Made by a program: the position numbers and the translations under genes. A stretch of 64,000 bases of DNA from Rhabdochlamydiaceae bacterium (GTDB taxonomy: Bacteria > Chlamydiota > Chlamydiia > Chlamydiales > Rhabdochlamydiaceae), in contig JAIELY010000004.1 of the NCBI GenBank assembly GCA_019752555.1, positions 21,844 through 85,843 of the forward strand, written 5' to 3'. Numbering within the stretch: position 1 is the first letter of the stretch; each line of letters opens with the position of its first letter. The notes under the pieces are model-generated. The model was given only the letters and a program-made list of their open reading frames with translations, was not told the origin of the DNA and did not search any database. Below are positions 1-64,000 of the stretch, piece after piece.

Positions 1-1111
1 GATGCTCATTCTCTGAAGAGATTTCAGCGCTATCTCTCTCACGCCCGCTAGCAGCTTGCATGACATCTTCTACAGTCTGGAGCTCGCCTGGCTGAAGATG
101 ATGTGCTTCAAAACGCTCTGAAAGAAACACATACAGTTGTGCAACATCGAGAGAATCGAGGCCTAAATCTTGAGCGAGATGCATCTGTTTTCGAATCTGA
201 TTTTTAGGGCGTTTTGTAAGGCGGGCAATCTCCTCTTGCACATCCTTTTCTACTAGTGGAGGAACGAATTTAAGTTCAAGCGGATGAGTCTGGGGAGAAT
301 GTTCGGAAATCACCGCATTGGGAAACTCTTTCTTCCAAAATTTCAAAGAAACAAGGCTTAACTCTTCTGGTCCTTCCTTTGGATACCGGTTATACCAGCG
401 CTCTAAATATTTGTTTAAAGTGAGACGGTCAGCTTGATAGGGAAAATCTTGAGGCGCTAAGGCAAGCTCAATCAACACGCGTCTACGGGGAGCAAAAAAG
501 ATCCCATTTTTGAGGAGAATCTTAAACCCTTTCCATAAGGTTTTTGCAAAATCAGGAGAGGCCCCAATAATCGCTCTAGAAAACTGACTGCCCCAAAGCC
601 CTGTCGTTCGAACGAGCACTACATTGGTATCCGGACACGCCTGAAGTAAGTCATGAACAAAAGAAGCCCCGCCGATCATCTCTAATCCATTCATTTTAAG
701 ACGGCCTGACGGATAAATGAGAAAATTTTCCCTGTTTTTGAGCTCGCCTGCCACAGCTTCAAATTGCTTGAGGATCTTTTTGGCACGCCAAGCCGTTACG
801 GCTCCCTCTGTCGAGGGCATGGGAAGCGCTCGCACAAACTTCATGAATAAATGGATCCCTTTCTGGAAGTAGTAACGATCAACGACAAGCGGGCGCGGAG
901 AGAATGCAGTGCCGAGTACAGACATCACAATGACCGGATCAATTTCAGCTGGGTGATTGGGTAAAAAGAGGATCCCTCCAGGGCGCTTGAGACGATCGGG
1001 AGTAAGCGTTTCTAATCCCGCTACCTCAACGCGGTAGCGCAAAGAAATTAGAAAGCGCACAAACCCGCAGACAACAACCCAAATAAACTGAAAAAGGCGG
1101 TTTTTTCTCAT
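1..1111 (-). CDS. aas: Aas-like lipid acyltransferase: a PlsC-type acyltransferase domain followed by an acyl-carrier (phosphopantetheine attachment) domain. Only the N-terminal part is present; the gene continues past the window start.
   Basis: Absent from the supplied ORF track because it has no stop inside the window. My reverse-strand translation from the ATG at 1111-1109 gives MRKNRLFQFIWVV...GGILFLPNHPAEIDPVIVM (HX4D acyltransferase motif), then YPSGRL, then QMHLAQDLGLDSLDVAQLYVFL (DSL carrier-protein serine motif). The frame stays open to base 1. Confidence 0.75.
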   Translation of the reverse strand, partial: MRKNRLFQFIWVVVCGFVRFLISLRYRVEVAGLETLTPDRLKRPGGILFLPNHPAEIDPVIVMSVLGTAFSPRPLVVDRYYFQKGIHLFMKFVRALPMPSTEGAVTAWRAKKILKQFEAVAGELKNRENFLIYPSGRLKMNGLEMIGGASFVHDLLQACPDTNVVLVRTTGLWGSQFSRAIIGASPDFAKTLWKGFKILLKNGIFFAPRRRVLIELALAPQDFPYQADRLTLNKYLERWYNRYPKEGPEELSLVSLKFWKKEFPNAVISEHSPQTHPLELKFVPPLVEKDVQEEIARLTKRPKNQIRKQMHLAQDLGLDSLDVAQLYVFLSERFEAHHLQPGELQTVEDVMQAASGRERDSAEISSENEH

Positions 1112-1253
1112 AACGAGCGTTCCAAAAATTAGGGATAAATTTATCACATAGTTTAATCGATCTGTAAGAAGAGTTCCACAAAAAAACAGACCGAAATTTT
1201 TACTCCGATAACCCTTATATACCCTTACCAGGAATTTTAATTATATTAATAAT

Positions 1254-1282
1254 TTGACATCAAATTAAAAGAGTTTTAAAAT
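1254..1282 (+). promoter_or_regulatory. Near-consensus sigma70/66-type promoter, TTGACA-N17-TAAAAT
   Basis: TTGACA at 1254-1259, a 17-nt spacer, then TAAAAT at 1277-1282. It lies about 36 nt upstream of the ATG at 1318, in an AT-rich intergenic region. Confidence 0.5.
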
Positions 1283-1317
1283 AAGATTTAAACAGCAATT
1301 ACTTAATTGAGCCCCTT

Positions 1318-1626
1318 ATGAATGAAGATCAAACACCAAATCCAAAGCCTAGTAAATCATTTGCCGCTCATCTAGAGCAAATGGCTCAACTTTTGCGAAA
1401 TGAAGTGAAAAGCGCAGAGGAAAAGCTTAAGGCCAAGGAAATGAAACGCCTTGCCAAGACATCCTCCAAAGGATCTTTACCTAATACCATCGAACAAATT
1501 GCAAAATTGCTTCGCGTTCAAATTACCCCCATCGTAAAAATTGCTAAATCAAGAAAATGGACATCCAAGAAAAAAACACCCCCATCTTCGCAGGAAAAAA
1601 GCTCAAAAAAACGACGCGCGGGTTAA
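1318..1626 (+). CDS. Small basic lysine-rich protein of 102 aa. A histone-like/nucleoid-associated role is possible; function is unknown.
   Basis: An intergenic ORF with a consensus promoter upstream. It has an internal repeat (HLEQMAQLLRNEV / TIEQIAKLLRVQI) and a K/S-rich tail, SRKWTSKKKTPPSSQEKSSKKRRAG. I see no obvious Shine-Dalgarno sequence. Confidence 0.55.
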   Translation: MNEDQTPNPKPSKSFAAHLEQMAQLLRNEVKSAEEKLKAKEMKRLAKTSSKGSLPNTIEQIAKLLRVQITPIVKIAKSRKWTSKKKTPPSSQEKSSKKRRAG

Positions 1627-1674
1627 AGAAATCATTAAGATTATGTCAACCAAACAATAATATACATTTTTTTA

Positions 1675-1702
1675 TTTCACAAAATTCTAGCGCCACTATA
1701 AT
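1675..1702 (+). promoter_or_regulatory. Candidate promoter, TTTCAC-N16-TATAAT
   Basis: A perfect -10 TATAAT at 1697-1702 and a weak -35 TTTCAC at 1675-1680. It lies about 34 nt upstream of the ATG at 1736. Confidence 0.4.
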
Positions 1703-1735
1703 CGGTGAAAATCGAACCTGATTAAGGAGGTTAAG

Positions 1736-1951
1736 ATGGAAATTGGCAGAAACAATCCTAGAATCGAAGGATCATCCCGGACTCATGGCGCACAACAGGC
1801 TGCCGCCAATGAAATGAGCACTGAGCTTAAAACCAGTAGAGACAAAGTTGAAGTTCTGGCAAAACAGTTGTCTTTTGGAGCAGGAAAACCTCCCACCTTC
1901 ACACCAGGCAAAGATCCGAAAGTGGCAAACTTTGTTAAGTCTAGATTATAG
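1736..1951 (+). CDS. Small hypothetical protein, 71 aa
   Basis: A strong SD (AAGGAGG) sits 6 nt before the ATG. There is a TATAAT box upstream and a hairpin immediately downstream. I recognise no family. Confidence 0.6.
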   Translation: MEIGRNNPRIEGSSRTHGAQQAAANEMSTELKTSRDKVEVLAKQLSFGAGKPPTFTPGKDPKVANFVKSRL

Positions 1952-1961
1952 TCGATACGTC

Positions 1962-1985
1962 CCCGGCTTTGTAAACAAAGCCGGG
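1962..1985. terminator. Intergenic hairpin between convergent genes, a putative bidirectional terminator
   Basis: CCCGGCTTTG (1962-1971), loop TAAA, CAAAGCCGGG (1976-1985): a perfect 10-bp stem. There is no clear U-tract on either side. Confidence 0.5.
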
Positions 1986-1990
1986 TTCAG

Positions 1991-2731
1991 CTATTGAAGC
2001 ACCTCTTCCCAATCGATGCAAGGGGATGCAAATTTTGGTTCGGCATGCGTTGCCCATCCAGGAATCGACGACACAAGAACTGCGCCTTGATTGCTCAAGC
2101 AGCAAAATTTCGCATGATCTTCTGTAATTTTTCTTCCTTCAGAAAAGGCTCGGTGCACATCATAATCGCGCAAAAGAGTTTTAAATCTCATCGCATAGGT
2201 ATTTGTTGTCGATGGAGTTGTCCGCCAATGGCAAGAGGCCGTATGAAAGATACGGGACCTTAGCTCTTCATAATCGGGAAGAAAATACTTATCTTTGTGA
2301 TCATAGAGAGTGGCATAATCCACGTTTGGCAAAGTAAATGCCTCGCGAAGGATATCGATCCACCCCTTTTTATGGATGTAATCGTCTTCTAGAAAGTAGA
2401 TGATTGTTTCAGGAGAAAATTTCTGAGCTGCCACATGATCGATCATCTGCAAAAACGACTCCCCTTCTGCTCCCGCCTTAATTTCAATCACAGGAAACTG
2501 CGTTTGCTGTGCAATAAAATGGGTTTCTAAAGAAGGATGAAAGGTATCTAACAAAAAAGTCACATTAATCGGAGAGGAATCGAGGGTCTCGATCAGATTT
2601 TGAAAACATCTTTTATGACTAAAAAACGAAAATCTCTCTTTATGCGCACTTGCAGATGAGTAATTGCAATGACGCACAAACACCTCAATCCGAGGGATCG
2701 GATTGCTTTTAAACCAATCGAAAAAACCCAT
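1991..2731 (-). CDS. Hypothetical protein, possibly a GT-A-like glycosyltransferase with a DxD-type motif
   Basis: 246 aa. It contains IIYFLEDDY (a DxD-like acidic motif after a beta-strand) and an N-terminal VFVRHCNYSS strand. It is the last gene of the fabF-nudix string. The family assignment is not secure. Confidence 0.4.
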   Translation of the reverse strand: MGFFDWFKSNPIPRIEVFVRHCNYSSASAHKERFSFFSHKRCFQNLIETLDSSPINVTFLLDTFHPSLETHFIAQQTQFPVIEIKAGAEGESFLQMIDHVAAQKFSPETIIYFLEDDYIHKKGWIDILREAFTLPNVDYATLYDHKDKYFLPDYEELRSRIFHTASCHWRTTPSTTNTYAMRFKTLLRDYDVHRAFSEGRKITEDHAKFCCLSNQGAVLVSSIPGWATHAEPKFASPCIDWEEVLQ

Positions 2732-2738
2732 AGAGTTT

Positions 2739-3158
2739 CTACATGTGTTGAAGGCGTTGAATCACAAGATGACAGATGTTCTTGGCTTCTTTAAAAGTCA
2801 AGTGTTCGATAGCCTCTTCCAATTTTAACCAGATGGCATCGCGGATCTCTTCTTCTTGCAGCTGTAATGTCCCGGAAACAACAGCAGGAAAATAATGGAC
2901 TGTTTTTTGGATCGTATCAAATTTACTGCGAAATTGATACTGCTCTACATAGGGCTCATCATTAAGAAGCTGAACCACATCGAGTCCTGTCTCTTCTTTA
3001 AGCTCCCGTTTTGCGGCATCAATTGCCTCTTCACCGGGATCTGCTTTGCCCTTGGGAAAACTCCAGTGAGAGCCTTCTTTATGAAGAATCAAAAGGACTT
3101 TCCAATCCCCATTATCTTGCATTAAAGGAATAATACCAAAAGATTCAATTTTTATCAT
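2739..3158 (-). CDS. NUDIX hydrolase (Ap4A/nucleoside polyphosphate hydrolase-like)
   Basis: Nudix box GKADPGEEAIDAAKRELKEETGL (GX5EX7REUXEEXGU). Its ATG overlaps the fabF stop as ATGA at 3155-3158. Confidence 0.9.
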   Translation of the reverse strand: MIKIESFGIIPLMQDNGDWKVLLILHKEGSHWSFPKGKADPGEEAIDAAKRELKEETGLDVVQLLNDEPYVEQYQFRSKFDTIQKTVHYFPAVVSGTLQLQEEEIRDAIWLKLEEAIEHLTFKEAKNICHLVIQRLQHM

Positions 3159-4411
3159 GCAGTGTAGGGTCCGAAAAGAAGAGATGAATTATGTCCGCCA
3201 AATCCAAAAGAATTGCTCAATGCAACATTTACTTTGTGACGTTGCGCCTCATTCGGCACGACGTTGATACCTAAAAGCTCTTCTTCAGGGTCTTCGAGGT
3301 TAATCGTCGGGTGAAGTTCTCCGGTTTCAATCGCCTTGATCGTAGCAATCGCTTCAATGCCGCCGGCAGCTCCCAAGCAGTGACCAATCATCGATTTAGT
3401 TGCATTGATCTTGATTTCCGAGAGGTGATCACCAAAGTATTGCTTAAGAGCGCGAATCTCACAAAGATCGCCCACAATGGTCGATGTCGCATGGGCATTG
3501 ACGTAGTTAATCTCTTCCTTTGCAATTCCAGCATCTTTAACAGCAAGTTCCATGCAGGTACGCACGCCTAATCCATCCGCACGCGGGTCGGTCATGTGAT
3601 GTGCATCGCAGCTCACGCCGCCGCCTAGGTACTCAGCGATAATCGGAGCGCCTCTTGCGAGGGCATGCTCTAAACTCTCGAGCATAAGCACTCCAGCACC
3701 CTCTCCCATGACAAATCCATCGCGGTTCTTATCCCATGGACGCGATGCCCGCTGAGGCTCATCATTGCGCTCTGATAGAGCTTTGCAAGCGACAAATCCT
3801 GCAACGCCAATTGGATTGATCGGCGATTCCGCGCCGCCGCAGAGCATGAGGTCTGCCTCACCATTTCTGATGTGCTGAGCTGCAGCATAAATGCAGTAAT
3901 TTGATGTGGCGCACGCTGTCGAAATGGAGTAATTAGGTCCCATGAAACCAAGATCGATCGCAAGAAGAGCGCCCCCCATATTCGTAATAATAAAGGGAAC
4001 AAAAAAGGGAGTGAGCCGCTTAAATCCCTTAGTCACAAGCGTTTCACAGCCATCGTAAAACACGTTCATGCCTCCCATCCCCGATCCGATGAGCACCCCG
4101 CAGCGGGACTTGTCAAGCTTATCTAAGGCATCTAAAGGCAGATTTCCATGTTCTAGTGCTTTTTTTCCGGCAACGGCAGTATAGCGGATGAAGGGGTCGA
4201 CACGACGCGCTTGCTTTTTGTCGAGGTATAATCCTGTATCAAAATCGCGAATCCAACCGGCAAAACGGGTAGGAAAATCTTGTCCTGGAAATTCATTCAT
4301 CAACGAAACGCCGCTTTTTCCCGCAAGCAACTGTTGATAAAAGGCATCAACATCATTGCCGAAACAAGAAACGAGGCCCATGCCTGTAACTACAATGCGC
4401 TTTTTCTTCAT
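3155..4411 (-). CDS. fabF: 3-oxoacyl-ACP synthase II
   Basis: 418 aa. It has the KAS II hallmarks STACATS (active-site Cys), CDAHHMT and NAHATST (His-His), and a C-terminal SNSFGFGGHNSSLLF. Confidence 0.95.
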   Translation of the reverse strand: MKKKRIVVTGMGLVSCFGNDVDAFYQQLLAGKSGVSLMNEFPGQDFPTRFAGWIRDFDTGLYLDKKQARRVDPFIRYTAVAGKKALEHGNLPLDALDKLDKSRCGVLIGSGMGGMNVFYDGCETLVTKGFKRLTPFFVPFIITNMGGALLAIDLGFMGPNYSISTACATSNYCIYAAAQHIRNGEADLMLCGGAESPINPIGVAGFVACKALSERNDEPQRASRPWDKNRDGFVMGEGAGVLMLESLEHALARGAPIIAEYLGGGVSCDAHHMTDPRADGLGVRTCMELAVKDAGIAKEEINYVNAHATSTIVGDLCEIRALKQYFGDHLSEIKINATKSMIGHCLGAAGGIEAIATIKAIETGELHPTINLEDPEEELLGINVVPNEAQRHKVNVALSNSFGFGGHNSSLLFGPYTA

Positions 4412-4559
4412 AACTCTCCCATGATGAAGACTATAGCATACCCTAAAACCTTAAATTTTGCAACTCATTCAAGACGAGACAAAACAAATCTTTGATTTAT
4501 CACCCCTAAAGGCGATTCTTTACAAAAAAAATCTATAGGAAGAACAAAGGAATAAAAAT

Positions 4560-4964
4560 TTAGTGTGAACTTTGAGCTAAAGAAATATTGAGATCGACGA
4601 TACTCCCTTCGCGCCAGAGCTGTTCGAGCATATATTTGTCGCGTAGACCCGGCATAAAGAGATGAACCATGATATGAAGATAGTCAATCACAACCCAATC
4701 ACCTGCACTTAACCCTTCAGTATAAACAGTCGATACACCTTCTTTTTTCAGTGTATCGATGACGGCATTAGCAATCGCGGTGACGTGCTTATCCACATTC
4801 CCTTCAGCGATAAGAACGAAATCCGTCAGAGTAGAAATGCCTCGGACATCCAGGGCTAAAATGTTTATTCCCTTTTTGTCGTAAATCGCCTGAGCGATCG
4901 TATTAAGTAATTGAATTGGATCTTTTGTATTCATGACGCTACGAATATAACCGATTTCTTTCAA
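4560..4964 (-). CDS. rsfS: Ribosome silencing factor RsfS (iojap family)
   Basis: 134 aa with LALDVRGISTLTDFVLIAEGNVDKHVTAIANAV and DWVVIDYLHIMVHLFMPGLRDKY, typical of RsfS. It lies downstream of nadD, as in many bacteria. Confidence 0.85.
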   Translation of the reverse strand: MKEIGYIRSVMNTKDPIQLLNTIAQAIYDKKGINILALDVRGISTLTDFVLIAEGNVDKHVTAIANAVIDTLKKEGVSTVYTEGLSAGDWVVIDYLHIMVHLFMPGLRDKYMLEQLWREGSIVDLNISLAQSSH

Positions 4965-5550
4965 TCATGTCCAGGACATTTGTCGGAATCAGATGATGAC
5001 AAGTCTTTTTTTGGGATAAACGCTCACGAATCCAGGTGCTACTCATCTCCATAAGAGGGATGGGAGTGATCCCCTGGGAAAGCACTTCCAACGCATTATT
5101 GGAAAGCGGGGGCATCGTCGCAAGATGCGATCCACTGCGGCTACCGGTATATGGCGGGGCTAACGCTATGAGCTCTTCCACGTCTTTCCATAAGTGCAGG
5201 CGGGAAAGCGCATCCTCTCCTAAAATCAAGTGATACTGGCATGGACTTGCCTCTTCTCTAGAGCGATGGATCAGCGCTTTGATTGTATCAATTGTATAAC
5301 TGGGTCCCTCTGTTTCTAACTCCCAATCAAGAAGCTGAAATTGAGGAAACGGAGCAATCGCAAGACGCACCATTTCACGTCTATGTTCTTTAGAAACATG
5401 CGGAGGCATCCCCCCTTTAAACGGAGAGAGCGAAGCGGGACAAAACAGAATTTCATCCAAGCGATGCTTCTCTAGCATAGAGACAGCAAGATTTAAATGG
5501 CCAAAGTGGATAGGGTCAAAGCTACCGCCAAAAAATCCTTTTTTTTTCAT
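4939..5550 (-). CDS. nadD: Nicotinate-nucleotide adenylyltransferase
   Basis: GGSFDPIHFGHL (the (T/H)xGH nucleotidyltransferase motif) and a C-terminal SSTWIRERL (ISSTxxR motif). ATGA overlap with the upstream HAD gene at 5547-5550. Confidence 0.9.
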   Translation of the reverse strand: MKKKGFFGGSFDPIHFGHLNLAVSMLEKHRLDEILFCPASLSPFKGGMPPHVSKEHRREMVRLAIAPFPQFQLLDWELETEGPSYTIDTIKALIHRSREEASPCQYHLILGEDALSRLHLWKDVEELIALAPPYTGSRSGSHLATMPPLSNNALEVLSQGITPIPLMEMSSTWIRERLSQKKTCHHLIPTNVLDMIERNRLYS

Positions 5551-6206
5551 TTTAATGCCCAGTTTTGCTGTTGGGAGAACTCTTTGAGTTTTCGATCAGG
5601 ATTCACCGCAACAGCTGTTCCTGATGCAAGGAGCAAGGGAAGATCCAAGTAACTATCCGAATAAGCCGTGACATCTTTTTTGGCAATATTAAGGCGCTGC
5701 ATCGCATCCCTTACGCAGGCAGCTTTTTCATCACCTTGAAGAATCGATTCGATTTCAACTAACTGATCCTGAGAATCCACTGCATATTGGGTGGAGTGCC
5801 ATTCATGCACATTGAGTGCGCGTGCAAAATGCCCAACAAGAAACTGCGGCGCATTCGAAAGAATTAAGGTGTACTCTCCCAAATGCTGCGCCAAACGCAG
5901 GCAAGCTAAGGCTGAAGGGTTGACATGGTGAGATAAGTAGAATTCAACAAAAGGCTCCACATGAGATTCTAAGAGCTTCACAGATTTACCGCGCAACAGA
6001 CGCTCAAAGATTTTTTCATGGAGCAGCTTAAGCGACATGCCAAAATACACATGGCGCACGTAAGCCAAAGCGACATATCCCATACACGTGCGAGACAACA
6101 CTCCACGTGCAATCAAGTATTGACAAAAGGCGAAACTGCTATTGCCGAAAACTAATGTCCGATCTAAGTCAAAAACACTCATTCGGACCCAGTTCATCTG
6201 CAACAA
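5547..6206 (-). CDS. HAD-superfamily hydrolase (subfamily IB, SerB-like phosphatase)
   Basis: N-terminal VFDLDRTL (DxD catalytic motif I), then SNAP (motif II) and a late DSYLDLPLL (motif IV-like). Confidence 0.75.
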   Translation of the reverse strand: MLQMNWVRMSVFDLDRTLVFGNSSFAFCQYLIARGVLSRTCMGYVALAYVRHVYFGMSLKLLHEKIFERLLRGKSVKLLESHVEPFVEFYLSHHVNPSALACLRLAQHLGEYTLILSNAPQFLVGHFARALNVHEWHSTQYAVDSQDQLVEIESILQGDEKAACVRDAMQRLNIAKKDVTAYSDSYLDLPLLLASGTAVAVNPDRKLKEFSQQQNWALK

Positions 6207-6207
6207 C

Positions 6208-7923
6208 TCACCCTCCGATTTCGAAAATTTTATCCTCTATCTCGTCGATCGAGGCATTGATTTTATCAAGCGTATGTTTTTCCGCTTCGATCATTTCTCG
6301 ATACATCATCGCTTTTTCAAAATCAAAACCAGACCCGCCAAGAGCTTTTCGATAGCTTTCGAGCTGTGTTTTAATCTCTTGACGCCTCTCTTTTCTTTCA
6401 TCAAGCATGACTTTGAGCTGGCTTAAAGAATTAAGGTCATCTTCCGAAAGAGCCATGAGAGCACGCTCTTTCTTTTCATTAATGAGATCTTTCAATTGTT
6501 TGAAGAGCCGGTCGAAAATCTGTTTTTCTGCTTTACTGATCGCAAGGGCAGCATATTCTTGAGCTAACTCTTCACGCTGGGCATTTAAATGGTCGGGGTC
6601 TTGTTCATCAACAGCTGCAATCAACGATTGAAGATGCGCCTTAATAGCTAGTATCTTTTCTCGTTTCTTGAGTTCAACTTCCCGCTCTTTTTGTTCTCTT
6701 TCCTGTTCAATTGCGCGCGCCCTGTCTAAGATGGGCCGCTTAGCGCGGTGAATGGCATTTGAAAGAGATTTCACTTCATCCCGACCGAGATCTAAGCCTT
6801 TCATGAAATCAAAAATTTCCTGAGAAGCGCGGTTTGCATCTTCGATTGCCACATCCGTTTCGCACAGCACGGTCAGGGCTTGTATTTTTTCGATGACAGC
6901 ATCAAAATTCTGCTTAAACGCCTGTCTTTTTTGAGCAAACTCTTTTTTGCGCTCTTTTTCTTGCATCCTAATTTTATCCCAGCACGAACTGAGAAGTTGA
7001 CGCGTTTGGGTAAAAGACTGGGTATTTAAAGTGAGGACTTTCGCAAGCGCTTGCAACCCTTTAATTTCTTCACGCAAAGCATATAAAGGAAGCTTTTGAA
7101 CCTCCCCCTCTTGAAAATGGCTCTGCACAAAGTGAGCAACATCTTCTGTGAATTGCTGAGAGATCGATTTAATCAAATCCTTGCGACGGGGAAACACACG
7201 ATCCCCGCATTTAGAAAGCCGATCAAACAACTTATTCTTCGTGCGGATACGCATCTCTGTCTTCAAGATTTCTTTTCTCAACCCATTAATACGTGCAGCT
7301 AGCGTATTGAGCAAATGCAGCTCTTTCTGCATGAGCTCATAAACAGAGCGCTTTGCTTTAAATGTTTCAAGCGCCTCTGGGAAAGCAATACTGGAGACTA
7401 AAGAGAGATGCAGATCGTAGTTTTCAAGCTCCCGCTCTAAAGCTTGGATCGCAAGTTCAATCTGCTCGATAGCAAACAGAGACTGCTCATCTAAAATTTC
7501 TTTTAGCCGGCGCGCTTCAGAAGAAAGCTCTACATACTCTCCCCAAAGAAGGGATCTGGATTTCGGAGTTAAATTCTCTTTAAAAAGGGGTAAACACAAG
7601 CGGCGCCCCTCCCAAAAATCACGAAAACGGGGTGTCCCTGCATTCGAAAGAGCTGTGCGCATGAAATCGATACTCAGGCGAATTTTTTCTTCGGGATTTA
7701 ACAATTGCTCAAATTGCGAGAAAAACTGAACGAATTGGGGCGTGCTCCCCTTTTTTTCTTTTTCTATATCCACTTCTTGTTCAGTCTCTTCAACTTTCGG
7801 AAGAGAAGAATCCACTTCCTCTGTACGGACTTGCTCGCTCTCTGGCAACTGCACCTGTTCGCTATGTTGTTCTTCGGACTCGCCTGAAATCTCTTGATCT
7901 GTAGTCATGCTTTTTTTGAACAT
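6208..7923 (-). CDS. Large acidic coiled-coil protein, function unknown
   Basis: 571 aa. It is Glu/Lys/Leu-rich with long heptad-like stretches and an acidic N-terminus (SGESEEQHSEQVQLPESEQ). It appears to be the first gene of the HAD-nadD-rsfS string, with a 1-nt gap to the HAD gene. Confidence 0.6.
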   Translation of the reverse strand: MFKKSMTTDQEISGESEEQHSEQVQLPESEQVRTEEVDSSLPKVEETEQEVDIEKEKKGSTPQFVQFFSQFEQLLNPEEKIRLSIDFMRTALSNAGTPRFRDFWEGRRLCLPLFKENLTPKSRSLLWGEYVELSSEARRLKEILDEQSLFAIEQIELAIQALERELENYDLHLSLVSSIAFPEALETFKAKRSVYELMQKELHLLNTLAARINGLRKEILKTEMRIRTKNKLFDRLSKCGDRVFPRRKDLIKSISQQFTEDVAHFVQSHFQEGEVQKLPLYALREEIKGLQALAKVLTLNTQSFTQTRQLLSSCWDKIRMQEKERKKEFAQKRQAFKQNFDAVIEKIQALTVLCETDVAIEDANRASQEIFDFMKGLDLGRDEVKSLSNAIHRAKRPILDRARAIEQEREQKEREVELKKREKILAIKAHLQSLIAAVDEQDPDHLNAQREELAQEYAALAISKAEKQIFDRLFKQLKDLINEKKERALMALSEDDLNSLSQLKVMLDERKERRQEIKTQLESYRKALGGSGFDFEKAMMYREMIEAEKHTLDKINASIDEIEDKIFEIGG

Positions 7924-7982
7924 ATTAAGATGTTGGAATTAAGAAGAGTATCTTAAGAGAGTCATTTAAGTGAAGTATTTTG

Positions 7983-9014
7983 TTAGAAACTGACTTCATA
8001 GTCTTGAATGATCACCTCTGCGATCGTATCAAGAGGGGTATTTTCGATGTTCAGCCAACGAAAAAGAGGTTCTTTGCGAAACCAGGTGAACTGCCGTTTG
8101 GCATAACGGCGAGAGGCTTGTTTGAATTCATGCACAAAGCGCATCCAGGCTTCTTGCGATTGATCGGAACTTAAAAAATCAAGACATTGCCGGTAGCCGA
8201 TCGCTTGGCAAGCGGTTTGGTTGCCCCTCAGCCCTTCTTTTTCAAGCTGACGCACCTCCTCTAAAAAGCCCTTAGCGATCATCTGATCGCAGCGCTCTTC
8301 TATCCGAGGGTACAACACCTCTTTTGGCATGTAAATAAACCAACACCGAAAGTCGTATCGATCGGTATTTTCTGAAGAGGCAATAGGAAGCGATGAGACT
8401 TTTTGCTGTGTTAAAGAGATAATTTCAAGAGCGCGGATAATCTTGTGACGGTCTCTTTGCGTAATGGTCGCAGCATATTCTGGGTCGATATTTTTTAAAC
8501 GATCATAAAGCGGCTCTGCCCCGCGCAGCTCCATTTCGTCTTCCAGCTTTTGCCGAAGCTCTGGAACTGAAGGAGGGCCGCTTGGAGGACCATAGAGAAG
8601 GGAATGAATGTAAAACCCTGTACCGCCGACCACAATCGGAATTTTCCCTTTCGAAAAAATCTCTTCAATGGCCTGCATGGCTTCGGAATAAAATTCGACG
8701 ACATTGAATGACTCATCAAGATCGCGGCTATCGATCAAATGATGGGGAATCTGCCGCCTCTCGTCTAAGGTAACCTTAGCGGTTCCAATATCCATACCTC
8801 GATACACCTGCATTGAATCGGCAGAGATCACCTCTCCACCAATGGCTTGCGCGATGCACAAAGAGAGTTGCGATTTTCCAACGGCTGTTGGTCCGGAAAG
8901 AACAATGATTTTTTTCTTCTTTGAAGCAAGAGGAGCTTTTTCTTTTTCGGGCAAAGGAAATCGCGAAACGATAATGCGCTGGTGCTGATCAAAGATCAAT
9001 TCAGACGATCCCAA
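7983..9014 (-). CDS. miaA: tRNA dimethylallyltransferase
   Basis: P-loop GPTAVGKS, SADSMQVYRGMDIGTAK, and a C-terminal YAKRQFTWF. Confidence 0.93.
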   Translation of the reverse strand: MGSSELIFDQHQRIIVSRFPLPEKEKAPLASKKKKIIVLSGPTAVGKSQLSLCIAQAIGGEVISADSMQVYRGMDIGTAKVTLDERRQIPHHLIDSRDLDESFNVVEFYSEAMQAIEEIFSKGKIPIVVGGTGFYIHSLLYGPPSGPPSVPELRQKLEDEMELRGAEPLYDRLKNIDPEYAATITQRDRHKIIRALEIISLTQQKVSSLPIASSENTDRYDFRCWFIYMPKEVLYPRIEERCDQMIAKGFLEEVRQLEKEGLRGNQTACQAIGYRQCLDFLSSDQSQEAWMRFVHEFKQASRRYAKRQFTWFRKEPLFRWLNIENTPLDTIAEVIIQDYEVSF

Positions 9015-9112
9015 ATTACCCTCATAAGACCCTTAACTTAACATAACTTCAAAAGTTAGAGTCGATATCTACTACGCCCGCTTCAAAGACTAAAGCGAGC
9101 GCAATATTTAAG

Positions 9113-9460
9113 CTACTCTTCAACTTTCAACGCTTCATGTTCATTCGGATAAATTCTCAAAATCCGCTCAAAGCCTGCGATCCTGATAATATCCATCACA
9201 TCGTCGTTGAGATTATAAAATAAAATAAACCCTTGATTCGCCTTCATTTTCTTACTCGCAGAAAGAAAAACGCGCATCCCCGCACTGCTTAAATAGTCAA
9301 CCTTAACAAAGTCGAGAAGAAGTTTTCGATGTCCGGTTTCAAAAAGATGAGATAACTCTCTTTCCAATGTGGCTGATGTCGTTGCATCAATCCTTCCGTC
9401 CAAACGCAAAATGCACTTTCCCCCATCTTCTTCTACAACAATGTCCAATCCAATAGCCAT
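9113..9460 (-). CDS. rsbV: STAS-domain anti-sigma-factor antagonist (RsbV/SpoIIAA-like)
   Basis: 115 aa. LDGRIDATTSATLEREL...LLLDFVKVDYLSSAGMRVFL carries the conserved phosphorylatable Ser in the DYLSSAG context. Confidence 0.8.
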   Translation of the reverse strand: MAIGLDIVVEEDGGKCILRLDGRIDATTSATLERELSHLFETGHRKLLLDFVKVDYLSSAGMRVFLSASKKMKANQGFILFYNLNDDVMDIIRIAGFERILRIYPNEHEALKVEE

Positions 9461-9533
9461 ATTCCCTCCAGAGCCTTATGAGAGAATCCTAGCAAATGAC
9501 TAATATTGCAAAAACAAAAATCTAAAAAATTGT

Positions 9534-9764
9534 TTAATGCACCAACTCAAGACGGACACGGCGACCAAAACGAGCTCCTACAGTCATCGCAATCGTACGC
9601 AAAGACTTAATTGTTCTGCCTTGCCGTCCCACAACTTTAGAAACATCTTCGGACGACACTCGGATTTCAACAATGGTTCCTTGCTGCCCATCGATGACTT
9701 GAACATCAACAGATTCAGGTTGGTCAACTAAGTTCTTAATCAAATAAGCGATAAAATCTTTCAT
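9534..9764 (-). CDS. KH-domain RNA-binding protein (YlqC/UPF0109 family)
   Basis: VVGRQGRTIKSLRTI matches the GxxG KH motif, and MKDFIAYLIKNLVDQPESV is a typical family N-terminus. I chose the ATG at 9764. The ORF track extends to 9830, which would add 22 unlikely residues. Confidence 0.8.
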   Translation of the reverse strand: MKDFIAYLIKNLVDQPESVDVQVIDGQQGTIVEIRVSSEDVSKVVGRQGRTIKSLRTIAMTVGARFGRRVRLELVH

Positions 9765-9851
9765 AGGTGATAAACTTGGGTTGCAAAAAGTTTTTTTAAT
9801 TCCACGCAAGAGTATAGCTTTGATCCGCATTTGAGTCCATAGTAGACCTAT

Positions 9852-12125
9852 TTACATTGCTGCTCGATTAGGAACGAGATCCACTTCCCACTGTTGATGG
9901 TTTACCCAAGCCTCTTCATCCATCGGCTGCAAATTAGTCTTATCTTCATAAATGGAACCAAATCCGACCTGCTCTGTACGCGGATTGAAATAGGCACAAA
10001 AGTAAATATTCTCTGTCCCTTGATTCCAATTTGTAAATGCAAAGCGGATTGCAGACTGCTCGAGAACAGCTCTATCATTGGACGGCAAATGTTGAATCAA
10101 CAATCCATCGATCATCAAACCTACTTGCGCAGCTTGCTGTTGATCTGAATTCAATAGACGATTGAGCCCGGTTACCAGTTGGCTTGCATAATCTTTAACT
10201 GTCAGTTTACTTTGATTTAATTTGTTGATCAGCTTCTGAAAACCGTTCATATCCGGAAAAACATGAGAAAGCATTTGAGAGAGATCCAATGCAATGGCTT
10301 TTTCTGTTGAAGAGCTGATCCATTTTCTAGCCACCTGCATTCCTGGAACAATAAGGATATTCTGCAGCCATTGTGCTGCGGGCATCCCCTTTTTAAGAAA
10401 CACCGCAATATCCGGATTTGTTGGCGTAAAATTAAAAGCATGCTGGGGACTTGCCATGGAAATCAATTCCATCGGAACGATTTTTGCTAAATTTAAGCAC
10501 CAGGTGATCAAATCTTTAGCATTATTAGGAGTGTATGTCTCAATAGGATTATCATTTCCAGGACCTGATTCGACATTATCTAATTCAAAAGGGTCATCCC
10601 CACTACATGTTTGCATCGGGGTGCTAGAGAGGGCAAGATAATTTTGAATCGGATTCGGTTCTTTTTGGTTTTGTGGGTCATAGGCCCAAAAGGCTTGTAT
10701 CAAAAAGTCATCCGTATTGACATAATGGGTCAATGCCCCTGTAATTGTCTCGACGTTGGGCAACTGGGCCATTTGATTTTCTACAGAAGAAATGGCATTG
10801 AGGACAAGATTTTTAAAATCCTGAGGGGTTGCAATTCTTATCCCCAGCTGATCTGGGGCCTGTGCAATTTTCTGATATAATTGAAATCCCCCGCTTGACG
10901 AGCTGCCATCTGCGGAAATCTGGGGCAAGGGAATATTTAATTGGTAAAACAATCGAAAACTCCCATTGAAAGCTTGGGAAAAAGCACTTTTGCAGGCAGC
11001 TGCCTGTGGGAGATTCTGGACGCTCTTCCAAACAGGCTCTAGAGCGTATGCGACACAAGAATTAATATCACTGCGCACGGAATCATTGGATCGATCTTCT
11101 GCCATCGCGGCAAAAGCGGATTCAACTCCACGCAACACAGGCTGGTTCGTCAAACTGCTAAATGCATATTCTCCAAGGGAAATGAGCCCATCGACGGGAA
11201 GAGAGGGATTGACTCTTGCGAGCACTTGAGCCATAGCTGCAATCACTTGAGTAGGCGTCACCTGAATCTCACTTCCTTTGATCCCTTGCGAGAGCTCTTT
11301 TAACACATCTTGCATCAAGGTCGTATTGGCATTTCCGCCCATAAGAGTGCGCGCTGCAGCAAAGCCTGGGGCATCAAAAAGCATATGCGTTGTGCGCGCA
11401 ATGGCGCCTGTCAGCTTCAATGTAAAGGGTTGATTGAGATCCTCATCGGCTAAAATGGGAAGGAAAAAGAAGTAATCGAGCTTGCCATCGACTGTGCGAT
11501 TGAGGTATCCATTCATGATGATCGATCGATAATCTTCTGCTGCGTGATGAAAAAACTCCTGATGATCGCGGATGACATCATTAACGGCAAAGCAGTCTCC
11601 GACAGGTCCTTGGTTATAAGGAGCTAGCATTGCTGCAAGAACTGCAATTTTAGCGTGGCGGTCTGTAAGCTTCATTTGAGTATCCATGCTAAATAAGGCG
11701 CGCAGCGCTAACGCTCCTGTACTATGAAGTTTAGCGGGAAGTCTTACTCCGGAAAAAAAAGGCTGCCAGGTGGCATCGAGCTGATCGATCACTTTTCCCA
11801 TATTCACCTCCCATTCTCTGGGATTTGGGGGAATGAAAGCGGCTTTGACAGGAGCGCACATAGAGAGATTTAAAGCTCCATTGGATCCGATGAGGAGCTC
11901 TGCTGCAAGCAGCGCCTTACGCATTGCAATTGCAAGATCTGTATTTTGCACATTCGTGCTTGTTTGAAGAGCTGCATAAGTGTTTAACTGGCTCATCGCT
12001 TGCGTAATGAGACTTTGCTGCCCAGAATCTTGGACACGCGGTGCTGCCCTCAGCGTTGAGGGAGCTTGGCTAGCTACTGTCATTGCTAGAAGAATGACGA
12101 TCTTGAAAAAGGATGATGTGCGCAT
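9852..12125 (-). CDS. Secreted 757-aa protein of unknown function with a clan-CA-like Q-x5-C (QGPVGDC) motif
   Basis: Signal-peptide-like N-terminus MRTSSFFKIVILLAMTVASQAPSTLRA. SD GGAGG lies upstream of the ATG. Motif YNQGPVGDCFAV is at codons 172-178 (nt 11592-11612). I recognise no other family. Confidence 0.7.
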   Translation of the reverse strand: MRTSSFFKIVILLAMTVASQAPSTLRAAPRVQDSGQQSLITQAMSQLNTYAALQTSTNVQNTDLAIAMRKALLAAELLIGSNGALNLSMCAPVKAAFIPPNPREWEVNMGKVIDQLDATWQPFFSGVRLPAKLHSTGALALRALFSMDTQMKLTDRHAKIAVLAAMLAPYNQGPVGDCFAVNDVIRDHQEFFHHAAEDYRSIIMNGYLNRTVDGKLDYFFFLPILADEDLNQPFTLKLTGAIARTTHMLFDAPGFAAARTLMGGNANTTLMQDVLKELSQGIKGSEIQVTPTQVIAAMAQVLARVNPSLPVDGLISLGEYAFSSLTNQPVLRGVESAFAAMAEDRSNDSVRSDINSCVAYALEPVWKSVQNLPQAAACKSAFSQAFNGSFRLFYQLNIPLPQISADGSSSSGGFQLYQKIAQAPDQLGIRIATPQDFKNLVLNAISSVENQMAQLPNVETITGALTHYVNTDDFLIQAFWAYDPQNQKEPNPIQNYLALSSTPMQTCSGDDPFELDNVESGPGNDNPIETYTPNNAKDLITWCLNLAKIVPMELISMASPQHAFNFTPTNPDIAVFLKKGMPAAQWLQNILIVPGMQVARKWISSSTEKAIALDLSQMLSHVFPDMNGFQKLINKLNQSKLTVKDYASQLVTGLNRLLNSDQQQAAQVGLMIDGLLIQHLPSNDRAVLEQSAIRFAFTNWNQGTENIYFCAYFNPRTEQVGFGSIYEDKTNLQPMDEEAWVNHQQWEVDLVPNRAAM

Positions 12126-12225
12126 TTTTTAGAGTCCTCCAGGGATAATGCTGTCTGAAGACATAAGAAATTATGAACAATGCATATAAAAAAAACCAGA
12201 ACAGAAACTTTTTCTTGAAATATAC

Positions 12226-13152
12226 TTAGAGCGCCTCTTGCGCTTCATCAATGAAGGCGAGGTTTTGGATGCGAAAATCGAGGATTTTTTCCTTAGCGCG
12301 AACGATTGCTTGGCCAGGCGACAAATTGCGGATCGACTTTCGTTCTTGCTCGAGGAGCTTGGGTCTTAATGTAAGGTAATTTCCTAGATCCTGAGCATAG
12401 TTTTGTGTGGAAAGACGTAGAATTTTCGGGAAAAAGAATTCGATTTGCTTTTCGAGAATTTTGTCCTCGACGATCACAACAATCTCTCTACTGCCATAAC
12501 TTTCTGCAAAAGCCTGAGAGACATCGATCCTCTTTACTTGAAAAAGCTCCTGGATTTTAAGATCGGATAAGAGAGAGAGAAGATGAAGAGCTAATACGGC
12601 ATACTTGCCTGAAATGGGGGCGCCCCATTTAGCGACAGGACGGTCCGGATCCTCTGAGGCGATTCCAAATGGCCCCATCCCAAAATAGAGTTCTGGTAAG
12701 TTTTTAGGAGTAAAAAAAGGGCGGAAGGGAAAGGGATGCCCCTCTTTGTCGATTGCTACATTTTCGTAATCATAAAGCCAAGCGACAGGCTGTCGAACGG
12801 TGTAGTCGACATAAAGGGTTCCTGGCTGAATCATTTTAAGCTGCACCTGTTCAATCAAAGGAGAGGCGCGCAGCTTCTGTTCTGCAGCTCTAAGATCATA
12901 TGTTAACGAAGATGCTGGCGCATCGGATGAGAGGCCTAGGAGCTCAGCTAAATATTCTGTTTTTAAGGCTTGTTTTTGCGGCCCTGTTTGGACAAGGGTT
13001 CTAAGCTTATACTGTGGATCGTTTGCTTGTTTATAGACATGAGCAAAATAGGCTCTAAAGCCAAGATGTCCGCACACTGAGGTCACTAAACTCGAGCCCA
13101 CAATCCAAGCAAGCGCGTGGGTAAGAGCTAAGCGCGGTAAAGGTCGCTTCAT
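12226..13152 (-). CDS. ftsQ: FtsQ-like cell-division protein (one TM helix plus a POTRA-like domain)
   Basis: From the ATG at 13152: MKRPLPRLALTHALAWIVGSSLV (TM), then LRTLVQTGPQKQALKTEYLAELLGL...LIEQVQLKMIQPGTLYVDYTVRQPVAWL (POTRA-like). The ATG overlaps the murC stop as ATGA (13149-13152). It is the last gene of the dcw cluster. Confidence 0.7.
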   Translation of the reverse strand: MKRPLPRLALTHALAWIVGSSLVTSVCGHLGFRAYFAHVYKQANDPQYKLRTLVQTGPQKQALKTEYLAELLGLSSDAPASSLTYDLRAAEQKLRASPLIEQVQLKMIQPGTLYVDYTVRQPVAWLYDYENVAIDKEGHPFPFRPFFTPKNLPELYFGMGPFGIASEDPDRPVAKWGAPISGKYAVLALHLLSLLSDLKIQELFQVKRIDVSQAFAESYGSREIVVIVEDKILEKQIEFFFPKILRLSTQNYAQDLGNYLTLRPKLLEQERKSIRNLSPGQAIVRAKEKILDFRIQNLAFIDEAQEAL

Positions 13153-14525
13153 CGTAATTTTTCCAACAGTTCTGTCCCCAGCTTCGTAATGTCCCCCGCG
13201 CCCATTGTAACTACAACATCCTGCGGCTGCAGCAGCGGAATGAGGTTCTCTGCAAGGGCCTTTCTTGGAAGATAGCATAAATGAACAGAGGAGCTATCGC
13301 CAATTTTTGCAATCAATGCCTCTGTAGTAACCCCTGCAATAGGCTCTTCTCCAGCTGCAAAAATATCTGTGACAATAAGCAAGTTTGAAGGTTCAAACGC
13401 AGGGCCGAATTCCGCAAAACAATCGTGGGTGCGCGTATAGCGATGGGGTTGGAAAACAACAACGAGGCGTCGATGAGAAATCGCGTATTTGACAGCATGA
13501 AGCGTTGCAAAAATCTCTGCTGGGTGATGCGCATAATCATCGTAGATTGCAATCTCGCGCGCTTCCCCTTTTTTCTCCATCCTACGGTTTACCCCCTGAA
13601 AAGATGCTAATGCAGAGCGGAGCTTGTCTTCTGACACATTTAATAACATTCCCAAGCCAAAAACAGCAGCTGCGTTAAGAACGTTATGTCCTCCTATCAG
13701 AGACACCTCGATGCCAGGGTATTCTTTTCCTTTAAAGGTGAGATCAAAAACATTTTTCCAGCCTATCTGCTGATAGTTTGCTACGCAAATGTCATTATCT
13801 TCTTCAAACCCATAACTTACCCCTTTTAAATTCAAAGAACGTAATTTTTCATCGTCACCACACCAGATCAAATGCTCATTGGAGGTGACTCTATTTGCAA
13901 AATGATGATATCCCTCAATGAGAGCTTCTTCCGTTTTCCAGTAGTCGAGATGATCATTATCGATATTTGTGATGATCGCTCCAAAGGGGCGGTACTTGAG
14001 AAATGATCCATCGCTTTCATCTGCCTCTGCGACAAAATAGGGGCCTTTCCCATTGCCTCCATTAGCACCTAAGCTGCGCACAATTCCACCGATTGCAAAG
14101 GAGGGATTTAAATTGGATTGAGATAATACGTGAGCTAACAATGAGGATGTGGTTGTTTTCCCATGGGTTCCTGTCACCAGCAAAGGAGCATACCCTTCCA
14201 TTAAATCAAAGAGCAGATCAGAGCGATGGATCAAATCCCATCCATTTTCTTTGGCGATTTTTATTTCAGGGTTTTGATCGTTTACTGCTGTGCTATAAAC
14301 AACAATGGGAGAATCATTAACAGCATTCTCCGAGTGACCAAATGAGATGATAGCACCTTCTGCTTTCAATTGATCCGTAACATAAGAGGGGGCCAAATCG
14401 CTTCCACTCACGATTTTGCCCCGTTGAAGTAAAATGCGCGCAAGTGCGCTCATTCCAATCCCGCCAATACCTATAAAGTGATATTTTTTTACAGGTTCTG
14501 CAGAGTGCGACAAATCAGATGACAT
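13149..14525 (-). CDS. murC: UDP-N-acetylmuramate--L-alanine ligase, stand-alone with no Ddl fusion
   Basis: 458 aa with HFIGIGGIGMSALA, VTGTHGKTTTSS (Mur ligase P-loop) and DDYAHHPAEI. Confidence 0.95.
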   Translation of the reverse strand: MSSDLSHSAEPVKKYHFIGIGGIGMSALARILLQRGKIVSGSDLAPSYVTDQLKAEGAIISFGHSENAVNDSPIVVYSTAVNDQNPEIKIAKENGWDLIHRSDLLFDLMEGYAPLLVTGTHGKTTTSSLLAHVLSQSNLNPSFAIGGIVRSLGANGGNGKGPYFVAEADESDGSFLKYRPFGAIITNIDNDHLDYWKTEEALIEGYHHFANRVTSNEHLIWCGDDEKLRSLNLKGVSYGFEEDNDICVANYQQIGWKNVFDLTFKGKEYPGIEVSLIGGHNVLNAAAVFGLGMLLNVSEDKLRSALASFQGVNRRMEKKGEAREIAIYDDYAHHPAEIFATLHAVKYAISHRRLVVVFQPHRYTRTHDCFAEFGPAFEPSNLLIVTDIFAAGEEPIAGVTTEALIAKIGDSSSVHLCYLPRKALAENLIPLLQPQDVVVTMGAGDITKLGTELLEKLR

Positions 14526-15586
14526 AATAGGTCCTTATGTTGACGAGACTGGTATTGGGACAATGCAATTTTCATTTCTCTGCATTTATAACCGATAAGC
14601 TCTTTTAATGCTGCGCTCAAGACATCAGGTGTCAACAGGCTTTCTGGAACATAGATCGCTCCTTTGACCTCATCTGTTAAAAACATTGCATTTTTAGTTT
14701 GATGATCCTCTGCTGCATGCGGATAAGGGACTAAAATCGATGGAACCGCAAAGGCGATTAATTCTGAAACAGTAGCCGCCCCAGCACGGGCAACGGCAAT
14801 CGATGCGACTTTGTAAGCAAGCTCCATCCTCGGCTCAAAATCTTTGACGCAGGAGAGGATCTTGTTTTCCTCATAAAAGGAACGCGCCTTTTCTGCGGCT
14901 TCTAAATTGCCTGCAAAATGGATCACTTGGAAAGCCACTTTTTCTTGAGCGCACTGATAAGCTGCCTGAACAAAGCACTCGTTAAGAAAACAAGCGCCTT
15001 GAGAGCCTCCAAAAACGACAATCGTCAATAGATCCTCTTTGAGGCCAAAGTAAGAAAGTGCCTCGCTTCGAGAGCACTGCAGACTCGCACAGCCCACTGG
15101 CATTTGAACAGGAACGACATTTCCACGGAGCATTTTTGATGCGGCTGGGAATGAAATGGCTGTAGCAAGAGCCTTTTTTGAAAACAAGCGGTTTACTTTT
15201 CCCGGAAAAGCATTGGATTCGAAAAGGACATAGGGCACTTTTTTTAAATAAGCAGCGCACAAAACAGAAAAAGAATGAAAGCTTCCAAAGCCCACAACAA
15301 GATCAGGCGCTTCTTGCGTGAGCAAGATCCAGCCTTGACGCACTCCCTTGACTAAAGTGATGAGCGCTTGAAAAACAGCTTTAAGATTACGCCGAAAAAC
15401 AGTTGCGCTTTGCACGTCGCAAAAGCGGTATTTCCCTTTTGAAAAATAACGGTTCGTACTTAAATTGGCTCCTGCAAAAAGAACCTCGCATGAAGATTGC
15501 TTTAAATCGTCAGCTAACGCCTGTGCGGGAAATAAGTGCCCTCCCGTACCGCCAGCTGCAATGATGACTTTCTTTTGTCGATTCAT
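14489..15586 (-). CDS. murG: UDP-GlcNAc:lipid I N-acetylglucosaminyltransferase
   Basis: MNRQKKVIIAAGGTGGHLFPA (G-loop) and a C-terminal RAGAATVSELIAFAVPSILVPYP. The chosen ATG at 15586 overlaps the ftsW stop as ATGA (15583-15586). The ORF track extends to 15643. Confidence 0.93.
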   Translation of the reverse strand: MNRQKKVIIAAGGTGGHLFPAQALADDLKQSSCEVLFAGANLSTNRYFSKGKYRFCDVQSATVFRRNLKAVFQALITLVKGVRQGWILLTQEAPDLVVGFGSFHSFSVLCAAYLKKVPYVLFESNAFPGKVNRLFSKKALATAISFPAASKMLRGNVVPVQMPVGCASLQCSRSEALSYFGLKEDLLTIVVFGGSQGACFLNECFVQAAYQCAQEKVAFQVIHFAGNLEAAEKARSFYEENKILSCVKDFEPRMELAYKVASIAVARAGAATVSELIAFAVPSILVPYPHAAEDHQTKNAMFLTDEVKGAIYVPESLLTPDVLSAALKELIGYKCREMKIALSQYQSRQHKDLLCHLICRTLQNL

Positions 15587-16692
15587 CCTTTTCTCCAAAT
15601 CGATTTTCGCGCAGCAAGGGTTCCAATATTCAAAATCACGCAAAGAGCTAGCATATTGGCAAGCAAGGAAGAGCCCCCTTGGCTAAAAAAGGGCAGGTTA
15701 GTCCCCTTGCTCGGCAGGAGCCCTGAGACAACACCTAAATTTAAAAAGGCTTGAAAACAGATGAGAAAAGTAAAGATTGCGGCGATATAAAATCCTTGCA
15801 GCGTCATCGCTCCATTTGCAATCCGAAAACCGCAAAATCCGATGAACATGTAGAGAAAGATGAGCAAAGCAATCCCTGCAAAACCAAATTCTTCGGCATA
15901 GATCGCAGCGATATAATCGCTGCGCGCTTCTGGCAGGTACTCGAGCTTCTGCAAACTCTCTCCGAGCCCTTTTCCAAACAGCTGCCCGGAACCTGCAGCA
16001 ATTTTAGCTTGATAGGGTTGATGCCCTTTGCCTTTTAAATCATATTCGGGATGTAAATAGATTTGAATACGATCAGAAACATGAGCCATTTGAGAGGCCA
16101 CTACAGCCCCCGATACGCAAAGAATCAAAAGCGGAAGAGCCCAATAAATCCATTTGAGACGCGTCATTACAAATGTGACCACCAAAGAGACCAAAATAAT
16201 GGCGACGCTTCCATTATCCGGTTCAATTAAAATCAACGCAGTAGGAACCGCAATCTTAGCAAGCAATTTCAAAAATGTCTTTAAAACAAGAGGTTTAGCA
16301 AGAGAACTTGTCGCATGAATGTAATACAAAGGGATCAGATACTTCACAAACTCAGAGGGCTGAAAAGAATTTCCAAAGACGTTGATCCACCGATAAGCTC
16401 CGTTGATCTGCTGGCCGACCCCGGGAACAAATACTAGAACTAGAAGAATGGTCGCAGCAATGAGAAGAGGACCGCTGAGCTTAATGAGATTTTGATAGCC
16501 CAAAAACCACACGCCGAGCGCACCCAATCCACCGACTAGCGCATATAAAAGCTGTTTAATCAGCGCATGGTGGGTGCTTCGATCTAAAAATCTGTCTAAC
16601 ACTTCCGCAGACGTCGTATTAAAAATCATTACCAAGCCCATGGCAAAGATCCAGACAACAGAAAGAAGAAGCAATGTGCACATCCGATTCAC
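15583..16692 (-). CDS. ftsW: SEDS-family lipid II flippase/peptidoglycan polymerase, FtsW by position
   Basis: 369 aa and polytopic, with QPSEFVK, PDNGSVAI, LPEARSDYIAAIYAEEFGF and LPSKGTNLPFFSQGGSS, all typical FtsW/RodA motifs. It lies between the murD-side and murG genes. Confidence 0.9.
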   Translation of the reverse strand: MNRMCTLLLLSVVWIFAMGLVMIFNTTSAEVLDRFLDRSTHHALIKQLLYALVGGLGALGVWFLGYQNLIKLSGPLLIAATILLVLVFVPGVGQQINGAYRWINVFGNSFQPSEFVKYLIPLYYIHATSSLAKPLVLKTFLKLLAKIAVPTALILIEPDNGSVAIILVSLVVTFVMTRLKWIYWALPLLILCVSGAVVASQMAHVSDRIQIYLHPEYDLKGKGHQPYQAKIAAGSGQLFGKGLGESLQKLEYLPEARSDYIAAIYAEEFGFAGIALLIFLYMFIGFCGFRIANGAMTLQGFYIAAIFTFLICFQAFLNLGVVSGLLPSKGTNLPFFSQGGSSLLANMLALCVILNIGTLAARKSIWRKG

Positions 16693-16710
16693 TAGATAAA
16701 CCTACTGCAA

Positions 16711-17445
16711 TTAGCGGATTCTAAGTTGGTCTCCCGGCTTTAAACGACGCGCTTTCTCCTCATTGAGGTCATTCAATTTTAATAGCTCGTCCACTTTTAA
16801 ATGGTTTTTTACGGCAATCGTCCAGGGATTATCTCCATTTTTAACAATGTAATACTTAGGAGCTTCATCTTTCTGAGCAGTTATTTGTAAAGCGGGCGCC
16901 TCTTTTGCTGTAGATGGCGAGGCAGCGGGAATTTTGAGCAGCTGACCGATGCGCAAGTTTGTTGTGCTCAGCTGATTGAGGGTCATGATTTGCTCGACAG
17001 AGCAGTGATAATTGCGTGCAATTTTCTCTAACATATCCCCTTTTTTCACTCGATATTCCTTAACATCGCTCAAAGCCTTTTCGACAGCAATCGGAGCTCT
17101 AGGCACAACAGCCACGGGTTTTTCTTCAGCCACGGCTACGAGCTTAAATTCTTCTACAAACGGTTGAACAACAGCTGGCTCTACTTGAGGAGAGGTCGCT
17201 ATAATAGGTTCTGCTTTAGCAACAGGGGCATTCGCATACTGATTCAACGCCTGATCCACCTCATCTCCAATCGTGTTAAGACTTTTGGGTTTAGCAGGAG
17301 CTGCTGCCGCTTGCGTTTGCACAACCTTGGGCACAGCGACAAATTCCTCTTGTACAGAACTCGATTTCAAAGCGCTTGCAAATAAAATAATTAAAAGTCC
17401 TGCGTTAATTAATACTGCAACAATAATCGTATCTCTTCGGCTCAT
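16711..17445 (-). CDS. Membrane-anchored protein with two LysM domains, in the NlpD position of the dcw cluster. No M23/LytM motif is seen.
   Basis: N-terminal TM IIVAVLINAGLLIILFA and an Ala/Pro/Val-rich linker. LysM1 is YRVKKGDMLEKIARNYHCSVEQIMTLNQL...GQLLKIP. LysM2 is YIVKNGDNPWTIAVKNHLKVDELLKLNDL...GDQLRI. Confidence 0.8.
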   Translation of the reverse strand: MSRRDTIIVAVLINAGLLIILFASALKSSSVQEEFVAVPKVVQTQAAAAPAKPKSLNTIGDEVDQALNQYANAPVAKAEPIIATSPQVEPAVVQPFVEEFKLVAVAEEKPVAVVPRAPIAVEKALSDVKEYRVKKGDMLEKIARNYHCSVEQIMTLNQLSTTNLRIGQLLKIPAASPSTAKEAPALQITAQKDEAPKYYIVKNGDNPWTIAVKNHLKVDELLKLNDLNEEKARRLKPGDQLRIR

Positions 17446-17447
17446 AA

Positions 17448-18776
17448 TTAATCCTCACTCTTGAGCGTTAACACAGCTCGTTTAAACTCTTCTCCTCGAT
17501 GCGCATAATCCACAAACATATCAAAGCTGGAACATCCCGGGGAAAGAAGAACGCAATCCCCCGCCTCAGCGCAAGCTTTTGCCAATTGAACAGCTTCACT
17601 CAAAGATCCCGCATGATCGAAATTAAAGCTAGAGGAGAGCTCTTGATCGATCTTTTGTGCAGCCTGACCCATTGCAACAAGTCGTTTCACCTTACCTTGA
17701 AAATGCTCTTTCCAAGGAAGATAGGAAGCTCCCTTATCCACACCGCCTACAATCAGCACCACAGGGCCTTTCATCGCTTCTACCGCATGGATGACCGCAT
17801 CGACATTAGTCCCCTTGCTATCATCAAAAAACTCAACCCCTTCAATTTCCGCGACATATTCAATCCGATGGGCCGGTTTAGAAAATGTCTGCAGGGCCGC
17901 GATAAATTGTTCCGCAGTGACTCCAAACGGCTTACACAACCCCCAAGCTGCCAGTGCATTCACACTTTCATGAAGGCCTAAATTTCTATAAACATCCGGC
18001 AAAAAGTATTCAACGTTGCCACAGTATTTAGCAACGACTTTATCCGTCCATAACTGAGAACTAAAATCATCGCCCATCGTTTGCACTCGATCCGAAAGCC
18101 ATTCTCGACACATCTCATATGCCTGTGTTTGAACGAAAAACATCCCGTTTTCTTTCACACAGTGCTGCAATCGGCATTTCGCCTGAGCGTAAAGAGCCAT
18201 CGTTCGATAACGATCCAGGTGATCGGGTGTTATATTGAGCAAGACCGCAGCATCAAAGACGCGCGCTGTCAACGTCTCTAATTGATAGGAGCTTAGCTCA
18301 ACAACCAATACCTCGTTGCGATTTGGGCTCATGGCGTATGCACTAAGAGGCTCACCGACATTTCCCAATGCACGCGCTTTGATACCAGAACGATTTAAAA
18401 CATGCGCCGTTAAAAGCGTTACAGTCGTCTTTCCATTTGTTCCAGTAACTGCCACCGCAGGCTGATCGATCTCACGAAGGGCAAGCTCTGCTTCGCCTAC
18501 AATTTCAATACCCAGCTTTTTTGCCTGCAGTACAAGCGGATGCTCGGATGAAATTCCAGGGGATAGAACAAAGAGATCGCATCCTTTTAAATCGATCTTG
18601 GCTTGATCGGAGAAAACAGTCAATCCTTGTCTGCTGACCTTTTGAAACTGGGGATCATTAGAAGAGGGCAGTTTGCGGTCTGCCGCAGAGACTTCAATCC
18701 CTTTTGACTGCAAAAAATCGACAGCTGCAAGTCCACTCACTCCCAACCCAAGCACGCATGCTCTTTTCATACCCAC
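17448..18776 (-). CDS. murD: UDP-N-acetylmuramoylalanine--D-glutamate ligase
   Basis: VLGLGVSGLAAVDFL and VTGTNGKTTVT (P-loop), with SPGCSSFDMF near the C-terminus. The start could be GTG at 18776 or ATG at 18770. Confidence 0.93.
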   Translation of the reverse strand: MGMKRACVLGLGVSGLAAVDFLQSKGIEVSAADRKLPSSNDPQFQKVSRQGLTVFSDQAKIDLKGCDLFVLSPGISSEHPLVLQAKKLGIEIVGEAELALREIDQPAVAVTGTNGKTTVTLLTAHVLNRSGIKARALGNVGEPLSAYAMSPNRNEVLVVELSSYQLETLTARVFDAAVLLNITPDHLDRYRTMALYAQAKCRLQHCVKENGMFFVQTQAYEMCREWLSDRVQTMGDDFSSQLWTDKVVAKYCGNVEYFLPDVYRNLGLHESVNALAAWGLCKPFGVTAEQFIAALQTFSKPAHRIEYVAEIEGVEFFDDSKGTNVDAVIHAVEAMKGPVVLIVGGVDKGASYLPWKEHFQGKVKRLVAMGQAAQKIDQELSSSFNFDHAGSLSEAVQLAKACAEAGDCVLLSPGCSSFDMFVDYAHRGEEFKRAVLTLKSED

Positions 18777-20012
18777 CTATTGAAATTTAAGAGAAGAAAT
18801 GCCGATGATCGCAAGAATTAAACTAATGATCCAAAACCGCAAGACGATTTTCGTCTCCGGCCAACCTTTAAATTCAAAATGGTGGTGAAGCGGCGTACAC
18901 AGAAATATCCGTTTTCGATTGCGCAATTTATAACTTCCCACTTGTAAAATCACAGACATTGTCTCTGCGACAAACACCCCGCCGACAAGTGCCAACAAGA
19001 CTTCTCTGCGTAAAAGAAGCGCACAAATTCCAATAAGCCCGCCCAAAGCAAGAGATCCTGTATCTCCCATAAACACCTGTGCAGGATGTCCGTTATACCA
19101 GAGGAATCCCAAACAAGCCCCAATCATCGAAAACAGAAAAATCGCAATTTCTCCGCTCTCTTCGATGTACATGATATTTAGATAGCGCGCCATTTCAATA
19201 TTGTTTGAAAAAAAGGCAAAGACCCCAAGAACGGCTGCAACCATAACCAAACACCCAGAAGCCAGACCATCGAGCCCATCGGTTAAGTTAACAGCATTCG
19301 ATGTCCCCGTCAGTATAAACACAGAAAAACACGCAGCAATTAAAATGCCAGCACCTGTTGCAACGACAACTGGATCCTTATAAAAAGGCACGTAATACCG
19401 ACTCATATACTGCTGAGTATCAAGAGGAATCCCGACAAGATCCACTTTCCCATCTGTTTTTTTTACAACAGTTACCTGTTCCTTTGCAGCAGGAGGCACA
19501 AACCACTTACCGTGATGCAGCGACTCGGTGATAGCAGGACAATACAAATAAACGGAAATCAAGCCGCCTAAAATGATCTGAAGCAAAAGTTTTTTCTTCC
19601 CGCTAAGCCCCTTGGAATTTTTATGCTTCATTTTCAGATAATCATCGAGTCCGCCAAGAAATCCAAGCCAGACTGTAGTAACAGCCAAGATGAGTGTAAA
19701 ACTCGACCGTAGATCCATCCAGAGCACAAGCGAGACTAACATCGAAAAAAGAATCAAAATCCCGCCCATTGTCGGCGTCTCTTTTTTCTTCTCGTGTAAT
19801 TTAATCAAAGCCGGACAATCCTCAACACGAATCGACTGCCCTGTCTTTAATTCAAAAAGCTTGCGGATCACACGAGGCCCAAGAGCGATGGTGAGCAGCA
19901 AAGAGGTGAGCGCTGCCAACATCATCCGAGTTGAAGAATAAGTAAAAACTGTGGGAATTTTCAGACCCACCGCTGCTAATAATTGCTCCAAAAATAAAAT
20001 CACAGTGGACAC
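18777..20012 (-). CDS. mraY: Phospho-N-acetylmuramoyl-pentapeptide transferase, with an extra segment of about 50 aa
   Basis: TPTMGGI, LGGLDDYLK, NAVNLTDGLDGLA, MGDTGSLALGG and PLHHHFE. It has a GTG start. At 411 aa it is longer than the roughly 360 aa I expect for MraY. Confidence 0.92.
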   Translation of the reverse strand: MSTVILFLEQLLAAVGLKIPTVFTYSSTRMMLAALTSLLLTIALGPRVIRKLFELKTGQSIRVEDCPALIKLHEKKKETPTMGGILILFSMLVSLVLWMDLRSSFTLILAVTTVWLGFLGGLDDYLKMKHKNSKGLSGKKKLLLQIILGGLISVYLYCPAITESLHHGKWFVPPAAKEQVTVVKKTDGKVDLVGIPLDTQQYMSRYYVPFYKDPVVVATGAGILIAACFSVFILTGTSNAVNLTDGLDGLASGCLVMVAAVLGVFAFFSNNIEMARYLNIMYIEESGEIAIFLFSMIGACLGFLWYNGHPAQVFMGDTGSLALGGLIGICALLLRREVLLALVGGVFVAETMSVILQVGSYKLRNRKRIFLCTPLHHHFEFKGWPETKIVLRFWIISLILAIIGISSLKFQ

Positions 20013-20063
20013 AATGGGTGGTTAGGGATTAAATGCAAGAATTCGAGTCTACGGCCTCATCTT

Positions 20064-20095
20064 ACATCTAATCCCAAAATTGCAAAACAAAAAAA
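20064..20095. repeat. Copy 1 of a perfect 32-bp direct repeat
   Basis: ACATCTAATCCCAAAATTGCAAAACAAAAAAA, identical to 20488-20519. It lies between the small ORF and mraY. Confidence 0.95.
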
Positions 20096-20115
20096 TTGTC
20101 GAAGACGAGCAAGAT

Positions 20116-20439
20116 TTAAGCATTGCTCTTTGAAGGTCCAACACCCCCTTGAGACCCATAAAACACCATTAAAAACAACATCATGCAAACAGTAACAGGA
20201 GCCAACACCACCTCTAACAGATAATCTGGAATATTCATCTCCTTTTTGTCCGCTTGACATGCTGATAAAGACATTAATGTCATGGCACCAAGAGAAAACG
20301 TAAGCGCCCAATACCCAATCGCATTAAGAGCAACGGCTGTTGTCGCATTTAGAGCCGCGTTTTTAGCAGCAGAATAGGCAGCTACAGTGCCTGCAGCACA
20401 GGCAACGGACGTCCCTGCACCAACTAAATAATTAATCAT
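20116..20439 (-). CDS. Small hydrophobic membrane protein of about 107 aa, inserted between murF and mraY
   Basis: MINYLVGAGTSVACAAGTVAAYSAAKNAALNATTAVALNAIGYWALTFSLGAMTLMSLSA...LLEVVLAPVTVCMMLFLMVFYG is Ala/Gly-rich with at least 2 TM helices. The ATG at 20439 is preceded by AGGTG. The ORF-track start at 20451 is a TTG. Confidence 0.5.
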   Translation of the reverse strand: MINYLVGAGTSVACAAGTVAAYSAAKNAALNATTAVALNAIGYWALTFSLGAMTLMSLSACQADKKEMNIPDYLLEVVLAPVTVCMMLFLMVFYGSQGGVGPSKSNA

Positions 20440-20487
20440 AAACACCTGCAATTAATTTAAACTATACACATTTTCAGCTGCAATCAT

Positions 20488-20519
20488 ACATCTAATCCCA
20501 AAATTGCAAAACAAAAAAA
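20488..20519. repeat. Copy 2 of the perfect 32-bp direct repeat
   Basis: Identical to 20064-20095. It starts 4 nt from the murF stop codon. Confidence 0.95.
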
Positions 20520-20523
20520 CAGA

Positions 20524-21861
20524 TCAGTCTAAAACCTTCCAAAGCTGCAAAGAATTAGACCCTTTAATGAGCACGACATCCCCTTCTTGAGCCAATCCCA
20601 TTACCCTTATTTTAAGCTCATCGATACTCAAGAAATGCTCACCCGGCTTGTTTGCCTCTTGAAATCGACTTGCTATCAGCTTTGTAAACTCGCCTAAACA
20701 CAACACATGATCCACATGCTGCAACGCACACTCCGCTACCTCTTGGTGGCCTGCCTCTGAAAACCTTCCCATTTCGCGCATTTCACCGAGAACCGCGATC
20801 GTCTTTCCAGAAGAGTTTGGCTTAGGCAAGTTCTCAAGGGCCGCTTTCATTGAAGCGGGGTTGGCATTATAAGCATCGTTGATAAACGTGATCCCATTGC
20901 GCTTGATGCTCTCAAAGCGCTGCGGGTAAACATCCATCTTAGGTGCGCATTCCAAAATCTGATCCCAACTTAACCCCAATTCTCGAGCAACTGCGGCAGC
21001 GCCTAAGAAATTCTCGCAAAGATGCGATGCTGTAAAAGGAAGAGTAAACCAAGATGTCGCAACCCCTTTTTCCAGAATCTGAAAGCCTCTTTCTCCCCTT
21101 CTCAAAACAAAATCTTTTTCACCGCCATCTGCCTCTAGCCCATAGATCACTTTCGAGCAAGATCCCAATCCGGCAATTTCTTGAAACCCTGCCGCCTGAA
21201 CATTCATCAGGCCGACTTGAGTATTTGGATGGGAAAAAATGTCTGCTTTTTCTCGAGCAATTCCGGATAATCCGTCTGGAAAATAAGCTGCATGGGCAAG
21301 AGCTATTTTTGTAATCACGGCAATATCAGGCGGGATCATTTTAACCAATTGAGCGATATTTCCCGGCTCACTCATCCCCATCTCTACAACGCATACCTCT
21401 TCATCGAACAGATCATTGAGAATAAATAAAGGAAGACTCACCTGAGAATTCATATTGCCAGGCGTCTTTGCTGTTTTAAAAGCAGATGAGAGCAACTGAG
21501 CAATAAACTCCTTTGTCGTCGTTTTACCAACAGAGCCTGTCACCGCCACCACTTTTTTGGGATTGCTGGCGTAGGCACACGCAGCGATTTTTTGCACAGC
21601 TGCCAAGACATCATCAACAGCAAGCAAAACAAGACCAAAGTGCTCTCCTTGATACTCTTTCGAAACAAGCGCCGCATAAGCCCCTTTTTGAGCCACTTCA
21701 TGTAAATGGGCATGCCCATCGCTGCGTTGTCCTTTTAGAGCAACGAAGAGATCACCCTCTTGCACCTTGCGGCTATCTTGTTCCACTCGATGAATGACCC
21801 TCGCATCTGAAACGCTGATGTTTAACCACTCTGCTAAAGCCTTTAAAGAATGTCGATTCAT
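20524..21861 (-). CDS. murF: UDP-N-acetylmuramoyl-tripeptide--D-alanyl-D-alanine ligase
   Basis: VAVTGSVGKTTTKE (P-loop), EMGMSEPGNI and NDAYNANPASM. Confidence 0.93.
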   Translation of the reverse strand: MNRHSLKALAEWLNISVSDARVIHRVEQDSRKVQEGDLFVALKGQRSDGHAHLHEVAQKGAYAALVSKEYQGEHFGLVLLAVDDVLAAVQKIAACAYASNPKKVVAVTGSVGKTTTKEFIAQLLSSAFKTAKTPGNMNSQVSLPLFILNDLFDEEVCVVEMGMSEPGNIAQLVKMIPPDIAVITKIALAHAAYFPDGLSGIAREKADIFSHPNTQVGLMNVQAAGFQEIAGLGSCSKVIYGLEADGGEKDFVLRRGERGFQILEKGVATSWFTLPFTASHLCENFLGAAAVARELGLSWDQILECAPKMDVYPQRFESIKRNGITFINDAYNANPASMKAALENLPKPNSSGKTIAVLGEMREMGRFSEAGHQEVAECALQHVDHVLCLGEFTKLIASRFQEANKPGEHFLSIDELKIRVMGLAQEGDVVLIKGSNSLQLWKVLD

Positions 21862-22106
21862 ACACTTCCTGTTGATTAGAAATTACCCAGGCCTAAAAGA
21901 CTGTCTACGAACTCAAAAGTTATTTAGACACGTAAATCGAGGAATAACTTTAGTTGAGCTGCACTATTAGTCTGTCCTTCAATCAAAACTATATCGAACG
22001 ATGACACCAGGTTCAAGCGAGAAGAAAATACACGAGAACTTAGACTTTTCGTTATTGACTGAAAACCCCTCATTACCGCATCATCTGTCTCCATTAGTCC
22101 GATTTA

Positions 22107-22177
22107 AGGTGGCATAGCCAAGTGGTAAGGCAGAAGCCTGCAAAGCTTCCATCCTCAGTTCAAATCTGAGTGCCACC
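22107..22177 (+). tRNA. tRNA-Cys (GCA)
   Basis: Hand-folded cloverleaf. Acceptor GGTGGCA/TGCCACC; anticodon stem GAAGC/GCTTC with loop CTGCAAA (GCA at 22139-22141); T arm CTCAG-TTCAAAT-CTGAG. No CCA is encoded. Confidence 0.9.
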
Positions 22178-22201
22178 TTGTTTTTCTAAGAAGGTCCTTA
22201 A

Positions 22202-23023
22202 GTGCTGTATCTCGTTGCTACTCCCATTGGAAATCTAGCCGACATCACTTATCGCGCCGTAGAAGTGTTAAAAAATTCTGATTACATCCTTTGCGAAGAC
22301 ACCCGGCATAGCCGCCCCCTTTTGCAACACTATGCTATCGACCGTCCGCTAAAGAGCTACCACAAGTTTAATGAATCCTCCTCTCAAGAGGCTCTGATCG
22401 AAGATCTAAATGCGGGCAAACACATCGCTCTCATCAGCGATGCCGGCACTCCTACCTTGTGCGATCCTGGCTATGTATTAGTCGCGCGGTGTCTCCAAGA
22501 AGGCATTAAAGTCACAGCCTTGCCAGGCGCTTGTGCTGCCATCGTAGCGCTGACTCTATCCGGCTTTGATCCCCTCCCCTTCCAATTCGTTGGATTTCTA
22601 CCTAAAAAAAATTCCGAGCTCAAACAAGCCTTAAATCAAATTTTAATTTACGACGGGACAAGCATCGCCTACGAGAGCCCGCACCGCCTCGAAGAAACCT
22701 TAGAAGTGATAAAAGAGATCGATCCCGCCCGCACACTTTGCATTGCGCGCGAGCTCACCAAACTCTACGAAGAATGCAAGCGCGGATCTGCTCAAGAGTT
22801 GCAAACCTATTTTAAAACACATCCTCTTAAAGGCGAGTGTGTTCTTCTCTTCCAGAGGAGCACAGAAACGATTGACTGTGAACATTTGAATTTGAAAGAG
22901 CACGTAGAATTGATCTATGCCCAAGGCAACTTATCGTTAAATGATGCGATCAAGTGGGTTGCACAACTACGCAAACTCCCTAAACGCACGGTCTATCAAG
23001 CCATCCACAAAGCAAGCGATTAG
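22202..23023 (+). CDS. rsmI: 16S rRNA (cytidine1402-2'-O)-methyltransferase RsmI (tetrapyrrole-methylase fold)
   Basis: LYLVATPIGNLADITYRAVEVLKNSDYILCEDTRHSRPLL and SDAGTPTLCDPG. It has a GTG start. Confidence 0.9.
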   Translation: MLYLVATPIGNLADITYRAVEVLKNSDYILCEDTRHSRPLLQHYAIDRPLKSYHKFNESSSQEALIEDLNAGKHIALISDAGTPTLCDPGYVLVARCLQEGIKVTALPGACAAIVALTLSGFDPLPFQFVGFLPKKNSELKQALNQILIYDGTSIAYESPHRLEETLEVIKEIDPARTLCIARELTKLYEECKRGSAQELQTYFKTHPLKGECVLLFQRSTETIDCEHLNLKEHVELIYAQGNLSLNDAIKWVAQLRKLPKRTVYQAIHKASD

Positions 23024-23046
23024 CAATCTCTGGATTTAACTGCTAA
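23020..23046. promoter_or_regulatory. CIRCE-like inverted repeat, a candidate HrcA operator upstream of the orphan groEL
   Basis: TTAGCAATC-N9-AACTGCTAA compared with the CIRCE consensus TTAGCACTC-N9-GAGTGCTAA gives 8/9 and 7/9 matches. The core TTAGCA...TGCTAA is a perfect inverted repeat. It overlaps the rsmI stop and ends 84 nt upstream of the groEL ATG. Confidence 0.4.
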
Positions 23047-23129
23047 AACCTAAAGAAATTCTCTTGCATTTTTCTCACCTTAAGACGTATCCTCCTTGAA
23101 TATCACGTCCAAAGGAGGAGAACACCACT

Positions 23130-24719
23130 ATGTCTAAACCCAAAGAATTGATCTTTGAAGAAGAAGCTAGAAATAAGCTGCGCAAAGGGATTGATAAACT
23201 CGCTGATATCGTCGGCGTTACACTTGGACCCAAAGGGCGCAACGTCGGACTCCAAGCTTCTTGGGGCGCACCGAAAATCACTAATGATGGAAACAGCATC
23301 GTCCAGGACATCGAACTCAAAGACGCTTATCTCAATATGGGTGTCTCCATGGGTAAAGAGGTCGCAAGCAAAATGAAAGAAAAATGCGGCGATGGCACCA
23401 CATCGAGCATTTTACTTCTGCGGGCTCTTGTTCAAGCCGGCGTTAAAAATATCGCTTCCGGCTCTTCCCCGATCAGCTTAAAACGCGGCATGGACCAAGC
23501 GGTCGAGGCAATTGTGAAAGCGATTGAAAGCTCAGCAATTAGCATTCAAGACGAAAAAGAGATCCGCAATATTGCCATCGCATCCGCATCTGGCAACGCT
23601 CCCATCGGAGAGCTCATCACTCAAGCGATCCAAAAAGTGGGAAAATCAGGCGTCATCACTATTGAAGAGGGCAAAGGAACAGAAACTTCAATCGAAATGG
23701 TCGAAGGAATGCAATTCGACAGAGGTTATGTCAGCTCCTACTTCTGCACCAACGCAGATGCGATGTCGGTCGAAATGAGCAATCCTAAGGTTCTGCTTGT
23801 CGACAAAAAACTCTCCTCTGCGCAAGAGATCCTTCCCTTCTTACAAGCGGCTGCAAGCAGCGGGTCGGAACTGCTCATCATCGCAGAAGATTTCGAAGGG
23901 GATGTTTTATCAACGCTTGTCGTGAACCGCATCCGCGGCACATTAAAAGTAGCAGCTGTCAAATCCCCTGGATTTGGCGACCGCCGCAAAGAGCTATTAA
24001 TTGATCTCGCAGTGCTGACAGGCGGCGTCGTGATCTCTGAAGAGACAGGAATGTCTTTAAAAGAATCCGATGGATCTGTTCTGGGAGCTGCTGAAAAAAT
24101 CCTCATCACTAAAGACAAAACAACCATCGTGAACGGAGCTGGAAAGCCTATAGACATTCAAGCCCATATTAAGCACATTGAAGCTGAAATCCAAAGAACA
24201 ACAAGCTCATACGACAAAGAAAAACTCGAAGAGCGCAAAGCAAAACTCTCTGGAGGCGTTGCCGTCATCCGCGTTGGAGCTGCCACAGAGCCTGAAATGA
24301 AACAGAAAAAACAGATGTTCGAAGACAGCCTAAACTCAACACGCGCTGCGATCGAAGAAGGGATTGTCGTCGGCGGCGGCGTTGCTCTCATGCACGCTGG
24401 CAAAGCAGCCTCTTCTCTTAAGCTCGCAGGCGACGAAGCGCTCGGCGCACAGATTGTCTTTAAGGCCTGTGAAGCGCCCTTCCGACAAATTGTAATGAAT
24501 ACCGGCTTTGATCCTTCTGTCGTGCAAGACGAAGTGCTAGCAAAAGGAGCGGAGTTTGGGTTCAATGCTCAGTCGGAACAAATCGAGAATTTCATCGCAT
24601 CCGGCATCATCGACCCTGCAAAAGTTGTCAAAAATGCACTCAAATACGCAGCTTCTACAGCAGGCATCGTACTTCTTTCTGAAGTGCTCATCAGCGATGC
24701 TCCAGAAGACGAAGAATAG
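23130..24719 (+). CDS. groEL: Chaperonin GroEL paralog: orphan, no adjacent groES, no C-terminal GGM repeat
   Basis: 529 aa with GPKGRNV and DGTTSSILL (the DGTTT motif region). The C-terminus ends in DAPEDEE rather than GGM repeats. SD AAAGGAGGAG lies upstream. Confidence 0.93.
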   Translation: MSKPKELIFEEEARNKLRKGIDKLADIVGVTLGPKGRNVGLQASWGAPKITNDGNSIVQDIELKDAYLNMGVSMGKEVASKMKEKCGDGTTSSILLLRALVQAGVKNIASGSSPISLKRGMDQAVEAIVKAIESSAISIQDEKEIRNIAIASASGNAPIGELITQAIQKVGKSGVITIEEGKGTETSIEMVEGMQFDRGYVSSYFCTNADAMSVEMSNPKVLLVDKKLSSAQEILPFLQAAASSGSELLIIAEDFEGDVLSTLVVNRIRGTLKVAAVKSPGFGDRRKELLIDLAVLTGGVVISEETGMSLKESDGSVLGAAEKILITKDKTTIVNGAGKPIDIQAHIKHIEAEIQRTTSSYDKEKLEERKAKLSGGVAVIRVGAATEPEMKQKKQMFEDSLNSTRAAIEEGIVVGGGVALMHAGKAASSLKLAGDEALGAQIVFKACEAPFRQIVMNTGFDPSVVQDEVLAKGAEFGFNAQSEQIENFIASGIIDPAKVVKNALKYAASTAGIVLLSEVLISDAPEDEE

Positions 24720-24735
24720 TTCTTTCTCTTATTTG

Positions 24736-24765
24736 AAGCCTCATCCCGCTCTCGGGATGAGGCTT
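24736..24765. terminator. Bidirectional hairpin terminator between groEL and the convergent EEP gene
   Basis: AAGCCTCATCCCG (24736-24748), loop CTCT, CGGGATGAGGCTT (24753-24765): a perfect 13-bp stem. It is flanked by a TTT run on the left and TT on the right. Confidence 0.75.
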
Positions 24766-24772
24766 ATTCAGC

Positions 24773-25903
24773 TCATGCAACAGAGATCAGACTCAGCACT
24801 CCTCGATGATCGGAGAGAGCAGAAGGATTAAACCCCTCTCCATCAAAGCGGGTCTTGATTAGCTTTTCTTTGACAATTGCATTTGTGCGATGGAAGGCCT
24901 TTGTATAGTCTAAATCAATTGCCTTCGATGGAGGATCTCTTCCTACTAATCTAGAGCAAAACCCATCGCCTCCCCAAGACCGCGCTTGTTTCGAAACGGG
25001 CTTTTGAAACGAAGGATGCCATCCACACGCTTCTTTAGGCTCAGCATTTAGATCGCCTGTCACAATCGCACAACCACCGACCTTTTGCACTTCGCGCCAA
25101 ATGATGCCAAATTGTTTCTTGCGCGCTTCGATTTCGTCTACTGTTGGAAACTCGGGATTTTCAGAGTGTTGCAAATGTGTAGCAAAAACCCGAGCAAACA
25201 CACCGCCTTGGCTTTCTAGGCTAAAACCAAAGACCCCCTTTGCAACGTGGGAAGCTCTTCCAGCTGTCGCCTCTTTAGGAAACTCAATAAATTCAGGCGA
25301 GCTAATTTTATATTTGCTAGCAACAAAAAGTCCCGCGGGAACACCTACAGCTCTCACTCCAAAGTTAAAGTAGAAATGATGATACCCTTTCTGCTTTAGA
25401 GCTTCAGCAAGAATGAGCGCTGTATTGCAATCAAACACTTCGCTCAAACAATTGACATCGGCATCTTTTTTCACAATCTTTTCGATGATCGATTGGATTC
25501 TAAAGCAGGCGGGCATGACTCCCCCATCCGTAATCATGTAGCCGCCATTGGGCATACATACATTCCAAGAAAGCAAAGAAAACGTCCGCTCCCTCGGCAA
25601 CACTTTATCTTGCCCTTCTGCAGTTGCATACATATAAGGCGTTGTCTGAAGGAAGACTGCAAGGGATCTAAGAATAATCCCTGGAAGGGTTGTGAATAAT
25701 GCGAGAGCAAAATAAGAAGCAGCTTTTGCAAAAAGAGCCGTTTTCCGGGCCAAATTCGCACATCGATTTCCATCGGCATGCAAGTGATCTACAAGGTGCA
25801 CACGCCTCACTAATTCATGTGCATTACAAAGAGGATCTGTAAGATAAGAGGCTGCGCGAAAAATCGGAAGAGCGAGCTTGTTGCGAAAACCTTGGATCTG
25901 CAT
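24773..25903 (-). CDS. Endonuclease/exonuclease/phosphatase (EEP) family protein, neutral-sphingomyelinase/phosphodiesterase-like, with an N-terminal hydrophobic hairpin
   Basis: FSLLSWNV (N-terminal EEP motif), NCLSEVF (catalytic Glu), ATHLQH, IVTGDLNAE and a C-terminal LSDHRGVL. Hydrophobic segment ALFAKAASYFALALFTTLPGIILRSLAVFL lies near residues 55-88. Confidence 0.7.
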   Translation of the reverse strand: MQIQGFRNKLALPIFRAASYLTDPLCNAHELVRRVHLVDHLHADGNRCANLARKTALFAKAASYFALALFTTLPGIILRSLAVFLQTTPYMYATAEGQDKVLPRERTFSLLSWNVCMPNGGYMITDGGVMPACFRIQSIIEKIVKKDADVNCLSEVFDCNTALILAEALKQKGYHHFYFNFGVRAVGVPAGLFVASKYKISSPEFIEFPKEATAGRASHVAKGVFGFSLESQGGVFARVFATHLQHSENPEFPTVDEIEARKKQFGIIWREVQKVGGCAIVTGDLNAEPKEACGWHPSFQKPVSKQARSWGGDGFCSRLVGRDPPSKAIDLDYTKAFHRTNAIVKEKLIKTRFDGEGFNPSALSDHRGVLSLISVA

Positions 25904-25953
25904 GAGTTAACCTCCATTAATATTTTACGAACGGCGCCCTATTGGAAGATGCT

Positions 25954-26460
25954 TTAGCCCTTCATTGCGCGCCAAGAAACTTGAAGCGCTTCTTTAATCG
26001 ACTTCTCTGGAAGAACATAACGGTCAATTCCTCCTCCATATTTTAGAGACTTAATGAAGGCGTCATTAATCCCCCAAACTTTGGTATGGACAGTGTAAAG
26101 ATGAGAGCAGTCGCAACGTAAAATAGCATGCTCCACAACGACAGGACGATCGTCTTCGCCCTTAGGAAAATTATGGTGTTCATTTAAAGCACTTACCGCT
26201 ACCCCCTCAAGATAATCGGAATAGTAGCCGCTTATCGGAACAAGAGAGCTCGGAAGCGAACGCGCATCTTGTTCCTGTTGCAACCTTTTATGGGTCGTCC
26301 CTCTAAAGACTTTGCTCACTACAGTCTCATTTTCCGCTTGTTTAGTAGTGGCAGGCTCGATCTGTTGTCCCAAAACGGGAGGATAATACGCTGCCCAAGC
26401 TTGAGTAAATCGCCCTAACGTATTTGCAAAACCTGTTAATGCTTGCACATATCCAGCCAT
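25954..26460 (-). CDS. Hypothetical protein of 168 aa, immediately upstream of the EEP gene
   Basis: An intergenic-bounded ORF on the same strand, with a 50-nt gap to the EEP gene. I recognise no motif. Confidence 0.5.
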   Translation of the reverse strand: MAGYVQALTGFANTLGRFTQAWAAYYPPVLGQQIEPATTKQAENETVVSKVFRGTTHKRLQQEQDARSLPSSLVPISGYYSDYLEGVAVSALNEHHNFPKGEDDRPVVVEHAILRCDCSHLYTVHTKVWGINDAFIKSLKYGGGIDRYVLPEKSIKEALQVSWRAMKG

Positions 26461-26541
26461 AAAAGCTCCGATCTTCAGTTGTTAAAGTTAGAAAAAAAAA
26501 CACAACGAGCATCGTACTAGTGCAATGGGATTAACGCCAAA

Positions 26542-28260
26542 CTAAATATTCAAATTGATAATCTGGAGCGCTCTTTCAAGAGCGGGGTCGATATGCGGAT
26601 GGATATTTTCTTTTCCTATGAGCTTGTCAAGGCCATACTTCTGCATTGCTTTTGCAGGCTGTCCCTTAACGCCAGAAAGAACGAGCACTGTTTTGTCACG
26701 CCTACATTTTTCGTAGAACTCTTCCAATGCGTGCAACCCACTTGCATCGATCACAGGAACCTTACGCATACGCAGGATAAACACCTTAGGAGGAGGCTCA
26801 ATCCCATGCAAGATGTCTTTTAAGCTGTCTGCCACTCCAAAGAAAAAAGGACCTGTCACCTCATAGACTTCAACATCTTTGGGAACACATTTATTACTGA
26901 TCGCATCGGGATCTTGCCTGTCCTTACCACTGGATTCATCGACAAATTTCATCAGAGGCGCCACATTGCCCATATCGCTCATCCGTTTCATGAACACAAA
27001 AGCGGCTAAAATCATACCCACTTCAACGGCAATTGTGATATCGACGAGCACTGTTAAAAGAAACGCAGACAACAACACTGCAATATCTCCTAACGGAGCT
27101 TTCAATAAATGGCGAAAATGGTCGTGTTCACTCATATTCCACGCGATGACAACAAGAACTGCGGCAAGCGCTGTAAGCGGGATTTGAGAGACGAGCGGAG
27201 CAAAACAGAAGATCAAGAGAAATAGCACAAGAGAATGGATCATTCCGGCGACAGGAGTTTTAGCTCCGGTTTTGATGTTCGTCGCAGTGCGTGCAATAGC
27301 TCCTGTTGCGGGAATCCCCCCGAAAAATACAGAGCCTAAGTTGCCGATTCCTTGCGCGATCAGCTCGCAGTTGGATTTATGCCGCCGTCCTGTCATTCCA
27401 TCTGCGATCACTGCAGAGAGCAACGATTCGATTCCCGCAAGAAAAGCGATCGTGATTGCATCGGGAATTAAACTGCGAAACAGATCGACACTCAACTGAA
27501 AAGAAGGAAGAGCTGGGGCTGGTAAAACACGAGGAATTTCTCCAAACCGATCACCCACTGTTTCAACGGGGACTGAAAAAATCCAACAGACCAGTGTGAC
27601 CCCCGCAATCGAGAAGATCCCCCACGGGAGCGCAGGAAAATACTTACGCAAAGCGATGATTCCCAAAAGAGTTCCTAGTCCAACGCAAAACGTCGAAGGA
27701 TGCCAAGAGGGCAGCGCTGCCATCATCACTTGCCATTTTCCCAAGAAATCTGCAGGCAGATTGTCTATATGCAATCCGAGAAGATCTTTTACTTGAGAAG
27801 AAAAAATAATCACCGCAATACCGGTTGTAAATCCTGTCACAAGCGGATAAGGGATGTACTTGATGAGTGTTCCCAAACGGCATGCTCCCATCAAAATCAA
27901 AATCAACGCCGCCATTAGGGTCGCAAGAACAAGCCCATGATACCCCTGCCTTTGGATAATGCCATAGACAATCACAACAAAAGCCCCCGTCGGCCCACCA
28001 ATCTGAACACGGCTTCCCCCAAAAAGAGAAATCAAAAAACCTGCAACAATCGCAGTAAAAAGACCCTGTTCCGGCGCAACGCCAGAGGCGATAGCAAAGG
28101 CCATAGCGAGAGGCAAGGCCACGATCCCCACCGTAATTCCTGCCCAAAGATCTGCTTTAAAAGTTTTGAGTGTGTATTTTTCCAAAAAGCAGCAAAAGAT
28201 GCTTTTGGGCAGAAAATCATACCAACTAAATTTACGATGCGCTGCGGGGTGTGATTGCAT
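26542..28260 (-). CDS. SulP-family anion (sulfate/bicarbonate) transporter with a C-terminal STAS domain
   Basis: From the ATG at 28260: MQSHPAAHRKFSW...ADLWAGITVGIVALPLAMAFAIASG (SulP signature region), many TM helices, and a C-terminal STAS domain (VFILRMRKVPVIDASGLHALEEF). The ORF-track extension to 28449 runs through a promoter-like AT-rich region. Confidence 0.88.
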   Translation of the reverse strand: MQSHPAAHRKFSWYDFLPKSIFCCFLEKYTLKTFKADLWAGITVGIVALPLAMAFAIASGVAPEQGLFTAIVAGFLISLFGGSRVQIGGPTGAFVVIVYGIIQRQGYHGLVLATLMAALILILMGACRLGTLIKYIPYPLVTGFTTGIAVIIFSSQVKDLLGLHIDNLPADFLGKWQVMMAALPSWHPSTFCVGLGTLLGIIALRKYFPALPWGIFSIAGVTLVCWIFSVPVETVGDRFGEIPRVLPAPALPSFQLSVDLFRSLIPDAITIAFLAGIESLLSAVIADGMTGRRHKSNCELIAQGIGNLGSVFFGGIPATGAIARTATNIKTGAKTPVAGMIHSLVLFLLIFCFAPLVSQIPLTALAAVLVVIAWNMSEHDHFRHLLKAPLGDIAVLLSAFLLTVLVDITIAVEVGMILAAFVFMKRMSDMGNVAPLMKFVDESSGKDRQDPDAISNKCVPKDVEVYEVTGPFFFGVADSLKDILHGIEPPPKVFILRMRKVPVIDASGLHALEEFYEKCRRDKTVLVLSGVKGQPAKAMQKYGLDKLIGKENIHPHIDPALERALQIINLNI

Positions 28261-28325
28261 AGAGAGACAACCTGGGTTTACTCTTTTGATATTAGCTCTG
28301 AATACGATTTGAGAAAAGAGGCATA

Positions 28326-28353
28326 TTGACAATAAATTTATTAAATTTAAAAT
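28326..28353 (+). promoter_or_regulatory. Near-consensus promoter, TTGACA-N16-TAAAAT
   Basis: TTGACA at 28326-28331 and TAAAAT at 28348-28353. It lies 25 nt upstream of the ATG at 28378, which is preceded by GAGGA. Confidence 0.5.
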
Positions 28354-28377
28354 AAAGTTTTTAACACTGAGGACACT

Positions 28378-28734
28378 ATGAACAGAAATAAGCGCCCGAT
28401 GACAAACACCCTCGCGAAAAAAAAGCATAAGGAAGTGCGCTCCGCTCAAGCTAAATATCCGGCGCGAAAAACTAAGATGGAACCCGATCCGCTGACAGAA
28501 AAAGAACTTTATAAGATGTATCCGAAACGTAAAGCGCCGAAAACAGCCAAGAAAAAGACTGCTCCTAAGAGAAAAATAGGCAGTAAAGTCTCAAAAAGAA
28601 CGACTTGCGGAACAGTTTCTGAAAAATCCCCGCCAGCTAGCATCCATCGCGAGGGCAAAGTTTGGGCAAAAACGCTTGTAAAACAGAGCGTAAGCAAAAG
28701 AAAAACTTTAAGCAGGGCTCAGAGCAAAAGATAG
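28378..28734 (+). CDS. Small, very basic lysine-rich protein of 118 aa, a candidate histone-like/nucleoid protein
   Basis: KRKAPKTAKKKTAPKRKIGSKVSKR and other K/R runs. It has a consensus promoter and SD. I cannot assign a family. Confidence 0.55.
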   Translation: MNRNKRPMTNTLAKKKHKEVRSAQAKYPARKTKMEPDPLTEKELYKMYPKRKAPKTAKKKTAPKRKIGSKVSKRTTCGTVSEKSPPASIHREGKVWAKTLVKQSVSKRKTLSRAQSKR

Positions 28735-28821
28735 CTTTTTTAAGTTTCTTGGGGTAAATCGCTCTAATCAGGTATTCTAGTGGTCAGTTAAGCAAAATTC
28801 AAATTAAAGCAATGTAGCCCC

Positions 28822-29739
28822 ATGTCTTCATTTCGTTGTGCCCATATCTCTGATCTGCATTTTTCCAAGCCCTGCTGGAGCTTGAGCCAGTTTTTCTCTA
28901 AACGCTGGCTGGGAAACATGAACCTCATGCTTGCGCGCAAGCAGATCTATACCCCGGAACACCTTCACTCTCTTATCGACACCTTTACACGCCTCGATGT
29001 GGAGCACGTATTCATCACTGGCGATCTTTCTACAACATCAGCAGAAGGGGAATTTGCACTCGCCCAAGAATTTGTCGAATCTCTTAAGCGAGCAAATCTC
29101 AATGTTTATGTTTTGCCCGGCAACCACGATCAATACACGGCAAAAGCTTATCGGGATCAGCTCTTTTATCAATTTTTTGAAACGCAATACACCCCCTGCA
29201 GCCGTTTTAATCTCAAAAAAGACGGCTTAACGCTAGCCCCTCTTGCGCCAAACTGGTCGCTTATTCTTTTGGATACAGCTCTTGCTACCTCCCTGATCTC
29301 CTCCTGCGGACTTTTTAATAGAGAACTTGAGGAAAAGCTCGAAACTGCCTTAAAAGAAATCCCTTCCACTCACAACTTCATTCTCGCAAACCACTTCCCC
29401 TTTTTCCACAACGACTCACCTCGAAAAATGCTCAAACGGGGCTCTGAATTAAGAGGGATTCTTGAGAGAAACCCGCAAATCCGCCTCTACATCCATGGTC
29501 ATACCCACCGCCACTGCATCGCCGATTTAAGAGCCTCCAACCTCCCTATTGTTCTCGACAGCGGCAGCACAGCACATCAAAAAATCGGATCTTGGAATCT
29601 AATCGATATCAGCACCAATGGATGCACAGTGCAGCCTTACTACTGGCAAATCGGATCGGATAAAGGGACCAATCAGTGGATCTCAAAAGATCCGAAAATC
29701 TTTACATGGGAATTAAGCGATGTCACAACCTTGGTATAA
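28822..29739 (+). CDS. Calcineurin-like metallophosphoesterase
   Basis: The ordered metallophosphoesterase motifs are present: HISDLHF (DxH), ITGDLS (GD), LPGNHD (GNHD/E) and IHGHTHRH (GHxH). Confidence 0.85.
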   Translation: MSSFRCAHISDLHFSKPCWSLSQFFSKRWLGNMNLMLARKQIYTPEHLHSLIDTFTRLDVEHVFITGDLSTTSAEGEFALAQEFVESLKRANLNVYVLPGNHDQYTAKAYRDQLFYQFFETQYTPCSRFNLKKDGLTLAPLAPNWSLILLDTALATSLISSCGLFNRELEEKLETALKEIPSTHNFILANHFPFFHNDSPRKMLKRGSELRGILERNPQIRLYIHGHTHRHCIADLRASNLPIVLDSGSTAHQKIGSWNLIDISTNGCTVQPYYWQIGSDKGTNQWISKDPKIFTWELSDVTTLV

Positions 29740-30124
29740 AGACGGGCTGCGATTTAAATGCACAGGCTGCGGCGAGTGCTGCACAGGGGCGCCGGGGTAC
29801 GTCTGGGTAAGCGATGAAGAAATCACCGCCATCGCAGAGCACCTTAGTATTTCAGAAGCAGAATTCATCAAAAAATACACCCACCTCATTCAAGGAAAAC
29901 GCTCGTTAAAAGAAGATCCAGACAATTACGATTGCATTTTTTTAAAAGAACGCCGCTGCGACATCTACTCTGTACGTCCGAAGCAATGCCGTACATTCCC
30001 CTGGTGGCTCGAAAACGTTAAGAATCGAAAGGCGTGGGAAGAGACTGCTGCTCGATGCGAAGGGATCAACCATCCCGATGCTCCTTTAATCACTTTAGGT
30101 GAAATTCAAAAGGGTCTCGACTAA
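29720..30124 (+). CDS. YkgJ/UPF0153-family Cys-rich zinc- or iron-binding protein
   Basis: FKCTGCGECCTGAPGYVW (CxxCxxCC) and later CIFLKERRCDIYSVRPKQCRTFP. It overlaps the upstream gene by 20 nt. Confidence 0.75.
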   Translation: MSQPWYKDGLRFKCTGCGECCTGAPGYVWVSDEEITAIAEHLSISEAEFIKKYTHLIQGKRSLKEDPDNYDCIFLKERRCDIYSVRPKQCRTFPWWLENVKNRKAWEETAARCEGINHPDAPLITLGEIQKGLD

Positions 30125-30175
30125 GAAATCATTTTCTTATTATCTTGTGTGCAAAGAGGTTTAAGGAGAATTCTT

Positions 30176-31933
30176 ATGCACGCACAACCTGCTATCGATC
30201 CCATGATCATGGACCGCGTCAACACGTGGCTTACAGGTCCCTATGATGAATCTTCCAAAAACGAAATAAGATTTCTTCTTGAAAACGACAAGCAAGCGCT
30301 TGTAGATGCGTTTTACACCGACCTTACCTTTGGGACAGGCGGGCTCCGAGCACTCATGGGAGTTGGAACCAATCGGCTCAATGCGTACACCATCCAAATT
30401 GCAACACAAGGCCTTGCTAACTATCTCCTCGCGCAAAAAAAGTGCCCCCTTTCTGTCCTCGTCGGTTTTGACTCGCGGCATAATTCACAAGAATTCGCTC
30501 TAGAAACAGCGCGCGTGCTTGCCGGCAACGGGATCCGTGTTTATTTGCTCAGCGAGCTGCGTCCTACCCCCTTTATCTCTTTTGCCTGCCGAGAAAAAAA
30601 ATGCGATGCAGCCGTCATGATCACAGCCTCGCACAACCCAAAAGAATACAATGGATATAAAGTCTATTGGAGCGATGGGGCTCAGGTCGTGCCGCCTCAC
30701 GATACAGGAATCATCAAGGAAGTAGAAAAACTCACCTCAATTGCACAGGTAAAACGGAGCGGATCCAAAGATCCTTTAATCGAAACAAGTGATTTCTCCT
30801 TAGATGAAGCCTATCTCAGGGCGATCCGTCCCTTACAGCATTTCCCTGAACAAAACAAAAATGAGGGCAGCACACTTCAGATCACCTACACTAGCTTTCA
30901 CGGAACGGGAATCACAATGGTCCCAAAAGCTTTAAGGGATTGGGGGTTTACTTCCATTCACATCGTCGATGAGCAATGCATCCCAGACGGAAACTTCCCC
31001 ACTCTTAAATTTCCAAATCCGGAATACAAAGAAACCCTTCAATTAGGAATGGAAAAACTCATTTCCACGCATTCTGATATCCTCTTTGCTACCGATCCCG
31101 ATGCCGACCGGATGGGCGTTGTCGTCATGCATAAGAGCGCGCCTGTGATCTTAACCGGAAACGAAACAGCTGCAATCTGTGTCGAATATCTATGCGATGT
31201 CATGAAAGAGCAGGACACACTCCCTAAAAATGGCGCTTTTGTCACAACGATTGTGACCACAGAACTTTTAAAAACAATTGCAGAAGATCACAACCAAACG
31301 TGCATCGAGGTATTAACCGGATTTAAATACATTGGAGAGAAGATCCACCTTTGGGAAACAATGCAAAACTCGCCTAAATTCATTTACGGAGCAGAAGAAT
31401 CCTATGGTTTTCTTTTAGGCACACACGCACGCGACAAAGATGCGATCATCGCCTCTTGCCTGCTCGCGGAAATCGCGCTGCATGCAAAAAAACAGAACAA
31501 AACACTCATCGATCTATTACATCAGATTTACAACCGTTATGGCTTTTACCGAGAAGCTCAACTCTCTATTCCCTTTCATCCCGGAAAAGCGGGCATGGAT
31601 GCGATGCAAGCTCTCATGACGCGCCTGCGCGCGCATTTGCCTCATGAAATTGCAAGTAAGAGCGTTATTTATGTCGAAGATTATCTCACAAAAACCCGCA
31701 CCTATCTCAAAACAGGCAAACAAGAGCCCTTAGATCTTCCTATTTCAGATGTGCTTCTCTTCCGTCTAGATGACAAAAGCAAAGTGATCATCCGCCCTTC
31801 GGGCACAGAACCCAAGGTGAAAGTGTACCTCTCCACATTTGTGAGTCAAGCTCCATCGATTGCTGAAGGACTCAAACTCTGCGACACAAAAATCGAACAC
31901 CTCACCCAAACGTTGAAAAATGAGCTCTCTTAA
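30176..31933 (+). CDS. Alpha-D-phosphohexomutase (phosphoglucomutase/phosphomannomutase)
   Basis: MITASHNPKEYNGYKV (phosphoserine loop), TDPDADRMG (metal-binding loop) and GAEESYG. The ATG at 30176 is preceded by AAGGAG. The ORF track begins at 30149. Confidence 0.9.
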   Translation: MHAQPAIDPMIMDRVNTWLTGPYDESSKNEIRFLLENDKQALVDAFYTDLTFGTGGLRALMGVGTNRLNAYTIQIATQGLANYLLAQKKCPLSVLVGFDSRHNSQEFALETARVLAGNGIRVYLLSELRPTPFISFACREKKCDAAVMITASHNPKEYNGYKVYWSDGAQVVPPHDTGIIKEVEKLTSIAQVKRSGSKDPLIETSDFSLDEAYLRAIRPLQHFPEQNKNEGSTLQITYTSFHGTGITMVPKALRDWGFTSIHIVDEQCIPDGNFPTLKFPNPEYKETLQLGMEKLISTHSDILFATDPDADRMGVVVMHKSAPVILTGNETAAICVEYLCDVMKEQDTLPKNGAFVTTIVTTELLKTIAEDHNQTCIEVLTGFKYIGEKIHLWETMQNSPKFIYGAEESYGFLLGTHARDKDAIIASCLLAEIALHAKKQNKTLIDLLHQIYNRYGFYREAQLSIPFHPGKAGMDAMQALMTRLRAHLPHEIASKSVIYVEDYLTKTRTYLKTGKQEPLDLPISDVLLFRLDDKSKVIIRPSGTEPKVKVYLSTFVSQAPSIAEGLKLCDTKIEHLTQTLKNELS

Positions 31934-32723
31934 GCCGTGGCCCTACACCCTTGCCTTAGTCACAGGAGCAAGTTCAGGATTAGGAAGAGCGCTCGCAATT
32001 GAAATTGCAAAACGGGGCACACCTTTAATTCTAACGGGCCGTAATAAAGAAGAGCTCGAGCTTACAGCACGCATGCTCTCTGTGAAAACAACGGTGCTGG
32101 ATCTTGATTTGAACATCCCGCAAGAGCGGCAAAAACTCGTTGCATTAATTCAAGAACAAGCTCCCGACCTGATCCTCAACAACGCAGGACTTGGACACTA
32201 CGGCGATGCGCTTACCACCACAACTGCAGAACAACTCGAGATCGTAGAAGTCAACATCACATCTCTTGTCGAAATTACCCTAGAGGCCTCCCGCACACTC
32301 GTCAAAAAGAGAAAACCGGGAACAATTCTCAATGTCGCATCGGCAGCAGCCTTTTTCCCCTATCCCACGCTTGCCACTTATGCAGCCTCTAAAGCATTTG
32401 TCCTTCAGTTTTCTAAGGCGTTAGATGTCGAGCTCTTCTCCCATGGCATACGCGTTCTGACATCCTGTCCCGGACAAACGGCAACCTCTTTCCGTAGACG
32501 TGCAGGCGGCAACATCCCGCAAAAGCAAGACGCCTGGACGATGCGCTCACAAGATGTTGCCTCTTGCATCTTAAAACAAATTGAAGATCAAGCATCCGTT
32601 CGCATCATCGATTGGCGCTATCGGTTGTGGGTTACACTCGCCCGTTTTGTTCCTAAGTCCATTTTAATGAAGTTCTTAAAAGAATCGATTCGAAAAAGAC
32701 ATCATCGCAACACAATTGTCTGA
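31920..32723 (+). CDS. Short-chain dehydrogenase/reductase (SDR)
   Basis: ALVTGASSGLGRALA (TGxxxGxG), NNAG and YAASKAF (YxxxK). Confidence 0.88.
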   Translation: MSSLKPWPYTLALVTGASSGLGRALAIEIAKRGTPLILTGRNKEELELTARMLSVKTTVLDLDLNIPQERQKLVALIQEQAPDLILNNAGLGHYGDALTTTTAEQLEIVEVNITSLVEITLEASRTLVKKRKPGTILNVASAAAFFPYPTLATYAASKAFVLQFSKALDVELFSHGIRVLTSCPGQTATSFRRRAGGNIPQKQDAWTMRSQDVASCILKQIEDQASVRIIDWRYRLWVTLARFVPKSILMKFLKESIRKRHHRNTIV

Positions 32724-32738
32724 GGAAGATCATAGAAA

Positions 32739-34991
32739 TTAAAACTGATAGGCAACTTCCGCAAACAGCTGGTGATCGTAGTAGGAATCGCCAAACTCAA
32801 AATCGTAATCGAATAAAATGGTGAAATGACTTCCTGGATAGCAGGTAAAACTGCTGCCAATTGTCCATTGGTTACGGTCTGTTTTAGGTGCAGTTTGTGT
32901 AAAATAACCTGCAAGTGCTCCAAGCTCTGAAAATGAAGCTCTAATCTTGACTTGACGATCCAGCCATTGATAATTCCAAAAGCCGTGCAATTCGGGAACA
33001 TAGGATCCAAAACAAGTTTCAAAAAGATAGGCAATTTTAACGCCTAAACTACTCTCAAGATAATCATAATTTTGAGCCTTGATTTTTAAATTTAACGTTT
33101 GAGCTCCCGATTCATGGTAAGAGTTGATATGTACGCGCGAATAAATTGCTGAGCCAACCGGTGTGATTTCCCAGTGTTTAAGACAATATTGATACTCTGT
33201 CGTAGCAAATGCTGAATACTCTTGACCATGATAAGAGGCATGCGCTGTGCGGTTAAGCTCATTAAACGCTATATACCGTTTACCATGATACCGGTTCCAT
33301 CCGTAAGAGAGTCCTCCATCTGCAAACCAAGCAGATCTTTTGTAAGAAACGTAGGCTGTTGCTTCATAGTTATCCGTATGGGTTGTATTTGTCTTTGGAA
33401 GAGGAACAACAAAGTGTCCATTTTTAATGAATGTACTAGCGTAACCCGCTGCCACTCCGACGCGCAGCCCCGTTGCTGCGGGGGCGTCCATCGCTAAAAG
33501 AGTGCCCCATGTGTTGGCATCATAACCAAGACCAGCACTGTGATTGCTCTGCCGTCCGAAATACCCAAAACCATCTGTCCAAATCTTGACCTCCTCTTTT
33601 TGGTCACAAGGGGCGCAACTTAAGTCAACTAAGCTACGACGGCATAAACAGCGATCGCGATCAAAGTGCTTTAGAAAGATCTTTTGAAATTGTCTTGTTG
33701 TATTAAAGCTTTCCTGAGCTACCCCTCTCAATGATTGCGCTGGATAGATTTGATAAACATCGTACGTGTATTCTTCCCAGGTAGGCTCAGAGAGTTGCCG
33801 CTCTACATAATCTAAGTCGCTGCCAGGATAATCGTCTGCGATCGGACACAACTGCAACATCACCTCATCATTGCATCCTCCCTCGAGCCCTTGCAGCCAA
33901 GGAGGACATCCACTATTTACAGGCGGCTGAACAGGACCTGTTTGAGGTTGATTAACAATAAAAATAGAGCCATTGGTATTGACTCCATAAAAAGTCATCC
34001 GCCAATCAGGATCATTGATTAAATTAATGGTAGCTCCACTTGTACCGCTGGCCGCAGAAACGACAGGATAGCTAAGCGCAAACCGAGTGGGACGGGGATT
34101 GGAAAAAAAATGATAAATGAGATCCACAGAACCATTGATTGTGTTCGACTGCTCGACAACTAAAGCCCCAGTTAGACTTTGGTTCATGTTGATAAGAACA
34201 TTTCCTTGAAAAAAACTATTTCCCTGAACACTTAGAAAGTTTTTTTCTGTATTTAATGAGGTATTAAGGATGAGATCTCCTTGGACAACCATGCTGGGCC
34301 CTGAAATATCAGTGCTTCTAAGGGTGATCATAATTGCGCACAAATTACCATTAATCACCGCTGCTTGCGTTTTAGTCTTCTTCATCGTAATGTCACTAAT
34401 GCCAACGTTCCCATTAATGATGCTCCCTGGTTCCATCTTAAGAAGGCCGCCCCCTTGCATGGGATAGGGACCAATGTTTCCATTGACAATCGTATTCCCG
34501 CTTAGATTCAGCAATCCAGAAGTGCCATTAAAAGTGACAGATCCACCGGGCGAAAGATCAAGATGATCTTCAAGAAAGATCACTCCGTTGCCCGAATAAT
34601 CGACGTTTGCACAGTGAACACCCGCTTCAAAGGTCACGCTTGCCCCGCCTACATTAAGGGTTCCTATATAAAGAGGCGTCTGATCTCCCACCTTACCCTT
34701 CACAGTCGATGAGGCCCCCGAGCCCCCGCCAAAGGTCACATTTCCTAATCCATTAATGCTTGTTTGAATGCCCATGGAATTATTTGCACTATTAACTGTG
34801 CTTCCACCTGGCACAAAAAGAGTGTTTTGATTGACGTTCTGGTTGATAAAGCTCACTCCATCATTTTCACCTTGAGAATCTAGATTGACAGTGCCAGGAC
34901 CCGATGCACCATCAATCACCTGTAAAGAGGCAAAGAGGCTAGAAACAGAAAAGAGAGCAGAGAATAAATAGAGTATGAACAAATAAGGCAT
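32739..34991 (-). CDS. Autotransporter outer-membrane protein (Pmp-like passenger plus a C-terminal beta-barrel)
   Basis: Signal peptide MPYLFILYLFSALFSVSSLFA. The Gly/Asn/Ser/Thr/Val-rich passenger is repetitive (GGSVTFNGTSGLLNLSGNTIVNGNIG, NVGGASVTFEAG, FINQN, FFQGN). The last 280 aa or so have alternating beta-strand character and end in AEVAYQF. Confidence 0.8.
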   Translation of the reverse strand: MPYLFILYLFSALFSVSSLFASLQVIDGASGPGTVNLDSQGENDGVSFINQNVNQNTLFVPGGSTVNSANNSMGIQTSINGLGNVTFGGGSGASSTVKGKVGDQTPLYIGTLNVGGASVTFEAGVHCANVDYSGNGVIFLEDHLDLSPGGSVTFNGTSGLLNLSGNTIVNGNIGPYPMQGGGLLKMEPGSIINGNVGISDITMKKTKTQAAVINGNLCAIMITLRSTDISGPSMVVQGDLILNTSLNTEKNFLSVQGNSFFQGNVLINMNQSLTGALVVEQSNTINGSVDLIYHFFSNPRPTRFALSYPVVSAASGTSGATINLINDPDWRMTFYGVNTNGSIFIVNQPQTGPVQPPVNSGCPPWLQGLEGGCNDEVMLQLCPIADDYPGSDLDYVERQLSEPTWEEYTYDVYQIYPAQSLRGVAQESFNTTRQFQKIFLKHFDRDRCLCRRSLVDLSCAPCDQKEEVKIWTDGFGYFGRQSNHSAGLGYDANTWGTLLAMDAPAATGLRVGVAAGYASTFIKNGHFVVPLPKTNTTHTDNYEATAYVSYKRSAWFADGGLSYGWNRYHGKRYIAFNELNRTAHASYHGQEYSAFATTEYQYCLKHWEITPVGSAIYSRVHINSYHESGAQTLNLKIKAQNYDYLESSLGVKIAYLFETCFGSYVPELHGFWNYQWLDRQVKIRASFSELGALAGYFTQTAPKTDRNQWTIGSSFTCYPGSHFTILFDYDFEFGDSYYDHQLFAEVAYQF

Positions 34992-35060
34992 AGTGGATGC
35001 AGCGTACGAAAAAAAAGTTTTTCTTACATCCTATTTTTTCATACAGAAGAACAAGAAAAA

Positions 35061-35095
35061 AGATCGTGCGTCAAAATAGATTCGACGCACGATCT
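35061..35095 (-). terminator. Rho-independent terminator of the LRR gene
   Basis: AGATCGTGCGTC (35061-35072) pairs with GACGCACGATCT (35084-35095): a perfect 12-bp stem. On the minus strand it is followed by TTTTTC. It starts 12 nt after the stop at 35107. Confidence 0.75.
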
Positions 35096-35106
35096 CGAGC
35101 TGCAGC

Positions 35107-36252
35107 TTAAGTCGAACTACTGCAAGCTGAAGAGCTCCCTGAAGAGATTGCAGGAAGCTCTAAGAGTGCAAAAGTGCCATAAGTTGTACGTCTTACCGAA
35201 TCAAAAGACGAAGACGAACTAGCCTGAGATGTTGTCGAAGCAGCAGGTGCTGAAGAGGTGGATTTTGCAACGGCAGACTCTGTTGGCACTCGTGAAGGAG
35301 CCGCTCTTCTCAAGCGCTTCAACTCAGATATTTCCGACGCAGATAATTTAACAATAGATCCAACACCAAAACCATCGTGATGGTCATAACTCATATACAT
35401 CTTCGGGCTAAATCTAATTTCTTTTGGCAAGCTTTTTGAAATCTGCACTAATTGCCGTTTTGAAAAACAACAACGATCTGCATCCAATCGCTCTAAGCTC
35501 GGACTATCCTTTAAAAAATCCAAAAACTTCATATCTTTAAACTTGGCACCGTCAATTCGAAGAAAGAGAATCTTTGTGTTCGTTAAAAACGCTCGAAAGA
35601 AAATTTCCATCGAAGGACAATATGTCAGACGATCATACATTAGCTCCAAGAATTTTACCGACCCCTTATTCTGACTTAACGCCTGGGCTAAAAGAACTAA
35701 GCCCTGATCGGGCACATTCCAGACTCTTAAATCCTTTAATTTACTTTTAGAAGCCAAATCTACAATAGATTTCGAAAAGAGCTGTCGAGAGATAAAAAAT
35801 TCAAAATCAAATTTCAATGAAACTTTTTTGAGCGTAGGATGATTTTTTAGTACGGTAATTAATTTATTTAAATTTTCAGAAGAATTCAAATAATGAGAAG
35901 CATCACGACCGTAAATGCCGTCTAAATTCACGAGAGAGAGGTCTAATCTCAATGCCTTAAGACTCTTATTTTCACGGATAACTGTTGAAAGAAATTTGAT
36001 CTCAACTCCGTTTAATTCTATTTTAACAATAGATAGTTTTTTTAAATGTTCAGACTCACTTATATAACGACCAAATTTCGCAAGCGATTCGGGGTTAATT
36101 CCTCTAAAGATTGAAAAAAAAGATTTTTCACTATTTAACCAAGAAATTTTTTGAACATTTGGGTTCTTTTTAATCTTTGATAAACCGTCTTCCAAATCAC
36201 CAAACCTTATCGATCCACTTTGAGTTGGAATTGAACTAGAAGAAACTGCCAT
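35107..36252 (-). CDS. Leucine-rich-repeat protein (ribonuclease-inhibitor-like LRRs) with a Ser-rich C-terminal tail; candidate secreted effector
   Basis: Repeats include LKKLSIVKIELNGVEIKFL, LKALRLDLSLVNLDG, LKKVSLKFD, LKDLRVWNVPDQGLVLLAQALSQNKGSVKFLEL and LERLDADRCCFSKRQLVQI. Tail: SSAPAASTTSQASSSSSFDS. The N-terminus is MAVSSSSIPTQSGS. The gene is visibly more AT-rich than its neighbours. Confidence 0.75.
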   Translation of the reverse strand: MAVSSSSIPTQSGSIRFGDLEDGLSKIKKNPNVQKISWLNSEKSFFSIFRGINPESLAKFGRYISESEHLKKLSIVKIELNGVEIKFLSTVIRENKSLKALRLDLSLVNLDGIYGRDASHYLNSSENLNKLITVLKNHPTLKKVSLKFDFEFFISRQLFSKSIVDLASKSKLKDLRVWNVPDQGLVLLAQALSQNKGSVKFLELMYDRLTYCPSMEIFFRAFLTNTKILFLRIDGAKFKDMKFLDFLKDSPSLERLDADRCCFSKRQLVQISKSLPKEIRFSPKMYMSYDHHDGFGVGSIVKLSASEISELKRLRRAAPSRVPTESAVAKSTSSAPAASTTSQASSSSSFDSVRRTTYGTFALLELPAISSGSSSACSSST

Positions 36253-36406
36253 AATAAACCTGTATTTATAATTGATTTTTACAATTAGATATTTTAACTA
36301 AAAATCATAAATATTTCAAGTATATTATCCAAAAAAATCAGATAATTAAACTAATTTTTAAAATACATTACATCTAAAGATCTAACGAAAAGGGTGTTTG
36401 AAGAGG

Positions 36407-38545
36407 CTAACGCCTCTCTGGATATTTGACCCGAAGATGCCGGGTCACAAGAAGGGCCTTAATCATCGCCTTTTTGACAATGCCGAGCTCTTCGAATGTC
36501 AGCTGACATTCATCAAGCTGTCCATCATCGGCTTTTTCAGCTACAAGCTTATCGACCATTTCACTCAGTGTTTCTTCGGTAACATCCTCCATACTGCGGG
36601 AGGCAGCTTCCATGGTATCTGCAATCATAATGATCGCAGACTCTTTGGAGCGAGGCTTAGGACCCGGGTAGCGGAAGACCTTCTCATTGACCTTGGTCGC
36701 ATCCCCATTCATTTGCTCCACTTGTTTGCAGTAGAAATAATACACCATAGTAGTTCCATGGTGTTCGCGAATGATGTCGATAAAGCTCTGAGGAAGATGA
36801 TGTTTGCGGGCTAAGGCTTCTCCCTCTGGTACGTGAGCTACAATGACGTGGGTGGATTCTATGGGAGTGAGAAGCTGATGAATGTTAAATCCACCGAGCT
36901 GATTTTCAGTAAAATAATGAGGATTGAACAACTTACCAATATCGTGATAAAGAGTGGAAACTCGACAAAACAGTCCATTAGCCCCAATCGAGCGAGCACC
37001 GGCTTCTGCTAAATTTCCCACAACGAGACAATGCTGATAAGTTCCAGGAGCCTCTAAGCTTAGTCTGCGCAAGAGTTCATTATTGGGATCCATGTATTCC
37101 ATGAGTGTGATATCTGTCATCACACAGAAAATCGACTCCAAAATCGGCATGAGCCCAATCGACACAACAGCAGTAGCTCCCATAAACACCAAACTACTGA
37201 CAAGATCTGTCAGCATGTTAATGCTCCAAAAGGTGTTTTCAATGCAGTTAAATGCAATAAATAAGGGGATGCATCCAACCCATACCTTCCCGCATACAGT
37301 AAACACTTCTTTGCGCTTGTGCAAAGACCGGGCAAATAAAATCGTAACGAGCGCTGCAAAGAAGTTTAGCGGAAGAAAAAAGTCGCTTTCAATTGCAATC
37401 GTGAAGTTGAGAACAACGACAAGAAAAAGAGAGATGAATAAAGCAAGCTCGCTGCCGACAAGTACACAAGAGAGCATGGCTGCCAAGGGCACGATCAAAG
37501 GAAACCTAGCAAACTCAATTAAATTTCTTCCTTTGTACAAGAGGAAATATTCGGTTCCTTTGGCTAAGATCAGGGTCACAATGATAATGGTTACAAGGAG
37601 CGTTAACTTTTGAAGAGAAAGGGTGACATCTTTATGGAAAATACGCAAATAGACAAGGGAGACAAAGACAAGACAAAATGCAAGAAGAGCGCTTCCAAAA
37701 AGAGTGACCGGGGTCCACAAACTTCTCGATTGCGCTAAAGCCAGTTTCATCGCTTGCAGCATTGCAATATGCCGCGATGTCACCGTTTCACCGAGGCGAA
37801 TGATCTGACTTCCAGCTTCGACGTGCGTGAGTTTTTTAGGAACCTGTTCTTGAACAATTTGACGCAGCTGCCGCTCTAAAGAATAATCTTGTTGCAGCGC
37901 CCATTTCTGACGGGCAAATTTATGGATCACAAATTTGAGCGTTTGAGCTTGATACTGAGAAGAGCTGGACAATTTCCTCTGCATCTCATTCCAGAAGCTC
38001 TCTGGTAGAATGAGCGGTGCTTCGATGTTACTTGAGAGCTCTAAAGGATAAAATCCTCCAGAATCCAAGCTTAACTCCTGCATTTTTTTTAAGGTGCGGT
38101 CATCTGTAAATCGAGATTGAATTAATTCTTCCTCAACACCATCTAGCGTATTATACAGCTCTTCGAAAGTGGCTTTAGAAAGCTCGTCACGCCATTTTTG
38201 ATGTTCGATTAAAGAAGTTTCTAAGTTATTGCGAAACCCAATGATCTCCCCTTCATCGACCTTAACCACTTCACCCACATCGCGTACAGCTTCTTGTTTA
38301 AGGATCTGCGTTGCTTCGGAGTCGGGAAATTGAAAGTTAATCTGAGCGATGACATAGCGGGGCGCTTTGGCTCCAATTTCGAGAACCTCCATTCTCACTT
38401 CCCGAAAATGGAGAAAGAACGTTAACGCAAAAACAAAGGCAAGCGCAAGCAGGACTCTACGGCCAAATTCTTGGCTCGATTTCCATTGTCGCCAGAGGCT
38501 TTTAGAGAGCATTCGCTCTTCATCTTCTAAGCGCTTTTCAGGCAC
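36407..38545 (-). CDS. pgpH: 7TM-HD membrane phosphohydrolase (PgpH/YqfF family, putative cyclic-di-AMP phosphodiesterase)
   Basis: 712 aa: one N-terminal TM helix plus a large extracytoplasmic domain, a 7-TM block, then an HD domain with HCLVVGNLAE, LYHDIGK and IIREHHGTT. Confidence 0.85.
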   Translation of the reverse strand: MPEKRLEDEERMLSKSLWRQWKSSQEFGRRVLLALAFVFALTFFLHFREVRMEVLEIGAKAPRYVIAQINFQFPDSEATQILKQEAVRDVGEVVKVDEGEIIGFRNNLETSLIEHQKWRDELSKATFEELYNTLDGVEEELIQSRFTDDRTLKKMQELSLDSGGFYPLELSSNIEAPLILPESFWNEMQRKLSSSSQYQAQTLKFVIHKFARQKWALQQDYSLERQLRQIVQEQVPKKLTHVEAGSQIIRLGETVTSRHIAMLQAMKLALAQSRSLWTPVTLFGSALLAFCLVFVSLVYLRIFHKDVTLSLQKLTLLVTIIIVTLILAKGTEYFLLYKGRNLIEFARFPLIVPLAAMLSCVLVGSELALFISLFLVVVLNFTIAIESDFFLPLNFFAALVTILFARSLHKRKEVFTVCGKVWVGCIPLFIAFNCIENTFWSINMLTDLVSSLVFMGATAVVSIGLMPILESIFCVMTDITLMEYMDPNNELLRRLSLEAPGTYQHCLVVGNLAEAGARSIGANGLFCRVSTLYHDIGKLFNPHYFTENQLGGFNIHQLLTPIESTHVIVAHVPEGEALARKHHLPQSFIDIIREHHGTTMVYYFYCKQVEQMNGDATKVNEKVFRYPGPKPRSKESAIIMIADTMEAASRSMEDVTEETLSEMVDKLVAEKADDGQLDECQLTFEELGIVKKAMIKALLVTRHLRVKYPERR

Positions 38546-38606
38546 AAAACATCCTCAACTCCAAATCCTCACAGGCTGCACCATTGCTTACCAAACCTTA
38601 TCAACT

Positions 38607-38620
38607 GCAGTATATACTGC
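38607..38620. promoter_or_regulatory. Perfect 14-bp palindrome in the divergent pgpH/dnaX intergenic region
   Basis: GCAGTATATACTGC. Its function is unknown; it could be an operator or overlapping -10 elements. Confidence 0.3.
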
Positions 38621-38743
38621 TTTCACTTCAAAGTTACAGAAATTTCTGCCTGTACATGTGCAGAGCACATAAAAAAAAATCTATTCACCCCATTTTCTCC
38701 CTTGGGTATTTTCCACATACAGATTATACTCAAATCCAACCCT

Positions 38744-40429
38744 ATGAGGCACCTCGTGGACCAAAAAAAGACAAGCTATCAAGTCATTCCTCGCAAATAC
38801 CGACCCCAGACGTTTGCAAGCGTTGTTGGACAAGATGCAATCGTGACAACTCTCAAAAACGCGTTGCGCTTCGAGCGTTTGGCCCACGCTTATCTTTTCT
38901 GCGGATGCCGGGGAACTGGAAAAACCACGCTGGCAAGAGTTTTTGCAAAAGCCTTAAATTGCCAAAAACTTACAGAAAACCAAGAGCCTTGCAACTCTTG
39001 CACTTCTTGCCTCGACGTGATGTCCGGACGCTCTCTTGATGTCCTTGAAATTGACGGCGCCTCCAACCGCGGCATTGACGATATCCGCCAAATCAATGAA
39101 ACGATCGGCTATGCTCCCGCCTCTGGTAAATTTAAAATTTACATCATCGATGAAGTCCACATGCTCACTAAGGAGGCCTTTAATGCGCTGTTGAAAACTT
39201 TAGAAGAGCCTCCGACGAACGTAAAATTTTTCTTCGCAACGACAGAGCCTCATAAAGTCTTGCCGACGATACTCAGCCGTTGCCAGCGGTTCGATCTCAA
39301 CCGGATCTCTCTTGAAACAATGCAGGCAAAGCTCAATTACATCGTTCAAGACCTAAAGGTCGATTGCTCCCCTGATGCTCTTGCTCTCATTTCCCACCTC
39401 TCAGAAGGATGCCTGCGCGATGCAGAATCGCTCTTAGACCAGGTGATCTGCTACGCACAGCAGCCCATCACCCTCGATAAAGTCTCTGAAACGCTGGGAT
39501 TAATGCCAAGAGCTGCCTTTTTTGCCCTCGATGCAGCGATCAACACACAAAATCTCAATTATGCCTTCGAACTCTCCCAATCCATCTTCTCCACGGGCAA
39601 AGATTTAAATCACTTCCTCGACAATCTCGTCGAACATTTCCGCACCCACCTTCACATCAAGCTGGGTAGAAATCCTCAGATCTTCGATCCTGAAGAGAAA
39701 AAACAGTACCTCTCCTTATCTTCCCATTACACGGAAGAACAGTGCCTCTGTATTCTCGATTATCTCATCCACTGGCAGCAGCAACTGGCAAAAACGCCCT
39801 TTAAGCGGATCTCCCTCGAAATGATTTTACTTTATCTCATCCGCTCAAAATACCGCCTTTCTCTTGCTACATTGACAAAGCGCTTAATTGAGCTCGAGCA
39901 TACATTTCCAAATAAGCAAGAGGCTACGATTCCCGCCTCGCCGCTCATCATTCCGCAAGAGACACCTGAGCCTGCACCCGAAGCGGCAGCAGCACCCACT
40001 CCTCTTACGACAGAAACTCTTGCTGAGCCGCAGCCAGCTCAACCCCAAATCCCCATTGAAACAATTGCGCAACAATTCCAAGCCGCAGAGGAAAAACCTG
40101 TTGCTCGAATGGTTCCAGAGATCGATCGCGATCGGGAACTCCCTCAACCTGAAATGCCCACTTGCGAAAAGATCCTACCTGCTTCTCAAGAGATCCAAGC
40201 GCCACTAGCAAAACCCTCTGAAACTGGCGCTTTCGAACAAGCTCTATTGAACAAAATCAAAGAAAAGATCGACCAGGCTCCCACACCAACGCAACCCTCG
40301 AATCTTCAACCGGTAGCCGCGCCATCGATTTCTGAAAAACCTGCATCCAAAGCTCCTCAAGGCAGATACGATACCCTAATCCGGTTTGCCGCAGTCGAGT
40401 TAGAGGGTGTTGTAAAAAAAGAGATATAA
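38744..40429 (+). CDS. dnaX: DNA polymerase III subunit gamma/tau
   Basis: YRPQTFASVVGQD, FCGCRGTGKTT (P-loop), IYIIDEVHML and ILSRCQRF. The C-terminal extension is Pro/Ala/Glu-rich. I chose the ATG at 38744; the ORF track starts at a TTG at 38702. Confidence 0.93.
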   Translation: MRHLVDQKKTSYQVIPRKYRPQTFASVVGQDAIVTTLKNALRFERLAHAYLFCGCRGTGKTTLARVFAKALNCQKLTENQEPCNSCTSCLDVMSGRSLDVLEIDGASNRGIDDIRQINETIGYAPASGKFKIYIIDEVHMLTKEAFNALLKTLEEPPTNVKFFFATTEPHKVLPTILSRCQRFDLNRISLETMQAKLNYIVQDLKVDCSPDALALISHLSEGCLRDAESLLDQVICYAQQPITLDKVSETLGLMPRAAFFALDAAINTQNLNYAFELSQSIFSTGKDLNHFLDNLVEHFRTHLHIKLGRNPQIFDPEEKKQYLSLSSHYTEEQCLCILDYLIHWQQQLAKTPFKRISLEMILLYLIRSKYRLSLATLTKRLIELEHTFPNKQEATIPASPLIIPQETPEPAPEAAAAPTPLTTETLAEPQPAQPQIPIETIAQQFQAAEEKPVARMVPEIDRDRELPQPEMPTCEKILPASQEIQAPLAKPSETGAFEQALLNKIKEKIDQAPTPTQPSNLQPVAAPSISEKPASKAPQGRYDTLIRFAAVELEGVVKKEI

Positions 40430-40444
40430 AATAAAGGAGACGAC

Positions 40445-40750
40445 ATGGGTAGTGGTTATTCGAAGATGAAAAAGCAAGCGAAGATGATGCAGCAGCAACT
40501 CGAGTCAATGCGCACCGAAATGAAATCTAAGCTCATTCTCGGCACAAGCGGCAATGGCCTTGTTACCGTGACCATGAACGGAGACAAAGAGCTGCAAAAA
40601 ATCGAGATTAAACCAGAATGTGTTGATCCGAACGATCTTGAAGGTCTGCAAGACCTCATCCAAGCAGCCTGCTTTGACGCCTACCAAAAGCTTGCTGCAG
40701 AATCTGAGGGCGGCATGGACCTTCCCGGCGGAATGTCATTTCCTTTCTAG
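40445..40750 (+). CDS. ybaB: Nucleoid-associated protein YbaB/EbfC
   Basis: 101 aa. MKKQAKMMQQQLESMRTEM...GNGLVTVTMNGDKELQKIEIKPECVDPNDLEGLQDLI is the typical YbaB pattern. It lies downstream of dnaX, with SD AAAGGAG. Confidence 0.88.
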   Translation: MGSGYSKMKKQAKMMQQQLESMRTEMKSKLILGTSGNGLVTVTMNGDKELQKIEIKPECVDPNDLEGLQDLIQAACFDAYQKLAAESEGGMDLPGGMSFPF

Positions 40751-40775
40751 AAAAGTCAACACTACGAAGAGAGCG

Positions 40776-40806
40776 CATGAGGCAAAGAATATTTCTTTGC
40801 CTCATG
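40776..40806. terminator. Bidirectional hairpin terminator between ybaB and the convergent recQ
   Basis: CATGAGGCAAAGAA (40776-40789), loop TAT, TTCTTTGCCTCATG (40793-40806): a perfect 14-bp stem. Confidence 0.7.
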
Positions 40807-40842
40807 TCTGAGGAAGACTAGCTATCATGATTTCAAACTTAT

Positions 40843-42639
40843 TCATTGTGATTGCTTGTAGCGAAGAATCACATCGAGGAACACAGCGCCGTATTTCTCC
40901 CACTTGATGGGGCCAACGCCATTGACACGGAGCATCTCTTCACGCGATTTCGGGAGGACTTGGCACATTTCGATGAGCGCGCGGTCGCCGAAGACCACAA
41001 AGGCTGGCACTTTCATCTGTTGAGAAATCTGACGGCGCAATAAAGAGAGTTGATCGAAAAGGACTTGATCGTATTCGGCTTCCTTTTTGGGAGATTTCTT
41101 CGGGACAGCCTGAGCAATTTTCTTGTGAACGAAAACTTTTGTATTTCCTTGGATGACACCTGGCGTAAGATCGGTCCATTGAAGGACCGGATAGTCTCCT
41201 TGGCTACGCTTTAAAAAGCCTAATTCGATCAATTGATCGATGAGTGAGCGCAAGTCGGATTCAGAGACATCTGGAGTTAAGCAGTATGTCGATAAGCGGT
41301 CATGTCCCCGATCAAAAATCGCTTTGATCTTGGCACCTCGAAGAACATCCACCACATAGTTGACGCCAAATTGCTGTTTAAGACGAAAGACACAGGAGAG
41401 AACCTTTTGCGCTAGAAGAGTTTCATCGTACATTTCATGTGTATCTAGGCAATTATCGCACCGCTCACACGAAGAAAAGGGGTAGAGTTCATCGAAATAG
41501 CGAAGGAGTTCTTTACGGCGGCAGAGGCGGCTTTTGCAAAAGTGCAGCATCCGGTCTGTTTTTTGTTTCGTGACCTTGCGCACCTGTTCATCGGTGATCT
41601 GTTCCAAAAAGGAGTGATAGATGAGCGCTTCTTGTGCAGAATAGAGCAGAAGGCAGGTGGCGGGCAAACCATCTCTTCCTGCCCTTCCAATCTCTTGATA
41701 ATACTGCTCGATGGAGCGCGGCATATCGAGATGCACGACAAAACGGATATCGGGTTTGTGGATCCCCATGCCGAATGCGAGTGTTGCGACCATAATGGGA
41801 AGATCGCCGTGGATAAAGTCGTATTGAAAAGATCCCCGCTCGACATCGATCATCCCGGCATGGTACTTGCCGACCTTAAATCCCTCTTTTTTCAAGTGCT
41901 CGTAGGTCTCATCAACCGTTTTTCGGGTCGCTGCATACACAATTCCCGAGACATGGGGATGACGCTCGAGAAAGTGTTTCAACTGGCGCAACGTCTCTTG
42001 TTTCGGGTAGATCTCAATGGATAAATTAGGGCGGTCGAAACTCGCGCGTACAAGAAAAGGAGAGGTCATAAGAAGCTGGCCTGCGATATCCCTCTCCACC
42101 TCTTTTGTAGCTGTTGCAGTAAGAGCAATAATGGCGCTTTTGGGAAATTTCTCTTTTAAGAGAGAAAGCTTTCGATATTCGGGACGAAACGAGTGGCCCC
42201 ATTGAGAAATGCAGTGCGCTTCATCGATTGCAAAAAATGAGACGGTTGTCTTTTCCAAATAGCTGATAAACTGCTCATCAAAAAGGCGCTCTGGTGAAAT
42301 ATAGAGCAGCTTATAATCGGAAAGAGAATTGAGAACACTTTGGATTTCTTCAGACGGCAAACTGCTATTCAAGAAGGCAGCTGGCAGGCCATTCTTATAT
42401 AAACTCACCACTTGATCTTGCATAAGAGAAATCAAGGGTGAGATGACAACGGCAATACCTTGCATCAGCATAGCAGGAAGCTGATAACAGATTGACTTAC
42501 CGGCGCCAGTTGGCAAGATGGCAAGGACATCTTGGTGATCTAAAAGAGCTTGAACGATCTGTTTTTGCATCGGGCGAAATTCATTATACCCGAACCAGCG
42601 CTTGAGAGAATCTTCTAGAGTTAAAGAAGAGGTAATCAC
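40843..42639 (-). CDS. recQ: ATP-dependent DNA helicase RecQ
   Basis: ILPTGAGKS (motif I), AIDEAHCISQWGHSFRPEY (DEAH), a zinc-binding Cys cluster (CRRKELLRYF...CERCDNC) and a C-terminal HRDC-like domain. Confidence 0.93.
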   Translation of the reverse strand: MITSSLTLEDSLKRWFGYNEFRPMQKQIVQALLDHQDVLAILPTGAGKSICYQLPAMLMQGIAVVISPLISLMQDQVVSLYKNGLPAAFLNSSLPSEEIQSVLNSLSDYKLLYISPERLFDEQFISYLEKTTVSFFAIDEAHCISQWGHSFRPEYRKLSLLKEKFPKSAIIALTATATKEVERDIAGQLLMTSPFLVRASFDRPNLSIEIYPKQETLRQLKHFLERHPHVSGIVYAATRKTVDETYEHLKKEGFKVGKYHAGMIDVERGSFQYDFIHGDLPIMVATLAFGMGIHKPDIRFVVHLDMPRSIEQYYQEIGRAGRDGLPATCLLLYSAQEALIYHSFLEQITDEQVRKVTKQKTDRMLHFCKSRLCRRKELLRYFDELYPFSSCERCDNCLDTHEMYDETLLAQKVLSCVFRLKQQFGVNYVVDVLRGAKIKAIFDRGHDRLSTYCLTPDVSESDLRSLIDQLIELGFLKRSQGDYPVLQWTDLTPGVIQGNTKVFVHKKIAQAVPKKSPKKEAEYDQVLFDQLSLLRRQISQQMKVPAFVVFGDRALIEMCQVLPKSREEMLRVNGVGPIKWEKYGAVFLDVILRYKQSQ

Positions 42640-42641
42640 TT

Positions 42642-44393
42642 CTACCTAAGCTGGTTATAAGCATCTAAGAGCACTTGAGAGACCTCTAAAGGAGAGCTGA
42701 GCTGCAAGACTCTTTGAGCAAGTTCACAAGAAAAGAGCAGACTGCTTTGGCGCACAGCCCGTTTGACTAGGGGGACATAACGGGGAGAACAGGAAAACGC
42801 ATCAGCCCCTAACCCAAGCAAGAGAGGAACGAATAAAGGACTTGAGGCAATCTCACCGCAGATAGAAACGGGGCGGTGGTAACGCTTGGCTTCTGTTAGA
42901 ACCATTTTGATCATCCGCACGATGCTAGGATGTGCAGGATAACATGCCTCGCTCATCGAAGGAAGCCCGCGGTCTATTCCTAGAGTAAATTGCAGAAGGT
43001 CGTTTGTTCCGATTGCAAGAAAATCGCTTTGCTGCACTAGAGCATCGCACATAATGACAGCTGAGGGAACCTCAATCATCACACCCACCGGGATTTTTTC
43101 TTTAATGGGAACGCCATAGGATTTCAACTCAGAGGCCACCTCGTCGATCATCGTGCGTGCTTGCTGAAGCTCTCGAATATCGGAAATAAGAGGAAGAAGC
43201 AGCTGCAAATTGCCAAAGGCAGAGGCTCTATGCAGCGCGCGCAGCTGGGTGCGGAAAAGCTCTGGATTGCGCAACAAAAACCGGATCCCTCTACAGCCCA
43301 AAACGGGATTGGGCTCTTTATGCGCTTGAGAAATCCCTTCGGGATGCTTATCCCCTCCGACATCAAACACGCGAATGGACACTGGAAGCTGAGGCATTTT
43401 TTCGATCAGTTCGCGATAAACATGAAATTGCTGCTCTTCAGAAACATGGAGGTTTTGATTATGGAAAAACAAAAATTCGGAACGGAAAAGTCCGATTCCA
43501 TCGACACCGCCTTGTTTCAAGGGCTCAAGATCTTCAATATGTCCAATGTTAGCAAAAACCTGAACGGGGAATCCATCGATCGTTTCTGTATCGTACTGCA
43601 ACTCATTTTGAAGCAATTGATAACTCGTTTTTAAACACGTTTTGCGCCGTTTATAGGCAGAGAGAGTCTCTTCTGTGGGATTAAAAATCACCTCTCCTGT
43701 CTGTCCGTCGACGATCACACACTGCGACGAGATTTTTTTAAGTGCATAAATATCAATGCATGCAACAAAGGGGATCCCCTTGGCGCGTGCAATGAGAGCC
43801 GCGTGGGAATTTCCTCCTCCTGCATAGCTAACAAATGCGCTCACGCGCGAGGTTTGAGCCGCTGCCGTATAAGATGGGATCAGTTCATGGATAAAAACGA
43901 TGGAATTAAACGGGATATCCAGTAGAGAGTGTTTGGCCTTCGGCGATAAATGGCCCAAGACCCGTTTTGCAAGATCCATCACATCCACAAGCCTTTGTTG
44001 GAAAAAGGAATCAGATGTTTGGGAAAAACGGACCTCATAATCCCGAATCACTTCATGAAAGACCGATTCCGTATTCTGAAGCATCTGGCGGATTTTCTCC
44101 TCCATGTGCGTCGTCATCATCGGATCTTCGAGCATCTGAATGTGCGTGTCTAAAATCGTAACGGCATCGTCTGAGCCCTCACAGACAAGATCACTCTGCA
44201 GTCTCTGCAAATCTTCACGGCTGGAAAACAACGCTTTACGGTATCTTGCAATCTCATCGTCCACTTCGCCGATGGAAATCGGAAATTCAGGAATTTGCTC
44301 TTCTTCAGGACAAAAAAAATAGGGAACTCCAATTGCCACCCCATCGCTGACAGGAAATCCCTTAATTCGGATCTCTTTGTTCGCCCTATTCAT
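42642..44393 (-). CDS. ptsI: Phosphoenolpyruvate-protein phosphotransferase (PTS enzyme I)
   Basis: GGGNSHAALIARAKGIPFV (active-site His region), GLFRSEFLF, IRVFDVGGDK and GTNDLLQFTLGIDR. The ATG overlaps the ptsH stop as TAATG. Confidence 0.93.
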   Translation of the reverse strand: MNRANKEIRIKGFPVSDGVAIGVPYFFCPEEEQIPEFPISIGEVDDEIARYRKALFSSREDLQRLQSDLVCEGSDDAVTILDTHIQMLEDPMMTTHMEEKIRQMLQNTESVFHEVIRDYEVRFSQTSDSFFQQRLVDVMDLAKRVLGHLSPKAKHSLLDIPFNSIVFIHELIPSYTAAAQTSRVSAFVSYAGGGNSHAALIARAKGIPFVACIDIYALKKISSQCVIVDGQTGEVIFNPTEETLSAYKRRKTCLKTSYQLLQNELQYDTETIDGFPVQVFANIGHIEDLEPLKQGGVDGIGLFRSEFLFFHNQNLHVSEEQQFHVYRELIEKMPQLPVSIRVFDVGGDKHPEGISQAHKEPNPVLGCRGIRFLLRNPELFRTQLRALHRASAFGNLQLLLPLISDIRELQQARTMIDEVASELKSYGVPIKEKIPVGVMIEVPSAVIMCDALVQQSDFLAIGTNDLLQFTLGIDRGLPSMSEACYPAHPSIVRMIKMVLTEAKRYHRPVSICGEIASSPLFVPLLLGLGADAFSCSPRYVPLVKRAVRQSSLLFSCELAQRVLQLSSPLEVSQVLLDAYNQLR

Positions 44394-44677
44394 TACTCTC
44401 CAAATTTGTTTTCAAAAGCGGAGACGAGCTTATCTAACACCTCGCGCGCATCCTCTCCTTCGACATCGATAAGAATCTGAGAATTCTTTGTCGCCGCCAA
44501 CATAAGCACGCTCATGATACTACGCGCATTGACCGTTTCTTTGCGATAGGTGAATGAAACGGTCGATCGAGACCCTTGCAGCAATTTGGCAATAACGGTC
44601 GCAGGCCTGGCATGCAACCCAAGGGCATTTTTAATTTTTACTTTTTGAGAAATCTTCTCGTACTTGTTTTCTGTCAT
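44393..44677 (-). CDS. ptsH: Phosphocarrier protein HPr
   Basis: LGLHARPA (His15) and VNARSIMSVLML (Ser46 context). I chose the ATG at 44677; the ORF track allows 44701. Either start overlaps the hprK 3' end. Confidence 0.88.
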   Translation of the reverse strand: MTENKYEKISQKVKIKNALGLHARPATVIAKLLQGSRSTVSFTYRKETVNARSIMSVLMLAATKNSQILIDVEGEDAREVLDKLVSAFENKFGE

Positions 44678-45611
44678 TCTGCTTCTTCGCAATCGTTTCA
44701 AGGAGTTTTACATTAAATTCTTTTGCAGAGTGATATCCCATCTCTTTCAACCGATGATTTAAGACAATTGTCTCAAGCAAAAGAGCGACATCTCTTCCCG
44801 GCTTCACCGGCAAAATATGATAGGGAACTTTCACGCCTAGAAGGTCGCAATACTTTTCATCAAGTCCAATCCGATCGTAAAACCTTCGATCGTCCCAATC
44901 TTCTAATTTCACGACAATATCAATTTTTTTATCATCCCTAACGCAAACAGCACCATAAAGGTGAGCCACATTGAGAATGCCTATCCCACGGATCTCCATG
45001 AGGTGGCGGGTAAGCTCTGGACCTGATCCTTCTAGATAAGTTCCCTCGCGCAGTTTAATGCGCACAACATCATCCGAGATCAACCTGTGTCCCCGTTCGA
45101 TGAGGCCAAGGGCAGCTTCGCTCTTTCCAACAGAAGAATCCCCCTGAATCATGACTCCAACACCAAATACTTCCACCAAGGTGCCATGGCAAGTCATCGA
45201 AGGAGAAAATTCCTCGTTGAGAAGCAACGTCATTTTACTTACGAGGTTCATCGTGGGAATATTGGTGCGGAATAGAGGAATCCCCGCTTGCTCGCAAAAG
45301 GCAACTAGCTCCTTTACAGGCAAGAATCTACCTGCAACGATGACAGCAGGGGTTTGCTGGGTTAAAATCCCTCGCAATCTTTCGATGCGCAGTTGCTTAT
45401 CTAAATCTTTTAAAAAAAGGGTTTCAACATTTCCAAAAATAAGCAGGCGTTGACTAACATAGTTTTTCAAATACCCGGAGAGACTTAAGCCAGGACGGTG
45501 AACCTCTGGAAGCTTAATGAGCCGTTTTAACCCTTCTTTACCTGCGATAAGACGAAGTCCAAGGCGCGTTCCATATTTTTCGAAAAGCTCTTCTACAGAG
45601 TACATCCACAC
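44631..45611 (-). CDS. hprK: HPr kinase/phosphorylase
   Basis: GVGVMIQGDSSVGKSEAALGLIERGHRLISDD (P-loop plus signature) and LMEIRGIGILNV. The start could be GTG at 45611 or ATG at 45605. Confidence 0.92.
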   Translation of the reverse strand: MWMYSVEELFEKYGTRLGLRLIAGKEGLKRLIKLPEVHRPGLSLSGYLKNYVSQRLLIFGNVETLFLKDLDKQLRIERLRGILTQQTPAVIVAGRFLPVKELVAFCEQAGIPLFRTNIPTMNLVSKMTLLLNEEFSPSMTCHGTLVEVFGVGVMIQGDSSVGKSEAALGLIERGHRLISDDVVRIKLREGTYLEGSGPELTRHLMEIRGIGILNVAHLYGAVCVRDDKKIDIVVKLEDWDDRRFYDRIGLDEKYCDLLGVKVPYHILPVKPGRDVALLLETIVLNHRLKEMGYHSAKEFNVKLLETIAKKQNDRKQVREDFSKSKN

Positions 45612-45635
45612 CTTTTGCTGTTCTTAGTGCAACTA

Positions 45636-45664
45636 TTGACTAAAGTTGCCATGCCTGATATATA
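45636..45664 (+). promoter_or_regulatory. Near-consensus promoter, TTGACT-N17-TATATA, far upstream of ndh
   Basis: TTGACT at 45636-45641 and TATATA at 45659-45664. This implies a leader of about 165 nt before the ndh ATG at 45836. Confidence 0.4.
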
Positions 45665-45835
45665 CCACAATGGACCAAAAATAAGATAAGTGGGCTAACG
45701 TGATTTTATGTAGACACCTTCTTTTTGGAAAGGAAAATTGCGAGCTGGCGTGGTCCCCAATTAATGAGCCTCTCCTCTTTGTATAGCGGAGTTTTGCAAT
45801 TGGGTTGGGTATAAATTAAGATCGAGAAGTAAAAG

Positions 45836-47107
45836 ATGGCTTATACAAAAGTTGTGATCATAGGTGGAGGATTTGGCGGGTTAAACGTTGCCACTTCTCT
45901 AAAAAAAGCAAAAATCGATCTGTTGATGATCGATAAACTCAATCACCACCTTTTCCAACCCCTCCTCTATGAAGTGGCCACAGCAGCGCTATCCCCAGGA
46001 GAGATCGCAACTCCTCTGCGCGAGATCCTTAGCACTCAAGAAAACACGACTGTCATCATGGGGGAAGTGGTTCACATTGACACATCAAAAAAGCAGTTAA
46101 CCCTTGCCAACGGAGATCTCATCGGATTTGATTATCTGATCATCGCCGTCGGCGCGCGCCACTCTTATTTTGGCAATGATCAATGGGAGCCATTTGCCCC
46201 TGGATTAAAGACGATTAATGATGCGGTCAAAATCCGGGAAAAAATTCTAACCTCTTTTGAAAAAGCTGAGAGGATCGACAGCATCACTGAGGCGGCAAAA
46301 TACTTAAACTTTGTTGTGATCGGCGGCGGTCCGACAGGGGTGGAAATGGCAGGAGCCATTGGAGAGATTGCACATCAAACCCTCTTTCGCAACTTCCGTC
46401 GAATCAAGCCGGAAAAGACAAAAATCTACCTGGTTGAGGCCTTTCCGAATATTCTTCCCAGCTACCCTGAACGCCTCTCGCAGCATGCTCGAAAAGATTT
46501 AGAGGAGCTCGGCGTTAAGGTCATCACAGGAAAAAAAGTCACAAACATCAATGAAGAAGGCGTTCAAGTTGAAGATATTTTTCTCGCCTCGAAAAATATC
46601 ATTTGGGCAGCTGGAAACCAAGCTTCTGCACTACTTAAAACATTAGGCGCGCCGCTTGACAGGGCTGGGCGTGTCATGGTAACAGCAGACTTAAGCATTC
46701 CCGACCACCCGAATATCTTTGTGATTGGAGATGCGGCTTGCGTTCTTGGCAAAGATGGCAAACCATTACCGGCAATTGCCCCCGCAGCAATCCAAGAAGG
46801 ACGCTATGTCGCTCAGATCATCAAAAAAGCGATCCCCAAAGACCAAAGAAAACCTTTTGCTTATTTTGATAAAGGCAGTATGGCAACCATCGGGAAAGCC
46901 AAAGCAATCGTATCGATCGGAAAACTTCAGTTTACAGGCTTTTTCGCCTGGCTAACCTGGGCGTTTATCCACATCCTTTACCTCATCGGATTCCGCAACC
47001 GGGTCGGGGTGATGCTCGAGTGGCTCAGCGTTATGTTCAGTGGACAAAGAGGTGTGCGCCTCATCACCAACCCGCTGGATCAAGACGCTCCAAAAGGCAA
47101 ATCTTGA
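45836..47107 (+). CDS. ndh: Type II NADH:quinone oxidoreductase (NDH-2)
   Basis: VVIIGGGFGGL (first Rossmann fold), VVIGGGPTGVEMAG (second) and IFVIGDAA. Confidence 0.9.
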   Translation: MAYTKVVIIGGGFGGLNVATSLKKAKIDLLMIDKLNHHLFQPLLYEVATAALSPGEIATPLREILSTQENTTVIMGEVVHIDTSKKQLTLANGDLIGFDYLIIAVGARHSYFGNDQWEPFAPGLKTINDAVKIREKILTSFEKAERIDSITEAAKYLNFVVIGGGPTGVEMAGAIGEIAHQTLFRNFRRIKPEKTKIYLVEAFPNILPSYPERLSQHARKDLEELGVKVITGKKVTNINEEGVQVEDIFLASKNIIWAAGNQASALLKTLGAPLDRAGRVMVTADLSIPDHPNIFVIGDAACVLGKDGKPLPAIAPAAIQEGRYVAQIIKKAIPKDQRKPFAYFDKGSMATIGKAKAIVSIGKLQFTGFFAWLTWAFIHILYLIGFRNRVGVMLEWLSVMFSGQRGVRLITNPLDQDAPKGKS

Positions 47108-47141
47108 CAGGTTTGGCTCTGTTAGTATCTACTAGTCCGGC

Positions 47142-48677
47142 ATGACAAGTGCAGAAATCTTAAGAACTTTTGAAAACATTTGGCGCAAATACCCTGCTTT
47201 TATGAACGCTGTTCCTTGGCTTCTCGGAACGGCATGGGGACTTTCCCCGAGCTATTTCTATGGATGCCTTTTAGGGTTGTGGCTTCTTCCCTTAATCTTC
47301 TTGTCTTCTCAGCGAAAAACGCTGCTCTTTGCTCTTTGTGCCTTTATAAGCGCAGGTGTTTTGACACAGCTGCGCTGTCCTCTACCTCAAGTTCCTTCGG
47401 AAAAATGTCATGGAACTGGAACGTTTAGTATCGATGCACTCAAAACACAGCATTCCCCTTTCCATCGCTCGCTCGTCTATCAGGGCACGCTCGATTTTAT
47501 AACAGATGAAGGGCACCCTATCCCCTCAGTACCCTGCGCGCTGTATCACCCCTATTTTTCAAAACATCCTTCCGCTGACAGCTCCTATAAAATCACCGGC
47601 ACTCTCATTCAAAAAAAGCCCCGTTTTTTTATTCTCAAACCCGATAAAAATAAATCCTGGATTCCTGTCATTGGGTCATTCAGCTTTGCAGAAGGGCGCT
47701 ACCTTGCCAAGAAAGCCTTTTGCCGCTCGCTTGAGATGCAGATCTCCAATCCACACACAAGAACCTTCCTCAATGCGCTAGCAACAGGAGAGATAGACGA
47801 TCGGATCCTGTCTTTAGAATTTGGAAAACTCGGCATGCAGCACATCTTAGCTATTTCCGGATTTCACTTCGCCTTAATCGCCCTATTTTTAGGCGCGCTG
47901 CTTCGGCTGGTGTTTTCTTACCGCACTTCTACTTTACTACTGCTTTTGCTCTTAAGCCTCTACGCCTTTTTCCTAGGAAATTCACCCTCTGTGCTACGCG
48001 CTTGGATCGCGCTCTTGGTCCTTCTTATCGGAGCGCTGATCAATCGCCGCTCATCAGCACTCAACACGCTCGGAGTGGGACTCTGGATCGAACTGCTTTT
48101 CAACCCCCTTGTCGCAGCTCACGTAGGATTTCAGCTGAGCTTTCTATGCACACTTGCAATTTTAAGCTTAGTGCCCTTGTGCAACGCTCTTGTCAGCTGT
48201 CTGACGCGCAAACGAGATTTAGCAGATCTTCTTCAAATGTCTCGCCTCGATCAACACGGCTATTTAGCTCTCTGTTATTTGCGCGCCTCTCTATCAGTGA
48301 ACCTCGCCATTCTCATTGCTACGCTTCCCGTTCTTTTATTGCTGTTTCACCGGTTCCCTCTGCTTAGCCTCCTCTACAATCTTTTTTTCCCCCTCTGCGT
48401 TAGTCTATCGCTTCTGCTGCTTTGCACAGGCTGTCTTATCAGCGCAATCCTTCCACCCATCGGAAGCTATATTCACGCTCTTAATAACGCATGGACAAGC
48501 GCGGTGCTCACTTTCAGCTCAGAGCCGCCCGCGTTCTGCGATCTTGTGATCCGAATGAAAACCCTTTCATTTCCCATCGTCGCACTGTATTTGACCCTGC
48601 TTTTCATGGGAGCGCTCTTTTGGAATGAAAAACAAAAGAATCAACTATTCCAAGAAAGCTTTAGTTTTTCCCGATGA
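47142..48677 (+). CDS. comEC: ComEC/Rec2-family DNA-uptake channel protein (competence domain only)
   Basis: Polytopic membrane protein with GMQHILAISGFHFALIA and SPSVLRAWIALLVLL, typical of the ComEC competence domain. Confidence 0.85.
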   Translation: MTSAEILRTFENIWRKYPAFMNAVPWLLGTAWGLSPSYFYGCLLGLWLLPLIFLSSQRKTLLFALCAFISAGVLTQLRCPLPQVPSEKCHGTGTFSIDALKTQHSPFHRSLVYQGTLDFITDEGHPIPSVPCALYHPYFSKHPSADSSYKITGTLIQKKPRFFILKPDKNKSWIPVIGSFSFAEGRYLAKKAFCRSLEMQISNPHTRTFLNALATGEIDDRILSLEFGKLGMQHILAISGFHFALIALFLGALLRLVFSYRTSTLLLLLLLSLYAFFLGNSPSVLRAWIALLVLLIGALINRRSSALNTLGVGLWIELLFNPLVAAHVGFQLSFLCTLAILSLVPLCNALVSCLTRKRDLADLLQMSRLDQHGYLALCYLRASLSVNLAILIATLPVLLLLFHRFPLLSLLYNLFFPLCVSLSLLLLCTGCLISAILPPIGSYIHALNNAWTSAVLTFSSEPPAFCDLVIRMKTLSFPIVALYLTLLFMGALFWNEKQKNQLFQESFSFSR

Positions 48678-50021
48678 CAACGTACGCTGTCGTTTAAGGC
48701 TTTTATTATCAACATCTTCATTAGCTTCAGTCGAAGAGCTTCCAGATGCTGCAGGAGAAGAGATCTCGGAAAAGCTTCTAGGAATTTTTACCTTGCTAGT
48801 GAGTAGAGCTCTCCCCGTAGGAAGGTCTGTATCAATAAAGGCACCATTTGGAAAATCTTTTGGATCTTCAGGAGGAAGTCCATCGGGTTCTGCCCCAGGA
48901 CCTTCACTTTGAAGCAAAAAGGAATCGAAATACGCACCATTAACAGAAACCGGATCCTTCTGTTCATCATTCGATGAAGAAAAATCATCAGAAACAGTCT
49001 GTTCGTCTAAAGAGGAACTCTCTTCTGAGCTGCAAATGCGCTTTTTTAAAAGAAAGGAATCAATTTCCCTTAACACAGTGTAATTTCCTGTAAGATCAAG
49101 TCTGCAAGGAGCCTTTCCAACGAAATAGGAATCTGCAATACTATTTTGCAGATAAAGCGAGCTTTTATCGCTTATTTTGCAGTAACGCAAGGAAAGCTCA
49201 TGAAGGCGAGAAAAGCCGCTATTTCTTACAAGCAGGACGATCCCCCTATCTTTTAATGGATTATGGCTTAAATCAACCGACTTAAGATGGGCATGGTCTT
49301 TAAACGCATTTGCCAAAGCAAGGCAAGAAACAACACCTGAAATCCCATTGCGTTGCAACTCGACCTTTTCAAGAAGAGAAGCCCTCTGAATCAGCCGGGC
49401 TAACTTCTTTACCTCGCAAGGAAATTTTAATAGCTCAAGCCCTGATATTTGAAGAGAGCGTAGGGATGTTTTAGCTGAAAGCAAGCAGATCAACTTAGAA
49501 AATTCTGAAGACCCCATCTCAGCATGAGTCAAACTAAACGCTTCTAGGACAAGACTCTTTTTTACAGCCTTTAGAATTTTGTCCGAAATCGCACCTTCGC
49601 AAACGATGCTCACCTTTGTGACTTGAGAATACTCTTCTGGTAGCAGTTCCCTTTTTCCATCAAAGGTCAACCCTGAAGCTCCCTCTAACCGATGAGAATG
49701 AGGAGCGTAAGAGAACCATTCCTCTTCATTCAAAGCGGCTTTCAATGGAAATTCATCTGCGCTACAATCCGGTTCCGTCGCATTACTGTCTAGATCGGAA
49801 ATGCACCCACCTTCAAAGGGACTGACATAACTATGAGCTGCTTGAGCTGCCCATTGCTTCATGTATTTTTCTAGTTTCAATAAAAACTTATTCTCACGAC
49901 CTTCCGTAGAGGAATCAAGAGAAGGGGAATCTGACGAGAATAAATCATACGTTTGAACCAACTCCTTAAAATTATTACTAACTCCACCAACAGCCACAAC
50001 AAACTCCTTATTACAAGCCAC
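48645..50021 (-). CDS. Leucine-rich-repeat protein (RNI-type LRRs) with a Ser/Asp/Glu-rich C-terminal region; candidate secreted effector
   Basis: LRSLQISGLELLKFPCEVKKLARLIQRASLLEKVELQRNGISGVVSCLALANAFKDHAHLKSVDLSHNPLKDRGIVLLVRNSGFSRLHELSLRYCKISDKS. The start is uncertain: GTG at 50021, or GTG at 49997 preceded by AAGGAG. The 3' end overlaps comEC by 33 nt in convergent orientation. Confidence 0.7.
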   Translation of the reverse strand: MACNKEFVVAVGGVSNNFKELVQTYDLFSSDSPSLDSSTEGRENKFLLKLEKYMKQWAAQAAHSYVSPFEGGCISDLDSNATEPDCSADEFPLKAALNEEEWFSYAPHSHRLEGASGLTFDGKRELLPEEYSQVTKVSIVCEGAISDKILKAVKKSLVLEAFSLTHAEMGSSEFSKLICLLSAKTSLRSLQISGLELLKFPCEVKKLARLIQRASLLEKVELQRNGISGVVSCLALANAFKDHAHLKSVDLSHNPLKDRGIVLLVRNSGFSRLHELSLRYCKISDKSSLYLQNSIADSYFVGKAPCRLDLTGNYTVLREIDSFLLKKRICSSEESSSLDEQTVSDDFSSSNDEQKDPVSVNGAYFDSFLLQSEGPGAEPDGLPPEDPKDFPNGAFIDTDLPTGRALLTSKVKIPRSFSEISSPAASGSSSTEANEDVDNKSLKRQRTLSSGKTKAFLE

Positions 50022-50125
50022 TTAAAATTAGATTTTCACACATTTTAAATGATTAAAGAATTAAAAGAGACAAAAAAACATCGCCTCAAATCCTTAGACC
50101 AAAACACACAAATTTCACTCAAAAA

Positions 50126-50154
50126 TTGACGAAAAAACGCCTCTTGCGTAGAAT
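50126..50154 (+). promoter_or_regulatory. Near-consensus promoter for tRNA-His, TTGACG-N17-TAGAAT
   Basis: TTGACG at 50126-50131 and TAGAAT at 50149-50154, about 55 nt upstream of the tRNA. Confidence 0.5.
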
Positions 50155-50208
50155 CAACCGCTTTGAGAGTCTGTTTAAGGACTCGAGATTCCTCGAAAGT
50201 TCGTTTAT

Positions 50209-50283
50209 GGCGATCGTAGCTCAGTTGGTTAGAGCGCAGGTTTGTGGAGCCTGATGTCGCGGGTTCGATCCCCGTCGATCGCC
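50209..50283 (+). tRNA. tRNA-His (GTG) with a genomically encoded G-1
   Basis: Hand fold: G-1 plus acceptor GCGATCG/CGATCGC; D arm GCTC-AGTTGGTTA-GAGC; anticodon stem CAGGT/GCCTG with loop TTGTGGA; T arm GCGGG-TTCGATC-CCCGT; discriminator C pairs with G-1. No CCA is encoded. Confidence 0.9.
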
Positions 50284-50430
50284 CTTCTTTCTCTTTTCCC
50301 CTATTTATCGAATGCATTTCCAGTTTTGCTTTTCCTGTGCTGCAAGCCAATTGATCCGCTTGTTTCTGCAGACTATTCAGAAATCGCCCTAATCAGGATA
50401 ATGAGGTCAACGCTCTTTAAGTAGGATCGC

Positions 50431-51222
50431 ATGTCGCCATTAGAAGCATTCATTATCGGACTATTACAAGGAATCACAGAATTTCTCCCTGTGAGCTCAT
50501 CTGCTCATTTAAAACTTGCTAAACTCATGTTTGGAATTGAAAGCTCTGAATCGCAAGTTGTGTTCGATCTGATGTGCCACTTTGGAACTCTAATCGCAGT
50601 GCTCAGTTTTTTCCAGAAAGAAATTTACGCTCTATTTACCATTGAAAGGAAAAAGCTTAAGCTATTATGCATCGCAACGCTTCCTCTTGCCCCCTGCTAT
50701 TTTCTGCTTAAACCACTAAGAGACTTTGCCTCCACTCCGCAATACCTCGGCCTATGCGTGATCCTCACCTCTTTCATCCTTTTTCTTGGAGAAAAGTGGC
50801 GTGTGCGCGATCAGCGCAAAGCGACATTTAAAAGAGATCTCAAAGATGTTCTTCTCATTGGCACCATGCAGGCAAGCGCTCTTATCCCAGGAATTTCGCG
50901 CAGCGCATCCACCATTTCCTGCGCTCGAGTTCTGGGATGGAAAGCAAAAGATGCTGTCGGCTTCTCCTTTTTGTTATCCATTCCGACAATCATAGGCGGC
51001 AATTGCCTAGAACTGTTAAAAATCACCCTTTCTCGTCATGCTTCGATTCAAATTCCTTTGAGCACTTGTCTTATCGGTCTTTTCACCTCGTGCGCAGTTG
51101 GCCTTTTGATGGTGCGCATCGCTCTTAGCTTTTTAGAAAAAGGGAATTTAAAACCCTTTGCATGGTATTGCTTATGTGCAGGGACACTAATGTATTTCTA
51201 CCTTAATTTTTTCCGAGGATAG
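50431..51222 (+). CDS. uppP: Undecaprenyl-diphosphate phosphatase
   Basis: GLLQGITEFLPVSSSAHL and IPGISRSAST, the BacA/UppP signature motifs. Confidence 0.92.
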   Translation: MSPLEAFIIGLLQGITEFLPVSSSAHLKLAKLMFGIESSESQVVFDLMCHFGTLIAVLSFFQKEIYALFTIERKKLKLLCIATLPLAPCYFLLKPLRDFASTPQYLGLCVILTSFILFLGEKWRVRDQRKATFKRDLKDVLLIGTMQASALIPGISRSASTISCARVLGWKAKDAVGFSFLLSIPTIIGGNCLELLKITLSRHASIQIPLSTCLIGLFTSCAVGLLMVRIALSFLEKGNLKPFAWYCLCAGTLMYFYLNFFRG

Positions 51223-51226
51223 TTCG

Positions 51227-53599
51227 ATGGGTAAAGCCACTTCAGAAAAACAGAAACTCAGCGTGCATTCAGAAGGCAAGGGGCTCATCTTCATCGGCGG
51301 CGCATTGATGATCCTTCTATGCCTTCTTAGTTTTCAAATGGATGATCCCTCCAAAAACTGGCTAGGATTAATTGGATGGAGCATCGCCTTTGGATTGAAT
51401 TGGGCGTTTGGATTGAGCTCTTACCTCATTGTCTGTTTTTTAGGATGGCTAGGATGGCAATGGCTGCTCGGCCGTGAAATTCCCAATTTTACTTCAAAGC
51501 TCATCTATTTTTCTTTGGGTTTAATCTCCTGTAGTTTACTGCTCAATCTCATCGCAGAAAAAATGGGGCCTCTCATTTCGGGCCTCGAGCAAAAAATCTA
51601 TGCCGAATCCCTTTTTTTTGAACTGCCCTATCCCCACCGCACGACCCGTTATAACTTAGGGGGCGTGCCTTTTTATTACCTCTACTGCGATATGCCGACA
51701 TTTCATCTACAAAGACTTTTAAGCGATGTGGGAATTGCCATCACCTTTTCAATCACAGCTCTTTTCTCCTTCCTGCTTCTCACAGAAATGCGGATCTTGC
51801 CGTTTCTCAAAGCTCTCTATGTCCAAACGAAAAGATTAAAATCCTCTTGGATGGAAAAACAACAAATAGATGAAGAGCCTAAATCGTTTTCCTCTATGCA
51901 GGAAAGATCTGCAGAAGAAATTGAAAACACTCTTACAAAACGCGTTCCACAGCCCCTATATCAGCCGCGCAAAGAAAAAGAAATCGAGCCGAAAATCCGC
52001 ACGATGCACGACAGAGAATCCAAAGCTCCCCATTCGGACAATAAGCCGCCCGAGCGCAACAAACGTCAATCCGCCCTCAATGCTCAGAGACTTGCAAATG
52101 GGGATTTTACGACCTATCAGCTTCCACCGCCCTCGCTTCTTAATCTGCCCAAAAAAGTCGACATGCCTCTATTGAAAAAAGAACTCAAGCGGCAAGCGGA
52201 AATCTTAGAAGAGACACTGCTTAGCTTCGGCATCGAAGCAAAAGTGGGAGAAATCAATTGCGGTCCTACCATTACTTCATTTGAAGTGCATCCCGCAATT
52301 GGAGTAAAGGTCCAGAAAATCAAAACTCTCGAGAACGATATTGCCCTGAATTTACAAGCAAAATCGATCCGGATCATCGCTCCTATTCCCGGAAAAGCTG
52401 CCGTCGGTGTTGAGATCCCTTCGATCTATCCACAGGAAGTAAGCTTCAAAGAGCTTTTACTGAATTATCAACAAAACCCACGCAAGATGTTCATCCCGCT
52501 GCTGCTTGGAAAAACAGTAGGCGGAGAGAATGTCATCAGCGATTTGGCAAAAATGCCCCACTGCTTGATTGCAGGCGCGACAGGCTCTGGTAAGTCGGTT
52601 TGTATCAATACGATCATCATGTCCATCTTGATGAATGCACGGCCCGATGAGGTTAAGCTCGTCATGATCGACCCGAAAAAAGTCGAGCTGACCCCGTATA
52701 CGAATCTCCCGCACATGATCGCCCCTGTCATCACAGAAGCCCATGGAGCCTATTCCGCGCTCAACTGGCTTGTGAAGGAGATGCAAACCCGCTATGAAAT
52801 CTTAAAACAGCTGGGCGTACGAAATATCAGCGCCTTTAATAACAGACAAATCAATGCAGAATTTGAAGCTGCGCTCAGCCTTCCAATCCCCGTTAAAATG
52901 CACGGAATTGTCGCGATCATCGACGAATTTGCCGATCTCATGATGGCATCAAGCTCCGACCTAGAAACTCCGATCGCCCGCATCGCGCAGATGGCAAGAG
53001 CTGTCGGCATCCATCTGGTTTTAGCGACCCAACGCCCGTCCCGCGAGGTGATTACAGGTCTGATTAAAGCCAACTTCCCCACACGCATCGCGTTCAAAGT
53101 CGCAAGCCGGATTAACTCCCAGATCATCTTAGATGAACCGGGCGCAGACAGCCTGCTCGGCAATGGCGATATGCTCTTCCTTCCCCCAGGAACATCCACC
53201 TTGATGCGCGCACAAGGCGCCTACATCAGCGATGAAGAGATCGTAAAGGTCGTTAACTTTATCTGCGATCAAGCTCCCCCTAGCTTTCAAATCGAATCTT
53301 TCGATAAGATGAAATTAGAAGACAATCTTGACTCTCTCGGGGGCGAGGACACCGCCCGCGATAGCATGTATGATCAGGCATACTCGATTGTCGTCGATAC
53401 GAAAACCGCTTCGACTACATTTTTACAGAGAAAACTCAAAATTGGTTACGCAAGGGCGGCATCACTCATGGATGAGCTAGAATCCAAAGGAGTCATCTCT
53501 CCTCAAGAAGGAGCAAAACCACGCCGTATCCTGGTGGACAGCCCGATGCTGCCTAAGAAGACAAACACTTATGACAAACAGGAAGAGCTCTTTGACTAA
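51227..53599 (+). CDS. ftsK: DNA translocase FtsK
   Basis: N-terminal TM helices, a basic/acidic linker, a motor domain with IAGATGSGKS (Walker A) and AIIDEFADLM (Walker B), and a C-terminal winged-helix gamma domain (FLQRKLKIGYARAASLMDELE). Confidence 0.93.
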   Translation: MGKATSEKQKLSVHSEGKGLIFIGGALMILLCLLSFQMDDPSKNWLGLIGWSIAFGLNWAFGLSSYLIVCFLGWLGWQWLLGREIPNFTSKLIYFSLGLISCSLLLNLIAEKMGPLISGLEQKIYAESLFFELPYPHRTTRYNLGGVPFYYLYCDMPTFHLQRLLSDVGIAITFSITALFSFLLLTEMRILPFLKALYVQTKRLKSSWMEKQQIDEEPKSFSSMQERSAEEIENTLTKRVPQPLYQPRKEKEIEPKIRTMHDRESKAPHSDNKPPERNKRQSALNAQRLANGDFTTYQLPPPSLLNLPKKVDMPLLKKELKRQAEILEETLLSFGIEAKVGEINCGPTITSFEVHPAIGVKVQKIKTLENDIALNLQAKSIRIIAPIPGKAAVGVEIPSIYPQEVSFKELLLNYQQNPRKMFIPLLLGKTVGGENVISDLAKMPHCLIAGATGSGKSVCINTIIMSILMNARPDEVKLVMIDPKKVELTPYTNLPHMIAPVITEAHGAYSALNWLVKEMQTRYEILKQLGVRNISAFNNRQINAEFEAALSLPIPVKMHGIVAIIDEFADLMMASSSDLETPIARIAQMARAVGIHLVLATQRPSREVITGLIKANFPTRIAFKVASRINSQIILDEPGADSLLGNGDMLFLPPGTSTLMRAQGAYISDEEIVKVVNFICDQAPPSFQIESFDKMKLEDNLDSLGGEDTARDSMYDQAYSIVVDTKTASTTFLQRKLKIGYARAASLMDELESKGVISPQEGAKPRRILVDSPMLPKKTNTYDKQEELFD

Positions 53600-53606
53600 C
53601 GACCCA

Positions 53607-53906
53607 ATGACATCAGATAAAACCCAAGAAAAAAACGAGATCGATCAGCAATTGCTCCCTCGGCTTAAACTAATGGGATATATTCTTCTTGTGTTTAGCC
53701 TCTGCGCCATCGGCTATTCATTTTTCGAAGAATCCTCTTCAGAATTGACTGAAGTGGAAACACTGGAAGAAGAATTCGAAGAGAGTCTCAAAGTCCGCTA
53801 CTTCAACTCCTACATCGTCGCAAGCAGCTTCATCACTGTCGGCTCTGCCCTTTTCCTGTGCGCCTGGCAAAAACAACGCTCTTTCCGCTCTCAACAAAAA
53901 AAGTAA
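53607..53906 (+). CDS. Small two-TM membrane protein, hypothetical
   Basis: LMGYILLVFSLCAIGYSFF and YIVASSFITVGSALFLCAW are separated by an acidic stretch. The start is uncertain: the ORF-track start at 53571 overlaps ftsK, and the ATG at 53607 lies just after the ftsK stop. Confidence 0.4.
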   Translation: MTSDKTQEKNEIDQQLLPRLKLMGYILLVFSLCAIGYSFFEESSSELTEVETLEEEFEESLKVRYFNSYIVASSFITVGSALFLCAWQKQRSFRSQQKK

Positions 53907-53956
53907 TATCTTTTTTTTCAGTCCCTGATAACATGAAGCAAAAAGCTTAAGTTTTC

Positions 53957-55288
53957 ATGGCGCAAAAAAAACACAAAATCCTCATTGCAGACGCAGACAG
54001 AAAACTCCATCGACAGCTGCGCGCGCATAAAGACGCCAATCAATACCAGATCGAATCGGCATACACCGGCCATGACTGTCTGAAAAAAATCGATCATTTC
54101 AAGCCAGACCTCATTCTGATTGATCTTCTTCTGCCTCAAATTCATGGAATCGAAATCTTACGCAAAGTTAAAACCGATCCTCGCACAAATCAAGTCGGCG
54201 TCTTTATCCTTTGCGCAAACGTCATGATCCAAAACTACCACTCAGCCATCAAACAAAAAGCCGATGACTTTATCGAAAAGCCCTTTGATCTGCCCGCTCT
54301 CTTTACATGCATCCACCAGTTTTTCACTGGCACACTAACCCCGACACTACATACCGCACTCGATTTCGAAAAAGAAGGCAAACACTGCTACTTACCCAAA
54401 CTCCACGCCTCTGGCTCGTATCTCAAATTCTGGGGCACGCGCGGCTCCAATCCCGTCTCAGGCCCCGATTACGTCAGATTCGGCGGAAACACCTGCTGTC
54501 TCGAAGTGCGCCATGGATCCGATCTTCTCGTTTTCGACGCCGGAACAGGCATCCGCCCCTTCGGCACCGTCTTAGAAGCTTCACGCCCTAAAAACGTGCA
54601 TCTCTTTTTTAGCCATACCCACTGGGACCACCTGGCTGGATTTCCTTTTTTTCCGCCCATCTACGATCCCGAATGCACCGTCACCATCTATAGTCCGATT
54701 GGCTTTGAAAAAACCACACGTGAGATTTTCACCGAAATGCTCGCCTATGCCTACTTTCCCGTAAGGCTCGATGAAATGCGCGCCAAATTAATCTTTAAAG
54801 ATTTGCACGAAGGAGAGGTTTTAGAAATCAATAATTTCGAGGTGAACACCCACTACGCCTATCATCCAGGAGCCACTCTGTGCTTTAAAATCCGATCCAA
54901 TAAAGTCACGTTCGGATACGTCACCGATAATGAACTGCTCATGGGCTATCATGGAAATCCCAGTTTACTTGGGAAAACCAATCCCATCCTCGCACCCTAT
55001 CTCAGCCAGATCAAATTTTTTGAAGGGTGCGACTTCATTATTCATGAAGCTCAATACACCCCCCAAGAATACCTTGAAAAAGTAGGCTGGGGCCACTCTT
55101 CGATTGTCAATGCGACAGCTCTCATTAAACACGCCTCAATCCCTGAATGGATCATCACCCATCACGATCCCAGGCATACCGACCAGGAGCTGCTCAAAAA
55201 AATGCAGATGCAATTCGATATTCTCGACGACTGTAAAGTCAAATGCAGGGCTAGGCTGGCATTCGACGGGATGATTATTCCGTTGTGA
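53957..55288 (+). CDS. Response-regulator receiver domain fused to a metallo-beta-lactamase-fold hydrolase domain
   Basis: REC: KILIADADRKL...KPDLILIDLLLPQIHGIEILRKVK...ILCANV...FIEKPF. MBL: FFSHTHWDHLAGFP (HxHxDH), a later IIHEAQY, and WGHSS...ITHHDP. Confidence 0.8.
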   Translation: MAQKKHKILIADADRKLHRQLRAHKDANQYQIESAYTGHDCLKKIDHFKPDLILIDLLLPQIHGIEILRKVKTDPRTNQVGVFILCANVMIQNYHSAIKQKADDFIEKPFDLPALFTCIHQFFTGTLTPTLHTALDFEKEGKHCYLPKLHASGSYLKFWGTRGSNPVSGPDYVRFGGNTCCLEVRHGSDLLVFDAGTGIRPFGTVLEASRPKNVHLFFSHTHWDHLAGFPFFPPIYDPECTVTIYSPIGFEKTTREIFTEMLAYAYFPVRLDEMRAKLIFKDLHEGEVLEINNFEVNTHYAYHPGATLCFKIRSNKVTFGYVTDNELLMGYHGNPSLLGKTNPILAPYLSQIKFFEGCDFIIHEAQYTPQEYLEKVGWGHSSIVNATALIKHASIPEWIITHHDPRHTDQELLKKMQMQFDILDDCKVKCRARLAFDGMIIPL

Positions 55289-56057
55289 AAGAGAAGCTGC
55301 GGCTGATCTGATCTTGCAACGCGATAGAAACCTCTGTTTTACCTCCGAGCTGCAAAAGCTTATTCTCCACAATTTTTAAAGCAAGATCAAACGAGTTGCA
55401 CTCGCTAGACAAATGCGCAAGATGCACATGCTTGAGCCCAGGATGGTAAATGCGCTCGAGCAATTCTGCGCACTGCTCATTCGACAAATGCCCCTGGCGG
55501 CTGAGCACCCTTTGTTTATACACAGCAGGACGCGAAGAGGCGTGAACCATCTCAGGCTGATGGTTAGCTTCAAGGTAGAGATAATCGCACTCTTTAAGCT
55601 GATTTGCTACAAGCGTTGTTGCAAATCCTAAATCCGCACAAAATCCCAGCTTTAGCCCGCACGCGCGCAATGTAAATGCCACTGGATCTACCGCATCGTG
55701 CTGAATGCTAAACGGGTGCACCTCGATATCCCCATACTCGAAGGTCTCGCCTGTCGAAAAGATTTTAAGCTTTAGCTCTTCATCAATGAGTCCTAAAAGA
55801 GCTTTTGCTGTATCGCTATTAGCAAGCACAGGAATCCTGTAACGAGAACTCAAAACACCAAGCGCGCGAATATGGTCTGAGTGCTCATGGGTCACTAAAA
55901 TCGCATCGATCTTACGAATATCAACACCGATCTTCGCAAGGCGCTCTGTAATCATCTTTCCACTTAAACCTGCATCGATCAGAATCTTTGTTGTTGAGGT
56001 TCCGATGTAAATGCAATTGCCTTTCGATCCCGAGGCTAAAGGACAAAATCCAATCAT
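55275..56057 (-). CDS. Metallo-beta-lactamase-fold hydrolase (YycJ/WalJ-like)
   Basis: LASGSKGNCIYIG, ILVTHEHSDHI (HxHxDH) and a late HLSNE. Its 3' end overlaps the convergent REC-MBL gene by 14 nt. Confidence 0.8.
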   Translation of the reverse strand: MIGFCPLASGSKGNCIYIGTSTTKILIDAGLSGKMITERLAKIGVDIRKIDAILVTHEHSDHIRALGVLSSRYRIPVLANSDTAKALLGLIDEELKLKIFSTGETFEYGDIEVHPFSIQHDAVDPVAFTLRACGLKLGFCADLGFATTLVANQLKECDYLYLEANHQPEMVHASSRPAVYKQRVLSRQGHLSNEQCAELLERIYHPGLKHVHLAHLSSECNSFDLALKIVENKLLQLGGKTEVSIALQDQISRSFSFTTE

Positions 56058-56337
56058 GTATGCGCTCCGTCATTTTGGACCAGTGTTGTACCAAGAGTGA
56101 CACCTCGATGCAACAAAAAACCCATTTGCACTTAACCGCTCAGAACAACACAATACAAACTATCTAAAATGCAACTTCATTTAATAGATGAAGCTGAAAA
56201 AAACAAAAGAGTTTGACAAAATATACATCAAATAAATTATAAAAAGAAATACAGCACCAGACACTCTTATTTGCAACATTAGACAAAGAACAAAACGAAA
56301 TACAAGACAGTTAAACTAAAAAAACAAAGGCAAAACT

Positions 56338-56706
56338 ATGATTAGATCAGGAGAAGAGATTTTGGCGGACATCGACGCGACTCTTGATCAGCTCATCCGC
56401 AATGCACAAACGCTTGAGACAGTCATTCCAGATACATTTTTTGCAAATGAGCTTCAAGCATTGCAAAAAACACAAGAGAGCTTACTTGCAAGACTTTTAC
56501 ACATGAATGCTCTTTTAGATGAAGATCAGAAAAAACAGCGCGCCGACAAAGATCCTGAAAAGTACGTTGCTGTGGAGAAAAAGGTAGAAAGATTCGGAAA
56601 ATTAACAGCCCAAATCATCCGCACGATCGCAGACGATTTTAAGCGCGTTAAAAACCGCAATGCACAAAAGCCAAGAATTGGCCGAAACCGAAAAAAGCTG
56701 TACTAA
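56338..56706 (+). CDS. Hypothetical 122-aa protein (helical, basic C-terminal tail)
   Basis: An ORF after a 280-nt AT-rich intergenic region, with an A-rich leader and a weak SD (AAAGG). I recognise no family. Its 3' end overlaps the next gene by 4 nt in convergent orientation. Confidence 0.45.
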   Translation: MIRSGEEILADIDATLDQLIRNAQTLETVIPDTFFANELQALQKTQESLLARLLHMNALLDEDQKKQRADKDPEKYVAVEKKVERFGKLTAQIIRTIADDFKRVKNRNAQKPRIGRNRKKLY

Positions 56707-57719
56707 CGCAGCGCGTAGGGAACAAAATAAATATCTCTACTTATTTGTGTTTCCGAGTCGCTTGCTATAGGCAGATCTTGAAAAACAGCCTTCAACTTAT
56801 TGAATAGAGCTGCGCTTTGATTCCCCCCCTTAATTTCGGTCACTCCTTCATTCGGATCGAAAAAATAACCCAATTCATCAGAAATCTTGATCCATGCAGT
56901 GGCATGGAAAGGAAGCCCAATTTTATAAGCACCAGGAGGCAGCGACTCTAACTGGTATTGATTGATTACTTTCTGAGTAGAGTGGAGATCGTTTGCACAA
57001 AATCTCAACACATCAGGGAAATAGCACTTTGAAAATGCGCTGCGCATTCCGTTTTTCAATCCCAAAATTTTCCCATTGCGCACGTAAATACTCTGCAATA
57101 ATGTGGCTTCTGCCGGCCCCCCTTTTTTAAAGCGCCGAGCTAAGGCCTTCATATGCTGCTGCGAGTCAGAACATTGAGCGCGCGTTTTAAGATACAGCTT
57201 TAAAAACCAATCGACCTCTCCGCGGCAAATCCCCCCAACATGTCCAAACTTAAGTTGAGATTTAGGAGAAAAGAGCCGCTTTTTTAACTTTGGATCCACG
57301 ACAGGAATCGGATCTAATTGATTATAAATGCTTGCTTTTTCATTGGGACGATTGATCGTTTTTCCAACCAGTTTGAATGTAGAAGGAACAGAAAGATCAG
57401 AATTTTTCCCCTCTAACGACAAAGATTTACCTCTTAGATAAATTGCAAGAGATTCGCATCCGCAGAAAGAAAAAAAATACGCAAGTTCACTGAAAATCAA
57501 AGCCACCATCTTAAGGCAGCCTGAGGTTAACGAATGGCAGACACTCCATCGTCCTTGCAAATTCCTCTCTTGAGGCACGCGTTCTGCAACAGGCATTTTC
57601 TTCTGGCAGGCAAGCACTTTACCAATCGCTTTATCCCCTCTTAGAAAATACTCAACACCCTCATAAGTGCTCAAAAAATCTGCGACAGAATGATAAAATC
57701 GTTCAGCAGAACTGCTCAT
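56703..57719 (-). CDS. YopT/peptidase-C58-like cysteine protease candidate (paralog A)
   Basis: GGICRGEVDWFLK (Cys codon 57225-57227), LPFHATAWIKISDELGYFFDPNEG (His 56904-56906, Asp 56856-56858). Cys-to-His is 107 aa and His-to-Asp is 16 aa. The ATG at 57719 is preceded by AAGGAG; the ORF track extends to a GTG at 57761. It is a paralog of 60088-61047. Confidence 0.6.
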   Translation of the reverse strand: MSSSAERFYHSVADFLSTYEGVEYFLRGDKAIGKVLACQKKMPVAERVPQERNLQGRWSVCHSLTSGCLKMVALIFSELAYFFSFCGCESLAIYLRGKSLSLEGKNSDLSVPSTFKLVGKTINRPNEKASIYNQLDPIPVVDPKLKKRLFSPKSQLKFGHVGGICRGEVDWFLKLYLKTRAQCSDSQQHMKALARRFKKGGPAEATLLQSIYVRNGKILGLKNGMRSAFSKCYFPDVLRFCANDLHSTQKVINQYQLESLPPGAYKIGLPFHATAWIKISDELGYFFDPNEGVTEIKGGNQSAALFNKLKAVFQDLPIASDSETQISRDIYFVPYALR

Positions 57720-57860
57720 TGATTTCTTCTCCTTGTGTGGATTCCAACTACTAAAACACACTGGAACATTTTTTTAAATTTTTTTTCAACGCACACGATT
57801 AACTCTAAATTCCTGTCGATTATAAATAAAAAAAACAAAAACATCAATTAACATAAATTA

Positions 57861-57889
57861 TTGACCGATTTCATTCTTTTACACATACT
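57861..57889 (+). promoter_or_regulatory. Candidate promoter, TTGACC-N17-CATACT
   Basis: TTGACC at 57861-57866 and CATACT at 57884-57889, about 37 nt upstream of the ATG at 57926, which has SD AAAAGGAG. Confidence 0.3.
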
Positions 57890-57925
57890 CATGGCCTTTC
57901 TCAAAACCTTAAAAGGAGAACAGTT

Positions 57926-59158
57926 ATGGCTGCTACAGTCTCTTCCTCACAAGCGCCTACGACAAAAGTTTACTTTAACTTACAGACCTCTTCAGAGGAA
58001 TCGATATGGAATTGCATTAACATTATTTCGCAAAACAACAGGTCAGCAACAAATTCAATTCAATCCGTTATCAAAAAAATCGATCAGCGAACGTTTAACT
58101 TAACAAGTCTGGATGTTGATCCCCGCATTAGAAAACTCCTCGATAGATTATGCCGCCATGCGCATCACTTAAAAAAACTCGACGAGTCATTTCTTAAGAG
58201 CCTTCAAGAAACACCTCCTATCATCTGGAATACGAAGTGTGTAAAACCCTATTTCACAATCAGCCAAGAAATTCATCAAGTCACAGTGCCCTTAATTGTC
58301 CTATTTTTACAGGATCTCAAAGCAAAAAAACCTCTATCAAAGACACATGAGGTTGCTATCGCACCCTCTGATACAGAATCATTCAGTTCTCTTTTAGAAA
58401 AATGCTGTTGCAACCTCCAGCAAGCAAAAGAGACACACAGACGATTCTTACATACGTTGGAAAAACTTCCCGCTTTTAATGAAACCGCTTTTAAACAAAC
58501 AACGGTACAATTCAAATTCCCACAAGATACGCTTCCGACAATTTCTAAAAGTAAACTAACTGACCTCATTAGCCGCCTGGAAAAAAATGAGCATTTAACT
58601 TGGAAAACAGGGCTCACAGAGATTGCTTACCTGGCCAAGTGGATGATCCAATCAGATCCATCTCTTTCTTCCAACACATCTGAAGCCTTGATTTTTTCTC
58701 AAGCCGCCATTCAACATCCCACTGCATTACTCAACATTCTTAAAAAGTGTTTATATACCATAGACACTTACTATCCATCCTTGAGCACAAGCTCCAGCCC
58801 CTCTTCTTCTCAACCCTCTGTATTTCCAGACACACCTTGCAAGTTAAAAATAGGCACTCGCAGCTTTTCTGTGCCCACAACACAATCATTCCATCTTAAT
58901 GACACCAAGTTAAATCTACTCAAATCTGTTTACGAAAAACTATCTAGAGCAGATCAAACAGCCGATGTGCATACGCAAACAACCCCAGAAGAGCGTCAAC
59001 GGATCTACGATATGATCGACTGGCTCCACGGCTATGAAGATCCCGAAATTGTCACGGATACTGCAAGAGATGACTATAAGCAATATTATCAATACAACAT
59101 TCCCAAGCTATTAAAGGCGCTTAAAATCACTCTAATGACTCATGGTCAAATGTCATAA
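57926..59158 (+). CDS. Hypothetical 410-aa protein (orphan, candidate effector)
   Basis: Strong SD, a hairpin terminator downstream, a Ser/Thr-rich N-terminus MAATVSSSQAPTTK, and an internal Ser-rich stretch LSTSSSPSSSQPS. I recognise no family. Confidence 0.6.
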   Translation: MAATVSSSQAPTTKVYFNLQTSSEESIWNCINIISQNNRSATNSIQSVIKKIDQRTFNLTSLDVDPRIRKLLDRLCRHAHHLKKLDESFLKSLQETPPIIWNTKCVKPYFTISQEIHQVTVPLIVLFLQDLKAKKPLSKTHEVAIAPSDTESFSSLLEKCCCNLQQAKETHRRFLHTLEKLPAFNETAFKQTTVQFKFPQDTLPTISKSKLTDLISRLEKNEHLTWKTGLTEIAYLAKWMIQSDPSLSSNTSEALIFSQAAIQHPTALLNILKKCLYTIDTYYPSLSTSSSPSSSQPSVFPDTPCKLKIGTRSFSVPTTQSFHLNDTKLNLLKSVYEKLSRADQTADVHTQTTPEERQRIYDMIDWLHGYEDPEIVTDTARDDYKQYYQYNIPKLLKALKITLMTHGQMS

Positions 59159-59169
59159 CGGATGAAAAG

Positions 59170-59199
59170 ACACTGCAGGGGAAAATTCTCCTGCAGTGT
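59170..59199. terminator. Bidirectional rho-independent terminator
   Basis: ACACTGCAGG (59170-59179) pairs with CCTGCAGTGT (59190-59199): a 10-bp stem. It is followed by TTTT on the plus strand and by CTTTTC on the minus strand. Confidence 0.75.
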
Positions 59200-59205
59200 T
59201 TTAGA

Positions 59206-60012
59206 CTAACGGATATCGGGCAGAACTCTATCTGAAAGCGGTTGCACATGACTTACCACATGCGAAATCCACTCCTTAATTTCAGGCTGGCTCGCTTCAC
59301 CAAACCACATTCCAAACTGAATATTTTCTTGAGGGGAATTTGCCTGGCTCATCCGGATGGCAAAAGCAAATTGCTTACCTTGGGTGTCATTAAAGAGATA
59401 GTAGGCTCCGACAAGCTCGCTTTCGATCGACCGACTCTTCAGCGGACAGTCAAAAAGATGCACTGGATAATGAGCCTGTTCCGCCTGATAAATGTCCAAA
59501 GCCTCTTGAGGGCGTTTATTAGCCCCTTCCGCATTGGGATAGACAATGTAGAGATCCCCGCCCTCGCGTAAAAAATCTCGAACGCTTGTCGCCCGGGCCT
59601 TGACTGTCGACATAGAATTCGAATCCACTGCGACAGAGGGATGAACAACACCTTCTGGAATGGCATCATCTGTAATACATAGAGGCGTGGCTGGCATAGG
59701 AGTATGGATCACTCCGCTCAAATTGCAGATCTCACCGCGTCTTAATTTTTCAGAGAGAATATGCTCAACAATCCTCTGTAAATTCACATAAGGCCTAACC
59801 TTGGGATCTGAATCCACAAGTTCAACAACCCCTTTTTCAACAAGCGTCATCCAAACACTCTCTAGAGCGTCTTTAGAGGCTGAAAATTCAGTTGTCTTAA
59901 GTGCAGAAGAAACCCCCTGACTGATTTGCTGAACCAACGGATCTTTATCTAAATGAGCTCTGAACACAGGAGACTCTACTCCTGATGAAACGGGAGAGGA
60001 TGAAACGGCCAT
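59206..60012 (-). CDS. Hypothetical 268-aa protein (orphan, candidate effector)
   Basis: The ATG at 60012 is preceded by AAGGAA. The N-terminus is MAVSSSPVSSGVESPVF. The ORF-track start at 60081 is a TTG. I recognise no family. Confidence 0.55.
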   Translation of the reverse strand: MAVSSSPVSSGVESPVFRAHLDKDPLVQQISQGVSSALKTTEFSASKDALESVWMTLVEKGVVELVDSDPKVRPYVNLQRIVEHILSEKLRRGEICNLSGVIHTPMPATPLCITDDAIPEGVVHPSVAVDSNSMSTVKARATSVRDFLREGGDLYIVYPNAEGANKRPQEALDIYQAEQAHYPVHLFDCPLKSRSIESELVGAYYLFNDTQGKQFAFAIRMSQANSPQENIQFGMWFGEASQPEIKEWISHVVSHVQPLSDRVLPDIR

Positions 60013-60087
60013 AGTTTTTTCCTTATCTATAGGGTTGATAACGACAAGGGAAAAACATACTCCTAAGGCGATTAATTGCAAATTAAA

Positions 60088-64000: not shown

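Follow-up and report, generated by a model that had tools for sequence, protein, structure and literature searches.

The spacer between murF and mraY in the uncultured Simkaniaceae-like chlamydia analysed here (genome G000) most probably received a lineage-specific insertion of 387 bp, which carries one small gene for a putative membrane protein and which duplicated what looks like the core promoter of mraY. We favour a Campbell-type integration as the route of the duplication, and we would give this reading a probability of about 0.7.

Direct repeats and gene order at the murF–mraY junction

By the window we mean the whole 64,000-nt stretch of DNA that was analysed. Its dcw operon starts with murF (20524..21861, minus strand; 445 aa in the list of ORFs), which is divergent from tRNA-Cys and rsmI. 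The MurF protein is 79% identical to that of a sister species of the same genus (G002, tblastn), and Mur_ligase Pfam domains are recorded on near-identical copies of the gene among Logan contigs. The small ORF, mraY (18777..20012; 411 aa from the GTG at 20012, or 408 aa if the GTG at 20003 is used) and murD, which follows mraY directly (18776..17448), are all on the minus strand as well. Elsewhere in the dcw cluster (12226-20012) the genes are tightly packed, with a largest gap of 18 nt and with four neighbouring ORF pairs overlapping as listed, so that the 511-nt murF–mraY interval is the only large gap in it, as an earlier note on this DNA had pointed out.

That note had also reported a 32-mer occurring twice in this interval. 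The sequence, ACATCTAATCCCAAAATTGCAAAACAAAAAAA on the plus strand, is indeed present in two direct copies at 20064-20095 and 20488-20519 with 0 mismatches, and no comparable match arose in 100 shuffles. The two perfect copies thus stood, but their length did not: the perfect repeat is 33 nt long (20063-20095 and 20487-20519), and it extends to 37 nt when one mismatch is allowed (20059-20095 and 20483-20519), the mismatch being T at 20062 against A at 20486. A search of the whole assembly (2,067,720 bp in 42 contigs), with up to 3 mismatches allowed, returned only these two copies of the 32-mer, so the repeat is not a dispersed one, a point that the earlier note had wished to see checked.

The copy on the murF side, copy A (20483..20519, minus strand), was delimited by repeat search and reads TTTTTTTGTTTTGCAATTTTGGGATTAGATGTATGAT on the coding strand; the copy on the mraY side, copy B (20059..20095, minus strand), was delimited by repeat search and by alignment with relatives. 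The copies are spaced by 424 nt, copy A begins 4 nt after the murF stop, and the 32-mer on the mraY side lies 51 nt before the mraY GTG, all three distances being as first described. Between the copies lies the unique insert of 387 bp (20096..20482, minus strand), which is missing from G002 and from G001, a third species of the genus. The insert contains ORF P0001 (20116..20439, minus strand), which starts with ATG and is translated into 107 aa, and a Shine-Dalgarno-like AGGTG, read from the sequence, is placed 3 nt before this ATG (20443..20447, minus strand).

The empty site in related species

The closest relatives of this genome are uncultured Chlamydiae, many of them labelled Simkaniaceae. 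The sister species G002, deposited as 'Parachlamydiales bacterium SW_7', has a MraY that is 94% identical to that of the window over the full protein, and 97% over the first 94 residues. Its murF–mraY spacer is 88 nt long and contains a single copy of the motif and no ORF; to its left it matches the murF-side flank of copy A, and to its right the mraY-side flank of copy B. When the whole window was aligned colinearly with G002, the window proved longer by exactly 424 bp (a gap of 386 in the window against -38 in G002), and in G002 the alignment blocks share 38 nt, as they should if a single repeat copy is present there. The junction of G001 likewise has one copy and no ORF. The small ORF was absent from all 40 relatives searched. 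Clearly, an empty site with a single copy exists in related species, which bears out both the proposal that part of the spacer was duplicated upon the insertion of a cassette and the comparison by which the earlier note had suggested to check it. A second repeat pair had been suspected in one further relative, G022, but the junction check found none, and no such pair was found at the murF–mraY junction of the other relatives either.

The 37-mer element evolves slowly (35 of its 37 positions are identical between species), so that two nearly identical copies say little about the age of the event. More informative are two positions at which both copies in the window have G and A, while G002, G001, L027 and L029 carry T and C. 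The shared G and A imply that the duplication is later than these two substitutions in the lineage of this species. A gain after the split from G002 would be the most economical reading of these derived states together with the pattern of presence and absence.

The same arrangement in independent assemblies

MraY with exactly the sequence of the window was found on Logan contigs of SRR30013113, SRR30013114, SRR13608728 and SRR33243636. Two of these contigs, L020 and L023, run unbroken from the small ORF through copy B into mraY and are identical to the window. Contigs L021 and L022 begin, and the murF contigs L024 and L025 end, precisely within the shared 33-mer; breaks at this place are to be expected of an assembly graph with k=31 in which the repeat has two copies. 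The join of murF through copy A to the small ORF is therefore based on the deposited contig of 168 kb, as the k=31 Logan contigs break at this place. The murF gene on L024 and L025, which come from two of the four runs, differs from that of the window at 4 nt, and these runs therefore did not sample an identical strain.

A putative mraY promoter in the repeated element

On the coding strand the 37-mer reads TTTTTTTGTTTTGCAATTTTGGGATTAGATGTA[A/T]GAT. We aligned the regions upstream of mraY in 11 sequences, that is, the two copies of the window and nine relatives from other species. In this alignment TTTTGCA is followed by a spacer that is variable in sequence but fixed in length, and then by TAAGAT; the columns that are invariant or at least 90% conserved are TTTG, TTTT and T-A-x-G-A-T. 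In copy A, a putative promoter P_A of the small ORF, the -35-like element is TTTGCA at 20510-20505 (or TTGCAA at 20509-20504) and the -10 element is TATGAT at 20488-20483, and the promoter scan scored this arrangement, TTTGCA-16-TATGAT, at 9/12 against the sigma-70 consensus. In copy B, the putative mraY promoter P_B, the corresponding elements are TTGCAA at 20085-20080 (TTTGCA at 20086-20081) and TAAGAT at 20064-20059; TTTGCA-16-TAAGAT matches the consensus at 8/12 by a hand count from the sequence, the scan not having listed copy B. In both copies the 16 nt between the hexamers agree with the 16-18 nt of promoters of this type, whose hexamers resemble TTGACA and TATAAT. Since shuffled sequence yields just as many hits in the consensus scan (1 site found, 1.5 expected), the promoter call rests on phylogenetic conservation.

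The sole mismatch between the copies is within the -10 hexamer, which is TATGAT before the new ORF and TAAGAT before mraY. TAAGAT is also present at the homologous place upstream of mraY in G002 and in other relatives. Judged by them, the TAAGAT of copy B is the ancestral state and the T of copy A is the derived one, which brings that hexamer to a 5/6 match with TATAAT. The T-tract lies at one end of the duplicated segment, whose other end coincides exactly with the final base of the -10 element. We infer from this anatomy that the 37-mer has promoter activity, as it looks like a conserved sigma-70-type (chlamydial sigma-66) promoter of mraY. In more distant chlamydiae murF and mraY abut, so that an internal mraY promoter seems to be characteristic of this clade. 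The earlier note had offered a reused internal promoter as an alternative to a duplication; with the 37-mer coinciding with a conserved -35/-10-like motif, the two are no real alternatives. No intrinsic terminators were found at the site, and the murF–mraY site gave no Rfam match at E <= 1 and no tRNA.

A species-specific hairpin in the mraY leader

Copy B overlaps a strong hairpin (20025..20075, minus strand) that emerged from the comparison of folding energy with shuffled sequences: between 20075 and 20025 the energy is -26.2 kcal/mol (z = -6.3), and 0 of 200 shuffles were as good. The distal half of copy B (GGGATTAGATGTAAGATGAG) makes up the 5' arm, and the 3' arm is located in the mraY leader (CTCG..TCTTGCATTTAATCCC). 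The same hairpin is weak in G002; by our reading of the sequences, G000 and G002 differ in it by at least 5 substitutions, each of which gives G000 a base pair. Where pairing is non-canonical, at both places it is G.U as read on the coding strand, and this points to a structure formed by RNA. An RNA from about 20052, the putative P_B start, is without the 5' arm and has no significant structure, so that only read-through RNA would form the hairpin. Without a U-tract, the hairpin is no intrinsic terminator; a role in processing, or as an operator, is conceivable.

The orphan ORF

The putative product of the small ORF is rich in Ala and Gly. Hydropathy gives three hydrophobic segments, at about residues 1-22 (itself Ala/Gly-rich), 34-60 (weaker) and 72-95 (a strong transmembrane segment), the last two of which are separated by a polar, charged loop of 12 residues, and a lipobox-like motif, LSAC, occupies residues 57-60. 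A single-sequence AlphaFold model has three low-confidence helices, two of them at residues 38-67 and 73-97; its pLDDT of 58 makes it too weak for a fold search.

The frame nevertheless looks coding. Its codon score (log-odds) is 0.278 bits/codon. Windows taken from real genes of the genome score 0.272+-0.085, and random sequences free of stops and matched in composition score 0.004+-0.081, with 0 of 2000 reaching the value of the ORF. The other five frames have strongly negative scores. Additionally, by our own estimate from base composition, an open frame of 107 codons in 387 bp at 44% GC has a chance of about 0.002 per frame. The codon statistics of the ORF thus match those of real genes of this genome. 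Its synonymous codon usage and GC content are native-like, which suggests that it either came from a donor similar in composition or arose within the lineage.

The ORF is an orphan in every collection that was searched. No homologue was found among 5.8 billion proteins, nor in plasmid and phage collections or JGI metagenome contigs. HMMER against 1.84 billion cluster representatives gave no homologue, its marginal match to a protein of 2169 aa (E = 6.5e-4) being probably an effect of composition. The best scores in Pfam and NCBIfam were 14 bits (cut-off 27.9) and 15 bits (cut-off 71), respectively. Ala-rich ORFs of 127-131 aa in G000:C35 and G002:C45 were considered as relatives and rejected, as the pairwise E = 24 reflects composition only. 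The DNA of the insert matched only itself in a sensitive blastn search of the whole own assembly and had no match in 400 genomes of the order, and metagenome contigs searched with the leader pattern yielded no source of it. A divergence of the insert from murF or mraY after a tandem duplication was likewise rejected, no similarity to either gene being found. Across the own genome, the 400 genomes of the order and the metagenome contigs, neither a donor nor a circular form of the insert turned up; with the genome at 91.7% completeness, a source copy could be in the missing part.

Inc proteins are marked by a bilobed hydrophobic domain of about 40-60 residues, by an N-terminal type III secretion signal and by their place in the inclusion membrane; an Inc-like or division-associated role, as suggested in the earlier note, may be considered for the product. 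Like the Inc proteins and further small orphan membrane proteins of Chlamydiae, it would be small and lineage-specific and would have two adjacent hydrophobic segments. It differs from Inc proteins in that the charged loop of 12 residues splits its lobes, that its N-terminus is an Ala/Gly-rich helix, and that it matches no family. As a separate observation, the murF–mraY spacer of the chlamydial MAG L077 contains an unrelated ORF of 112 aa with a bilobed hydrophobic domain, on the opposite strand.

Other repeat-bounded cassettes in the genome

When the whole genome was scanned, no more than eight repeat pairs with such sharp edges came up. Besides murF–mraY and eno, C16:2684 and C1:106561 are candidate sites of repeat-bounded slots. 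Upstream of eno, and co-directional with it, an AbiEi/AbiEii pair is enclosed by a direct repeat of about 75 nt, which corresponds to the 3'-terminal ~26 codons of the upstream gene and stops just short of the eno Shine-Dalgarno sequence. The same site is empty in G001, and in G002 it holds a different insert of two ORFs between the same repeats; the right boundary in G002 is 10 nt further than in G000, so that its repeat includes the Shine-Dalgarno sequence. Across the sharp-edged pairs and the eno-site repeats, the length of the repeat is variable, from 33 to about 86 nt. We infer that both duplications, at murF–mraY and at eno, left the end of the upstream gene and the expression signals of the downstream gene intact. 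The right-hand boundary on the coding strand, AGAT|GAGG, is common to the two sites, which is intriguing, the cases being two. The genome also contains a classical island, with a flanking repeat of about 130 nt that is composed of two exact blocks and a short extension; we take this repeat to include a putative tRNA 3' end.

Long flanking repeats were also considered as a general signature of indels in this region, and rejected: ten further indels longer than 100 nt distinguish G000 from G002 in the window, and the exact repeats that flank these are at most 10 nt long, with the exception of a 21-nt repeat at an indel of 113 nt. As the other indels are without long flanking repeats, the long repeat is special to the murF–mraY event.

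Discussion

The events at this junction may be pictured as follows. A segment of 387 bp with one small membrane-protein gene would have entered the short murF–mraY spacer, and its entry would have doubled a sharply bounded stretch of 37 bp that comprises the T-tract, the -35-like TTGCAA/TTTGCA, the spacer of fixed length and the -10 TAAGAT. A plausible vehicle is a small circle carrying a copy of the 37-bp target, integrated by a single crossover. Such a Campbell-type integration would automatically give sharp-edged direct repeats, whose length would be that of the homology carried and not a fixed stagger made by an enzyme. The new gene would thereby come to stand behind the promoter of copy A, in which an A-to-T change in the -10 element (TATGAT, nearer to TATAAT) would have followed later, and the essential mraY-murD-ftsW-murG genes would retain copy B in its original position. 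Transcription from murF and from the new gene would be expected to continue into mraY, there being no terminator between the units. Selection would keep only those integrations that do not orphan the essential mraY (or eno).

Repeats of 33-86 nt exceed the minimal homology for RecA recombination, and we favour the Campbell-type route because the repeat lengths vary, from 33 to about 86 nt, and all of them are above this minimum. Campbell-type integrants, such as suicide plasmids and aberrantly excised elements, likewise have sharp-edged target repeats and a one-copy empty site, and, as here, the upstream and downstream genes keep intact signals. In contrast to them, the homology here is very short, and neither a donor circle nor a plasmid backbone nor any source of the insert came to light. 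The likeness is thus drawn from the anatomy of the site, from which we would cautiously deduce the route.

The insert itself contains no transposase or integrase, its only long ORF being the 107-aa orphan, and no second copy of it is present in the genome; the earlier note, which had seen neither gene, was correct as to the insert. Its ends (TGCAGCTGAAAATG... and ...CGTCTTCGACAA), compared by eye, have no terminal inverted repeat. It therefore lacks the transposase or inverted repeats and the multiple copies by which an IS or a MITE is recognized, and the integrase of an integrase-bearing element; what it does have, as integrative elements have, is identical flanking direct repeats with a one-copy empty site. 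These features bear on two of the other explanations. The repeats could be the attL and attR of a tiny, non-autonomous, CIME-like cassette whose recombinase is encoded elsewhere, the overlap with the promoter being comparable to that of islands with tRNA 3' ends. The identical sharp-edged repeats and the one-copy empty site would fit it, as would the different cassettes in the eno slot of G000 and G002, the AGAT|GAGG boundary at both sites and the presence in the genome of a classical island with its putative tRNA 3' end. Genomic islands and CIME-like cassettes likewise have flanking direct repeats, one of which restores a functional element downstream: the 3' end of a tRNA gene in islands, the promoter at murF–mraY, and a gene 3' end with a Shine-Dalgarno sequence at eno. 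However, no recombinase gene is located within or beside the insert, whose neighbours are murF and mraY; apart from the 8 nt of that boundary, the repeats of the different cassettes have no core in common, and their lengths are unequal (37 against 75-86 nt); the cassette occurs once and in no other context that was seen; and the end of the eno repeat in G002, shifted by 10 nt, is unlike a fixed crossover point. In contrast to an island, moreover, the insert comprises 387 bp with one gene, and its target is a promoter inside the dcw operon. We consider such att sites improbable. A target-site duplication from a staggered break, made by a transposase-like insertion or by break repair, has a precedent in IS1549 and IS1634, which generate direct repeats of 8-514 bp upon insertion (PMC2266710), and thus repeats of tens of bases as observed here. 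Those elements encode a transposase, though, and the present insert, without one, is also without terminal inverted repeats by eye and without a second genome copy; together with the ten other long indels, which have no exact flanking repeat above 10 nt save the one of 21 nt, this makes a staggered break very unlikely.

The remaining explanations concern the direction of the change and the reality of the arrangement. Direct repeats can be resolved by RecA-dependent recombination or by slippage, and repeats of 33-37 nt can mediate a precise deletion, so the repeat–ORF–repeat arrangement might be ancestral in the genus, with G002 and G001 each having lost the cassette by precise recombination; the window would then show retention and not gain. 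The conservation of the motif at 35 of 37 positions between species means that the identity of the copies alone is no proof of a recent event, and a repeat-bounded slot at eno is common to two species. Two independent precise losses would be needed, however, at two positions both copies in the window share states that, measured against G002, G001, L027 and L029, are derived, no remnant of the ORF is present in the 40 relatives or the 400 genomes of the order, and the enlarged spacers of other relatives have no repeat at the junction. An ancestral cassette is, in our view, quite improbable. It could also be argued that the arrangement is an artefact or reflects a mixed population, in which the chromosome is murF–repeat–mraY and the ORF is on a separate or tandem molecule, or that the insert is non-coding. 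All four k=31 Logan assemblies break at the 33-nt repeat, and the graph alone would also fit an empty site plus a cycle of 424 bp; the ORF, for its part, is without any homologue. Against this, the deposited 168-kb contig spans both copies, two Logan contigs run from the ORF through copy B into mraY unbroken, and a chance frame of this length with native-gene codon usage, beside five strongly negative frames, is hardly to be expected; we regard these possibilities, too, as having very little probability. An insertion that duplicated the apparent mraY promoter, by Campbell-type integration, thus remains our preferred reading.

A broader generalization would be a genus-wide route, independent of any integrase or transposase in the insert, by which single-gene cassettes enter tight essential operons, duplicate 33-86 nt of the target and create exchangeable slots, with AGAT|GAGG marking the cleavage or crossover point. 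We consider it rather unlikely. If it were true, the duplicated target would be a promoter at murF–mraY and a gene 3' end with a Shine-Dalgarno sequence at eno.

Taken together, the junction represents a tidy, well-documented and fairly ordinary lineage-specific gain of an orphan gene with promoter duplication, and the biological reach of the orphan protein, confined to one species, is probably small. The repeat-bounded slots elsewhere in the genome, one of which has different contents in the sister species, would be more interesting if they prove true in closed genomes. Chlamydiae do not use FtsZ in division and rely on the MraY/MurG pathway. The murF–mraY junction suggests that a new gene can enter such a tight, essential operon for the cell wall and division while the genes downstream stay connected to their promoter: the putative promoter would have been copied, one for each gene, and the copy of the new gene would have moved towards the consensus. 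The two copies, the same 37-mer with one -10 base apart, would make a natural pair for probing an internal dcw promoter in Chlamydiae.

The murF–mraY Junction and Features of Its Insert

The murF–mraY junction seems to have taken up insertions repeatedly. In the distant chlamydial MAG "Chlamydiales bacterium O_S4.1_17", the two genes are separated by a 428-nt spacer (locus L077, 2073-2501), which holds a 112-aa ORF on the opposite strand; this ORF is unrelated to the small ORF of the window and encodes an Inc-like bilobed hydrophobic domain. At the same junction, locus L033 carries 1963 nt and two genes, and the 314-nt spacer of locus L028 is predicted to form a hairpin that is long and almost perfectly paired (-144 kcal/mol).

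A strong, species-specific hairpin was also predicted in the window, on the minus strand at 20025-20075 (-26.2 kcal/mol, z = -6.3), where the -10 half of the mraY-side repeat copy (copy B) pairs with the mraY leader; in the sister species (G002), the hairpin in the same region is weak. Both arms would be present in read-through transcripts only. Within the small ORF itself, residues 57-60 (window 20260-20271) read LSAC, which fits the lipobox pattern L-[AS]-[GA]-C and lies right after the second hydrophobic segment; for a lipobox, residue 60 is unusually distant from the N-terminus.

Repeat-Flanked Inserts Elsewhere in the Genome

Outside the window, an AbiEi/AbiEii toxin-antitoxin pair upstream of eno (contig C16:28541-30225, locus L114) has on both sides a direct repeat of ~75 nt, which corresponds to the upstream gene's 3' end and stops just short of the eno Shine-Dalgarno sequence. 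The third species of the genus (G001) has a single repeat copy here, that is, an empty site, and G002 has another insert, with 123-aa and 125-aa ORFs, which is bounded by the same repeats as the AbiE pair and whose right-hand boundary lies 10 nt further on. The eno site looks like a repeat-bounded cassette slot.

Two further single-gene cassettes of the source genome lie between sharp-edged, perfect 67-nt direct repeats: one with an 86-aa small membrane ORF (C16:2684-3247, repeat spacing 497) and one with a 458-aa gene (C1:106561-108184, spacing 1557). G002 has the 458-aa gene as well; in that species, the flanks and interior of the 86-aa cassette are spread over three separate contigs. The window and G002 differ in length at other places as well, with ~2.3 kb extra in the window at 32711-35415 (versus G002 C22:56317-56701) and several 0.6-1.0-kb insertions in G002, e.g., after window positions 1952, 12199, 21862 and 24762; no flanking repeat longer than 10 nt was found at any of these differences.

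The source genome also contains, outside the window, a 4.7-kb island (C22:7761-12566) with a direct repeat of ~130 nt on both sides, composed of two exactly matching blocks (70 and 43 nt) and a short extension. On inspection by eye, this repeat seems to contain the 3' portion of a sequence that resembles a tRNA; if so, the island would be a classical integrated element.
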